A stretch of 64,000 nucleotides of DNA from Octopus vulgaris (taxonomy: Eukaryota). Both the position numbers and the translations under genes were made by a program. The notes beneath the pieces are model-generated. The model worked only from the letters and a program-made list of their open reading frames with translations. It was not told the origin of the DNA and searched no databases. Each line of letters begins with the position of its first letter. Position 1 is the first letter of the stretch. The DNA is taken from NCBI GenBank assembly GCA_951406725.2, contig OX597831.1:14880001-14944000 (forward strand), read 5' to 3'. Of this stretch, positions 1 through 64,000 are shown in pieces.

Positions 1-1178
1 ATTATATTATATAAACACGTTTGTGGTTTAAGATCCTATAATGTGATGCTGCATTGCAATATTGTAAACTAAAATCAAATTAAATTATATTATCAGTAAG
101 ATAAGAATTAGAAATTAAATATATCACAGACCTGTATATAACCCGATAATAAGTTTTCCATAATTAAATACACGAATGTATAAGATTAGATTCACAACAA
201 AGGAAATCCGCAAAGAGTATATTTTTCTGGTTACCTCAGAGCTCTTTTTATATGGATTTATTCAGAGTTATTAGAGACGAAGCAAAGGAAGCTGTGAGAA
301 TAATATTTGATAAAGACTCATCGGCGCGGTGTTACGGGGCTTGTTGCAATATTTGTGTATCAATTCTAACCGAATCATAAAGTTAACCTACTATTTGTAA
401 ATGGCCCGTATGAATCTCGATACCTTAGAATCTCTGCTGCTAAACTGGGCCTAGGAAATGTGTCTGTGTGATTTACATGCCATCGGGAAGAAAAAACGTT
501 CTAGTTCAATAAACAATTTTGATATAATATTTATTTTAACTATTTTTCAGGAATCAGAATTTTTCGTGTTGCACCACAGATGGAAAGGATACGCTGTGGC
601 ACTTCTGACTATGCTTGTGGAAATACTCTGAGTGAAGGTTCATAGCATGATATTGTGCGTTTCACACACAACTGCATATGCCTCATGCAACAGAAACACG
701 TGTCAGTCATTTTTACTAACATATTATGCTGTATATTTAACTGTTAGATTAAAGAAACAATTTGAAGATGTACCAGACTTTGTAATCGTTTTGAATTTAC
801 ACTCCAGAAAATATACATAATCTAACGAAGCGAACTCGAATTTACCAATCAAAGAATTAAAGTGGAATTGTTTTCCCTCAACGGTTTTTGATACCTCTTA
901 CTACTTGATGTGGTTTGTCTGAATCTGGAATATACCTCAGAGTGCTTAGAGTACCAGTATGGATAATTTGTCCCTATATACTCATTCTGTATATAGACAT
1001 CATAAGAATTTATAAATTTCGAGAGAAGTTGCGACTGAAGAACGTTTGAACGTTTCTCAACACATGAAACTATTAGCAGCGCTTAAATGCATGTAGTACA
1101 CCGTTTAAATAGGTAAATAACATTTATCACTCACCAGATTGAGTACATGTTGAATTTTCTATCACAGAATGATACATT

Positions 1179-1228
<50 letters not shown>

Positions 1229-1483
1229 TACGCGTTGTGAGATGTCGATAAACATCGTTAAACTGTTGTTATTATGTTAATGTTCCTATCCAATTTCGTG
1301 TTAGTTATAACCGTGAGAGAAGCTGATATAAACTAAAGTACGGTACACAAAAGCGAGTACACACTCATTCACCCACAGGCTCAAGTATAACAAACACATA
1401 GTCAGATACGCAAATAATGTACCCCTTCAAAAATACTTTTGTCATTAGGTTGAAGATATTTGAGCGTAATTAAGATGATATTC

Positions 1484-2065
1484 TTTTCTACTCTAGGCAC
1501 AAGGCCAGAAAATTTTGTGGAAGGGGCCAGTCGATTAGATCGACCCCGTAACACAACTGGTACTTAATTTATCGACATCCGAAAGGATGAAAGCGAATGT
1601 CGACCCCGGCGGAATTTGAACTCACAACGTAACGGCAGACGAAATACCTATTTCTTTACTACCCACAAGGAGCTAAACACAGAGCGGACAAACAAGGACA
1701 GACACACGGATTAAGTCGATTACGTCGACCCCAGTGCGTAACTGGTACTTATTTAATCGACCCCGAAAGGATGAAAGGCAAAGTCGACCTCGGCGGAATT
1801 TGAACTCAGAACTTAGCGACAGGCGAAATACCTATTTCTTTACTGCCCACAAGGGTTTACACACAGAGGGACAAACAAGGACAGACAAACGGATTAAGTC
1901 GATTACACCGACCCCAGTGCGTAACTGTTACTTATTTAATCAACCCCTCAAGGATGAAAGGCAAAGTCGACCACGGCCGAATTTGAACTCAGAACGTAGC
2001 GACAGACGAAATACTGCTAAGCATTTCGCCCGGTGTGCTAACAATTCTGCCAGCTGGCCGCCCTA
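1484..2065 (-). mobile_element. tRNA-derived SINE with Meta/MESC-like central domain, three tandem units (family A)
   Basis: Minus strand has a tRNA-like head (GGCAGAATTGTTAGC...GAGTTCAAATTC) followed by GTCGACTTTGCCTTTCATCCTT..GGTCGATTAAATAAGTACCAG, in a ~180-bp unit repeated three times. Many other copies occur in the window. Confidence 0.85.
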
Positions 2066-3040
2066 ATTAAGATAATATTAACACAAATATTTTAATATGT
2101 CAAACGAAGATTACTTCACGATATCTACCATGTATCCTACGTAGCATTTACAGAATTGCGGAATTGCTGAATTGCGGAACAGCTGAATTGCAAAATTAAA
2201 TAACTGTATGACTGCAGTGAAAATACAGATATTTTGTTCTTGAAACATTAATTCTGTTTGGCAGTCGAACAAGTTAATCAATCCATTCTATTTTATCTAG
2301 TTCTGTCTAATTACCGATCTTATGTTAAGAAACAGTTATTTCAGAACTAAAGCCAATTGTTGTCTTCATTTAACGATGTTTCTAACTTATACGATGCCAA
2401 TATCTCAGGTATGTCTGTGAATGAATTACCAGCAAGAATACACGATTGGCTGACGGACAATAATATTACTTCAATAAAACTGTGTCGATGGTAATTTGTC
2501 AAAGAGATCGTATCAAAATTCGTATACAGAAACAATGCTTACAAACACGTGTATTTTAAAATATTATTATTTGTAACCTCGTGTTTTGGGGTTCTGTCCT
2601 GCTGCACGATGCTTATAGTTTAGCCTCAGTTTTGTACTTGCCCGGGAGTGTCACTGAAAAGATTAAATCTTTGTTTATGTATTTTCGTGGCCGTGCTTGT
2701 GTTGATGTTAAAAGCTGCAGGCAGCTGTCCGGTTGCATTCCTTCACGTTAAACATCCGTGGCTTAGGGAACGTTAAAATGACTAGAATGAATAAAGTACT
2801 GGATACAATCTAGTCCTCTAACACATGCTATAGAGGTGATCCAGTATCAGCCAACATAATTTCATAAAAACTATAAAAAAACAGAATAAAATAAAATAAA
2901 AATAAAATAAAATAAAATAAATTAAATTAAATAAAACTTACATAAAAATTTTAAAAAAATAATAAAAACGAATGTCAAATTTGTTGTTTAATATTAGTTT
3001 TCGTACATTTTTCATACACTCCATAAAAATTTGTTCTACG

Positions 3041-3104
3041 TATGAATGTATGTATGTATGTATGTATGTATGTATGTATGTATGTATGTATGTATGTATG
3101 TATG

Positions 3105-3135
<31 letters not shown>

Positions 3136-3252
3136 TGTATATATGTGTGTATGTATGTATGTATGTATGTATGTATGTATGTATGTATGTATCTATCTAT
3201 CTATCTATCTATGTAACCATCTATCGATATATTTATCTATCTATCTATCTAT
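3041..3252. repeat. (TATG)n/(TATC)n microsatellite
   Basis: Directly visible. Confidence 0.95.
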
Positions 3253-3389
3253 CTTGAAGTAGCCAACTTCAGTCTGTTCTTTGCTCATGCACAGCCGTTA
3301 GGGACTTGACACGTCAACGTCCTTCTTTGCGAACTGGTGACGAGGTTGTATTTTGTGTTTTGGAGCACTCTGAACACGAAGAAAGTAGA

Positions 3390-4075
3390 ACGAACATTAT
3401 AGATAACTCTTGCTATTTTTCTCTATTTTAAGGAAGGCAAAAAAGCGGCAGAAACCTGAAGGAAAATATGCGCTGTGCACAGAGAGGATACTATTAAAGG
3501 ACGTGTGTCCCAGAAGTGGTTTACAAGAGTTCGATCCGGAAATTTTTCGGTTCACGGTGCGCCTCGATCTTACCGGTTAATTGAGATTACTAACAACACT
3601 AATCCTACCGGGACAATTACAGATATTCCCCCAAAACTCGGATCAAATTTTGAAAACCATCTGCTTCCAATTGTTTACGTCAGTAGGCCGTGAGTTTGGT
3701 TCGCACATCAATTTCCACCTGTAGAAACGTGATGAAAAGCATACATTTTTTAAAGGAAAATAGTGACAGGGGACGTATGATTTATCGTCTGTCACAATGT
3801 GAAATGCAAGCAATCATGGTTAAAGCGCGTCGAACTACTAAAATTAACCTCCAAAGCCGAACGTCATCTGAAGTAGATAATGCTTTCAAATTGTTGGGAT
3901 GAACGACTGTTGTCCTTTACGTGGTTCTTTCCACAGACAGACTCATCAATTCAGATTCGTACTGTCACTTGCTGGAAGAATCAAACGCAGTGATCCTCAG
4001 AAGCGCTAATCGGAAGTTCATTGTCTTTTATGAAGACAATGTCTGACCGGACATTTCATCGAAAATGCAGAATCG
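3390..4075 (+). mobile_element. Degenerate mariner transposase relic
   Basis: Broken frames give GKKAAET*RKICAVHREDTIKGRVSQKWFTRVRSGNFSVHGAPRS (mariner HTH region), KIVTGD, INSDSYCHLLEE and VFYEDNV*P (FHQDNARP-like). Confidence 0.8.
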
Positions 4076-5171
4076 TTTGTGAATCAGACAAAATGCTTAG
4101 TAGCATTTACTTCAGCTTTTTACTCAAATACCACCGAGGCCATCGTTGCCTTTCATCCTTTCGGTGTCGATAAAATTAAATACCAACCAAGTAGTGGCAT
4201 CAGTGTGAACGCTTACCCATTCGCGCTAACATTCCCTGGGCATGTACCGAACTTAGAAACACCCATTTCTATATATAACATTATGAATATGTTTGGCCAA
4301 GGTGATGAAGCATTACAATGGATTTTCTAATCAATCCAATTATCTTTTTGAAAACACTGCACTAGGAAGCACCATTTGAAGATTGCCATTCCGTCTAGTG
4401 ATTCCTAGTAGTTAACGGACAAAGAATAGAGATACAGAGTATAATCGATCAGACTAGGCATGTAAGAGTGTGTGTGTGCTTTGTTTTCGTCAAAACAGGA
4501 CTAAGGAAAGCAACGGGTTACAACATTGGGATGTGAAATCAGAACGTAATGAATTCTGAGCCGCCACTCCAAGCTAAATAACAAATTTCTGAACACAAAA
4601 CTGAAATAGATAACGGAGTAAAGTTAAGCAGAAAGTAGTGCCAAGCGAGAGACGAGAACCGTAGATATTATCTCATCTGCTGGAATTCACATAAACCATT
4701 CATCCCTGTACACAGTACAGCCATTTATATTACAAGATTTCCCCCCGGCTTCGTGACAAACATTAACGCTTAGGCCATTAATAACGGCAATTTTATCAGC
4801 TATAAACCTATAATTTTATCGGTTTTACTAATGCGAAAATCTTGTTAGATATTGTATTTAATTTTTTTTTATGCAGAAAGATACTTTATTCAGAATCGGT
4901 GGTTTAATTAATTTCCAAGAGGAATTGGTTAACATTAAATCTTAGTTATTAATCCAGATAGAATTGCATTTCGCTGTTATGTGAGAACACAGGAGGTGCA
5001 CACATACATGTATACAACTTGTGTGCTTGTGTGTAAGAAGTGTAGTTGAACTGGTCAATAATTTAAATGACAGTAAATTTCCTATCACCGGCATTATAGT
5101 AACGTCTCATGGTCTTCGAACATTCATTTTGTCTGGTTTAGTATGCCGCTATATATATATATATATATATA

Positions 5172-5720
5172 TGTGGGTGTATATACAAAATTTAGAGGAA
5201 TGACCACTAATAGTGGACAGCCTATATGCTAGAAATATACGTCAAACTCGCCATTTACCACGAAGAATGTGTTCTCAAGAAAAAATTCAGCAAAAAACCA
5301 AAGCGTAAAAATAAGCAAGACAAATGAAAATATACGAAATCAAAAACGATTACCTATATACTAATTAGTTTCACTTGTTAATATTTATGTATATGGATAC
5401 GCAAACATCTGCAAGATCGTCAGCATAGTCTGTCGTTTACGAAATACAATTTCTAGAACTAGATACAGGGCGCTCGACCGAAATCCAGCATTGTATAAAG
5501 TTCCACAAATTATATTTATGTGTATCCTTCAAATGCCTTCACTTTGGCGCCCTGAGATCGGAAATTACTCTGCAGTTAATAAACTACAGCAGTTAATAAA
5601 CTACAGCAGTTAATTTACCGGCTAGAGAACATTTTTTATTTAAAATTAAATAAAGGTAGAAGTTGATATTAATCAATTAAAACCAGTGGCCTTGCATATT
5701 TAAAAAAAAATCCGAAGATT
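5172..5720 (-). mobile_element. Short non-coding hammerhead-bearing element (pLTR/retrozyme-like) between (TA)n tracts
   Basis: About 550 bp with no ORF, bounded by (TA)n on both sides, and containing the hammerhead motif at 5352-5430. Its 3' part (TTCTT.GTGGT...TATTTCTAGC...GTCCAC) resembles the element at 62266-62680. Confidence 0.55.
5352..5430 (-). ncRNA. Type I hammerhead ribozyme motif
   Basis: Minus strand: CTATG-CTGACGA-TCTTG..CAAGT-GAAA-CTAATTAG-TA-TATAG. Stem I CTATG/TATAG, stem II CTTG/CAAG, palindromic stem III, GUA triplet. Confidence 0.7.
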
Positions 5721-5727
5721 TTAATTT

Positions 5728-5818
<91 letters not shown>

Positions 5819-5910
5819 AGAGACAGATATATAGATATATATATATGTATGTATATGTGTGTATCTATACATATATACAGAGACAGCGAGACACAGACAG
5901 ACGGACACAC

Positions 5911-5987
<77 letters not shown>

Positions 5988-6185
5988 CAGTACTGTACAA
6001 TAGGTTTCGGCCACTTTAAACTATTCTAACTTTCTACTAATTGCCAAATTATATGACGATGTTTCGCGTTGCATTTTTTACAGATGAAACATTGGCCCTG
6101 CCGAGGTCATTTCCATACCTAATCATTATATTTTGTAGTAGGAGTTCTAAATAAAGGGAAGAGATGAGGCGACCACCAAAAATGA

Positions 6186-6870
6186 CCGTGCGAAAGTTTC
6201 GGACACCCCACACCTACCAATCATGATACGGTGCTTTCAAGCAGAAAAAAGTCTAAATGAAAATTTATTACATAATTTTTATTTCAAGAATTTACTTGTA
6301 CAATGCTAATATTTCGTGTGGTTTTCCTTAGCTTGAATAATTGCTTCAATGCGCCTGGGAAGAGTTCCGTACAAATCCTTCACTATCTCACAGGTACGAG
6401 ATGCCATTCTCTGTGGCTGATCTCCTACAACTGTTCAAGACTGCGTTGGTTCTTCTGACGAACTCTTTTCTATAGTTCTGTCCACATTTGATCGATGATA
6501 TTTTAGTCAGGGCTCTGGGCTGGGAAATCTTTCAATGTGATAACACCTTCATCAACCAGATACTGTTGTGTTGCATGCGATCTGTGGCATGCAGCTCCGT
6601 TATGCTGAAATATCTCAACTTCATCCAAGTCTGCTATCAAATTGTCTTATAGTAACTGTGCGTATTTAACCAACTTTCTTGAACCATCACTTTTTATGTA
6701 TCCTCAATGCACCAGACTCTTATCCCAGATTTCACTGTTTTCGTCGTGTAACGTGGGTCGTTTCGCTTTCCTGGAGGCCTTCTGACAAATACTCGCTTAT
6801 TAGAAACCTCTATGTAGGTTTTTCGCATCTGCCAATTCTTTTAAAGCTGTACAACTTCTAATTTACTTGT
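6186..6870 (-). mobile_element. Tc1-family transposase relic (C-terminal half plus TIR-like end)
   Basis: Minus-strand translation gives IFQHNGAACH, DFPAQSPD*NIIDQMW and LPRRIEAIIQAKENHTKY*. A Tc1-like TIR (GTGCGAAAGTTTCGGACAC) lies at about 6188. Confidence 0.85.
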
Positions 6871-7744
6871 AGTGCTATTATATAAAAAAAAAATGTCAGC
6901 ATCTTTGTCATACAAATAAATTATTTATTCATCCATATTTCTCCATTTTCTTTCTATCAATATAATTGTGAGATTCCACACCATTCATAGCATACCGAAA
7001 TTGTTTAATACTCTATAAATACCAGCGGCCTGTCAAGGGGATTTTATTCACACAATTGTCATGGTATAATGAAATAAATATGTAACGTGTGGTATAATTA
7101 TTAACAGGGCAAATGTTATCCATATACGTGGTAAGACAGACATATAGATAGGTAGGTAGATAGATAGATATGTTTGTATGAGTCCTTGTGCCTATGTTTG
7201 TACCCCACAGGCGCTTGATAGCCGGTGTTGAGGTGCTTACATTCTCGTAAGCTAATGGTTCGGTAAAATAGACGTATAGATGTCCCAAGCTTAAAAGTTA
7301 AAAAATGTGCTGCTGTTAATTCACTCGACTAAAATTCCTCAACGCGGTGCCCCAGCATGGCCACAGTCTAACGACTGAAAGAAATACAACGAAGAAGTTT
7401 AAAAAATAATTTAACCGTAATGAATGTTGCTATGGTGATTGTTCAGAAATATTACATCGATATACTTTAACGAGTTTGATTGAAATAAACCATTTTGTTT
7501 GTTTTTATTTATATAAGTTTACTAATAACGGTTAGTCCTGTGGATTATATTATTATGTTGTCAAATTAGTGAACTGAAGTTGAAGGAGGGTAAGGTGGAG
7601 GAGTAAAAGAAGGAAAAAGAGAGTAGTAGGAGAGGTGAAGAAAGAAAAGAAGGAGAATGTGGAAGGGGAGAAGGAGGAAAAAGAATGGGAGAGGAGAGCA
7701 GGACAGTAGTAGGAGAGGTGAAGAAAGAATAGAATGCGGAATGG

Positions 7745-8764
7745 GAGGAGGAGGAGAAGAAGAAGAAGAAGAAGAAGAAGAAGAAGAAGAAGAAGAAGAA
7801 GAAGAAGAAGAAGAAGAAAAATACAAACGAAAGAGAAAATCAATGATGATGATGATGATGCAACAAAGACACAAGAAGAAGTAGGAGTCGGTGAAGAAAA
7901 ACTAAAAAGATGCTGAATGATAATAAGACGAAGAAGAAGAAGAAGAAGAAGAAGAAGAAGAAGAAGAAGAAGAAGAAGAAGAAGAAGAAGAAGAAGAAGA
8001 AGAAGAAGAAAAAGAAGAAGAAGAAGAAGAAGAAGAAGAAGAAGAAGAAGAAGAAGAAGAAGAAGAAGAAGAAGAAGAATATCTACTAAAAAGTTTAGCT
8101 GCCATTGAAAATTCGAAACAAAAATGTCTGGTTTCTAAAGTTGTCCATTCCTCAATCAGCCATGTTTAACCGAAAGATAACCGTCTGTCTAAATATGGCG
8201 GACAAATAGTTTGATTGAATTGATATGAAACGTTTATTTGGAATTATTAAATATGTCGTTTTTACGTAGTTTAGTGAATCAGCTGTCAAAACTGGTTGGT
8301 TGTGATTGAAGTTAAAAGGTGGCGGTAAAATGTTCAAATAGTAAAAAAAAAGCAAAAAAAATGAAAGAAAAGAAAAAGTGAATAGAAAAGAAGGAGAGAA
8401 AAGAGGGGGAAAATGAACATTTCAGCTCTCAGTGGAAGAAACTTGCTCGAGGAACCGGAAAATAACTTCTCCATAATGTTTGCTGCTCGGTGTTACATTG
8501 GAAGCGCCCCTGGTGTGAAAATGGAAGACATTTGCTAACGTAGAAGGGGGAAAAATCAGAAATACGATGACGACGATAATGATGATGATGATGATGATGA
8601 TGATCGTGGTGGTGGCGGTGGTGGTTCCTTTGATTGAAATGATCATATGATGGTGATGACGATAATGTTGATAATGATGATGATGATATGGTGGTGGTGG
8701 TGATGATTGTATTGGCGGTGGTGATGATTATGGTGGTGGTGCCACTGATTGCAATGATCATGTT

Positions 8765-8797
<33 letters not shown>

Positions 8798-9419
8798 GTG
8801 TTGGTGATGGTGGAGGTGGTTTGGGCAAAAAAGTGACGCTGTTGCTGGGGATAGTGATGATGAAGATAATTATCGTTGCGGTGGCGGCGGCGGTGTTGGT
8901 GTTGGTGGTGGTAGTGGTGGTGTTGGTGGTGATGGCGATGACGATGGCGAAGGTGTCGATGTTGTTCCTATGATGATGATGATAATTATCGTCTTCACCA
9001 TCTTGGATGGTGGTGATGATGGCGTCGAGGACGTCGACAACTTCGTAGGTGATGATGATGATGATGTTCATGATATGATGGTCATTATGATAGTGATAAT
9101 GATGGCGATGACGATGATGAGGATGACGAGGAGGCTGAGGAGGATCGTTGTGATGGTTACGGGAAGGCATTGGTAGACCCGCATACTTCAAATTCTCCAC
9201 ACTTTTGTATATTTTTATCTTTTGAGTGGTAGTAGTAGTAGCAGCAGCAGCAGCAACATTAGTAGTAGTAGTAGTCGTAGTAGTAGTAGTAGTAGTAGCA
9301 GTAGTAGTAGTAGTTGCAGCAGAATTTTTTTTTCTTTGAACGAATTATTGGTATTGAATTAGATTTTCATTTGGCTTCGAGACATGAGCAATCAGCAAGA
9401 AGGCAATTCGTAAATAAAT

Positions 9420-9498
<79 letters not shown>

Positions 9499-9500
9499 GT
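7745..9500. repeat. Cluster of trinucleotide microsatellites: (GAA)n, (GAT/GGT)n, (TAG)n, (CTA)n
   Basis: Directly visible; explains the poly-R/S/L/T ORFs. Confidence 0.9.
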
Positions 9501-9579
9501 TGCTGTTTCTCCTGCTGCTGTTACTGCTATCATTGCTGCTGCAGTCACGGAATTTGATGGACGTGCAGCTGATAATAAT

Positions 9580-9765
9580 GATTTCAAATTTTTGCCACAG
9601 GGTGACTAAGACAATTGCATCAACCTCAGTGCGTTACTGGTACTTATTTTAATCTACGGCCGAAAGGATGAAAGGCAAAGTCGACGTCATTGGAATTTGA
9701 AATCGGAACGTAGCTAAACATTTCGCCCGGCGTGCTAACGTTTCTGCCAGCTCACTGCCTTCACT
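9580..9765 (-). mobile_element. Family A SINE monomer
   Basis: Contains CGAAAGGATGAAAGGCAAAGTCGAC and TTTCGCCCGGCGTGCTAAC...CTGCCAGCTC. Confidence 0.75.
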
Positions 9766-9826
9766 TGCTGCTGATAATAATAATAATAATGATAATAATA
9801 ATAATAAAAATGATAATAATAATAAT

Positions 9827-10533
<707 letters not shown>

Positions 10534-10586
10534 ATGATAATAATAATAATAATTTTAACATCATTATAATTATAATAATAATCATA

Positions 10587-10624
<38 letters not shown>

Positions 10625-10659
10625 CATTATTAATAACAATAATAATGATAATGATGATG

Positions 10660-10723
<64 letters not shown>

Positions 10724-10747
10724 TAATAATAATAATAATAACAACAA

Positions 10748-10910
10748 CAACATCGAAAAATACCTTAGGAATGAGAACCCAGGTACGAAATTTCCCGAAG
10801 ACACCTGATGAAGGCTGGTGGGTATATCAGCTGAAACATCGTGTTAACAACAAACAAGATGAGGACAAATATCTGTCAAATCTAAATAATGTAAACAATG
10901 TAAATAATGA
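10748..10910 (+). mobile_element. Hammerhead-bearing pLTR-like repeat (copies at 27755-27935 minus and 28158-28258 plus)
   Basis: Near-identical sequence at three loci, with the hammerhead core at 10800-10845. Confidence 0.7.
10800..10845 (+). ncRNA. Minimal type I hammerhead ribozyme motif
   Basis: GACAC-CTGATGA-A-GGCTG..CAGCT-GAAA-CA-TC-GTGTT. Stem I GACAC/GTGTT, stem II GGCTG/CAGCT. Confidence 0.65.
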
Positions 10911-11632
10911 ACAATTTATGTTAATAAATAGAGATAATAAAACATAAGCAGTACAGTACAAGTAATATGCAAACATGTGAAGAACAAAATAGCTTCAGAA
11001 GAAAATGAAAGAAAATCCTAAATTTGCTTTGTTTCACAATAAATAATTCTTTGATATCAGCCAAATACTAATGGGTTTTGGAATTACCAGACGTTCTGTC
11101 ACTATAGAATTACGTATGATATGAAAGACTGAAATTAATATTGATATTATGAAAACAGAAAGAATAAATATTTAATCTAATTTCTTAAAGTAAAGCAATG
11201 TTTTTCAAGAAGATCTCTTGTCGCAGAGACGGATTAGTTGTCTTACATTGTCGTCCGAGACTGCATGTAACTACATCTTCTATAACGAAGTCGATATTTT
11301 ACCTGGTATACATATTTGATTTGCAAATGTATTACCACAGAAGACAATATGGCAGAATATTGATTTCCAACAATCTACAAATTCAGGAAACACATTTCTA
11401 TGAAGAAGAATTTGAGATATTTGCTAACGCCAAGTTGAACAGAGGAAAACAATAAAACAAAGCAATAGCAAAGAAGGTACGATTCTATAAATCAAACGGA
11501 ATAAAGAGTGATACAGGATGACAGTCTCCATGTGTGTTATTTTAACACCGTCACTCAACCACTACACATTCTCTCCGACAGATCATTCATCTAGAGAAAG
11601 GGCCTGCCATTGGAAAAATTTTTTATATTTAC

Positions 11633-11650
11633 CTGCCTGTATTTGGCCAT
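11633..11650 (-). CDS. Candidate first coding micro-exon (MAKYRQ) of an unidentified host gene
   Basis: Minus strand reads GCC-ATGGCCAAATACAGGCAG|GTAAAT: a strong Kozak context and a GT donor, in otherwise unique sequence. No downstream exon was identified. Confidence 0.2.
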
Positions 11651-13164
11651 GGCTGACACTTCGAGACCTTGTTTCTCTTGCAGGTAATTACGTCAATATC
11701 TTCAGGAAGTGAGAGTATAGAAGAAATTGCAGAAGGGCGTTGTTCTATAAAGAAAAGAATGGAGCTTGTAACTAGTGTGTGACCTGGAGTGTTAAACGCA
11801 ACCAAATTCAGAAGAAATGAAGAGATATGAGGATCTCGAATGTCTGATTAGAGGTGGTAAAAACCAGTCAACTCCAAAGAAGAGAAGCCTTTATATAAGT
11901 GATAGAAATGAGAGGCACGGAGAGAGAGAGAGAGGGAGAGAGGGAGAGAGAGAGAGCGAGAGAGCGTGGGGTCAGCACAAGGGCTAAAAAGGCTGCAGCG
12001 TCTCTGTGAGTGATCAATTACCAATATTTCAAGCGGATATAGTATCGATATGTTGTTTGATCACTGTACGCGTAGCACCGAACCAGAAGACATTACATTT
12101 CGCAACTCAAAGGAATAACAAGATCGGTAACTCTATGATATAATCGATAAAGTAATGGAAAACAACGACATTTGTCATGGAAGACATTTTAATAGCAAAA
12201 TATGTCGTAAGTCATAACAAACAGATAAAGTGTCCTGATAACAATTTTAGGTAGTTGTAAATTATTGAAAGAAACCCAAACACTATGATCTAAACATTTT
12301 CAACCCAGAGAGTAAGACATCGTTTTGTGGTCAAATGACTAACATATTTATGGCCTCAGTTTTGTTTCTGGGATTTACCTAGGTTTTTAGAATAACATTC
12401 TGCCATAGAATTCCTTCTCCTCTCATGAATAAATGTTTATTTCCATCTGCTGGCCAGATAACTAAATACTTGTGTTTCTAAATCATTTTTATTCGGTAAC
12501 TCTCTCTAGAATAATGTCACATATATTTGATAGCTTAAATCCCGCCGAGAAAATGTAAACTTGACACATTTATCAAATTCAAAATCCATTTTGATATCAT
12601 CACTACATTATTTGTCTGTGTGGAGCATCCCTTCCAGGCTTGGCTCAGTTTTACATTTTCGAGTCACACGTTTAGAGAAAATGGCTGATGTTTTTTCTAT
12701 GCACATAATATGCATATTTCATTCCGGTTTACTTAGGAAAACAGTGGTGAACAGAATAACAAAGGAAGCATAGATCGCCTTTGAGGGTCCACAACTAATA
12801 TTGACTCCCCCAGGGTTTATGTTGAGAATTAATCGTATTTTCTAGTGTTTCGTTAAGATATCCCCGAGGTTAAAATATCTCTGACAATTAGTAAAATTTT
12901 GGAAGCCTCCAGTTCACTTGTGAGGAAGTCTATCAAAGCCGTTCTGTTGTCAAAACACACCACTGGCTTTTTTTCTTCTATTGTGACAGTCATCAACAAT
13001 CATTTCCTAATTGAAAGTTGATTTCAGCATTCATATGACATTTCCAGCAATTTTGTTCATCAGAAAAAATACGATGTTCCATTGAGATTCCTGTGCACGT
13101 ATTATACAGCAATTATTGCTATTATTATTATTATTATTATTATTATTGTTGTTGTTGTTGTTGT

Positions 13165-13201
<37 letters not shown>

Positions 13202-13249
13202 ATAATAATAATAATAACAATAATAATTATAATAATAATAATAATGATA

Positions 13250-13338
13250 ACAGCATCACAACAAATCACACTACATACCCAAGGCACACAGAGCTGCGCT
13301 CGGTAGTGAAGTGAAAGCACGCTATAAAAATAAAACTA

Positions 13339-13342
<4 letters not shown>
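13250..13342 (+). mobile_element. Probable 3' UTR fragment of another Dong-like family inside (TAA)n
   Basis: About 90 bp of non-repetitive sequence ending ATAAAAATAAAACTACTG-(AAT)n, with (TAA)n on both sides. The family assignment is inferred. Confidence 0.4.
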
Positions 13343-13431
<89 letters not shown>

Positions 13432-13448
13432 TATTATTATTATTATTA

Positions 13449-14836
13449 TTTGTTCCACGTACTTCTCGATATATTTGCTCACTGTTCCTAGCGCGTCGAC
13501 GATTATTGGTATTACTACCACCTTTTTCATCGACCACAACTGCTTAACTTCACAAGCTAACCTGTCATATCTCTCGACTTTTCTTTCTTCCTTATCGCAT
13601 ACCTTGTTGTCAGCTGGGTATGCTATATATATATGATCCAGCATAGTTTGTTTCCTTCCTCAATTAAGACTATGTCCGGCTTCCTATTATCTATCCCATG
13701 GTCACAATGAATCATAGAATCCCGTGGGATCTTTGCATTTCTATTTTCGACGATGCCTTCGGGTTTGTGGTGGCACCAATTTTTGCACTTATCACTTTCT
13801 GCTGTGTTGTCTATTCCGTATTTTATGTAGTTTGTTCTTAGTGCTTCGTTCTTGGGCAGCACAGATTAGAGCCTTCGTTTCCGGTTTTAAATCAATTTTA
13901 GTCATCCACAGCCATTTTCTCTCTGTTTGTCTTGTCTTCAAGATCCCTATGAAATTGACCATGCATTCTTTTCTTTACCCACCTATTTTCAGTTTCACTC
14001 GTTTTCTATTTCTTGTACATTGCTTTATCTTTGAAATCTTTCATCCTACACAAGACTGACTGTCTTCTAATAATAGCGGTTCTTTGGCATTTTTTACATA
14101 CCATGCTATGTTGTTTTCTTCTCTAATGCTGTGTTCGCATCCAATAAGTCCTCTTCCCCCTCTTTTTCTTGGTACATACAGTCTGTTTGTGTCACTTTTT
14201 GGGTGGAGTGACCCATATAGAGTTAGCAACTTCCTTGTCTTTCTGTCTAAGCTGTTCAGTTCGTCTACTATCCATTCGATAACCCCTGATCAATATCTAG
14301 GGAGTGAAACCTCCCATGTGTCGATAACTTCGATCTTATTCCGTCCATTTAATTTCGACTTAAGAAGTAGTCTGCGCAAGTACTCCACCTTAAATTTTTC
14401 TGTCATTTCTTTCTCCATCAATGTATCAATTTCCAAAATCCCTAAGTACTTATAGACCGTTTCTTCTAACTGCTTAATAACCTCCCCCGGCAGTATCGTT
14501 AGCCCTCCATACATTTGATTATGCCTCTCTTCAAGACTAATACACTATACTTTCTCAGTCCGTACTCCATTCTAATATCAGCACTGAAGGTATACACCGT
14601 ATCAACGAGGGAACTGACTTAGGCTTCATCTTTACCATAAAGTTTGAGATCATCTATGAATAACAAATGGTTGATATTTTGTTGGCGGCTCTTGAATACA
14701 TACCCAGCTTTTTCTTTCCTCGGAATCAGTGTTAGTGGTATCAACACAGTACAAATACCAGTGGGGACAGGCAGTCTCCGTGGAAGATGCCCCTCCTGAT
14801 TTCTACTGTCCCTAAACTCTTTTCTGTGGAATAAAG
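13449..14836 (-). mobile_element. R4/Dong-clade retrotransposon fragment (RT C-terminal half to REL endonuclease), frameshifted
   Basis: INHLLFIDDLKLYGK, YKYLGILE, LHPKSDTNRLYVPRKRGGRGL, EALRTNYIK, NRKPDIVLIE, KEERKVERYDRL. Same family as 9928-10533. Confidence 0.92.
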
Positions 14837-16033
14837 ACAGGAACGTCACGTCTGGATTACATTGAAGTAGGTCTTTCCGATCAGGTTTGAGCGAGGGTTA
14901 AATAAAACGGCAACGAAAGCAACAACAACCGCCGAAATGATAACAACATCAATAATAACAGTGAGAGCATGAAAAATAACAAAAGTGTTTGGGTTCTTTA
15001 AAATGAGTCTACTCCATCAAATATGTCAGATATTGACATTCGTAGCAATCAAGCGAAAACGAAAGAGATCAAAGAATAATAAACAATAGAAGTTTGATTT
15101 ACAGTAATATAACATACCAAAAATAGATTGAAATTATACGCAATTATAGGCGCAAGTTTTATATAAGCAAACACATATCTGAGAACCAGACGATCTCATG
15201 GGTGAGATGATACAGATCCGTATAAACAAGGCAATCATATATTTAGATATATCACATTTCAAAAGCACAAAGGAGATATCAGATATTAGAATAGAAGCAA
15301 AACAATCGAAGAAACAAAAGTGAAAACAAATTGCCACAATTGAGTCTATATATGAAACAGAAATACTTATGGGAACTTAAGAGGGCATCGCAATACACAG
15401 AACGAAGAAAACGGTGATAGATAGAAAGTCTCATCTTATCTGACCTGGTGCTAAACAAACGCAACAAGAAAAACAACATGAACGATAACAACCATAGCAA
15501 CAATTGTAAAAGAAGCAATAAGTTGAAATAGTTACTGGTACTTAAGAACTGAAAACTTTGACATTTTTCTGACTTTTCATTTCGGAAGTAGCGGCCATGT
15601 GATCTTATATGTATACATGTTTGAATATATATATAAAAACTTGCAGGTTTATTGCTGGGAATTTCCAAGCCAGGCACTACCAGCAGCCGAAACTGAATGG
15701 AATGGCAGTCGGATGCAACTGGCCTACGATGGATGGAAATACATGAACCGAAATATGTGCATGTCGTGAGCATTGACATGAGTAATGATGCGTCATTCAA
15801 GACTCCTACGAATGAGTTGCCAATAAAAAGCAGGCGGCTGTACGGATGAAATTTGAGAACATTCAGAACGAGAGAACAGGAAAGCATGATGGTCCTCTGA
15901 AGGATATTTTTCCTCAGCCGTTTACGCTGCCGCACGTCCTAGGGTGAAAAACAAACAAGTACTGGAGCCGATTCATTGGACTGTAAATTCTTCAAAGTCT
16001 GGCTCCAGCATGCCCGCAGCTAAAACCTGAAAT

Positions 16034-16121
<88 letters not shown>

Positions 16122-16124
16122 TAT

Positions 16125-16323
16125 GTGACCGCGTGTGTACCGTTGGCGATTTTTTTCCTCTGTCTTCCCTTCTCTGGATCTTTCCTTCTCCTATGATTCC
16201 GACGAAGAGCTCCGGTCAAAACATTAGACCCTCCTTCTTTCCTTCTTTCCTGAGCGTCCAATAATACTATATTTGTTCCACATCCTCGCGATGTTGTGTT
16301 TTTCTGTGCTTTCTTGTTTGGAT

Positions 16324-16327
<4 letters not shown>
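16125..16327 (+). mobile_element. Short repeat with degenerate hammerhead-like core, in (TA)n
   Basis: CCGACGA-AGAGC-TCC-GGTC-AAAACATTA. Related to the minus-strand copies at 16975-17104 and 54330-54480 through a shared GAGCG..AATAC tail. Confidence 0.5.
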
Positions 16328-16376
<49 letters not shown>

Positions 16377-16380
16377 ATAT

Positions 16381-16615
16381 ATTTCTTTACTACCCACAAA
16401 GGGCTAAACACAGACAACAAACAAGGACAGACAAAGCGATTAAGTCGATTCCATCGACCCCAGTGCGTAACTGGTACTTAATTTATCGACCCCGAAAGGA
16501 TGAAAGGCAAAGTCGACCTCGGCGGAATTTGAACTCACAACGTAACAGCAGATGAAATACGGCTACGCATTTCGCCCGGCGTGCTACCGTGTCTGCAAGC
16601 TCGCCGCCTTCCGCC
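16381..16615 (-). mobile_element. Family A SINE monomer
   Basis: Full head, central domain and AAGAAAT tail. Confidence 0.85.
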
Positions 16616-16640
16616 GCGTATATATGTAAGTATATATATA

Positions 16641-16902
16641 TAGAGTGGTTGTATACTGTCAACATAACGTGACAGTCCCGTAAGGAAATCACACCACCGC
16701 TATTTAGCCCTAGGAAGCATCTACGCTTCCTGTCGGCTTTGACACATTTCCTGTGTCCTTATATTTGCGATGGGGAGGCAAGCTCCCCCACCAGCTAGGA
16801 TTCACACCTGAGGACATGCATGTTTCTGGCTATTAACCCGTCATCACCCCCAAGATAGTGAGATCTGCTGTCACGTTACGTTGACAGCATACAACTACTC
16901 TA
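16641..16902. mobile_element. MITE with ~35-bp terminal inverted repeats
   Basis: TAGAGTGGTTGTATACTGTCAACATAACGTGACAG pairs with CTGTCACGTTACGTTGACAGCATACAACTACTCTA (3 mismatches). Confidence 0.7.
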
Positions 16903-16923
16903 TTGACCCACCACCGCTCATAT

Positions 16924-16974
<51 letters not shown>

Positions 16975-16978
<4 letters not shown>

Positions 16979-17104
16979 ATAACGGGAAAGTTTACGAAAA
17001 TGAACAAAGGACGAAGGCAGGTGGAGTACAAACAAACAAATGTATTAGTATAGCGCTCAGGAATAGAAATAGAAAAATCTTTTACGTTTCGAGCCTACGC
17101 TCTT
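16975..17104 (-). mobile_element. 5'-truncated copy of the hammerhead-bearing repeat at 54330-54480
   Basis: Minus strand AAGAGCGTAGGCTCGAAACGTAAAAG; the CUGA half of the core is missing. (TA)n-flanked. Confidence 0.6.
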
Positions 17105-17511
17105 AATATATATATATTTATAACTTTAATGTTTGCGTTGGTTGTATGTCATTAAGTGCAGGATCTACAGTAAACACATTTAGACTTTGACAGAACTAGA
17201 CAGAAATATAGGATGTCTTTTATTTGCCGCTTCCGAGGATGATCTTTCGTGGTTTGTTTAGTCACGTGGACAGATGTTCTTTGCCTTCTCATTATTTCAT
17301 ACGTTTCCGTCATTCGAGAACATATCGCTCTTTGGATTAGAATATTCCCTTTTCGACCCCTGATTGATGCAAGCAAATTTTTTATCGTTTAATTGTGGCG
17401 GTCGATTTTCAGAAACATAACGACATCAGAAAAAACCCCTTGTATTAACTCTTGAGGTTCCAACTGAACCCCTCAAAAAATTGTTAGCCTTGTGCCAAAA
17501 TTAGAAATGAT

Positions 17512-18251
17512 CACCACCACCACCACCACCACCACCACCACCAGCACCACCACCACCACCACCACCAGCAGCAGCAGCAGCAGCAGCACCACCACCACCA
17601 CCACCACCGCCACCACCACCACCTGCACCCGCAGCACCACCCGCAGCACCACCCGCACCACCACCACAACCACCACCACCACCACCACCCGCACCACCAC
17701 CGCCACCACCACCACCACCACCACCACCACCACCACCACCACAGCCACCACCACCTGCACCCTCAGCACCACCCGCAGCAACAGCACAACCACCCGCACC
17801 ACCACCACAACCACCACCACCGCCATCACCACTACCACCACCACCACCATCCACCACCACCACCCCACCACCACCACCACCACCACCACCACCACCACCA
17901 CCAGCACAACCACCCGCACCACCACCACAACCACCACCACCACCACCACCCGCACCACCACCGCCACCACCACCACCACCAGCACCACCACCACCACCAC
18001 CACAGCCACCACCACCTGCACCCTCAGCACCACCACCAGCAACAGCACAACCACCCGCACCACCACCACAACCACCACCACCGCCATCACCACTACCACC
18101 ACCACCACCATCACCACCACCACCCGTACCACCACCACCACCACCACCACCACCACCACCACCACCACACACCACACCCACCACCACAACCACCACCACC
18201 ACCACCACCACCACCACCACCACCACCACCACCACAACCACAACCACCGCC
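17512..18251. repeat. (CAC)n array with higher-order duplicated variant blocks
   Basis: The variant string ACAGCCACCACCACCTGCACCCTCAGCACC..GCAACAGCACAACC..GCCATCACCACTACC occurs at about 17740 and about 18000. Confidence 0.9.
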
Positions 18252-18279
18252 ATGTATATATATATATATATATATATAC

Positions 18280-18440
18280 ACGACGGGCTTTTGTTTCAGT
18301 TTCTTCCGTCCAAATCCAGTCACAAGAATTTGGTCTGCCCGAGGCTACAGTAGAAGACACTTCTCCAAAATGCTACTCAGTAGAATTGAACCTGAAACCT
18401 TGTGGTTGGGAATTAACCTTCCTACCACACAGCCACGCCT
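18280..18440 (-). mobile_element. tRNA-derived CORE-like SINE (family B), 5' half
   Basis: Reverse complement matches the GGCTGTGTGGTA..AAGTGTCTTCTACT..GACGGAA head of the copies at 26954 and 40787. Confidence 0.75.
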
Positions 18441-19374
18441 AAACATGTTTACTTTCTCTCAAGGAAACTGTTGATATACGGTATTTTGGCGAAAAAACTA
18501 AAGCCAACAACCCAGCGTAATCTATCACAGCAATGCACAGGAATAGGACAGTGTAGCTTTGCATTGCCAACGTGACAAGTTTTCTCTTGTATTTTATATT
18601 AACGAGAAATAATTATATCTAATTCTGAATCAGGAAGTAAACATACTGAGTTATTTTCTCAGCATTATAAACAATGTTTGGCAATTGGTCAGAGGCTGCA
18701 GCGACCACATGGAAATCAATAATAATTCTTATGTACACCAAATACTGGTTTCATTCTAAACAAATAGAACATCATCTATATAAATACCATTTCTCCAGTG
18801 CAGAAACACATTTATTTAAATTGCTGAATTTTTGTGATAAAAATTGATGACAATTTAGTCTTCTGACTAACCTGCGTCTCATTCTTTAGCCTCTGCAAGT
18901 TCGAAATATATCACCAGTGGCTTGTCATTTTACAAATAACTGTTGGCTGGAAATTTTATATAATTTATAAACAATAATTACTTTACTTATTAAATGAAAA
19001 TATAAGTAGAACTAGGAAGACAGTCATGAACTCGACTGTGTTAAATTTCCAAATTCCTTTTGAGATCTGGGCTGAAATAACAAGAGTGCAGCGTTACTCT
19101 CTCGTTTCTGGGTTTCGTAAGTTGAGTTTGTATATCGTTTCTATATATGGTTGATGCTGTTTGCATCTAGATAAGCATTTATCAAAGAAATTCGTAAAAT
19201 ATAAAGTTTAAGGATGACTTTGCTTGTGGTGACGGTGAAGAAGAGATGCAAGAGGAAAGACGTTGCCAAAACAACGAACCCAACGAAATGAGAATGGAAA
19301 GCGGGAGATGGAGGAGAGAAGAAAAGGACGAAGAAGAGGTAAAGAAGTAATGAATTAAAGAAGTAGAAGTAGAA

Positions 19375-19504
19375 GATGGTGAGGATGATGATGATGATGA
19401 TGATGATGGTATGAAGATGATTATAGTGATGATGATTATGGTGATGATGGTGATGATGATGGTGATGACGATGATGGTGATGATGATGATGATGATGGTG
19501 ATGG

Positions 19505-19589
<85 letters not shown>

Positions 19590-19625
19590 GATGATGATGA
19601 TGATGGTGATGACGGTGATGATGAA
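19375..19625. repeat. (GAT)n microsatellite
   Basis: Directly visible. Confidence 0.95.
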
Positions 19626-22600
19626 GAAGAAACTGGAGGATGGAAAAGGATATGAAAAGAGAAGACCACCAACAACAGAAAGAAATAATTGAACGTGTCT
19701 ATAGGAATGCGTTTGGTAAATAACTTATAGATTGACATATTTATTCAGGTAGTGATATAATTTCCCAAGTTTCAAGCCAACATTCAACAAAGTGTCAGCA
19801 TTTATTGGCTGTTCTTCTGATGGTGTTTAAACAGTAGAAACTTTATTGCAGAACAGAAGTACGAGTTACCTCACAGCTAACGACAATCGACAGATATTTG
19901 TACATTTCTTGTCCTGAATGGAACTCATCTTTCGAAGATCTTTCCAGTTTACACAGAATGTAATACCAGCTCCTTTTCAATGTCAGGACCTAATTCGATA
20001 TTTCGTTATTTTGCTCCGATCTTCTTTTATATACTTTAAGGAATGACATATGGCTGACAGATCTTTGTTTGCGTACATCTTCCGCCATAGAAATATTTCA
20101 GTTCAATGCACAATGCTCAATGTAGTCAAGTGGATTCCTGCATTGAGGTTGGCCCACTGACTGAGAGAGAATAAATTCTATTAATTGTACATCTCATATT
20201 CCTTTATACATCAGTTACACATGACATTAAATCATAACTTGATATTGTGTCGACTGCGATACCACGTGACAGGCCGCTGATATTTTTTTAAAAAGTGCTA
20301 AAAATTTAGGGTACAAAAATTAGTTTCTCCAGGTTTCTATAGCAACTGAATTTCTTATGTATATAAACAGATTAGTTGCTTATTTATCAGCTTTGGAGAC
20401 ATGATAGAGACACCTCTGTTGAGTACCTATTCATATTAGAAAATCGATTAAAAGCTGTTCATCATTTTTTCCATCTTTTGACAAATAGTTAAATTTACCT
20501 TTTTCATGTATCTACCACCAATATTATATATATATATACGCATGTATTTGTAAGCGTGTGTTTGCATAAACCCGTACACACACTACTTATACACAGACAC
20601 ACAGACACACATATATATATATATATATTTTTATATATATATATTTATATATATTTATATATATATATATATTGTATATATATATATACTGGCAAAGATA
20701 CCCGGCGTCGCTCGTGCTTATATATATTTCTGTCTATCAGCCCTTTCACGCTTATTCCTTCATTCCACTCTTCGTTTTTCCGTTCCCCCTCTCTCACATT
20801 TCTTTGCTTTCTCTTCTTGCTCACTTTCCCTCACTGTGTCCTCTTTTTTTCTCGTCCCTCCTTAATTCTTCTGTCCCTCTGCCTCTACCTCTTTCTCTTC
20901 TCTTCCAACGTGACTGGCGTTCGGCCAAGCCTGATCTTTCTTTCTTGGCCGGGCGTCGTCTGTACAGTATCGATATTCCTCCCTGTACCCGTGAAATCTT
21001 GTATCCCTGCCATAAGGCTTATTTCCACGCACGCCAGCTTAATTTAATTCGTCCCTAGTCGAAAGGCACCTGTTGTTATGTTCTGTTATTATTATTTTTA
21101 TTGTATTTGTGTAACATTCTCCGTTTTTTTCCGTCCTTCTTTTCGTATACATTCGCTGCTTTCTTCCAAGGAATCTAATGCGGTGTGACGTCAATCGGTA
21201 TTGGAGCGAACGTACGTCTGTGTATGCGAGTGAATGGATGTTTGTGCCTATTGACAGGATTATCCATGTCTGTGGGTATGTATGTATGTGAATGTGTGTG
21301 TGTGTGTGCGAGTGGGCGTGCGCCATGTGAAAGTATGTATGTAAGTATGTATGTATGTATGTATGTAAGTATTTATGAAAGTATGTATGTATGTATGTAT
21401 ATATGTAAGTATGTATGTGTGTAAGTATGTATGTATGTTTGAATGCGTGTATGTATGCATGGATATATGTATGTATGCATGCATGAATGATGTATGCATG
21501 TATGTATGCTTGCTTGTATGTATATATCTTTGTATGTATGTTTGTATGTATGTACGTACGTATGTATGTACTTAAGTATGCATGCATGTATGTATGCACG
21601 TATATATAGTTATCGAACCATAAAAGAATTTCGGCAATGAAGCGTTAAACTAGCAAACATTGTGCTGAACTCTGTTCTTCCGATGTTGTCCTTGTTAATG
21701 CATAACACAGACTGTGCTTACGCTAATCGCTCCTCACTCCATCCCTCCATCCTTTCATACATCAATCCCTTCATCCATCCATACATACATACATCCATCC
21801 ATTCATCCATACATACATACAAACATACATACATACATACATACATACATACATACATACATACATACATACATAGAGAAAGCTGATTAGAATACTACAG
21901 ATCCAGTCCACCACTGGAACTGTAAAAATCTGTAAAACTTTCCAGAGGTTCATGATTTAAATATATATGAGCGTGTCTAGATATGCAAGTATATGCATGA
22001 CTAGACATACACAAAACAAAACATACAAATCTTCACGTATACATACACACATTCATACAAAAAACCCCTGTTGTTGGTGTGGGAATTCCAGTGAAAGAGC
22101 CTAGGCTGTAGGTTAGAAACCTGCGCTTTCACCACTGGCAAGAAATCTTGAATAATACCACACATACATACATACATACCTACATACATACACACATACA
22201 TACATACGTACATACATGCATGCATACATACGTACATACATACATACATACATACGTACATAGGTACTTACATGCATAAACCGTTAGATAGGCTTCCATT
22301 CATGCTCTCCTTCTCAGGTAATTATCGTCACACTTCACAGCCTAGATAAATTCTTCCACTCACGTAGCAGCCAACCTTTTCTGGCAGAACTAAAGCTAAA
22401 ATCATGTCACTACTTGCTTCTTTCAGAAAACAATTTAATTCTTCAAACGCTGGGCTTTTGCCATTTTCTTTCATTCTTCCTTTCATCCCTCCCGTCTTTC
22501 TGCTTTTCTTAACGCTCCACATGTCATTCTCACACCCCTCCCCACAGATTCTCTATTATCCATTGCTCTTCATTTCTTCTTGCTCCTGTTCTCCTTGTCT

Positions 22601-23062
22601 CTCTCTCTCTCTCTCTTCGCCTTTCCCGTGTTTAGCTTTAGCAAATATTTGTTCTCCTCTCCCCACTCGCGCCTCTTTTCTCCTGACTCCACCGCAACCC
22701 TCGTTAGCCATATTTGCGCAGTAACTTCGAAGTATCGAACACGATGCGCTCTTCTTGTCACTGGTCACCCCTATACTCTCCGGTGGACATTTTCCCATCA
22801 GCTAGAAGAATCTGAACGCGCTGTACAACTAAGTGCACTCCAGGTGGCTATTGCTACTACTACTACTATTACTACTACTACTACTGCTGCTGCTGCTGCG
22901 ACTGCTGTTGATGCTACTACTGCTACTACTACAACAACAACAACTACTACTACTACTACTGCTACTCCTACCATCTCCACTACTACTACCACCAATATTA
23001 CTACTATCACCACTACTACTACTGCTGCTGCTACTATTGCTACCACCACCAGCACCACCACC

Positions 23063-23093
<31 letters not shown>

Positions 23094-23639
23094 ACTTATA
23101 TCTGGTCATACTAGTGCAAAAGTATGCTCAATCTTGACGGACGGATCCCCAGAGTATGGATGGATGTATGAATGTGTGGAAGGATAGATGAGTGAATTTG
23201 GGCGAAGACAACAAAAATTTAGATCGTGTCACCTGCCAATGACAAAGCTGTTCTGTGATTGCTCGAGCCACAATGAATAACAAAAAGGAAGGTCCTGCTA
23301 ATCAGAATTTATCGTCTTGAAAGGATCATTGTTAATTATATGACACGGGGTTCGCCATACAAAGAATACAAGGATAGAATGGTCGTGGTTGAAACGTCTG
23401 TGTTAAAAGGTCAGGTGGATCAGCCTTGTCCTTGGGTTCAGTACATGCAGCAACAAGGGGGACAAGAGGGGCTGTAGATCGTCAATATCTGCGTGGTTCA
23501 CATATCTGTCGCCGTGACTTGGCGTTGAAAGAGGCAGGAGCAATAACTATCCTTAGGCAGGGGGTGCACTGTAAAAGTGACGTATGTTGCCTCCTGTTGC
23601 CTTATTGTGTTTAATATATCCGGGTGGGGATCTGCACAC

Positions 23640-24660
23640 TGACGCACTAAGATCAACGATGTTTTCTGACTAAGATTATCTTTGATCAGCATTGCTTCTA
23701 ACTTGTAGGTTTTTAATATCTCTAATTAATTTTATAATTTAGCCGTTCTCCCGGATGTTTCAATGACTTCGCGTGAGAGCACCATCCATCAGGGTCTCCC
23801 ATGCACGTTCTTAATTCGTCACCATTTGCCATTTCACTCTCCAAGCTGTCCAAATAGGTTAGACAATTTCTTCCCTCACTTGAAACACAGGTTCTCCTGC
23901 TTGCCTGATGCAATGACTAGCAATTATCATTCCCCTCCGTTGTATCTGCCATGTCACTTTCAGTAGATCTTGATAAAGCTGCTGCTTGGTTAAATGAGTT
24001 CTCCATGTTAAATTTAGAGCCATTCTTAATACTCTTTTGTAGCTACCGTCTACCTGTTTTTCAAGTTTCATCACCGTATAAAAAAATCGACTCTGACGCG
24101 AAGATAAACAACCTTATTTTCAATTTACGCGCCATCTTAGAATTCCAGATTCTACAGATTGTAGCACGTATTCCTTCCGTACAAAAGTGTCCTTTATATT
24201 ACATTCCATCCAAGAACCAAATTCTTTTCAGCTAAGACTATTACGTATCTGAGAATCTACTCTTTCTTAGTTTCGGCTTGCGTATGCTGTTTAGTTTGTT
24301 AAGATATTGACTTAATTAAGGACGTATATGTCGTCAGCCTTGTGAGCTATGCATGATTTCCGCAGGTTATGGTGTCAGTGGCTCAACTCAACATCTGCTG
24401 ACTTTGTAGCTACCGCTCAGTTTTTAGCACTCATTGATCACAGCTGTACAGAACCCGTGAGAAGACAACTAGCTTCATGAGTTACATCATGTGTTGCCGA
24501 ACGCAGTCTGGTTTTTAAATACCTTGACCGCGCTACTTATCCCTGAGCGATTCCGACCTAACCTGTTGCAGATTACCTTGTTTTCAGGACAGTCATCGCA
24601 GATGTAGAATCGACTAATATATTGTGAAGACACCTACGTAATCTCGTTACCAGCAAGGAT
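23640..24660 (-). mobile_element. Old RTE-like LINE relic (RT C-terminal region)
   Basis: EKQVDGSYKRVLRMALNLTWRTHLTKQQLY..IASHCIRQ, a LYG.ET-like segment near 24075, and ADDI near 24335. Many stops and frameshifts. Confidence 0.7.
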
Positions 24661-24802
24661 TAGCAGTCACGTAGCCCTCAGATCACACCATACAGTTTAA
24701 TATTGATATGAAATTGATACACACATAGAATAAAGTATTACATGGTTGTCACGGTCGGAACACATTTTAATCACAGTTTTCTTTGTGGCTATAATAATTA
24801 AA

Positions 24803-25372
24803 ATATTGGTTTCAAATTTTGGCCCAAGGCCAGCAATTTCGTGGTAAGTAACTCATTACTCAAGGTACTTATTTTAATGAGTTCGAAAGAATGAAAAGCG
24901 AAGTGGTCCTCGGCGGTATTTGAACTCATAACGGAAATACAGACGAAATACCTATTTCTTTACTACCCACAAGGGGGTAAACATAGAGGAGACAAACAAG
25001 GACAGACAAACGGATTAAGTCGATTATATCGACCCCAGTGCGCCACTGGTACCTAATTTATCGACCCGGAAATGATGGAAGGCAAAGTCGACCTCGGCGG
25101 AATTTGAACTCAGAGTGTAAAGCCAGACGAAATACCTATTTCTTTACTACCCACAGGGGGCTAAACATAGAGAGGACAAACAAGGACAGACAGGCGGATT
25201 AAGTCGATTATATCGACCCCAGTGCGTAACTGGTACTTAATTTATCGACCCCGAAAGGATGAAAGGCAAAGTCGACCTCGGCGGAATTTGAACTCACAAC
25301 GTAACGACAGACAAAATACCGCTAAGCAATTCGCCCGGCGTGCTAACGATTCTGCCAGCTCGCCACCTTTCA
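24803..25372 (-). mobile_element. Family A SINE, three tandem units
   Basis: Same organisation as 1484-2065. Confidence 0.85.
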
Positions 25373-26560
25373 ATCAACTCATCTCTTATCAGTTAAATAT
25401 AATTCTGATTATTTAAATCGATGTCATTGGTTGATTTGAGTCATTTTCCTTCTTTTAGTTTATATTTTAAATGTAATTACCAGATTCCCAAGATGTAGTA
25501 TTGGCAGAGTTGTTAAAGCATCTGACACAATTCCTTGCGATGTATTTCCGGGTCATTTACGAAGTAAGTTCACATCAGTCCGGGGTGAATGTTTCCTTTA
25601 ATCTTTTCAAAATCAATAACACAAAATACCAATCAAGAAGAGGATCGATATGATCAACAGTTGCTCATTCCCTTAATAGCAAATCCACCCTTGTGCCTAT
25701 ATAAGAAATCAATATATTATCATATTACAATTTTTTTTCTTTTCGATCACACCCATATCTATGTCCCACTGGGTCCCCTCCTCTTACAACTCCCTAATAT
25801 TCACTCATATTCCCTTGCTTTCTCTTCTCTTCTTCTTTATTCTCTATATTCTCCTTTCATTTTCATCTGCAACATAAATGATTAATTTTCCTTTCCTTGA
25901 AGTATATTTCCTCCTACTTCCTCGTTTCTTATTGTTTTAAGTTTAGTCCACTACCTCTTACTTTCCCCCACATTTCTCTCCCATTTCTATTCCCCCCCAC
26001 CTCTATGTTCTCATAAACTTTCTGACCTCTCTCTCAATTGCTCTAACTCCTTACCTCTTCCTTGTTACAGCTTTCTATCCAGTACATTTCACTAGCTCCA
26101 CCTTATATACAACACCCGCCCCCCGCATACCACCTCCAGCTTTATCACATATTTCCTGCTCCAGTCTTCTCTCTTGAATTCTCTTATACCCCGCCCATTC
26201 CCGCCCCATACTGTACACCTCAATCCACTTCTCTCTCTCTCTCTCTCTCGCTCTCTGTCCCTCTCTCTCTTACTTTTTAAGAAACTTCCAGACTCTCTTC
26301 CTATCACTCATAAATTTTCCTTCGACCAATCACCCTCTCTGTATCTAACTTTATGATCCCCCCTCCTCATTATCCCCCCATTTTTTTCACTTCCACTCCA
26401 TAGTTTTTCCTCCTCCTACTTCTACCACCACAGATCCTGACATCCTACCGCCCACTTCAACACAGCGCATTTCCATTTTTCTATCAATTTGTCTTCCATA
26501 TTTGACACTCATTTTTCATCACATATTTTTTCTCTTCCTCTCCCTTCTACTTTCATCTTC

Positions 26561-26622
<62 letters not shown>

Positions 26623-26696
26623 ATACGTAAATATTGTTCATATCTATCTTTAAAACTCACTATCTCTTCCTCCTACCCTCAGCTCGACTACTCAAT

Positions 26697-26950
26697 GGAG
26701 GCGCGTGGCTTAATGGTTCGGGTGTCAGCATCATGATCAGAAGATTGTGGTTTCGATTCCTGGACCAGGCGACGCGTTGTGTTCTTGAGCAAAACACTTT
26801 ATTTCACCTTGCTCCAGTCCACTCAGCTGGCAAAAATGAGTAACGCTGCGATGGACTGGCGTCCCGTCCAGCTGGGGAACACATACACCATAGAAACCGG
26901 GAAAACGGGCCCATGAGTCTGGCTAGGCTTTAAAAGGGTGCATTTATTTT
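26697..26950 (+). mobile_element. tRNA-derived SINE with CORE-like and V-domain-like segments
   Basis: GGCGCGTGGCTTAATGGTT (A box), GGTTTCGATTCC (B box), TTCTTGAGCAAAACACTT and GCGATGGACTGGCGTCCCGTCCAG. Confidence 0.7.
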
Positions 26951-26953
26951 ATA

Positions 26954-27152
26954 GGCCTAGGAGTGGCTGTGTGGTAAGTAGCTTGCTTAAGAACCACATG
27001 GTTCCGGGTTCAGTCCCACTGCATGGCACCTTGGGCAAGTGTCTTCTACTATAGCCTCGGGCCGACCAAATCCTTGTGGGTGGATTTGATAGACGGAAAC
27101 TGAAAGAAGCCCGTCGAATATATGTATGTATATATATATATATATATGTGTG

Positions 27153-27199
<47 letters not shown>

Positions 27200-27420
27200 A
27201 TGTGCGTTTGTGCGTGTGCGTGTGTGTGTGTCTGTGTTTGTCCCTCCAACATCACTTGACAACCGATGCTGGTGTGTTTACGCCCCCGTAATCTAGCGGG
27301 TCGGCAAAAGGAGACTGATCGAATAAGTACTAGGCTTACAAAGAATAAGTCCTGGGGTCAATTTGCTCGACTAAAGGCGCAGTCAACTGACTGAAACAAG
27401 TAACAGAGCGAAGAGTAAAG
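26954..27420 (+). mobile_element. Family B SINE, full length, with internal (TA)n(TG)n
   Basis: TGGCTGTGTGGTAAG A box, GGTTCAGTCCC B box, CCTTGGGCAAGTGTCTT core and TGACTGAAACAAGTAA tail. Confidence 0.85.
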
Positions 27421-27754
27421 AGAGAGCTTATGAATAAACGTCCTGCGGTATTTTTTCCAGCTCTTTACGATCTGCGTTCGAATCCTGCCAAGGTTACATT
27501 TGTCATTTATCCCAAAACATGTTCCTCTAAAAATTGTTGGTCTTGATTCTCAGTGATAAAAGCACGAGAAAACTACAAAATCGTTAGGGCATCAGAATAA
27601 ATGTCTTGTACTTTTCTGGCGGTTCCTTATTTATTGCCAAGGGCCATATCTCGCCGAAGTCAGTTTGATATTTCATCCCTTCGGGATCGATGCAATATAT
27701 GCCATTCACGCACAGGGTTTGATATAATCGAGGGGATCTTCGGCAAAATTGCTG

Positions 27755-27941
27755 GTACAGTTCTATATTTGAGAGATAAGGAATTATGTACCTTATTTAC
27801 ATTTGACGGATATTTGTCCTCATCTTGTTTGTTGTTAACACAACATTTTGGCTTATATACCCTCCAGCCTTCATCAGGTGTCTTGGAGAAATCTCGAACG
27901 TGGGTTCTCATTCCTAAGGTATTTTTCGATGTTTGTTATTC

Positions 27942-28005
<64 letters not shown>

Positions 28006-28258
28006 AGAGGTCGCTGCTTAGAATCGAACTCGGAATCTTGGGGTTAGTATTCCGCGCTTTTAACCACTATGTCGTATTCCTGTGGGCAATTATGGAGTAA
28101 ATTTCTGGGCTTATAAATCTAATATTTTCCTGTCCTTCCTTAATACCGGTTCCCATAGACACCTGATGAATGCTGGAGGGTATATCAGCCGAAACGTTGT
28201 ATTAACAACAAACAAGATGAAGACAAATATCCATCAAATGTAAATAATGTAAACAATG
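27755..28258. mobile_element. Composite: two divergent hammerhead pLTR-like copies around (CTA)n and a tRNA-like segment
   Basis: Minus copy 27755-27935 (core GAAA changed to AAAA); plus copy 28158-28258; minus-strand TAGTGGTTAAAAGCGCGG..GAGTTCGATTCT at 28009-28075. Confidence 0.65.
28158..28203 (+). ncRNA. Minimal type I hammerhead ribozyme motif
   Basis: GACAC-CTGATGA-ATGCTG..CAGCC-GAAA-CG-TT-GTATT, with palindromic AACGTT stem III. Confidence 0.6.
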
Positions 28259-29309
28259 CCAAATTGCAGGTGTTGGGTTGAAATCGGAGACATTTATTTC
28301 GAAACGAAAGAAGTACACATCTAAGCTGTTGTTTGACAGCTAGAAATAACAGTCAAATCCTCCTCAAATCATATCCATTTTGGTTTAGAAATAATGTGAT
28401 GTTGATCAATGTATTATGAGATATTCTTAAAAGGATGGGCTGACCACAGGTTCGTTAGATAACAGTTCTGGGCTGTTAATCAGGCCTGACTTAGAGCCAA
28501 ACAACAACATCTTGAACAACAAGAGACATGCCTTGTAGCCAAAGAAACCGACCTCTAAGGGATCGGTAAATCTATTAGAAATGACAACGAAATCCTAAGC
28601 CCTAAACTCAGGCCTACCGATTTAAGCAAGGATGAACTTATTAGATTACGTAGTTCTAATATATTATGTTGGAAACTGAAACGGGATTGTCATGGTTGGG
28701 AGGCCTTTGGTCATTCACCATCTGAATCGAGGAAGATCTAGCATTAAACCACAGAAGCAATAACGACAGTACAAAACGTGATTTTCAGCCAAGAGAAAGC
28801 CGCCAACTGGCAAAAAAGTTAGAATATTGCTCAAACGTCTTTTCGCTCTGACGTCAAATTTCGCCCAGGTCGACTTTGCCTTTCATCCTCTTGGAATCGC
28901 TAAAATAATTAAGAGTGGAGCACTGGGGGAAGGGGGGGGGTGAGACGCAATCGACGAATCCCTCACCCCCAAATATTCAAGCTCAAAACCCTATTTTGAG
29001 CCAAACTGGGTGATCTGTAAGAGATTACCTCATCTGCTAGAAACTGCTGCCAGATTCTCAGATAACACAACTTACCGTCTTAAATAAGAACTTTCGCCTT
29101 TTATGATAAAACCTTATATAAAGTATTGCTGAAAACATGAAGTCATCAAAGCTGGAACCCCTTTGATCATAAATAAATTCGACCAGAGCATACCTGGCCA
29201 ATGCACCAACAAACTGTACTCTTCTTATAAATCCCCTACGTTGCTCTCTCATTATTCCTTAAGCTTTTTATCTTCCTTGTCATTCTTTTCCAAATCTTAA
29301 TATGTCATG

Positions 29310-29470
29310 ATTTGGCTCGATTTCTTTCAGTTTCTATCTACCAAATTCACTCACAACGATTTGGTCGGCGCGAGGCTAGAGTAGAAGACACTTGTCCAAA
29401 GTGGCACGCAGTAAGGATTGAACCCTGAACCATGTGGTTGGTAAGCAGGCAACTTACCACACAGCCACTC

Positions 29471-29473
<3 letters not shown>
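29310..29473 (-). mobile_element. Family B SINE, 5' half
   Basis: Reverse complement of the family B head. Confidence 0.75.
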
Positions 29474-29548
<75 letters not shown>

Positions 29549-29595
29549 ATATATATATATATGTATATATGTATGCATGTATTTATATTTATACA

Positions 29596-29988
29596 CTAGC
29601 AGTATCGCCCGGCGTTGCTCGGTTTGTAAGGGAAATAACTATATAAGCATTTTTAGAGAGTTATAGCCAAAAAATAGCAAAAAAATGCATTAAAAATTGA
29701 AAAAAAATTAAGGTAAATTTTTTTTTAAATCGTTGACACATCGTAGATATTTTAGAGAGTTACTTCCCTTATATAAAAGCGAAAAAATGCATTAAAATGG
29801 AAAAATATGATGGTAAATTTTTTTAAAATCGTAGACTCATCGTAGACGCGCGCTAATACCCAGAAGGGCTCGATATGAATCACGACTATAAGATACCCGC
29901 TTTTGGTTAAACTGCACCGCAAAATGTGGGAGTAGTTACGAATCTAAATCGAAGGGGACAGACACACAACTTCACTCTTATATGAAGA
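29596..29988 (-). mobile_element. Non-autonomous Helitron-type element
   Basis: Minus strand starts A|TCTTCATATAAG and ends CCGAGCAACGCCGGGCGATACTGCTAG|T: 5'-TC, subterminal GC hairpin, 3'-CTAG, A|T target. Confidence 0.75.
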
Positions 29989-30821
29989 TTATAATAAGAG
30001 ATGCTTTTTTTTTTCAGTCATAGAGTTAGATTTATGAAGGTCTTCAGTAGAAAATCCTTCGAATTCTGACTCGCTGCTTGATATAATGAAATTCGTATCC
30101 ATTTTTTGTCAGAATTACAAATTTTGAAAACACAATAGGAACAAATTTCGGAAAAAAATCTCCCATAATTCACGGAATTAAACTTACACTTCGATTTTTG
30201 TACAAAACTGTATTTGAAGTGTTTACGAAGTATAATACGTGTTTTCACGAATGCACTAAAGAGATTTACTCTGATATTCTCATTTAAATATGAATAGGTA
30301 AATTTGGGCGGTTTGGTAACGAAAGGGTTTATATAAGTGTCGTCTGTTTATACATAAACACTGTTTCATACTTTCAGTTTAGTCTTCCTCAAATCACTCT
30401 GTCGCTAATTTACTCTCTTCCAAGAACATTTTCACCCACTCTTATCTGTTAGCTTCCCATACATTTTACTCATGTATCTATCAGCGTGATAGACAGAAAC
30501 AAATATATTACATCTAGTTTCACTTTATTCGTTGCCCACTGTGTGTGTGCGTTTGCGTGTGCTGTAAACCAGACTAAGAAAAGCATTTGACATACACACC
30601 AGAATGTGAGTTTTCTGTAAATTTTGCTTAATTGGAGTTTAAATTTAAAAAACTGGACCTGGCATGACCCGATGCATTCTACTCTTAAAAATGCTAGGTA
30701 AATTGTAATTGAAGAAATCCTATATTGTAGATTTCTATAACTCCCAAAGGGAGGCAGATAAAATCTGCCTTTTATAATAAGAGATACATACGTATATATA
30801 TACATACATACATACATACAT

Positions 30822-32113
30822 GACCTTATAATAGAAGGACTTAGATTCATTTTAGAGAACAATTATTTTATTTTTGACAATGATTTCTACAGGCAAAGAT
30901 CGGGAACAGCGATGGGCACGCGTACTGCACCATCTTTTGCCAACCTAGTGATGGGATACCTCGAGAAAATACTATACCGGATGGCACTCGAGAAATATGG
31001 AAACACCTTCGCCACCTATATCCATAACAACTGGAAAAGATACCTCGATGACTGTTTCATCATCTGGGACAAAGGTATAGAGAAATTTGAGGAATTTAAA
31101 ATACTATTAAATGGAATAAATGACAATATACAATTCACGATGGACCACAACGAAAAAGAATTACCATTTTTAGACATCCTCATTAAGAAAACCGGCAACA
31201 AAATAGAGACAGATATCTACTATAAACCGACAGACTCTAAACAGTACCTACCCTTTGATTCATGCCACCCACGACACACTAGAATGAATGTCCCTTTTTG
31301 TTTAGCTAGAAGGATTTGCACCATAATATCAGACACAAACACCCGACACACACGTCTCCAGGAACTTAGAACCACACTCACAAATAGAAACTATCCACAG
31401 CCCCTAATAGACAGTGCAATCCAACGGGTACTTAAATTAAGTATAGAAGACCTGAGACAAACAAAACCAAAAAAGAAAGAACAATTAAAAACCCTTCCCT
31501 ACATTTCTACACACAACCCACTCAACAATGAGGCCTTCAACACCATACTACAAAGCACAGCCCTACTAAAGGGAGACCCAAAGATGAACCGGATCCTCGA
31601 AACGCACACCATCATTAAAAGTAACGGCAACCAAAATCCTTGAAAAGGATTTTAACCCAAGCTACACTGCACTCAACATCAACCACAAAACCAGCAGTTA
31701 GAAAATGTGGAAGGCCCAACTGCGGAATCTGTGTCATCTTGAAAGAAGGATCAGAATTTATACTGGAACAAGGCCACCAGTTCACCATTAGAACAAACTT
31801 CACCTGCGCATCAGAAAACTTAATTTACGTCATAACATGCGCAGGCTGCAATAGGCAGTATATAGGCCATACAAAAAATAGCTTACGTAACAGGATGGCG
31901 GTGCATAAATCACAAATTAGAAACCCTGATTACCGCAAAATACCGGTCAGCGGACACATAGATAGATGTGCTGGAAATGTAAATCCGAAATTTACAACTA
32001 ACCCGCTCTATAAATTCAGTGACAACGCAACCTTCACACAACGCCAAAATAAAGAACTATATTTCATAAAAAAATTTAGACCAAGTTTAAACACCCTGGG
32101 CCAGGAATACTAA
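30822..32113 (+). pseudogene. PLE reverse transcriptase plus GIY-YIG endonuclease, one frameshift at ~31625
   Basis: ILENNYFIF..YRQRSGTAMGTRTAPSFANL, WKRYLDDCF, LPFLDI, YYKPTDSKQYL..SCHP, linker CGRPNCGIC, NLIYVITCAGCNRQYIGHT..RMAVH..SGH. Restoring one base at about 31625 gives IIKSxRQPKSLKRILT and joins the two listed ORFs. Confidence 0.92.
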
Positions 32114-32274
32114 AACAAAAGATAAGTCCTCCGAAAAGGAGAAGCAAAATTCCACCACGACCGCTACTTCAAACAGACACTCACTCTGACGGAAATATAC
32201 CTAAGTAAAAAAGCGAAAAAATTCTTTCGTGCAAATCTGACCCTGATACATACGATACAGCTAAGGGTCAGACC

Positions 32275-32745
32275 CGATTCTGATTGGTCAACAAGTTGAT
32301 GACGTCTAGCACAGCTAGAATGGACAGGATACAAACAGGGGACAGTCATTAGTCAGAATATTGATGACGTCCTTTTCTGCTTGAATAGTCACCTAACAAG
32401 TACAGACAGGGGGCAGATCTAATGTAACTATAAGTCGTGATTGGGCAGAATCTGCATGACGTCCCGTTCTGCTTGACTAACGAAGCGACTGGTCAGGACA
32501 GGAAACAAACAAGAGGCAGTTATAATGCAGCGATTGGTCAAAATAATGATGACGTCCCGTTCTACTTGACTAACGAAGCGACTGGTCAAAACAGGAAAAC
32601 AAAGAGGCAGTTATAATGCAGCGATTGGTCAAAATAATGATGACGTCCCGTTCTACTTGACTAAAGCCACCTAACGAAATGATTGGTCAAAACGTTGATG
32701 ACGTCACGCTACGCTGAATTGACCACCTAACAGGCATTATAAAAC
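32275..32745 (+). promoter_or_regulatory. Tandem ~60-90-bp repeats with inverted CCAAT and CRE-like sites, then a TATA box (putative PLE promoter)
   Basis: GATTGGTCA..GATGACGTC recurs about six times. A full TGACGTCA is at about 32699 and TATAAAA at about 32738. Confidence 0.5.
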
Positions 32746-33194
32746 CGAACACTTCACAAAAACTCATTAGAACCACCCAGCGAACATCCACCATGGGTCA
32801 TCACATTTGCTTAAGGTAAAAATGAATTCCTCGCTCTTTCGGAAACATCAATCTTCTGTATTGACCGCTTTCCACCACTTTGATCTGTTTTTTGTATTGA
32901 ATACGTATCGCCACACCGTGGGCCACTGCATCGAACACTTTGAACATATACTTCAAACTATATATCAACTATACATGAACTATATATCAACTATACATGA
33001 ACTCTAAGATGTCTGACTCCGTTGTGTATTATAAATGAATTTCTTGTGTTTGACGGCATGAGCTGTCTTTTTTTATATATAACTTTTTTTGATAAAGTTC
33101 ATTTCAGGAACTGAAACATGTTATAATGTATATATACAAAAATTTTATATATAAAAATTTACAAATATATACCTACTCGTATACGAGCTAATCC

Positions 33195-33266
<72 letters not shown>

Positions 33267-33358
33267 CATCAGGGTAGGAACATTTTTGGAAATTTTTACC
33301 ACCGTGGCCTTGCGTGTAGAACAACTAGTCAAAATACTATATATTATTCATATAAATA

Positions 33359-33697
33359 CAGTGTACATTTAAACGCATAACATATGGCCATATTAGGACA
33401 TCTAACACGATAGAAAGAGTAGTCAAAACCCAAACCACTATTAAGGGTAATTTCGAAGTGAATAAAAAAACTTTCTCCTGAATCATGGTATCAAACTTGG
33501 CGCTCCTGCTGATGAGAACTTCGCCTGGTAAATTACATTTTCTAAATAGAGTTTGAAACCATGGTCCATGAGAAAGACGATAAATGTTTTTATTTGTCAT
33601 TGCCTTCGATATTACCTCTAATAGTAGTTTGTATTTTCACTACTAGCGTGTCAGATGTCCTATGCTGGCCATCAATTAGGTGTTTAAATGCACACTC
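33359..33697. mobile_element. Tc1/mariner-type MITE with long imperfect TIRs
   Basis: TA-CAGTGTACATTTAAAC..GGCCA..AGGACATCT pairs with AGATGTCCT..TGGCC..GTTTAAATGCACACT. A short relative is at 40383-40468. Confidence 0.6.
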
Positions 33698-33730
33698 TCT
33701 GAATATATAATATGTATATGTATATGTATG

Positions 33731-34098
<368 letters not shown>

Positions 34099-34116
34099 CA
34101 TACTTATGTATATATG

Positions 34117-34219
<103 letters not shown>

Positions 34220-34240
34220 GTATATATGTATATATCTATG

Positions 34241-34271
<31 letters not shown>

Positions 34272-34595
34272 GTGGATTAACTGTTGAACTGGACGGACGT
34301 CTATTTGTTTCTCTCCCGAGTCAGTAGCAAGCTACACAGCTTCAAAACTAACTGACCTTAAATATATATATATTTGTAACCACGTGTTTGCCTACAAACC
34401 CGTAAGTACGTTTTCATTTAACTACAAATTGTTATATACACCTGTTTTTCTTTTAATATCCTCAAACAACCAAATAATCAAAAACTCACACCCTTAAGAG
34501 AGAACATTTATATATATATACACTTCTTTAACTCCCAAGAAAGAATATATATATTTTCAAAAATCAAAAGGAAAACAAACAAAAGAAAAACAAAC

Positions 34596-35717
34596 ATGAC
34601 TAACTTGCAGGCCTGCAACAGACGAAATTGGTCTGATAACGAAATTGATGTTTTAATAAACACATGGCTCTCTCTTTCCCAAACAGAAAATCTAAATGTC
34701 TTGTGTTTGAATGAGATTGCCGAAAAAACATCACAAGTGGTCAACACACGATCCATCAAACAGATTCGTAGCAAGTTGAAACATATCGAAGTATCTTTCA
34801 AACTGATAAGAGGCCATTATGAAAAGCTTCTACATATTTTCACAGTTCAAGAACAACAACAGCTAGAAAATCAGCAGCCACAACAACAACAACAACAGAA
34901 TGAGCCACTCCTGGTTCCCAACACAATGGCTGACCCTGACATCGGTCAGGCACAACAACAACAACAACAGCCACAGCAACAAGAACAACAACAGCCACTC
35001 CTCAACTCTAGCTTACTAGACGATTCACTAAATGCCAGTATCTTTTCACCGCTCTCACAGCAACCACCACAATTATCATCATCATCATCACCACCGCTGC
35101 CACCATCGTCTTCTATCACCAAAAATACCAACAGAAAACCAAATAAGAAACCACTGCCCTCTTCCCCCACATCACCACCTCAATACTACTGCAGTAACAA
35201 AAACTTAAAGAAACATAGGAAGCAGAATGCGCCCCCCACGGCACAAACAAGAAATCCCCAAATATGCCGCTATTCACTGCGCCAGAGACTCTGCACAAAT
35301 AGTGACTGCATCTTCACGCATCTACCTGGCACTAGACGCACTACTGGCCAAGGCCAAAGCACGCATCCCACAATAACATCAACACCACCAAATAGTAAAT
35401 CGAAATTCAAAACACACACAACTCGGAGTCCCAAAATCTGCCGGTATTCCCAACGTGAGAGAACATGTCTACTGAGTGACTGTCCCTTCACTCATCTTCC
35501 AGGGACCCGACGCACAAACAGAAACGGGGCCTCAAGCCAACACACAAACCTGAATAACAATAAAAATAGAAACACACCATGCTGCAGTAATGCTGGTCCA
35601 GTCTTTTCAGGAAGACACAAAAACAACAACAACAAAAGTGGAAACTACAACCCTATCCAACAGTGCAACCACACCTCCAGCCAAAAACTGCTCCCTAAGC
35701 AGGAAAATTCTTTTTAG
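34596..35717 (+). CDS. LINE ORF1: Myb/SANT-like N-terminus, polyQ, two CCCH zinc fingers
   Basis: WSDNEIDVLINTW..IAEK..RSIKQIRSKLKHI (trihelix-like spacing); CRYSLRQRLCTNSDCIFTHLPGT and CRYSQRERTCLLSDCPFTHLPGT. Confidence 0.8.
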   Translation: MTNLQACNRRNWSDNEIDVLINTWLSLSQTENLNVLCLNEIAEKTSQVVNTRSIKQIRSKLKHIEVSFKLIRGHYEKLLHIFTVQEQQQLENQQPQQQQQQNEPLLVPNTMADPDIGQAQQQQQQPQQQEQQQPLLNSSLLDDSLNASIFSPLSQQPPQLSSSSSPPLPPSSSITKNTNRKPNKKPLPSSPTSPPQYYCSNKNLKKHRKQNAPPTAQTRNPQICRYSLRQRLCTNSDCIFTHLPGTRRTTGQGQSTHPTITSTPPNSKSKFKTHTTRSPKICRYSQRERTCLLSDCPFTHLPGTRRTNRNGASSQHTNLNNNKNRNTPCCSNAGPVFSGRHKNNNNKSGNYNPIQQCNHTSSQKLLPKQENSF

Positions 35718-38700
35718 CCATGTTGAACATGGCAAAAGAGATACACAAAAACATTCTAGCCATCACTCAACACCATCCTATGCTATTACCCCAGTGCACC
35801 AATTCCCCACATTGCTGCCACTAACACACACAAAAAATCCAAGCCCCCTGCAACAGTCAAAACCAGCCACTACACTAACCTCCACATTCCTACTCAATGC
35901 ACAAGGTGTCAGCCCTTCCATCAATGCACAAAAATGGAAGGTCCAATTCATGGAAGACTGGGTTGGTAACCATTCACACCACATCCCTTTCTTCATTCTC
36001 ACTGAGACCCACCTTGACAACTCCCACTTGGAAGCCGAAGTGAGAGTGAAGAATTTCACAACCATCCGCGCGGATCGTATCGGCAGGAGGAAGGGTGGAA
36101 CTGCCATTTTCCTGCATGATTCATTTACGGCAGATGGAAATAGTATATTCTCCAACGGCTACTGTGAATCAGTCACTGTGCACAACAAAGCCAATGATCT
36201 GACAGTAATTGGGCTCTATAGGCCGCCCCAAACACCCATACTGTGCTTTAAAGAATGCCTCAACAGCATTAAGTGCTTTATTCAACAGTGCCATTCTAGC
36301 AACATACTCATGATGGGAGACTTCAATCTACCCTGTGTTGACTGGACTACAAACTGTTTGAAACCAAGCACTCCCGCCTCAACCGCTGACAAAGAAGCAG
36401 CAGAGTCACTTTTCGACTTTACGAATGAGTTTTTCTTGTCCCAACTTGTCCTTGCACCAACAAGACATCAGAACATTTTGGACCTAGTGTTTAGTAACCA
36501 CACTAACACTATACATAACGTTACAGTGGAAAAAACCCTTCTTTCAGACCATGACATGGTTCTCTGTAACATGAAATTCCACCAGCCGAAAGCTAATCCT
36601 AGTGACCTTCCTCCAGCCCACCCATTTGACAACATGGATCTCCATAAAGCCAACTGGGATGCAATCAGGAACGAGCTATCAAATGTTGACTGGTCCTTTA
36701 CACATACACACATCTCCACCAACCATAAAACATCTTGGCAGATCTTTGTAGACACCGTCACAGACATATGTGCAAAACACTCCCCACCAAGACCTGTGAA
36801 CAAAAAGTGCAGAATCCCCAAAACAGAAAAACCATTATCAGAAAAAATAAAAAGAACAAACAAAAAAATTAACAAACTAAAGTACTGCCAACAGCAACAC
36901 ACACATTCAACGGCTATCGCACTGCTTGAATCCAAAAAATATAACCTCCAACAATGCATGAAGTCCCTCATCAATAACCAAAGATCAGCTGAGGAGAAGT
37001 GGGCCATTGAAAAAATCAAACTCAACCCCAAAGTGTTCTTTTCATTTGCGAGGAAACGCAGGGTCACTGTCTCCACTGTAGGCCCTCTAATTGACGAAAC
37101 TGGCACTCTCCAAGATAATGCCAAATCCATGGCCGAGATACTGCAGAAACAATACTGCTCTGTTTTCAGCAATCCTGATATGGCCGATCTGGGCTGTATC
37201 AGTGATGTCAACCCCCAACACACTATATCGGACATAACGTTTAGTGCCCCTGATGTCTTAGCGGCGATAAACGAAATAAAACACAATTCAGCAGTAGGCC
37301 CCGATAGGTTCCCTGCTTGTGTCCTGAAGGTGTGTCGACATCAACTTGCATCTCCCCTTGCTAATCTGTGGAGAAACTCACTGGATGCTGGCTATATTCC
37401 AAAAAACCTTCTGTCCCAGTCTGTTGTCCCAGTTTTCAAAAAGGGAAACAAGTCCCTTGCAGTGAATTACCGTCCGATCTCACTCACCTCTCATATCATC
37501 AAGGTATTTGAGAGGGTGGTGAGATCTCAAATAACCCAATTTCTGGAAAGCAACAGACGGCTGATCTCCAACCAACATGGGTTCCGTAATGGAAGGGACT
37601 GCCTAACGCAGCTCCTGCATCACTTTGAGGACATTTTGAGAGCTTTGGGAGAGGGCTCCAACACCGATGTCATCTACCTTGATTTCAGTAAGGCCTTCGA
37701 CAGGGTCGATCACAAGATCCTATTGAAAAAACTATCCAACATTGGTGTCTCTGGAAAGTTACTGAAATGGATTAAGTGTTTCCTGACAGACAGATCTCAA
37801 CATGTTGTAGTTGAAGGGGTAAAATCAAGCCCAGCCAAAGTCAGTAGTGGCGTTCCGCAAGGCACTGTGCTGGGCCCACTTCTTTTCATCATTTACATTA
37901 ATGACATTAATGACATCATCAAGCACAGCAACATAAAAATCTTTGCAGATGACTCCAAGCTACAGAAGGTCATAAATGAGGCGAGTGACCGGACTTGCCT
38001 TCAGTCAGATCTACTGGCTGTTATCCAATGGGCAGAAAAAAACAATATGCTGCTGAACGAGGATAAATTTGAGCTAATCCTCTTTGGAAAAGAGGATGCC
38101 CTGAAACTCCCATACTCCCTTCCTTCAGGTGAAACTCTCGCGGCGTCCAACAACATCAGAGACTTGGGAGTAATTGTGGACAACAACGTAAGCTGGGCCA
38201 CTCATATAAACACCAAAGTTGACATGGCCCGCAGAATGTGTTCCTGGATTCTCAGAACTTTCCAGTCGAGAGATATCCACACCATTATCCTTCTCTTCTC
38301 CACTTTTGCCCGACCCCACCTTGAATACTGTTGTCCACTGTGGTCTCCACACACAATACAAGGTATCATAAAAGTCGAAGCACCTCAAAGGGCAATCACA
38401 AAAAAGATAGATGGCATGACAGGCCTCGACTATTGGGGTCGACTAGAAAAGCTAAAACTCTATTCTCTCCAACGTCGTCGTGAGCGCTACATCATCTGCA
38501 TGATGTGGAAAATATTCCATCAGCATTGCCCAAATGATGTTGGCATCACCTTTAAGGTACATCCAAGGCTTGGGCCCCGTGCCATCCGCCCAAAACAAAA
38601 ATCGCACTCTCATCTCATAACAACAATACGGCACAATTATTTCACCTCAATTGGCCCCGCTCTCTTTAACATTACACCAAAACACATTAAAACAGAAACT

Positions 38701-38829
38701 GACCCTATAGGGTTCAAGAAGTCTTTGGACAGATTCCTTCAAGAAATCCCGGATAAACCCCCTACACCCGGATATGTCTCTGTAAACAATAACTCTCTAC
38801 TTGAGTGGGCCATAGTGCCCAAATTCTGA
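35590..38829 (+). CDS. LINE ORF2: apurinic-like endonuclease plus reverse transcriptase (1079 aa)
   Basis: APE motifs: LNAQG, LTETHL, LYRPP, GDFNLP, ILDLVF, SDH. RT motifs: PVFKKG, NYRPISLTS, QHGFR, YLDFSKAFDRVDH, GVPQGTVLGPLLF, FADDSK, DLGV, RPHLEYCCPLWSP. No stop codons. Confidence 0.96.
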   Translation: MLVQSFQEDTKTTTTKVETTTLSNSATTPPAKNCSLSRKILFSHVEHGKRDTQKHSSHHSTPSYAITPVHQFPTLLPLTHTKNPSPLQQSKPATTLTSTFLLNAQGVSPSINAQKWKVQFMEDWVGNHSHHIPFFILTETHLDNSHLEAEVRVKNFTTIRADRIGRRKGGTAIFLHDSFTADGNSIFSNGYCESVTVHNKANDLTVIGLYRPPQTPILCFKECLNSIKCFIQQCHSSNILMMGDFNLPCVDWTTNCLKPSTPASTADKEAAESLFDFTNEFFLSQLVLAPTRHQNILDLVFSNHTNTIHNVTVEKTLLSDHDMVLCNMKFHQPKANPSDLPPAHPFDNMDLHKANWDAIRNELSNVDWSFTHTHISTNHKTSWQIFVDTVTDICAKHSPPRPVNKKCRIPKTEKPLSEKIKRTNKKINKLKYCQQQHTHSTAIALLESKKYNLQQCMKSLINNQRSAEEKWAIEKIKLNPKVFFSFARKRRVTVSTVGPLIDETGTLQDNAKSMAEILQKQYCSVFSNPDMADLGCISDVNPQHTISDITFSAPDVLAAINEIKHNSAVGPDRFPACVLKVCRHQLASPLANLWRNSLDAGYIPKNLLSQSVVPVFKKGNKSLAVNYRPISLTSHIIKVFERVVRSQITQFLESNRRLISNQHGFRNGRDCLTQLLHHFEDILRALGEGSNTDVIYLDFSKAFDRVDHKILLKKLSNIGVSGKLLKWIKCFLTDRSQHVVVEGVKSSPAKVSSGVPQGTVLGPLLFIIYINDINDIIKHSNIKIFADDSKLQKVINEASDRTCLQSDLLAVIQWAEKNNMLLNEDKFELILFGKEDALKLPYSLPSGETLAASNNIRDLGVIVDNNVSWATHINTKVDMARRMCSWILRTFQSRDIHTIILLFSTFARPHLEYCCPLWSPHTIQGIIKVEAPQRAITKKIDGMTGLDYWGRLEKLKLYSLQRRRERYIICMMWKIFHQHCPNDVGITFKVHPRLGPRAIRPKQKSHSHLITTIRHNYFTSIGPALFNITPKHIKTETDPIGFKKSLDRFLQEIPDKPPTPGYVSVNNNSLLEWAIVPKF

Positions 38830-39119
38830 CTTGAAAGACTTCACCAGGTGGTGCTATTAAGTTAGACATGGCCTGGGCCAATAATGGCCGAAACCTATCA
38901 AAGTATCAAAGTATCAAAGTATATATATATATATCTTATATGCAGGGTAAATTAGAAAATCTCTATAAGAGATGAAAGTAGTAGATATACTGGGAAGTAA
39001 TGTTTATCACCATTATCAATATGGCTGGTGCATAAGAAGCGATGTTATTAAGAATTTGAAACTTTGGAGGCGTCTCATCCAACTGAATATCGGTGCAATC
39101 TGCACCATTCCATCTTCTA

Positions 39120-39180
<61 letters not shown>

Positions 39181-39262
39181 GTGTGTGTGTGTGTGTATGT
39201 GCGTTTATGGCTGGATAGATTACTATGGACACGACTATACATATGTATATATATATATATGA

Positions 39263-39336
<74 letters not shown>

Positions 39337-39537
39337 ATATACATATATGAATATACAGAGAGAGTAAAGGAGAGAAATATTTTTGGTGATACAAGCATAC
39401 ATGCATACATGCATTCAGAAATAGATACATACATAAATTCATACAAATATGTACATATGAATATATATGCATAAATATATGTGCATGTAAGTATGCATGT
39501 TTTACAGATATTTAAATAATAATTAACTTTAGACTCT

Positions 39538-39662
<125 letters not shown>

Positions 39663-39765
39663 CATACATATAAGTATACATATATGCGTATATATATATA
39701 CATATATATATATGTATATATATACATATATACATATAAATGAATACACATACATACACACACAC

Positions 39766-39800
<35 letters not shown>

Positions 39801-40030
39801 TTCATATATACATAGGCAAATTTGTTGCTGGAAATGCACCTGAAATTTTAAATTAAATTTGTTTACATACATACCGAACTAGTTCAAAGTTTTTGAAACT
39901 ACTTTTTAGTATGTATGTAAATAAATTCGTTTAAATACAATTACAAGTCTTTGAAATTCAGGTGCATTTTATATTGAACAATTAATTCTCATGCATTTTT
40001 TCTGTCGTGGAAATACACCTCTCCTTTTTA

Positions 40031-40126
<96 letters not shown>

Positions 40127-40127
40127 C

Positions 40128-40162
<35 letters not shown>

Positions 40163-40382
40163 AATAGATTAGTGTATTTTTACCTTGTTAACAATTAACA
40201 CGGAAAAAGTTTCGTCTTTTTCACTTTCCTAAAGCGAAGATTGCATTGTTTATACCATTTATTCTTTTGAATAGTATCAGTGGAATTTTCGAAACATGTG
40301 TCGAAAGTAAAATATTTGATTTACACCTGCCTTAAACTCCATTTATTTATTCATATATATATATATTATTCATATAAAAATA

Positions 40383-40468
40383 CAGTGTACATTTAAACAC
40401 ATAAGTGATTGCCCTGACAGGACAGATGTTTTGTTATTGCCATCTGTAATGTATTTAAATGTACACCG
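40383..40468. mobile_element. 86-bp MITE with TA target duplication
   Basis: TA-CAGTGTACATTTAAA...TTTAAATGTACACCG-TA. Confidence 0.65.
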
Positions 40469-40526
40469 TATATATATATATATATCTTGTTGTTGTTGTT
40501 GTTGGTCGTAATTATTCATACCGTTA

Positions 40527-40622
40527 TGCAATTTCTGACGAAGAATCTAATCTTTCAAGAAGAGCTTTTGGCTTTTTGTCTTGGAATGAATTAGACTCCG
40601 AAACAATTTGTAGAATGTGTAT
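40527..40622 (+). ncRNA. Type I hammerhead ribozyme motif with long stem II
   Basis: ATTT-CTGACGA-AGAATCTAAT-C-TTTCAAGA-AGAGC-tttt-GGCTTT..TCTTGGAA..ATTAGACTCC-GAAA-CAATTTG-TA-GAAT. Confidence 0.7.
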
Positions 40623-40629
40623 TGGTTCT

Positions 40630-40789
40630 GTACCAACCTGGATTATGAATTAAAGGTCGTCTCCACGTACAATTTTTCCCTATGCTTCATATATATATGC
40701 TTCATATATATATATATATTTATATATATATGAAGCATAGGGGAAAATTGTACGTGGAGACGACCTTTAATTCATAATCCAGGTTGGCA
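40630..40789. repeat. Near-perfect inverted repeat (~65-bp arms) around (TA)n
   Basis: CCAACCTGGATTATGAATTAAAGGTCGTCTCCACGTACAATTTT.CCCTATGCTTCATA followed by its reverse complement. Confidence 0.9.
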
Positions 40790-41192
40790 CAGGAGTGGCT
40801 GTGTTGTAAGAAGCTTGTCTACCAGCCACATGGTTCCGGGTTCAGTCCCACTGCGTGGCACCTTGGGCAATTGTCTTCTACTATAACCTCGGGCCGACCA
40901 AAGCCAGTGAGTGGATTTGGTAGACGGAAACTGAAAGAAGCCCGTCGTATATATGTATCTATATATATATGCGTGTGTGTGTTTGTGTGTCTGTGTTTGT
41001 CCCCCTAGCATTGCTTGACAACCGATGCTGGTGTGTTTATGTCCCCGTTACTTAGCGGTTCGGCAAAAGAGACCGATAGAATAAGTACTGGGCTTACAAA
41101 AGAATAAGTACCGGGGTCGAGCTGCTCGATTAAAGGCGGTGCTCCAGCATGGCCGCAGTCAAATGACTGAAACAAGTAAAAGGGTGAAAGAG
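40787..41192 (+). mobile_element. Family B SINE, full length
   Basis: Same organisation as 26954-27420. Confidence 0.88.
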
Positions 41193-41868
41193 TATATATT
41201 TATGTGTGTGTGTGTGTGTATATACATATCTATCTATATATATATATTTACGTAAATCTTTATATATGTCCTGGAGTGTTTGTGTGAGTTTCTGTGTATG
41301 TTTGCCCGTGTCTACGTATGTATACATTGTGTATACATTGTGTGTAAACTGCTACGCGTTGGCGTATATTACGTACGATTCTTGTATGCTCGTAAAACCA
41401 TTTTAGGAATCTCAAAGAAACCTGTATAAAGACAGACTAAATATAAATGCCAGTTTTGCTAAATTTGATGTATATAAATGAATATATACTTACAAATATA
41501 TATCCATATATTCATATCAAATTGAAGCTAAATAATATCGATTTTACAACACTCTTTCAGTTCAGCAACCATGTTAATTCGATTTTTCTATTTCATTTGA
41601 TTCTATCCGGAAATATCGCTGGGGGTATCATACTTGAACATTATGACTGCATTAGATATGTAATTGATGTGTAGAACATTACACTCAATCTCGCCAATAA
41701 CGTTTATAATTCGTAACTTTAGCCTTGCATTACGCAAAGTAAGGTAGGCTGTGAATAGTGGAAAAGAGGAAGAAAAAATGCAACTTCGTTCTCAACCGGA
41801 AAATTTAGCTGGAAACAGTTATATTAAATTAAATTTCAAGTATAATAAATTTAATAAGATTGAGCAAA

Positions 41869-41908
<40 letters not shown>

Positions 41909-41930
41909 TGTATACATACATACGTAATAC

Positions 41931-41990
<60 letters not shown>

Positions 41991-42113
41991 CTTTTAAATA
42001 AGGGCAAACGAAAAATTTTCTAATGCCAAATATGCCGAAATTAGACACTGTCCATAATCATATAGGCACGCTACGCAAACAAGGTCGACAGAAATCTCTA
42101 GAAAATTCCACTA

Positions 42114-42170
42114 TTACCATATCGGACCGATTTCAGGGTTAGTTCGTAAGAACCCCCGCTTCGTCAGGCC
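42114..42170 (-). ncRNA. Type I hammerhead motif in repeat 41995-42215 (relatives at 61507-61895 and 62010-62226)
   Basis: CTGACGA-AGCGGGGGTTC-TTAC-GAACTAACCCT-GAAA-TCGGTCCGA-TA-TGGTAA. The 5' arm of stem I is lost in this copy. Confidence 0.6.
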
Positions 42171-42731
42171 ATTGATAAAATTCTTTTTTCGAAAAAAGTT
42201 TATCCTACATTAAATATATATATATATATATATGTATTCATGTATGTATGTATACACAAACACACACACGCATGTATTTGCTCAATTTTATTAAATTGAT
42301 TATATATATAGTGTAAGATATAAGTTAGAGGTTATACAACCATCTAAGGGATAGATGTATCCGTAGGCACAGCTGGTGTACTACTTCAGTATGTATGGAC
42401 CATGTTGCAAGGTATACGGTAGTAGGTAATTTTCAGGTAAAACCGTGGTTTAATACATATATAAACGATAAGAAATGGAGCAAAAATTAACAATGAAAAG
42501 TGCATCATTGGTGTTTAAAAGTCATGACGTTTTAAGCACCAATGATCCACTTCTCATTTTTCATTATTGCACCATTTCTTATCGTGTCTCTCTCTCTCCC
42601 TCCCTCCCTCCCTCCCTCCCTCCAGCCCTCTCCCTCTACATACATACATACATATATATATATATATGCATATTTATCTACTTATATACGTACATAGTAC
42701 ATACACACACACACATATATATATATGTATA

Positions 42732-43438
42732 CGATGTGCGTTGAAATAGTATCCGACTTCAGTTTTTCCCACCAAAAATAATGCTGCGTGGGAGAAATCC
42801 TTGCGTAAGAATTAACGCTCTCTTTTGATACTCAATTCCAAAGCACCCAAAGCATTCGACAGGCCTTTGGCAGTGATACCAGAGTCAAAACGTAGATATA
42901 GGAGTGGTGAACCCGATAAAAATAAGGCCGCACCTCAGTGGAGAGCGTGACACGCTCAGTCGGGATTCAGAAGGTTCGGCAAAAATTCATGGAAGTCCAT
43001 TGTGTAACAATCCAGGAAATTGCTCGGGAAGTGGGAGTAAGTACAAGCTCACTGCATTATATTTTAAGTGAGGATTTGCTCATGCGCACAGTGACAGAGA
43101 AATTCGTCCCTAAGCTAGGTGTTGAGCAGCAGAAGCAGCTCCTCATGAAGATCCTTCGCGACATGTTGGACTGTGAAAACAACGATACAGGCTTCATGAA
43201 AACTAACATCACGGGTGATGAGACAGCGGGGTTGATGCGATTGATAATCCTTCATGAGAACGAAAATCCAACGATGGCGCTCTCCACGTCTGCATTCTAG
43301 GAGTATCAACCAGTAACTGACGCGGTCTACCTCTGCAGAAATTTTAACGCATTCAAAGGACGGGTGGCATCATCTCCTATTCTTTGCGCACACGGAGGTA
43401 GTTTTTGCGGGAAAAAATAGAATCGGATATATTTTGAA
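42732..43438 (+). mobile_element. Internally deleted mariner element
   Basis: TIRs AGTATCCGACT..TTTTTCCC and GGGAAAAA..TCGGATAT. Protein TIQEIAREVGVS..HYILSEDLLMRTVTEKFVPKL..NITGDET. Confidence 0.85.
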
Positions 43439-43606
43439 ATGCTTAGCGGTATTTCATTTGCAGATACGTTCTGAGTTCAAATTCGAACGAGGTAGACTTT
43501 GCCTTTCCTCCTTCGGAGTCGAGTAAAAATGTACCAGTTATCGACTTAACCCCTTTGTCTGTCCTTGTTTGTCCCCTCTATGTTTAGACCCCTGTTGGCA
43601 ATAAAG

Positions 43607-43607
<1 letters not shown>
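43437..43607 (+). mobile_element. Family A SINE, truncated
   Basis: ATGCTTAGCGGTATTTC..GAGTTCAAATTC..GACTTTGCCTTTC. Confidence 0.7.
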
Positions 43608-43676
<69 letters not shown>

Positions 43677-43681
43677 GCACA

Positions 43682-43844
43682 CAGGCGTAGAAGTAGCTGT
43701 GTGGTACGAAGCTTACTTCACAACCACATGGTTCCGGGTTCAGTCCCACTGCGTGGCAGCTTGAGTAAATGTCTTCTAATATAGACCCGGGCCGACTAAA
43801 CCCTTGTGAGTGGATTTGGTAGACGGAAACTGAAATAAGTTAGT

Positions 43845-43920
<76 letters not shown>

Positions 43921-43949
43921 TGTACTTGTGTGTATGTATGTATATATAC

Positions 43950-44019
<70 letters not shown>

Positions 44020-44235
44020 GTCTGTGTACTTGTGTGTATGTTTGTGTTTGTTACCACACCGTCGCTTGACAACCGATGTTGGTGTGCTTATGTCTCCGTA
44101 ACTTAGAGGTTCGGCAAAAGAGACCGGTAGAATAAATATTAGGCTTACGAAGGTTAAGTCCTGAAGTGAATTTGTTCGACTAAAAGCGGTGCTCCAGCAT
44201 GACCGCAGTAAAATAACTGAAACATGTAAAAGAAT
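43682..44235 (+). mobile_element. Family B SINE with expanded internal microsatellite
   Basis: Head and tail are separated by (TA)n(TG)n. Confidence 0.8.
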
Positions 44236-44364
44236 AAAATAGTAAAACAACACACACATATGCATGTATGTATATACATAGGTAGACATACATTATATAT
44301 ATGTATGAATCTATGTATATACATACAGAGATACATAGATGCATACACACACACACACATATAC

Positions 44365-44413
<49 letters not shown>

Positions 44414-44537
44414 TGTGTGTGCTTGTGTGTGCGATATAGATAGATTGTCTAATGTGGTGAACAGATTTTATAAATTATGTAAAAGAAGGTTGTTTGTGTA
44501 CTTGTGCTTTCATCTCTTTCGTTTCTGAGACTCATTA

Positions 44538-44593
44538 AATCATATCTGATGAGTTTCGGAAACGATCCAGATGAAAGCGCTAATTATATGATT
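44538..44593 (+). ncRNA. Degenerate hammerhead-like motif
   Basis: AATCATAT-CTGATGA-GTTTCGG..CCAGAT-GAAA-GCGCTAATT-ATATGATT. Stem I is 8 bp but the stem III register is imperfect. Confidence 0.4.
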
Positions 44594-44699
44594 AGCTCCT
44601 TTGTCTTAATATAGAAAATCTGTACAACACTTCAGACAATCTACACATATCACTATTCGGATGTATACGACATCAGAATTAATGTGTTAAAATCAAAAA

Positions 44700-45300
44700 C
44701 ACAACTGGGTGATACAAGATACGTGTCGGAAATCCTCAGAGGAACATCCAGTAAGTTGAATTTATTTATCTAAAAGCACCGTCAGAAAATACAGCAAATC
44801 TGAACTCATCAGAGAATATGACAGTATCCCAAAATGTTAGAAGCCACTCCACCATGTCTCTGGCTCAAACTTTTCTCCACTTAAGATTGACTGGTGGAAG
44901 ACGTGGCAAGTTCCTTGCTGTTCTGCCATAGTAACCAAGTTTTGTGGAGATACCTGACAGCTGTTCTGAGAATGATATCAACTTGTTCTAATATGTTAGA
45001 GGCCTTGCAACAAGGATTATCCACTACACTTCACTTAACAAAGCAAAGGGTCCTGTCAGAGAGCCGTGGTCGACCTGGGCAAGGTGATGTGGACACCTTC
45101 ACCTCACTGATGAAAGCGCTGTCCCAAGCTGCTCTGCGATTTTACGCTACGTCCACCAGCGGAATGATCCACAACAGGCCTCTTTGAAATTCGGACAGTT
45201 CCGAGGCTTCTTTTGTACATGACATGATTAGACAGTCGCATTCAGAATCTGAAACGTAAAATGTGTCCATTGATAAAAAATATAAACATTTTCAAGTTAA
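44700..45300 (-). mobile_element. Tc1-like transposase N-terminal relic
   Basis: Minus strand ELSEFQRG..SPCPGRPRLSDRTLCFVK*SVVDNP. Confidence 0.55.
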
Positions 45301-45344
45301 ACATAAAACGATTTTTTATGTTGTTTCTATTTAGTTCTTAATTT

Positions 45345-45752
45345 ATTGCCCACAAGGGGCTAAACACAGAGGGGACAAACATGGACAGACAAAGAGATTA
45401 AGTCGATTACATCGACTCCTGTGCGTAAATGGTACTTAATTTATCGACCCCGAAATGATGGAAGGCAAAGACGACCTCGGCGGAATTTTAACTCAGAACG
45501 TAACGTCAGACGAAATACCTATTTCTTTACTACCCACTAGGGATTAAACACATAGGAGACAAACAAGGACAGAGAGGCGGATTAAGTCGATTACATCGAC
45601 ACCAGTGCGTAACTGGTACTTAATTTATCGACCCCGAAAGGATGAAAGGCAAAGTTGACTTCGGCGGAATTTGAACTCAGAACGTAGCGGCAGACGAAAT
45701 ACCGCTAAGCATTTCGCCCGGCGTGCTAACGTTTCTGCCAGCTCGCTGCCTT
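45345..45752 (-). mobile_element. Family A SINE dimer
   Basis: Two tandem units; shares diagnostic variants with 58187-58632. Confidence 0.85.
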
Positions 45753-45778
45753 ATCTATTTCTCTCATGTGTGTGTGCG

Positions 45779-45838
<60 letters not shown>

Positions 45839-46074
45839 CGTGTGTGTGTGTGTGTCTGTTGTGTATTTATCTCCTGAAGAGACATGACTTCACCGTCTAA
45901 TGCTCCTGAGCCAGGTGTTAAGTATACCACCTGTGCGGGATCTGTGCTACATGGGTGTGAAACAATTGTAGTCATTGGTAAAACCCTCGTATCTTCCATC
46001 TTCCGTTTCTCATTAACCGAATATATATACACACGCGTAGGTTTTACTTTCTACTCATTTCCATCACTGTACTG

Positions 46075-46420
46075 ACGCCATGCTGCAGCACCGCAGTAGA
46101 AGTTCTTATTCGAAAAATCCACCCCAACACTTATTCTATCGTCTCTTTTGGCGAACCTCTAGGTTACAGAGACTTTAACAAACCGACAACAATGGTCAAG
46201 CGATGGAGAGGGTGGAACACACACACACACGCACGCGCGCGCACACACGCACCTATATAGTTATATATACGACGGGCTTCTTTCAGTTTCCGTCTAACAA
46301 TTTCACTTACAAGTATTTGTTCGGCCCGAGATTATAGCAAAAAATACTTGCATAAGGTGCCGCGTAGTGGGACTGAACACAGAACCTTGTGGTTGTGAAG
46401 CAAGCGACTTACCACACACC
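46075..46420 (-). mobile_element. Family B SINE, diverged
   Basis: Plus strand CGACGGGCTTCTTTCAGTTTCCGTCT..AGTGGGACTGAAC. Confidence 0.7.
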
Positions 46421-47163
46421 CATGCCACACACAGACACACACATAAATATATATATATGTATACGTATATATGTGTGTGTGAATGTCTGTGCGTGCGTAT
46501 GTGCATGTGTGTGTGTGCATGTGTGTGCGTATGTGTGTATGTGTGTGCGTGTGTATGTATGTGTTTGTGTACGTGCAGGTGTAGATATAATAACCATAGA
46601 TGTCTCTAATTTTCGAACGTTTAAGATTCCACTACTGTGCATGTCTATATATAACTTAAACTACACATATGCATGTATGTATATTTTTTGGCAGATATAA
46701 GCAAGTAGAAAAGCACTCAATACCTGACGTAGACTTTACTAAGCTACTCTTATCCTCTCTGGTAATCCTTTATTACCACGTCAGCTTTCGACTGTTAATC
46801 TAGCAGAATTTCATCTGCCTTAGATACAAGCTTTTTGTATTAATCCTGTAATATTCTTCCTTTTTTCTCAGTCATTTCTCTTTCATGTTCCTTTCTTTCA
46901 TTCTTCGTCTTATTATATTCTAACACCTTGTCCTCCGCCCTCCTGCGGCCCCCTTCTCCTTTTCTTCTTCTTCTTCTTCTTCTTCTTCTTCTTCTTCTTC
47001 TTCTTCTTCTTCTTCTTCTTCTTCTTCTTTTCATCATCATGATCATGATCATCATCATTATGATCATCATGATCATCATGATCATCATTATCATCATTAT
47101 CATTATTATTACTATTACTATTATTATTATTATCATCATCATCATTAGCAGTACTAGCAGTAC

Positions 47164-47208
<45 letters not shown>

Positions 47209-47449
47209 AAGTAGTAGTAGTAGCAGCAACAGTCGTATGCCTGTCGAATATATTGGTTTTCTTTCCAAATCTGATTAAAACAAACTGTATGCCACTGACA
47301 GATTTTCAATGAAAAAAAAAGAAGTACGAACACATACACACACATGGACATAGGTACACGTACGCACACACACATATTCACGCATAGGTACAAACACCCA
47401 TATACTCATGAATTTCTACATATATATTTATACATACACATATACATAC

Positions 47450-47494
<45 letters not shown>

Positions 47495-48493
47495 AACACA
47501 TGTGTATATGTACATATGAATATATTTATGTATATGAATATATGTATATAAATATATACACATATATATATATATATATGCATATATATATACACGCATA
47601 CGTATACATGCACATATACATATTTACACACACACACATATATATATATACATACATACATACATATGTATATTTACATATATATATATATATGCGTGTA
47701 AATATATATACATACATATAGTATATTAATGTATATATAAATATTTTTACATGTACAAATATCTATGAATATATATCTTTGTGTATACATATATATTTAT
47801 GTGTGTATATATATATATATACAAATATATATATATATACTCACACAGACACGCACATATATACATGTATACATATACACACATATATATCCCTTATATA
47901 TCTATTTATTTATTTATTTATTTATTAAATAACGCAAGGCATGCCTTCCTGTCAAGGGACGCAACTACGTGTGTATGTGTGTTAGGTAAAAATTTCCCTT
48001 TTCTCACCTCGCTGTCAAAATAATCTGCCAAGTAATACATTAAATCAAGCCGATCAGTTAATATTTATTCAGTCTCGTATTGCTACTGGAAATAAAGTTT
48101 TACCTCTGTATCGATCTAACTTAATCCTGACGCTTCCATCAAGGGTCGTTGTCACAAGATGCTAGCAAGATGGATGAGGATAACACATCGAAAAAGATAA
48201 AATTGAAACAAAAAAATGATTCACTATTTTACTTCCAGGTTCCTCGCAAGATTGTGAAGATTGTGATGTTGCAAATAGCAAGACATCATGTATTGTATTT
48301 TAGATTAATATTAAAGGCTAACAAAGATCATAGCTTCTTTTCAGGTTTTGTTTCGTAACGTTATAGAACAGTAGACAGACGTACAACACATACAAGCGCG
48401 CATACAAATCTGTAACCACGCATTCACACAGCTATTGCATGCGCGCACATCTATCACTCTGTGTGGCAATTATCTATCTATCTATCTATCTCC

Positions 48494-48650
<157 letters not shown>

Positions 48651-48654
48651 ATTC

Positions 48655-48730
<76 letters not shown>

Positions 48731-49733
48731 GGAGGGGAGGTACGACGACGAGCTCGGGGCGAACCTGGACGTCGACGAGGAGTACCTGACCCGCCTGTTC
48801 AGGACGACTTTCGGGCCAGGGCCCATGGACAACTTCCAGAGATCCCTGGCCTGGCAGTGCTACCGAGAAGCGCTACCCGTTCGGGATAAGCTCTACAGAC
48901 ACGGCTCGAGAAACACGGGGCCGACCTGCCCGAGATGCGGTCAGAGCGACGAAACCGTTCTGCACGCACTCGTTCAGTGTCCAACAATTTCCGACCTGTG
49001 GGCTTATGTCGAACAACTGCTGTCACGTGTGGGACGAGTCGGTTTATCAGCTGAGTCTATCGTCAATATTGTCACGCCTCCTTCCTTCAAACGGGAAGGA
49101 AGAGGTATTTTCATCATCCTTGTGGCTATGGCGAAAGAATGTATCTGGTGGACGCGTCTGAAAGGATTGGAGATAAACACTTTCCTCTCTGGTCAATCTC
49201 TCATCAACTTCTTCAAGTACCACTTGAAAAGGAAAGTGAGAGTAGAGAGGCAAGTTTTGTCTGGCGAATGTTTTAAAAAAAGATGGGTGAATGTAGCAAG
49301 AATGGCACGTATGAATGACGAAGCCACCTTGAGCATAGTCCTATGAACCCAGAAATCGAAAAGAGAGTTGCTTATTTGCAAAAAAAAAAAAAAAAAAAAA
49401 AGAAATATAAAATGTGACTTCATTGACCGAGGTTACCGTGGTCTTTTCCGTAGGCTTTTCTTTCCACGGGTAAACCTCACCTGTCCTCCCCTTTACACTT
49501 CATATTGACATTTCTGTGATAACGATCCCTATTGATCAATTTTTTTTTTTTTTTTTTTTTCTCTCCCTTTTTTTTAACCCCCCTTTTTTTGTCCTCTTTC
49601 TCTCCTTTTACGATCCCTTTGATCGAAACTCCCCTTCCTTTTTTTTTTTTTTTTTTTTAAACCTTCAAAAGAAAAGCTCTACCTTGTAATTTGTTCTATC
49701 TGTGTGCAGCCCTGTGTGGCTAATAAAGAAACA
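48731..49733 (+). mobile_element. Tx1/L1-clade LINE, 5'-truncated (ORF2 C-terminus with CCHC zf-RVT, 3' UTR)
   Basis: [50 protein letters not shown], open to the stop at 49346. AATAAA at 49722. Confidence 0.88.
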
Positions 49734-49765
<32 letters not shown>

Positions 49766-49769
49766 ATTC

Positions 49770-49824
<55 letters not shown>

Positions 49825-49863
49825 ATTCATCTATCTATCTATCTATATGTATGTATCTATCTA

Positions 49864-49935
<72 letters not shown>

Positions 49936-49974
49936 ATTCATCTATCTATCTATCTATATGTATGTATCTATCTA

Positions 49975-50018
<44 letters not shown>

Positions 50019-50022
50019 ATTC

Positions 50023-50061
<39 letters not shown>

Positions 50062-50502
50062 ATGGCACGTATGAATGACGAAGCCACCTTGAGCATAGTC
50101 CTATGAACCCAGAAATCGAAAACAGAGAGTTGCTTATTTGCAAAAAAAAAAAAAAAAAAAGAAATATAAAATGTGACTTCATTGACCGAGGTTACCGTGG
50201 TCTTTTCCGTAGGCTTTTCTTTCCACGGGTAAACCTCACCTGTCCTCCCCTTTACACTTCATATTGACATTTCTGTGATAACGATCCCTATTGATCAATT
50301 TTTTTTTTTTTTTTTTTTTTCCTCTCCCCCTTTTTTTAACCCCCTTTTTTTGTCCTCCTTCTCTCCTTTTACGATCCCTTTTGATCGAAACTCCCCCTTA
50401 CTTTTTTTTTTTTTTTTTTTTTTTTTTAAACATTCAAAAGAAAAGCTCTACCTTGTAATTTGTTCTATCTGTGTGCAGCCCTGTGTGGCTAATAAAGAAA
50501 CA
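50062..50502 (+). mobile_element. Second, shorter copy of the Tx1-like 3' end
   Basis: Nearly identical to 49302-49733; differences are mainly homopolymer lengths. Confidence 0.88.
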
Positions 50503-50534
<32 letters not shown>

Positions 50535-50538
50535 ATTC

Positions 50539-50585
<47 letters not shown>

Positions 50586-50589
50586 ATTC

Positions 50590-50663
<74 letters not shown>

Positions 50664-50724
50664 ATGTATGTATCTATCTATATCTATCTATCTATCTATC
50701 TATCTATATGTATGTATCTATCTA

Positions 50725-50793
<69 letters not shown>

Positions 50794-50927
50794 GTCTGTC
50801 TGTCTGTCTGTCTGTCTGTTTCTCTGTCTGTCTGTCTGTCTTTGTGTCTGTCTGTCAATGAAATGTATGTATGTATTTATATATATATATATACATATAA
50901 ATATAAATATAAATATATATATATATA

Positions 50928-50975
<48 letters not shown>

Positions 50976-51219
50976 CAGTGTTGGCCCAAATTAACCCTAC
51001 AGTAAATCAAAATTCCATTAATACTTAACATTGAATTTCATTTATTCATTCCAATTATGAATGTTTAATAATTGAACTCTGCGAGTTTAAGACTCTGTGA
51101 AATTTTTCGTCATTTGTCTGTTTATTTGCGAAGTCTCATTCAGTTGGTAAAGACGGATAAATCTTGGAATTAAAAGATAAAATGTTAAAATCAGCACTGC
51201 TCAGCGAAAACGTTCGCAG

Positions 51220-51260
<41 letters not shown>

Positions 51261-52147
51261 TTTGCGGGAAAGGAATTCACCTTGGAAACATGTTTTTACG
51301 TGTTCAGGCCACCGCACGTGACCTTCGGCTTATACCTTGATTTATAATCCCAGAGGCGAACAATGCACTGTGGGGAAGACCAGTTATCTCTATGTTTCTA
51401 TTTCTTTATGTTTAAGATTGCCCAAAATCTAACTCCTGATAATCGTTCGTGGTTTGTTTGCGTCCGTGTAATTTAGCAATTGGGGGACGATAGAATAAAT
51501 GGCAGACTTAAAAAAACAGTACGAAGTTGTTGTTCGACTGAATCCTTGAAGTCGGGGCACCAGCTTGTCAGTAGAAGAATGAGAGAAACAAAAGCTAACC
51601 ACGCGTACACACACTCACACATATACACTAATATATCTTTATGCTTTAAATCCCTCTATATCTAAAAAAAAAAGCTTCATCTAGATAAATAACTCAATTA
51701 ATTCGGCTTTTATTGGTCTAACTGCTGTAGTATTCCGAACGTAAACGGTTTCCGTTGCACATACCGAATCTTTATTCAGTCAGACAGCTATCAGCAGCGT
51801 CAGTAAACTTTCAGTCACTGTGGGTACCTTCTAATGATGTGACCCTGAATGCAGTAATATGTTTCTAGCATTGTTACCTCTGCCGTTGGACGATTTTTGT
51901 CAACTACTGATATATATCTGTGTTATTCAACTGTTCGTCTACAGATCATAGTATCTTAGGTCGAATGCGGCAGCTAATTAGGGTTTTAATGATGTATCTA
52001 CTGAAATAAACATGGAAATCTTGTCATAACGTGCATGAAGCTGAATCGAACTACCATTCATAATAATAATAATAATAATGATGATGATTATGATGATGAC
52101 GATGATGATGATGATAATAATAATAATAATAACAATGATAATGTGAT

Positions 52148-52960
52148 ACTGTGCAGGCGCTGTCAGGTGGACAAAGAACGAGCTTGAAGAAATTGCAGAA
52201 GAACTAGAAAAGTGATGAGAATTAACAACGAACCACACCCTAAAAGCTATGCTTACAGACTATATGTGCCTAGAAACAGTGGTGGAAAAGGTTTCATAGG
52301 ATACAAGGTCTGTGTTGGCAACGAGAAAAACAGTTTGGGATGGTACATCAAACAGCAGAGTAAATTCTTGCTTGATTCTGTTAGAATTAACAATACCTAC
52401 CGAAAATGTTATGCAGCCGCAAACATTTCAAAAACAAGATGAAAAAGAGAGAGTAAACAACGGGAGGATGAAACCCATTCATGGGCAAACCTTCAGAGAA
52501 ATCGAAGGAAAAGACAAGATCGACATTTGGAGATGGCTAGGAAAAAGTGATATGAAAGGATGCAGTGAGGTATTGATATGCAAAGCCAAAGAACAAGCTC
52601 TGAGAACTAATGATACCAGGTTCCAAATAGATGTGAGTAGCGAATCGCCCCTTTGTAGGATGAGTGACAGCAGAAACGAAACAATCTCATATTGTGAGTG
52701 TAGCAAAGTGGCACAAAAACACTTCAAAAGGAGGCACGATAACGTGGCTAAGATCGTCCACTGGCGGCTATGTGAAAATTACAGACTGAAAAGAGAACAG
52801 AAATGGTGTAAACATGAGCCAGGTATCACCGAAAATAAACAACATAAGACTCTGCGAGATTTTACAATCCAATGTGACTCCCTAATGGAGGCACGGAAAC
52901 CAGATATTGTTGTGGTAGATAAAGGAAAAAAAGAAAGATCATAGATATGGCAATATCTAT
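52148..52960 (+). mobile_element. Older R4/Dong-clade fragment
   Basis: WTKNELEE, HPKSYAYRLYVPRNSGGKG, IHGQ, EQALRTN, KRRHDNVAKIVHW, ARKPDIVVVDK. Preceded by (TAA/TGA)n. Confidence 0.85.
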
Positions 52961-53754
52961 AAAACTACTCTGCACATATAATAATAACCATACCAACAAT
53001 CCAACATGCCTCCCTCATCAGCTGCCCCAAGGATATCACTATGGTTTCGACACCTGCTTTATTATAAATGTCGGTACATATCTTATTGTTGTCCTTGATT
53101 ATTAAATTGACATAAATTAATTAATATTCTTTATATTATTACCATTTCATGTGGCTTTAAGCTCCGTAGGTTATATTTTGATGGGCAAAATTTCAACAAC
53201 AAAACACATATTTATATATATATATGTGTGTCTGTATAAATAGGCGCATGTGTACTGTCGCAATACTCCCATTGACATTGAATAGGTAGAACAGATATGC
53301 TGTTGGTATTAAGAAACAGATTTTGCACCTGGTTTTCAGATATAACCTCTAACGGAATCATTCATCGATCGAGGAAATCATCAACAAGATATAATTCAAT
53401 AAATAAATAGCCGTCATTGTATGTGGTCGTGAAGTAAAATTGCAACATTTAATGTAGTTTAAAAAAAAAATTAATTAATGAACTATTGAAATTTATTTTT
53501 AGAATGACGACGATAAAAAATAGATGCATGAAAATTTTAATTGCTCGTCAGAGATCAATTCCATAACAAAATGCAAACAACAAGATGTTAAAGGTGAAAA
53601 CATAAAACAACGTATTGATAATTGATGTCCCACACACACACACACACACACTCACACACACATACACACACATACACACACACGCACACACACACACATG
53701 GACACACACACAGATATATTTATTGATACCCAAACGCGAACCTGAAAGTACGTA

Positions 53755-53819
<65 letters not shown>

Positions 53820-54423
53820 GCACAGTGCAAATCTGAAGGTGGACCAACTGTATACTGTATTCTAGTACGTTCTTACCAGAATATACAACAGCTATATATA
53901 AATATATATATAACGACACACACTCACACGCCAGTACGCCGCTGCGTGTATAACACTGTGCAACACTCAAAAAAGTACAACAGATCTGTGTTCGTCAGAT
54001 GCACGTGATCATAGACATACGTGTGTACGATGAACTCGTTTTGCTTTATGCTTTTTTATTAAGTTACTCGACTGCTTTGGAGCTTTATTTTTCTTTTATT
54101 ATATTTTACATATTTCCTTAATTTCTTACTGGTAGACCTACTACAGCCGGCTCCGACGTTTCTAGACATTCACACTCCCATTATTAAAATCTATTTTGGT
54201 ATATACAGCATTTGCTTACTCGCAAAAGCGTTTTCCTTTTTTACTGTTTGGATCATTCATGAACTGTCATGCATGGACCAATTTGTTTATTCATGTCAAA
54301 TTTTGATTTGAATATGTATATCTACATATTCGGAGAAATAAAAAAACAAAAAACAAACGACAAAGACAGGTGGTATAGACAACAAATAGATGTATTAGTA
54401 TAACGCTCGGGAAGTGAAAAAGT

Positions 54424-54459
54424 CTTTAACGTTTCGAGCCTACGCTCTTCAACAGAAAG
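54424..54459 (-). ncRNA. 36-nt minimal hammerhead-like motif with variant core CUGUUGA
   Basis: CTTT-CTGTTGA-A-GAGC-GTAG-GCTC-GAAA-CG-TT-AAAG. Confidence 0.55.
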
Positions 54460-54870
54460 GAAGACAGAAAGAAACAAGGTAGTTGATGCCAGCAATCTAC
54501 AAGGCGAAGGACGGACATAAGGGTCACACACACATACACAGACACGCTAGGGGAAGGGAGACACAAAGTGGTGGTATTGATCCCAAAACGAAGTCCCCTC
54601 CGTAATACTACTCACTTCACTCTCTACTACTCACTACATACTACTACATACTACTACTACTACATACTACATACTATACATACATATCTGACAGGCTTCT
54701 GTATACTGTTTCTAGTCAATCAACTCCAGAATATACAACAGTCTTCGGTCGGCCCGATGGTATATAGAAGACATTTGCACACTACACGAAGTACGCCGGT
54801 GAATGTATAATCATGTGGTTGGAAGCACTTCAAAAAACACATCCAGATCTGCGTTCGTCAGATGCACGTG

Positions 54871-54902
<32 letters not shown>

Positions 54903-55257
54903 TATGCTTTTTTATAAATTACTCGACTGTACATTAGAACATTTTTCATTATATTTTACATATTTCCAAATAGGTAGACCTACTACAGTTAGCTCCGACG
55001 TTTCTAGACATTCAAACCACTAATTATTAATAAATTCTCGAAAGGATTGAAAATTAATAACGTTTCCTTTGGAGTATTTATCCTTTAATTACTGGTTTGG
55101 ATCATTCTATGAACTGTCATGCATGGACCAATTTGTTTATCTCTTAAATTTGTTTTGAATATGTATATCTACATATTCGGAGAAATAAAAAAATCTATTG
55201 ACAATTTTTTGTGCTAAGCCACTGGTAAGAGTAAATTCTATAATTATTAGTATACCC

Positions 55258-55305
<48 letters not shown>

Positions 55306-56039
55306 ACAGAACATTAAAAGGCCTCCAAATAAAGAATGTGTAAGCAATCTATCAAGGCGAAGGACGGACATAAAGGGGATAACACATTTAGCTAGGGTGA
55401 ATGAGAATAAAAAAGTTTACCAACTCAGCGAATCCCTCCGCGGTTTCTCATCTTTTTCTCTCCCTCTCATACATACACACATACACACACATACATACAT
55501 ACATACATACATACATACGACAGGCTTCTTTTAGTTTCTGTCAATCAACTCCATTCGAAAGTCTTCGGTCGGCCCGATGGTATAGTAGAAGACATTTGCA
55601 CAAGCTACCACGAAGTGCCGGTGAACCCAGAATCATGTGGTTGGGAAGCAAGCTTCTAAACACACATCCACGCCTGCGTCTCAGGCATGCTGACACACAC
55701 ACACACACACATATATATATATGTATAAAATCCTACTGTACATCTAGAACCTTAGCAGATGGATTCTAATCATTTGCTAGAAAAAGTCGAAAACTGCAAA
55801 CCACTAATTATGAATAAATTCTCGAAAGGATTGAAAATTAATAACGTTTCCTTTGGAGTATTTATCTATAATTAGTGGTTTGAGATTTCTACTGCTCTTT
55901 CTAGCACAAGGATTTCCTATTTGGAAGTCCCTTAATGTGTTTTAATGTACACGATATTTTATGTGAATAATATATAATCTATTGACAATTTTTTGTGCTA
56001 AGCCACTGGTAATAGTAAATTCTATAATTCTTATTACCC

Positions 56040-56095
<56 letters not shown>

Positions 56096-56403
56096 TACAT
56101 TAAATCCAAATAAAGAAGCAATATAGATACATATAATATATAAATTTATGAAATGGAATGAAAATCAAAAACGTTTACCAACTCAGCTAATCTTGTACTG
56201 CGGTTTCATCTTTTAATTATTAGCAAGCTGAATAGAATTTATCTGCCAAGGCCAGAATCATCAGCCAGAAGCCTTTTTTACCGGCATCCTCTCTGTCACC
56301 GGGTATGGTTTGCGTCTGCGCACTGGTCTGAAAAGTTAGAGTATACAGATCGTTAGATTTGCACGTACTTCTAGCGATATGTAAAGCTTGGATTATAAAG
56401 GTT

Positions 56404-56474
56404 TGCTGCTGACGAGTCTAGCCTTAGCAGATGAATTCTATTCATTTGTAAAAAGTCGAAACTGCAGTACAGGA
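56404..56474 (+). ncRNA. Type I hammerhead ribozyme motif
   Basis: CTG-CTGACGA-GTCT..CAGATGAA-ttcta-TTCATTTG..AGTC-GAAA-CTGCAG-TA-CAG, with palindromic stem III. An inverted partial copy of its 3' side is at 56095-56210. Confidence 0.6.
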
Positions 56475-56708
56475 TTAGCTGAGATGGTTAACGTTTTTGA
56501 TTGTCATTCCATTTCATGAATTTATCCCCTTTTTGTGTATCTAGCACTTGCTCCTTTATTGGAAGCATTTTAATGTATTTATATATGAATAACGTATAGT
56601 CTAATGACTAATTCGTCTTTTGTGCTAGGTCACTGGTAATAATAATTTATTTTTATTACCTCTATTTACTATGTTTTGTATATATATATATGTATGTATA
56701 TATATATG

Positions 56709-56755
<47 letters not shown>

Positions 56756-56782
56756 ATATAGATACATGCATGCATACATACG

Positions 56783-56829
<47 letters not shown>

Positions 56830-57181
56830 TTAATATATACATATATATGGGGAAAATAATGTGCTTAATACATTAATGCGTCCCCCGCATATTATTACAT
56901 TATTGCTAGTTTTTTATTTAATTAAAATTCATTCATTAGTCTTTAGTTTGGTAAATTACTTTTGTAAATTTAAGTGATTCAAGTATATTGGTGTCTTCAT
57001 CTCCAGTCTCTTATGATTACTGTTATCGTCCTCCGGCTACTCCTCCTTCTCGCCCTCCTACTCCTCCAGCACCTCTTCCTCATCACCATCATCTTCATCA
57101 TCACCATTATCATTATTATCCTCATCGTTGCTGTTGATTATCATCATCATCATCATTATTATTACTGTGATTATTATTATT

Positions 57182-57216
<35 letters not shown>

Positions 57217-57394
57217 CATTATTATTATTATTATTACTATTATTGTTGTTGTTGTTGTTGTTGTTGTATTCTTACAACTCATTACCCTTACACTCGCTGG
57301 TATCGTGTTTTATTGACATTAAATTTTGAATGAAATTCCATTTGAAACTTCTTCCCAAGCAACTGCCATTAACTCTCAACGACACGTTTATATA

Positions 57395-57536
57395 TTCTTC
57401 TTCTTCTTCTTCATCTTTTTTTTTTCTTCTTCTTCTTCTTCTTCTTCTTCTTCTTCTTCTTCTTCTTCTTCTTCTTCTTCTTCTTCTTCTTCTTCTCATC
57501 TTATTATGATTATGATTCTTCTTATTATTATAATTA

Positions 57537-57618
<82 letters not shown>

Positions 57619-57675
57619 CAGTAGTAGTAGCAATTGTAGTAGTAGCAGTAGTGGTAGTAGTAGGAATGTCATCAA

Positions 57676-57752
<77 letters not shown>

Positions 57753-57775
57753 GTAGTAGTTGCGGCAGTAGTAGT
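57395..57775. repeat. (TTC)n, (TTA)n, (TAG)n, (CAT)n microsatellite cluster
   Basis: Directly visible. Confidence 0.95.
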
Positions 57776-58186
57776 TACTATTTTAGTTTAGTATTAATTC
57801 CTGGTTGTCATTTTTTGGTAATTTTTAAGTGCTACTCTTTATATTAGCATTATTAGGAAACGAAGCGAAACGGTAAATTATGAATAGAGTCTCACGAGAA
57901 TCGAATAAATTTTAATTGAAATTTTACATCAAGAATCTCCCAAAAACCAAAATAACAGCACCAGAAATAGAAACCTGGACATACAAGTTCCAGCAGTTGC
58001 AACAACAAAGAACAAGAGCAAAGACAGAGCAAGAAAGGAAAAGACAGAGAGAGAGAGAGGAAAAATACAGAAATAAAATTAAGTGAAGCAAACATTGCGA
58101 TTATTGAAATGAATGCTTCGTATGCAAAAGCCACAACGAGCGAGATTGTCAAAATATTTTTGTTATAATATATCTCTATCCGAGAA

Positions 58187-58632
58187 TGCGGCGAGCTGGC
58201 GGAATCGTTAGCGACGCCGGGCGAAATGCTTAATGGTATTCGGTCTGCCGCTACCTTCTGAATTCAAATTCCGCCGAGGTCGACTTTGCCTTTCATCCCT
58301 TCAGGGTCGATTAAATAAGTACCAGTTACGCACTGGGGTCCATATAATCGACTTAATCCGCCTGCCTGTCCTTGTTTGTCTCCTATGTGTTTAGCCCCTT
58401 ATGGGTAGTAAAGAAATAGGTATTTCGTCTGCCGTTACGTTCTGAGTTAAAATTCCGCCGAGGTCGTCTTTGCCTTCCATCATTTCGGGGTCGATAAATT
58501 AAGTACCAGTTACGCACAGGAGTCGATGTAATCGACTTAATCCCTTTGTCTGTCCATGTTTGTCCCCTCTGTGTTTAGCCCCTTGTGGGCAATAAAGAAA
58601 TAGGTATTTCGTCTGCCGTTACGTTCTGAGTT
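58187..58632 (+). mobile_element. Family A SINE multimer (two units plus the start of a third)
   Basis: GCGGCGAGCTGGCGGAATCGTTAGC head; units are joined at AAGAAATAG-GTATTTCGTCTG. Confidence 0.88.
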
Positions 58633-59511
58633 CATATTAATTCTGACCCTTTCCGTACGTATGGTAAGGGACCAAGTAAATGTGTGTGTGTTTGTGTTCC
58701 GGTTTGTTCCCCATCTCATCTTTGTAGACTGGTATTGGTTTGATTAAATTCCTATAACTTAGCCCTTTGGCAAGGCTTCAAAAAGAAGGGAGCATTGGGT
58801 TTAATTTCCTCGACTGAACCCGTCAAGGTGATGCCCCAGCATGGCTTCTGCCTGAAAACTAAAAGAAGTAAGCCACAAATGACAGAAGATATGTATGTAT
58901 GTATATATTATGTATGTATGTATGTACACACACATAGACAGACAGTCACACACACATTTATGCAGATTTTTGCTGATGGCGAAAACAGTTTATGAAAGGA
59001 GATAAGTAATCGATACCATTTTGTGAATTGATTCCTGTAACACCTCGATAAGCTGATGCGGTTGATTAATATTTAAACATCGATCCACTTATTCACGGCT
59101 TATGGTTTAAAACCCCACTTATGATAATGTTATAACGTTCGCTTCCTTATATGACCTATAAAAATACTAAGCCTCATACTAAGTGGAAGGTGTATATTAA
59201 CGTTGCTGGTTTGTGTGCATTGAACCATGCCTTAACGGTCCGTTTTGTGAGACATTGTTGAATTAAACAGATTAGTATACTCTTAATTAGATTTTTATGT
59301 GATAATGGATTTTCGACACCGTTCGCTTAAAACGTCCGTGAAGTTCCATTCAAGACTAATTTATTTTATTCCGTATTTCAACAAATTGGATGATTTTCTG
59401 TACTGTTAGTTAATTAATGAACTGAAAGACACTTTAGCGGTTGATATTTCACGGACATTAGATTAGACCAAGTTTTGAAATGAAGCATTAGATTCCGTAG
59501 AATCTACCAAT

Positions 59512-60068
59512 TCTTTCTGTTATAGACACAAAGTCTGAAGTTTGGAAGAGGGAAATAGTTGATTACATCGGCCCCAATACTCAACTGGTACTTAATTTTT
59601 AGACCTTGAAAGGATGAAAGGTAAAGTCGACCTCGGCGGAATTTGAACTCACAACGTAGCGGCAGAGGAAATACCTATTTCTTTACTACCCACAAGTGAG
59701 GACAAACAAGAACAGACAAACGGATTAAGTCGATTACATCGACCCCAGTGTGTAACTGGTACTTATTTAATCGACCCAGAAAGAATGAAAAGCAAAGTCA
59801 ACCTCAGCTGAATTTGAACTCAGAACGTAGTAGCAGACGAAATACCGCTAACCGTTTCGCCCGAGCGCTAACGAATTTGCCAGCTTGCTGCCTTCCGATG
59901 AAATTAATAATCTTTTCTACTCTAGGCACAAGGTCCGAAATTTTGGGAGCGGGGGCCAGTTGATTAGATCGACCCCAGTACGCAACTGCTACTTAATTTA
60001 CCGACCCCGAGAAGATGAAAGGCAAAGTCGATTCCGGTGGAATTTGAACTCAGAACGTAAAGACAGAC
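59512..60068 (-). mobile_element. Family A SINE copies (dimer plus truncated monomer)
   Basis: Three GATGAAAG..AAAGTC..GAATTTGAACTC blocks. Confidence 0.8.
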
Positions 60069-60769
60069 GAAGAAACTAAGAATGAGGAAGGAATGAGCTT
60101 CTCCAAGTGTGAACTGTTTAAGAACAACCATTCGGCGTGAATGCATCCCTATGATTCCATATAGACAGAAGGAAAAAAATGGTTTGCGTAGTCCGATAGT
60201 AAGAATTATTCTCTCCACCTACCAAACGTTTTATGATATATTTTAGGGTGCTTTAGAGAAAGTATCTATTATTATTTAAACCCAAATGTGTTATGTCCAA
60301 ACAAACTCTAATTAATTACAAAAAAACTTTCCAATTCTGACCCATTATTTCAATTGTGAATGTGCAATTAATTTCGTTTTGCCTCTGTCTCTCTTTCTTT
60401 TGAAATCCTCGATGTTGCTGCGCGAGAATGGTCGCTGGAGAGCACTCACACGATCCGTTTCTCCAGAAATTCGTACGGGTCGAACGGAGTTCCAGAAGCG
60501 AGATTTCATGGAAAATAAAATGGAATATATTATTGAAATGGATGGTCCTGTAGCAGGATCTAAACAAGAAAGATCAAGAGATTATAGAAGTTGGCAAATT
60601 TTGGTGCAGGAAGTGGTGCGGCTGGCACAAATTCCACACAACAGCGTAACCGGTTGGAGGATGCTGGAAGTAGAACACACTTTGTTCATCTCCATAGAAG
60701 TTCAATTGTGCAAGAATCCCAAGAGATAGATTTTATGAGAGGTGTTCTCACAAAGTATTAACACAACCC

Positions 60770-61105
60770 CCAGCTAAAAATAAAGCATGTAACATTAACA
60801 ATAATGATGATGGACTCCCCCGTCGAAGATGACGTATGAGCATTCAGCTTTTACCGAACGACCTGCACAGATGAATGGTTTTTAGTGATGAAATGTTCCT
60901 ATCGCACATTAGCGCACTCTATCCGTCAAATCCAATTGTCTGAACTGGGGTACTATGTACCACGCATAGGTGTCAAAATAATCTCAAAGTAACATGAAAT
61001 GAAGTGTTTTGCTCAAGAACACAACGCACTAACCTGTCTAGAAATCAAACTCACGATCTCACGAACGTGACTGCAACACCCTAACCACTAATCCGTGCTC
61101 CCTCA
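60770..61105 (-). mobile_element. tRNA-derived CORE-like SINE, diverged
   Basis: Minus strand TAGTGGTTAGGGTGTTGC..GCGTTGTGTTCTTGAGCAAAACACTTCATTTC; head related to 26697. Confidence 0.6.
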
Positions 61106-61479
61106 CATAATCGGGGATTTCATTGAACATCCTCAAATAATCCTTATTCAGTGACCTTTTGAGTGGAATGGGGTACTCAACCTGAAGTAAAATTCCAACC
61201 GGGCCCTACCTGCATCGTCATGCGGTGTTAATCTTGATATGAAATCATCACGCACATATTGTTGTGATGCAGGTACCTATTATAGCCTTATCAGACGGGT
61301 AGTCATGATGGGTATATTGGACTTCGTATATTTGTGCTTCAGTGTCACTTTAATGTTGTATATATATATATATATATACTTTTTCCACTGACGAAAAGTC
61401 ACTGATCTCGATCAAGTGGAAAAAGGTAATAATAATTCTGTGAGCGTGGTATAAACATTAGCTGCATGGCATCGTGAAG

Positions 61480-61510
<31 letters not shown>

Positions 61511-61651
61511 CACAAATAAGGGCAAACGAAAAAATTTCTAATGCCAAATATGCCGAAAAATTGGACATATTGTCTATTAACAATATAATGTTTTCACAAT
61601 ACGCACGCTACTCGAAAAAAGGTCGACAGAAATTTCTAAAAAATTCCATTA

Positions 61652-61711
61652 TTACCATATCGGACCTATTTCAGGGTTAGCTCATAAGAGCCCTCCCTTC
61701 GTCAGTGATAA
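61652..61711 (-). ncRNA. Type I hammerhead ribozyme motif
   Basis: TTATCA-CTGACGA-AGGG-AG-GGCTC-TTAT-GAGCT-AA-CCCT-GAAA-TAGGTCCGA-TA-TGGTAA. Stem I TTATCA/TGGTAA. Confidence 0.7.
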
Positions 61712-61896
61712 ACGTGGCAAAAGAAATAAATGAGATACTTACTCGCACCCATGGAAGAAGCAAACACTAAGTTATGAGCACAATTAATTACCCCAAATAC
61801 ATCCAAAATAGAAATACTCTAGTCCATTCGAGACACGTGCGATTTGAACTGAGGCCCTCACAGAGTGAGAGAATCCGGAAGTGAACGCTTAAATTT

Positions 61897-62219
61897 ATAT
61901 CTAATGTAGGATAAAATTTTTTTCGAAAAAAAATTCTTTTCGAAAAAAGTTTTATCAATGGCCAGCATATTAAAAAATACCTTTAAAGGTTAAATTTATA
62001 AACAATTCATAAATAAGGGCAAACGAAAAAATTTCTAATGCCAAATATGCCGGAAAATTCTCCATTAACTATATAATTGTCCATTAACCAAATAACTTTT
62101 TACAATACGCACGCCACTCGAAAAAAGGTCGATAAATTTAAAGGTATTTTTTAATATGCTGGTCATTGATAAAACTTTTTTCGAAAAGAATTTTTTTTCG
62201 AAAAAATTTATCCTACATT

Positions 62220-62226
<7 letters not shown>
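61897..62226. repeat. Inverted repeat (~90-bp arms) enclosing a partial copy of the 61507 element
   Basis: TCTAATGTAGGATAAA..TTCGAAAA..ATCAATGGCCAGCATATTAAAAAATACCTTTAAA, with its reverse complement at 62137-62226. Confidence 0.85.
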
Positions 62227-62268
<42 letters not shown>

Positions 62269-62392
62269 GACGCTCTTGCGCTAAAAATAGATCCACAATG
62301 GTCTCAACCACCAAGAATTGTTCCCAAGCAGAGTTAGCTCAACTATGAACGTAAACGAGCAGGACAAATGAAAAATAACAAAAATGTAGATT

Positions 62393-62471
62393 AATTCTAG
62401 ACAATTGTTTCACTGTTAATGGATTATGCAAGGTTACTTACATAATATATCTACAGCTCATCAGTAGAATT
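62393..62471 (-). ncRNA. Canonical type I hammerhead ribozyme (best example in the window)
   Basis: AATTCTA-CTGATGA-GCTGT..ATTATGTAAG-TAAC-CTTGCATAAT..ACAGT-GAAA-CAATTG-TC-TAGAATT. 7-bp stem I, intact core, palindromic stem III, GUC triplet. Confidence 0.85.
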
Positions 62472-62731
62472 CGTCATGAATATAATTTACTGAACCGCAC
62501 GCCAGATTTTAACATAAAGCGTGGTTCAGTCTATTATATTCGCAGTTATGATTCGAATGCCCTGGACCCTCTCTTATATTTGTGTATTCATTTTTAGTGT
62601 ATCCCGGTTTTTATGCGCTAAACCACTTGGTTTTACATTGATGTTATTAAATTAATATCCAATTTATTCACTCTCATTTTTGATTTTATATATATATATA
62701 TATACATACATATATATATTTATATATATAT

Positions 62732-62794
<63 letters not shown>

Positions 62795-63339
62795 CAAACC
62801 AGTTACCCATGCGCTATATATATATATATATGTTTATATATGTGTGTGTGTGTGTGTGTGTATGTGCGTGCGTATACACAAGTGTGAGATCCTGAATGTT
62901 TACATCTAACTTAGAAAGTAATCTTCAGATATAAAATGTCTCGAATGACTATTAATGTATCGTACACTATTCGAAGAAAAAAGTGTTTCAGTAAAAACGA
63001 AGTAGTTATTAACGTTCGTCGGCGTTTAGGCGAGTGTGTTAGTGTGAGCCTGTGTTTATGAATGTGTTTGTCAGTTGTGTATAACAGTGAAGAGGGATTG
63101 TTCTCATCACAACATTTTATGCGAGCTGACATTTTTAAGTACTCAGCCAAATAGTCGATATAAGAAAATGGATGTGAAGTATATATTTTATCACAAGAGA
63201 ATATCTTCCTAAACGTTATTGTTTGCAATAAAAGTAACTTGGAAGATAAATAAAATATACAGAAGTATCTGAAAAAGTGTTTTATAAAGGGGAGATAATA
63301 TTTCGCTGCAGAATGGAAGATAAATAAATAAATAAATAA

Positions 63340-63405
<66 letters not shown>

Positions 63406-63749
63406 TGTATGTATATATGTAGTCTTATATTTTATGGATGCAGAAAAGGAAAATAAAATTTTATCAACTTTTACAGCGAGAATTTTTAGTTTTATATGTG
63501 AATTTATTTCTTTGTTCGAACGTGATTTGGTACAAATCATTGTAGAAGACGAAAGCTTTTTAAGAACAAAAGTTTTGTTCAGCCATAAATATTTCACCTC
63601 TCGTATACAACGTCAATCCAAAAAGTTCACTTGCATTGTAACTTTATAGAAATATATCTAAAGTTACAATGATACTGTTTGAGCATGCATCTATATTTAT
63701 GCACACGCATACTAACATATATAATTATATATATAACATATATATATCT

Positions 63750-63920
63750 TCTTTCATTCGTTCGACTGCAGCCATGCTGGTGCACCGCCTGTACTCGAAC
63801 AAATCGGAACTTGGACTTATTCTTTCGCTCTCTTTTGCCGAACCGCTAGGTTACGGGGATGTACACACACCGACATCGGTTATCAAGCGTTGGTGGGGTG
63901 ACCACACAGACACACAAACA
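63750..63920 (-). mobile_element. Family B SINE, 3' half
   Basis: Plus strand GCAGCCATGCTGGTGCACCGCC..TTTTGCCGAACCGCTAGGTTACGGGG. Confidence 0.7.
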
Positions 63921-63936
63921 CACGCGCACACATACG

Positions 63937-64000
<64 letters not shown>

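What the first reader, a model, noticed from the sequence alone, without database searches (positions are those of the whole stretch)
62266..62680. Textbook GUC hammerhead with an upstream accessory hairpin in a ~410-bp (TA)n-flanked element
All core nucleotides are present, with a 7-bp stem I, a bipartite stem II (5 bp plus 10 bp) and a CAATTG palindrome. Predicted cleavage is between 62400 and 62399 on the minus strand. Just upstream is a second long hairpin (62477-62540; GAATATAAT..ACTGAACC..ACGC pairing with GCGT.GGTTCAGT..ATTATATTC). Element size matches retrozyme monomers. This is the best candidate for experimental testing.
Basis: partly seen in the sequence, partly recalled or inferred. 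Interest (0 to 1): 0.72.

Follow-up and report, generated by a model that had tools for sequence, protein, structure and literature searches.

The report
Two-armed Penelope-type hammerhead retrozyme insertion
This is one broken, two-armed copy of a small non-coding repeat that carries a predicted self-cutting RNA motif and a conserved hairpin, and was likely pasted into TA microsatellites by a Penelope-type jumping-gene enzyme; it is a new member of a known class, not a complete unit.

Summary
The type I hammerhead and the upstream hairpin are real; the predicted cut at 62400|62399 is right. But the ~420-bp insert is not a retrozyme monomer. It is two head-to-head pieces (unit 1-314 and 316-451) of a ~506-bp non-coding repeat with at least 74 dispersed loci. 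Family 3' ends fall at two fixed sites about 105 nt apart (96 of 117 segments), mostly running into (TA)n. Two-armed insertions pair one site with the other in 19 of 21 cases. This is the Penelope 'tail' footprint, and coding Neptune-type Penelope elements in this genome show it too. Hairpin and hammerhead stems covary within the family and across two diverged sister families. The window copy has a private 11-nt deletion, a G-U pair at the stem II base, a 2-bp stem III and only one ribozyme, so it is a poor test candidate. RNA-like contigs match another copy, probably in a host 3' UTR. Cleavage, circles and the partner enzyme are not shown. The scan reported the same class and footprint for other families in this genome. 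Verdict: new member of a known kind.

The parts
62222..62265 (.). (TA)n target, left flank
62266..62563 (-). Arm 1: unit positions 1-314 of the ~506-bp repeat. Its 3' end faces left into (TA)n, at the CCACATA hairpin loop about 25 nt short of the common end site A
62393..62471 (-). Type I hammerhead: 7-bp stem I, extended stem II, 2-bp stem III with palindromic loop; predicted cut 62400|62399
62401..62408 (-). 8-nt palindrome (A15.1 to U16.1) able to form an intermolecular stem III; CAATTG kept in 62 of 70 copies
62478..62541 (-). Upstream hairpin (9-bp + 8-bp stems), compensated across subfamilies and three families; this copy has a private 11-nt deletion behind 62520
62563..62686 (+). Arm 2: inverted piece, unit positions 316 to ~441-451 (the 'tail' between sites A and B). 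Its 3' end faces right into (TA)n at site B
62687..62794 (.). (TA)n target, right flank

Best explanation
The insert is a 5'-truncated, two-armed genomic copy of a ~506-nt non-coding hammerhead repeat (an animal non-LTR retrozyme) that was likely reverse-transcribed into a cut (TA)n site by a Neptune-type Penelope-like enzyme acting in trans. Shown: dispersed family, partial tandem and inverted arrangement, two fixed 3' end sites, TA targets, compensated stems, no ORF. Inferred: both DNA ends at the break primed copying of the same or a near-identical RNA at two internal sites (A and B, ~105 nt apart), giving head-to-head arms. The template was a circle or an uncut multimer, because most copies read through the cut site. 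The ribozyme likely works as a dimer or with protein help to cut multimeric transcripts into units. The upstream hairpin is likely a selected RNA element (enzyme binding or folding). Genomic copies, this one included, decay neutrally; selection acted on the source RNA.
For: Unit period 506 in tandem loci. 74 distinct loci among the 108 family loci fetched, 117 segments: 56 end at site A and 40 at site B; (TA)n lies within 40 nt beyond 84 of these 96 ends; 5' ends are scattered. Of 34 inverted pairs, 21 have both ends at A or B, and 19 of these are A+B (permutation p=2.5e-4). 74 of 95 A/B-ended segments run past the cut site and 27 exceed one unit; overlapping parts within a locus are closer than the median other locus in 46 of 48 cases, and 13 of 48 share a variant seen in at most one other locus. 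Coding RT+GIY-YIG elements with a C-x4-C-xx-C linker (16 of 150 scored hits have a 781-aa open frame; Pfam) end in (TA)n at two sites 32-38 nt apart, and L141 has one arm of each kind. This matches the PLE footprint in PMC8557442 and PMC11167929. Structure: 94.6% of cells paired versus 28-40% when slid; 100 double-change cells versus 3-31. Across three families 21 of 39 consensus pairs change on both sides. Private substitution rates are equal in core, stems and loops (1.6, 1.3, 1.7%), but shared variants number 1 in 12 core columns versus 40 in 86 and 45 in 104 (0 in 12 after removing pattern-found rows).
Against: No convincing sequence link to any of 50 PLE loci (one weak 60-nt nhmmer hit, E 0.007, not followed), so the partner enzyme is inferred from the footprint only. 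5' ends are not enriched at the cut site (3 of 117 versus 4.9 expected), so in-vivo cleavage is not shown. Within-locus identity beats the best other locus in only 13 of 48 cases, so a single-circle template is not separated from a subfamily multimer. The number of pairs with a double change (10) does not exceed shuffles (8.6; 145 of 500). Subfamily linkage alone yields 520 apparent double-change column pairs. The window copy's own arm 1 ends at unit 314, not at site A.
Confidence: 0.72

Rival explanations
1. The repeat is the terminal repeat (pLTR) of a coding Penelope-like element not sampled here, and these loci are its 5'-truncated insertions.
For: Same footprint as coding PLEs. Only 150 of 6136 GIY-YIG candidates were scored and 50 loci read. 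The 2026 preprint finds 24 of 57 Xenopus retrozyme families similar to known TEs, nearly all PLE termini.
Against: Sequence upstream of the ribozyme is the previous unit, never an ORF end: 27 segments run more than one full unit. PLE ORF pieces occur in only 4 of 142 loci searched; the one read (L105) is separated from the unit by (TA)n.
Confidence: 0.15
2. The 410-bp insert is itself a retrozyme monomer that self-cleaves and circularises.
For: Intact core in this copy; TA flanks on both sides.
Against: It is two opposite-strand pieces of a longer unit and has one ribozyme. The active monomer fold is 7.5 kcal/mol above the minimum. Contigs laid on it carry nine shared differences and, where covered, lack its deletion.
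Confidence: 0.03
3. The family spread as DNA (satellite or MITE-like), and the ribozyme and hairpin are passengers or by-products of inverted repeats.
For: Genomic copies decay neutrally.
Against: Fixed 3' and random 5' ends; compensated pairs across families 69% alike or less; no shared variants in the core.
Confidence: 0.05

Closest known systems
Metazoan non-LTR retrozymes (Cervera and de la Pena 2020, PMC7229834, passages seen; Li et al. 2026, bioRxiv 10.64898/2026.07.22.740005, parts 1-3 of 5 read)
   Same: Non-coding repeat with one type I hammerhead per unit, short palindromic helix III, partial tandems; proposed to be mobilised by PLEs. Axolotl HHR_Amex2 also has a weak pair at the base of helix II.
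   Different: Unit ~506 bp versus 220-390 bp in the 2020 paper (within 51-972 bp of the 2026 paper). Dispersed, at most ~1.7 units seen, not long arrays. Long extended stem II and a conserved upstream hairpin. No detected similarity to a pLTR. Circles not shown.
EN+ Penelope-like elements, Neptune type (Craig et al. 2021, PMC8557442, passages seen; Frangieh et al. 2024, PMC11167929, parts 1-2 of 4 read)
   Same: 5' truncation, partial tandems, inverted 5' copy, a tail at only one end, two reverse-transcription start sites, AT-rich or microsatellite target, hammerhead.
   Different: No ORF. Tail ~105 nt instead of 30-40 nt. One-site-per-arm pairing is counted here (19 of 21).
Dimer-type type I hammerheads of newt satellite and PLEs (Cervera and de la Pena 2014, PMC4209133, passages seen)
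   Same: 1-2 bp helix III with palindromic loop, expected to cut as a dimer.
   Different: Pair 10.1-11.1 is variable (G-C 28, G-U 20, unpaired 20 of 70) where that paper finds G-C highly conserved. Tertiary contacts not identified.

Membership tests
Type I hammerhead ribozyme | Core CUGANGA, GAAA and NUH triplet | tested here: met
   intact in 56 of 70 copies
Type I hammerhead ribozyme | Three helices with helix I open-ended | tested here: met
   7 bp, 5 bp plus extension, 2 bp; double changes in stems I and II
Type I hammerhead ribozyme | Helix I / helix II tertiary contact | not tested
   A conserved AA bulge beside stem II and AAU after stem I are seen in three families, but no contact was modelled
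Type I hammerhead ribozyme | Mg2+-dependent site-specific self-cleavage | not testable with these tools
   Needs a bench test; the monomer fold is predicted to be rare
Non-LTR retrozyme | Non-coding unit with a type I hammerhead, repeated in tandem | tested here: met
   506-bp period in L021 and L029; no PLE ORF continuous with the unit seen
Non-LTR retrozyme | At least two consecutive intact ribozymes (the 'active' criterion of Li et al. 2026) | tested here: inconclusive
   Met by L021; not met by the window copy
Non-LTR retrozyme | Expressed as unit-length linear and circular RNA | tested here: inconclusive
   Only assembled contigs were available; they fit read-through of another copy and cannot show circles
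EN+ Penelope-like element | 5' truncation, partial tandem and inverted copies, tail at one end, microsatellite target | tested here: met
EN+ Penelope-like element | RT + GIY-YIG open reading frame | tested here: not met
   None in the unit
EN+ Penelope-like element | Unit derived from the pLTR of a coding PLE | tested here: inconclusive
   No convincing similarity to 50 PLE loci, a small sample

The most novel reading that the evidence does not exclude
The hairpin-plus-hammerhead block is a conserved module of a lineage of cephalopod-type retrozymes that share no sequence with their helper. A dimeric Penelope enzyme copies one RNA circle from two structure-defined start sites ~105 nt apart, one per cut DNA end, which would explain the one-sided PLE tail. 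One copy may also have been kept, in sense orientation, in the 3' UTR of a chitin-binding-protein mRNA.
Probability: 0.3. Interest if true: 0.62.

Novelty: new member of a known kind. Interest (0 to 1): 0.4.

Why it matters
How animal retrozymes are copied into genomes is still a proposal; the 2026 preprint says the mechanism remains to be shown. This family gives countable footprints (two start sites, one per arm, read-through of the cut site) and sits beside intact candidate helper ORFs, so trans-mobilisation is testable in vitro. The compensated upstream hairpin is a concrete candidate for the enzyme-recognition signal. The single window copy matters little.

Tried and rejected
Rfam: no hit at gathering score in the window, and no hammerhead among 41 weak hits around the element. 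Search for the helper's terminal repeat: none among 50 PLE loci; the only colinear match was a neighbouring sister-family copy. Pattern CTGANGAGCTGYAGA gave 62 hits versus 10 for the control; these were not fetched. A pattern for the transcribed variant found only one locus. Enrichment of 5' ends at the cut site: none. Run search: no RNA holder listed on record; 21 of 24 rows were guessed RNA. Contigs showed no joint suggesting a circle, but contigs cannot show absence. Copy number from an exact 26-mer (44 hits, present in 19 of 58 BLAST-found rows) gives roughly 130 copies with the ribozyme part, a biased estimate. Target-site duplications could not be read inside (TA)n. Paper searches: octopus+Penelope+hammerhead listed 4 papers, none on this family by title or abstract start, two of them checked by passage; Penelope+twin priming+inverted+tail listed 1 review, not read; one search listed nothing relevant. 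Supplements were not read; those of the 2026 preprint (closed) could bear on novelty, though its four invertebrates are three insects and a coral. Sequence look-ups in earlier findings gave nothing for this unit or the sister unit.

Full report
Setting. The window is G000:C18:14880001-14944000 of a 2.8-Gb animal genome.

Observation. On the minus strand all hammerhead parts lie where stated: stem I 62471-62465 / 62399-62393, CTGATGA 62464-62458, stem II from 62457, GAAA 62411-62408, CAATTG, and GTC ending at 62400. A matching descriptor hits 0 of 150 shuffled windows. The upstream hairpin (62541-62478) folds with z -5.8. Rfam does not recognise either. The ribozyme is less textbook than claimed. 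Pair 10.1-11.1 is G-U, shared by 20 of 70 copies and so inherited. Stem III has 2 bp. The active monomer structure costs 7.5 kcal/mol over the minimum and appears in 0.07% of sampled folds, in a model without tertiary contacts, while the 8-nt palindrome gives a -6.4 kcal/mol homoduplex. That fits the dimer-type hammerheads of PMC4209133 (passages).

The element is not a monomer. A genome search returned 93 matches from 40 scored candidates; most split the query at position 124 into two strands. Tandem loci give a 506-bp unit. The window insert is unit 1-314 on minus and unit 316-451 on plus, head to head. Among 108 family loci fetched, 74 were distinct, with 117 segments. 56 end at site A (unit 326-346), 40 at site B (434-456) and 21 elsewhere; (TA)n follows 49 of 56, 35 of 40 and 7 of 21. 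5' ends are scattered. Of 34 inverted pairs, 13 have an end outside A/B (the window copy among them, at 314). Of the other 21, 19 join one A to one B (p=2.5e-4). Median identity between loci is 89%, and the window copy's nearest relatives are 95% alike.

Mechanism. These are the marks described for Penelope-like elements: truncation, partial tandems, inverted 5' copies and a tail at one end (PMC8557442), the tail being the stretch between two reverse-transcription start sites (PMC11167929). The genome holds RT+GIY-YIG elements with the Neptune/Nematis-type cysteine linker, 16 of 150 scored hits having a 781-aa open frame. Their ends fall in (TA)n at two sites: 7 short and 3 tailed of 10 terminal ends in one family, 2 and 3 of 5 in another, and L141 has one arm of each kind. 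No convincing sequence link between our unit and 50 such loci was found, so trans-mobilisation is inferred. 74 of 95 A/B-ended segments read through the cut site and 27 exceed one unit, so the template was a circle or an uncut multimer. Repeats within a locus are closer than the median other locus in 46 of 48 cases but beat the best other locus in only 13, which leaves circle versus multimer open. 5' ends do not pile up at the cut site.

Selection on RNA structure. On 70 copies, 44 pairs are 94.6% paired (slid controls 28-40%). Clean double changes occur at four hairpin pairs (8, 9, 26 and 9 copies), two stem I pairs (8, 7) and one stem II pair (33 A-U, 30 G-C). The count of such pairs does not exceed shuffles, and subfamily linkage produces 520 apparent double-change column pairs; still, 3 of the 4 lying in helices of 8 bp or more are in this hairpin. 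Private substitutions hit core, stems and loops alike, while shared variants avoid the core: copies decay, and source RNAs were selected. A younger 551-bp sister family (69% of aligned columns; score 335 versus 158+-11 shuffled) and a third relative in this window keep hairpin and ribozyme in the same order. Their joint fold, from 7 chosen sequences, recovers both, with 21 of 39 pairs doubly changed.

Expression. Contigs from four guessed-RNA runs of four studies lie on the element but differ from the window copy at up to nine shared places; L005 and L007 match 8 of the 9. Laid on L005, three such runs also cover unique flanks and break at one place. That place is a GT-AG splice to an exon ~2.2 kb away, and the last exon encodes a chitin-binding domain. 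The L005 copy lies ~650 nt past the stop, in sense. No single contig bridges exon and element, so a 3' UTR location is inferred. Contigs cross the cut site, so uncut RNA is present. Nothing indicates that the window copy is transcribed.

Comparison and verdict. It works like an animal non-LTR retrozyme (PMC7229834, passages) moved by a PLE, as proposed in bioRxiv 10.64898/2026.07.22.740005; in that study only 1 of 9 tested dimers cleaved. It is not a PLE proper (no ORF). Circles and cleavage are untested. Earlier notes of this scan reached the same class and two-site footprint for 360-nt and 491-nt families; I wrote my Penelope reading before that look-up and tested the footprint here on this family. 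New member of a known kind; interest 0.4.

Noticed in passing
window 5170-5727, minus: TA-flanked ~550-nt relative of this family (nhmmer E 5e-5) with the same upstream hairpin and a hammerhead whose stem III holds a different palindrome.
   Followed up: partly
window 61508-62221: A separate TA-flanked, partly inverted hammerhead-bearing repeat (core at 61705, minus) directly beside the finding; a similar copy follows the PLE in L140.
   Followed up: no
window 30822-33200, plus: 5'-truncated young Neptune-type PLE, 99% identical in protein to the 781-aa frame of L139, ending in the tail and (TA)n.
   Followed up: partly
L005:1476-1816 (G000:C30, ~12.975 Mb): Family copy with intact core in sense orientation ~650 nt downstream of the stop of a spliced chitin-binding (CBM_14) gene; RNA-like contigs cover it and its flanks, and in three runs carry A-U instead of G-U at pair 10.1-11.1.
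   Followed up: partly
L159-L183 (e.g. L175:1209-1760): Younger sister family (~95% alike among the best hits, 551-bp unit) with the same two end sites, TA targets and a non-palindromic stem III.
   Followed up: partly
L139 and L140, terminal repeat of the 781-aa PLE: A hammerhead-like motif with U3 and A8 in place of C3 and G8 and a palindromic stem III, read by eye.
   Followed up: no
window 44546, plus: Weak hammerhead-descriptor hit (stems 4/4/1), not examined.
   Followed up: no
G000:C18 16.79-16.94 Mb (L021, L073, L081, L083): Four family loci within 150 kb, three sharing variants and partly flanks; possibly local duplication.
   Followed up: no
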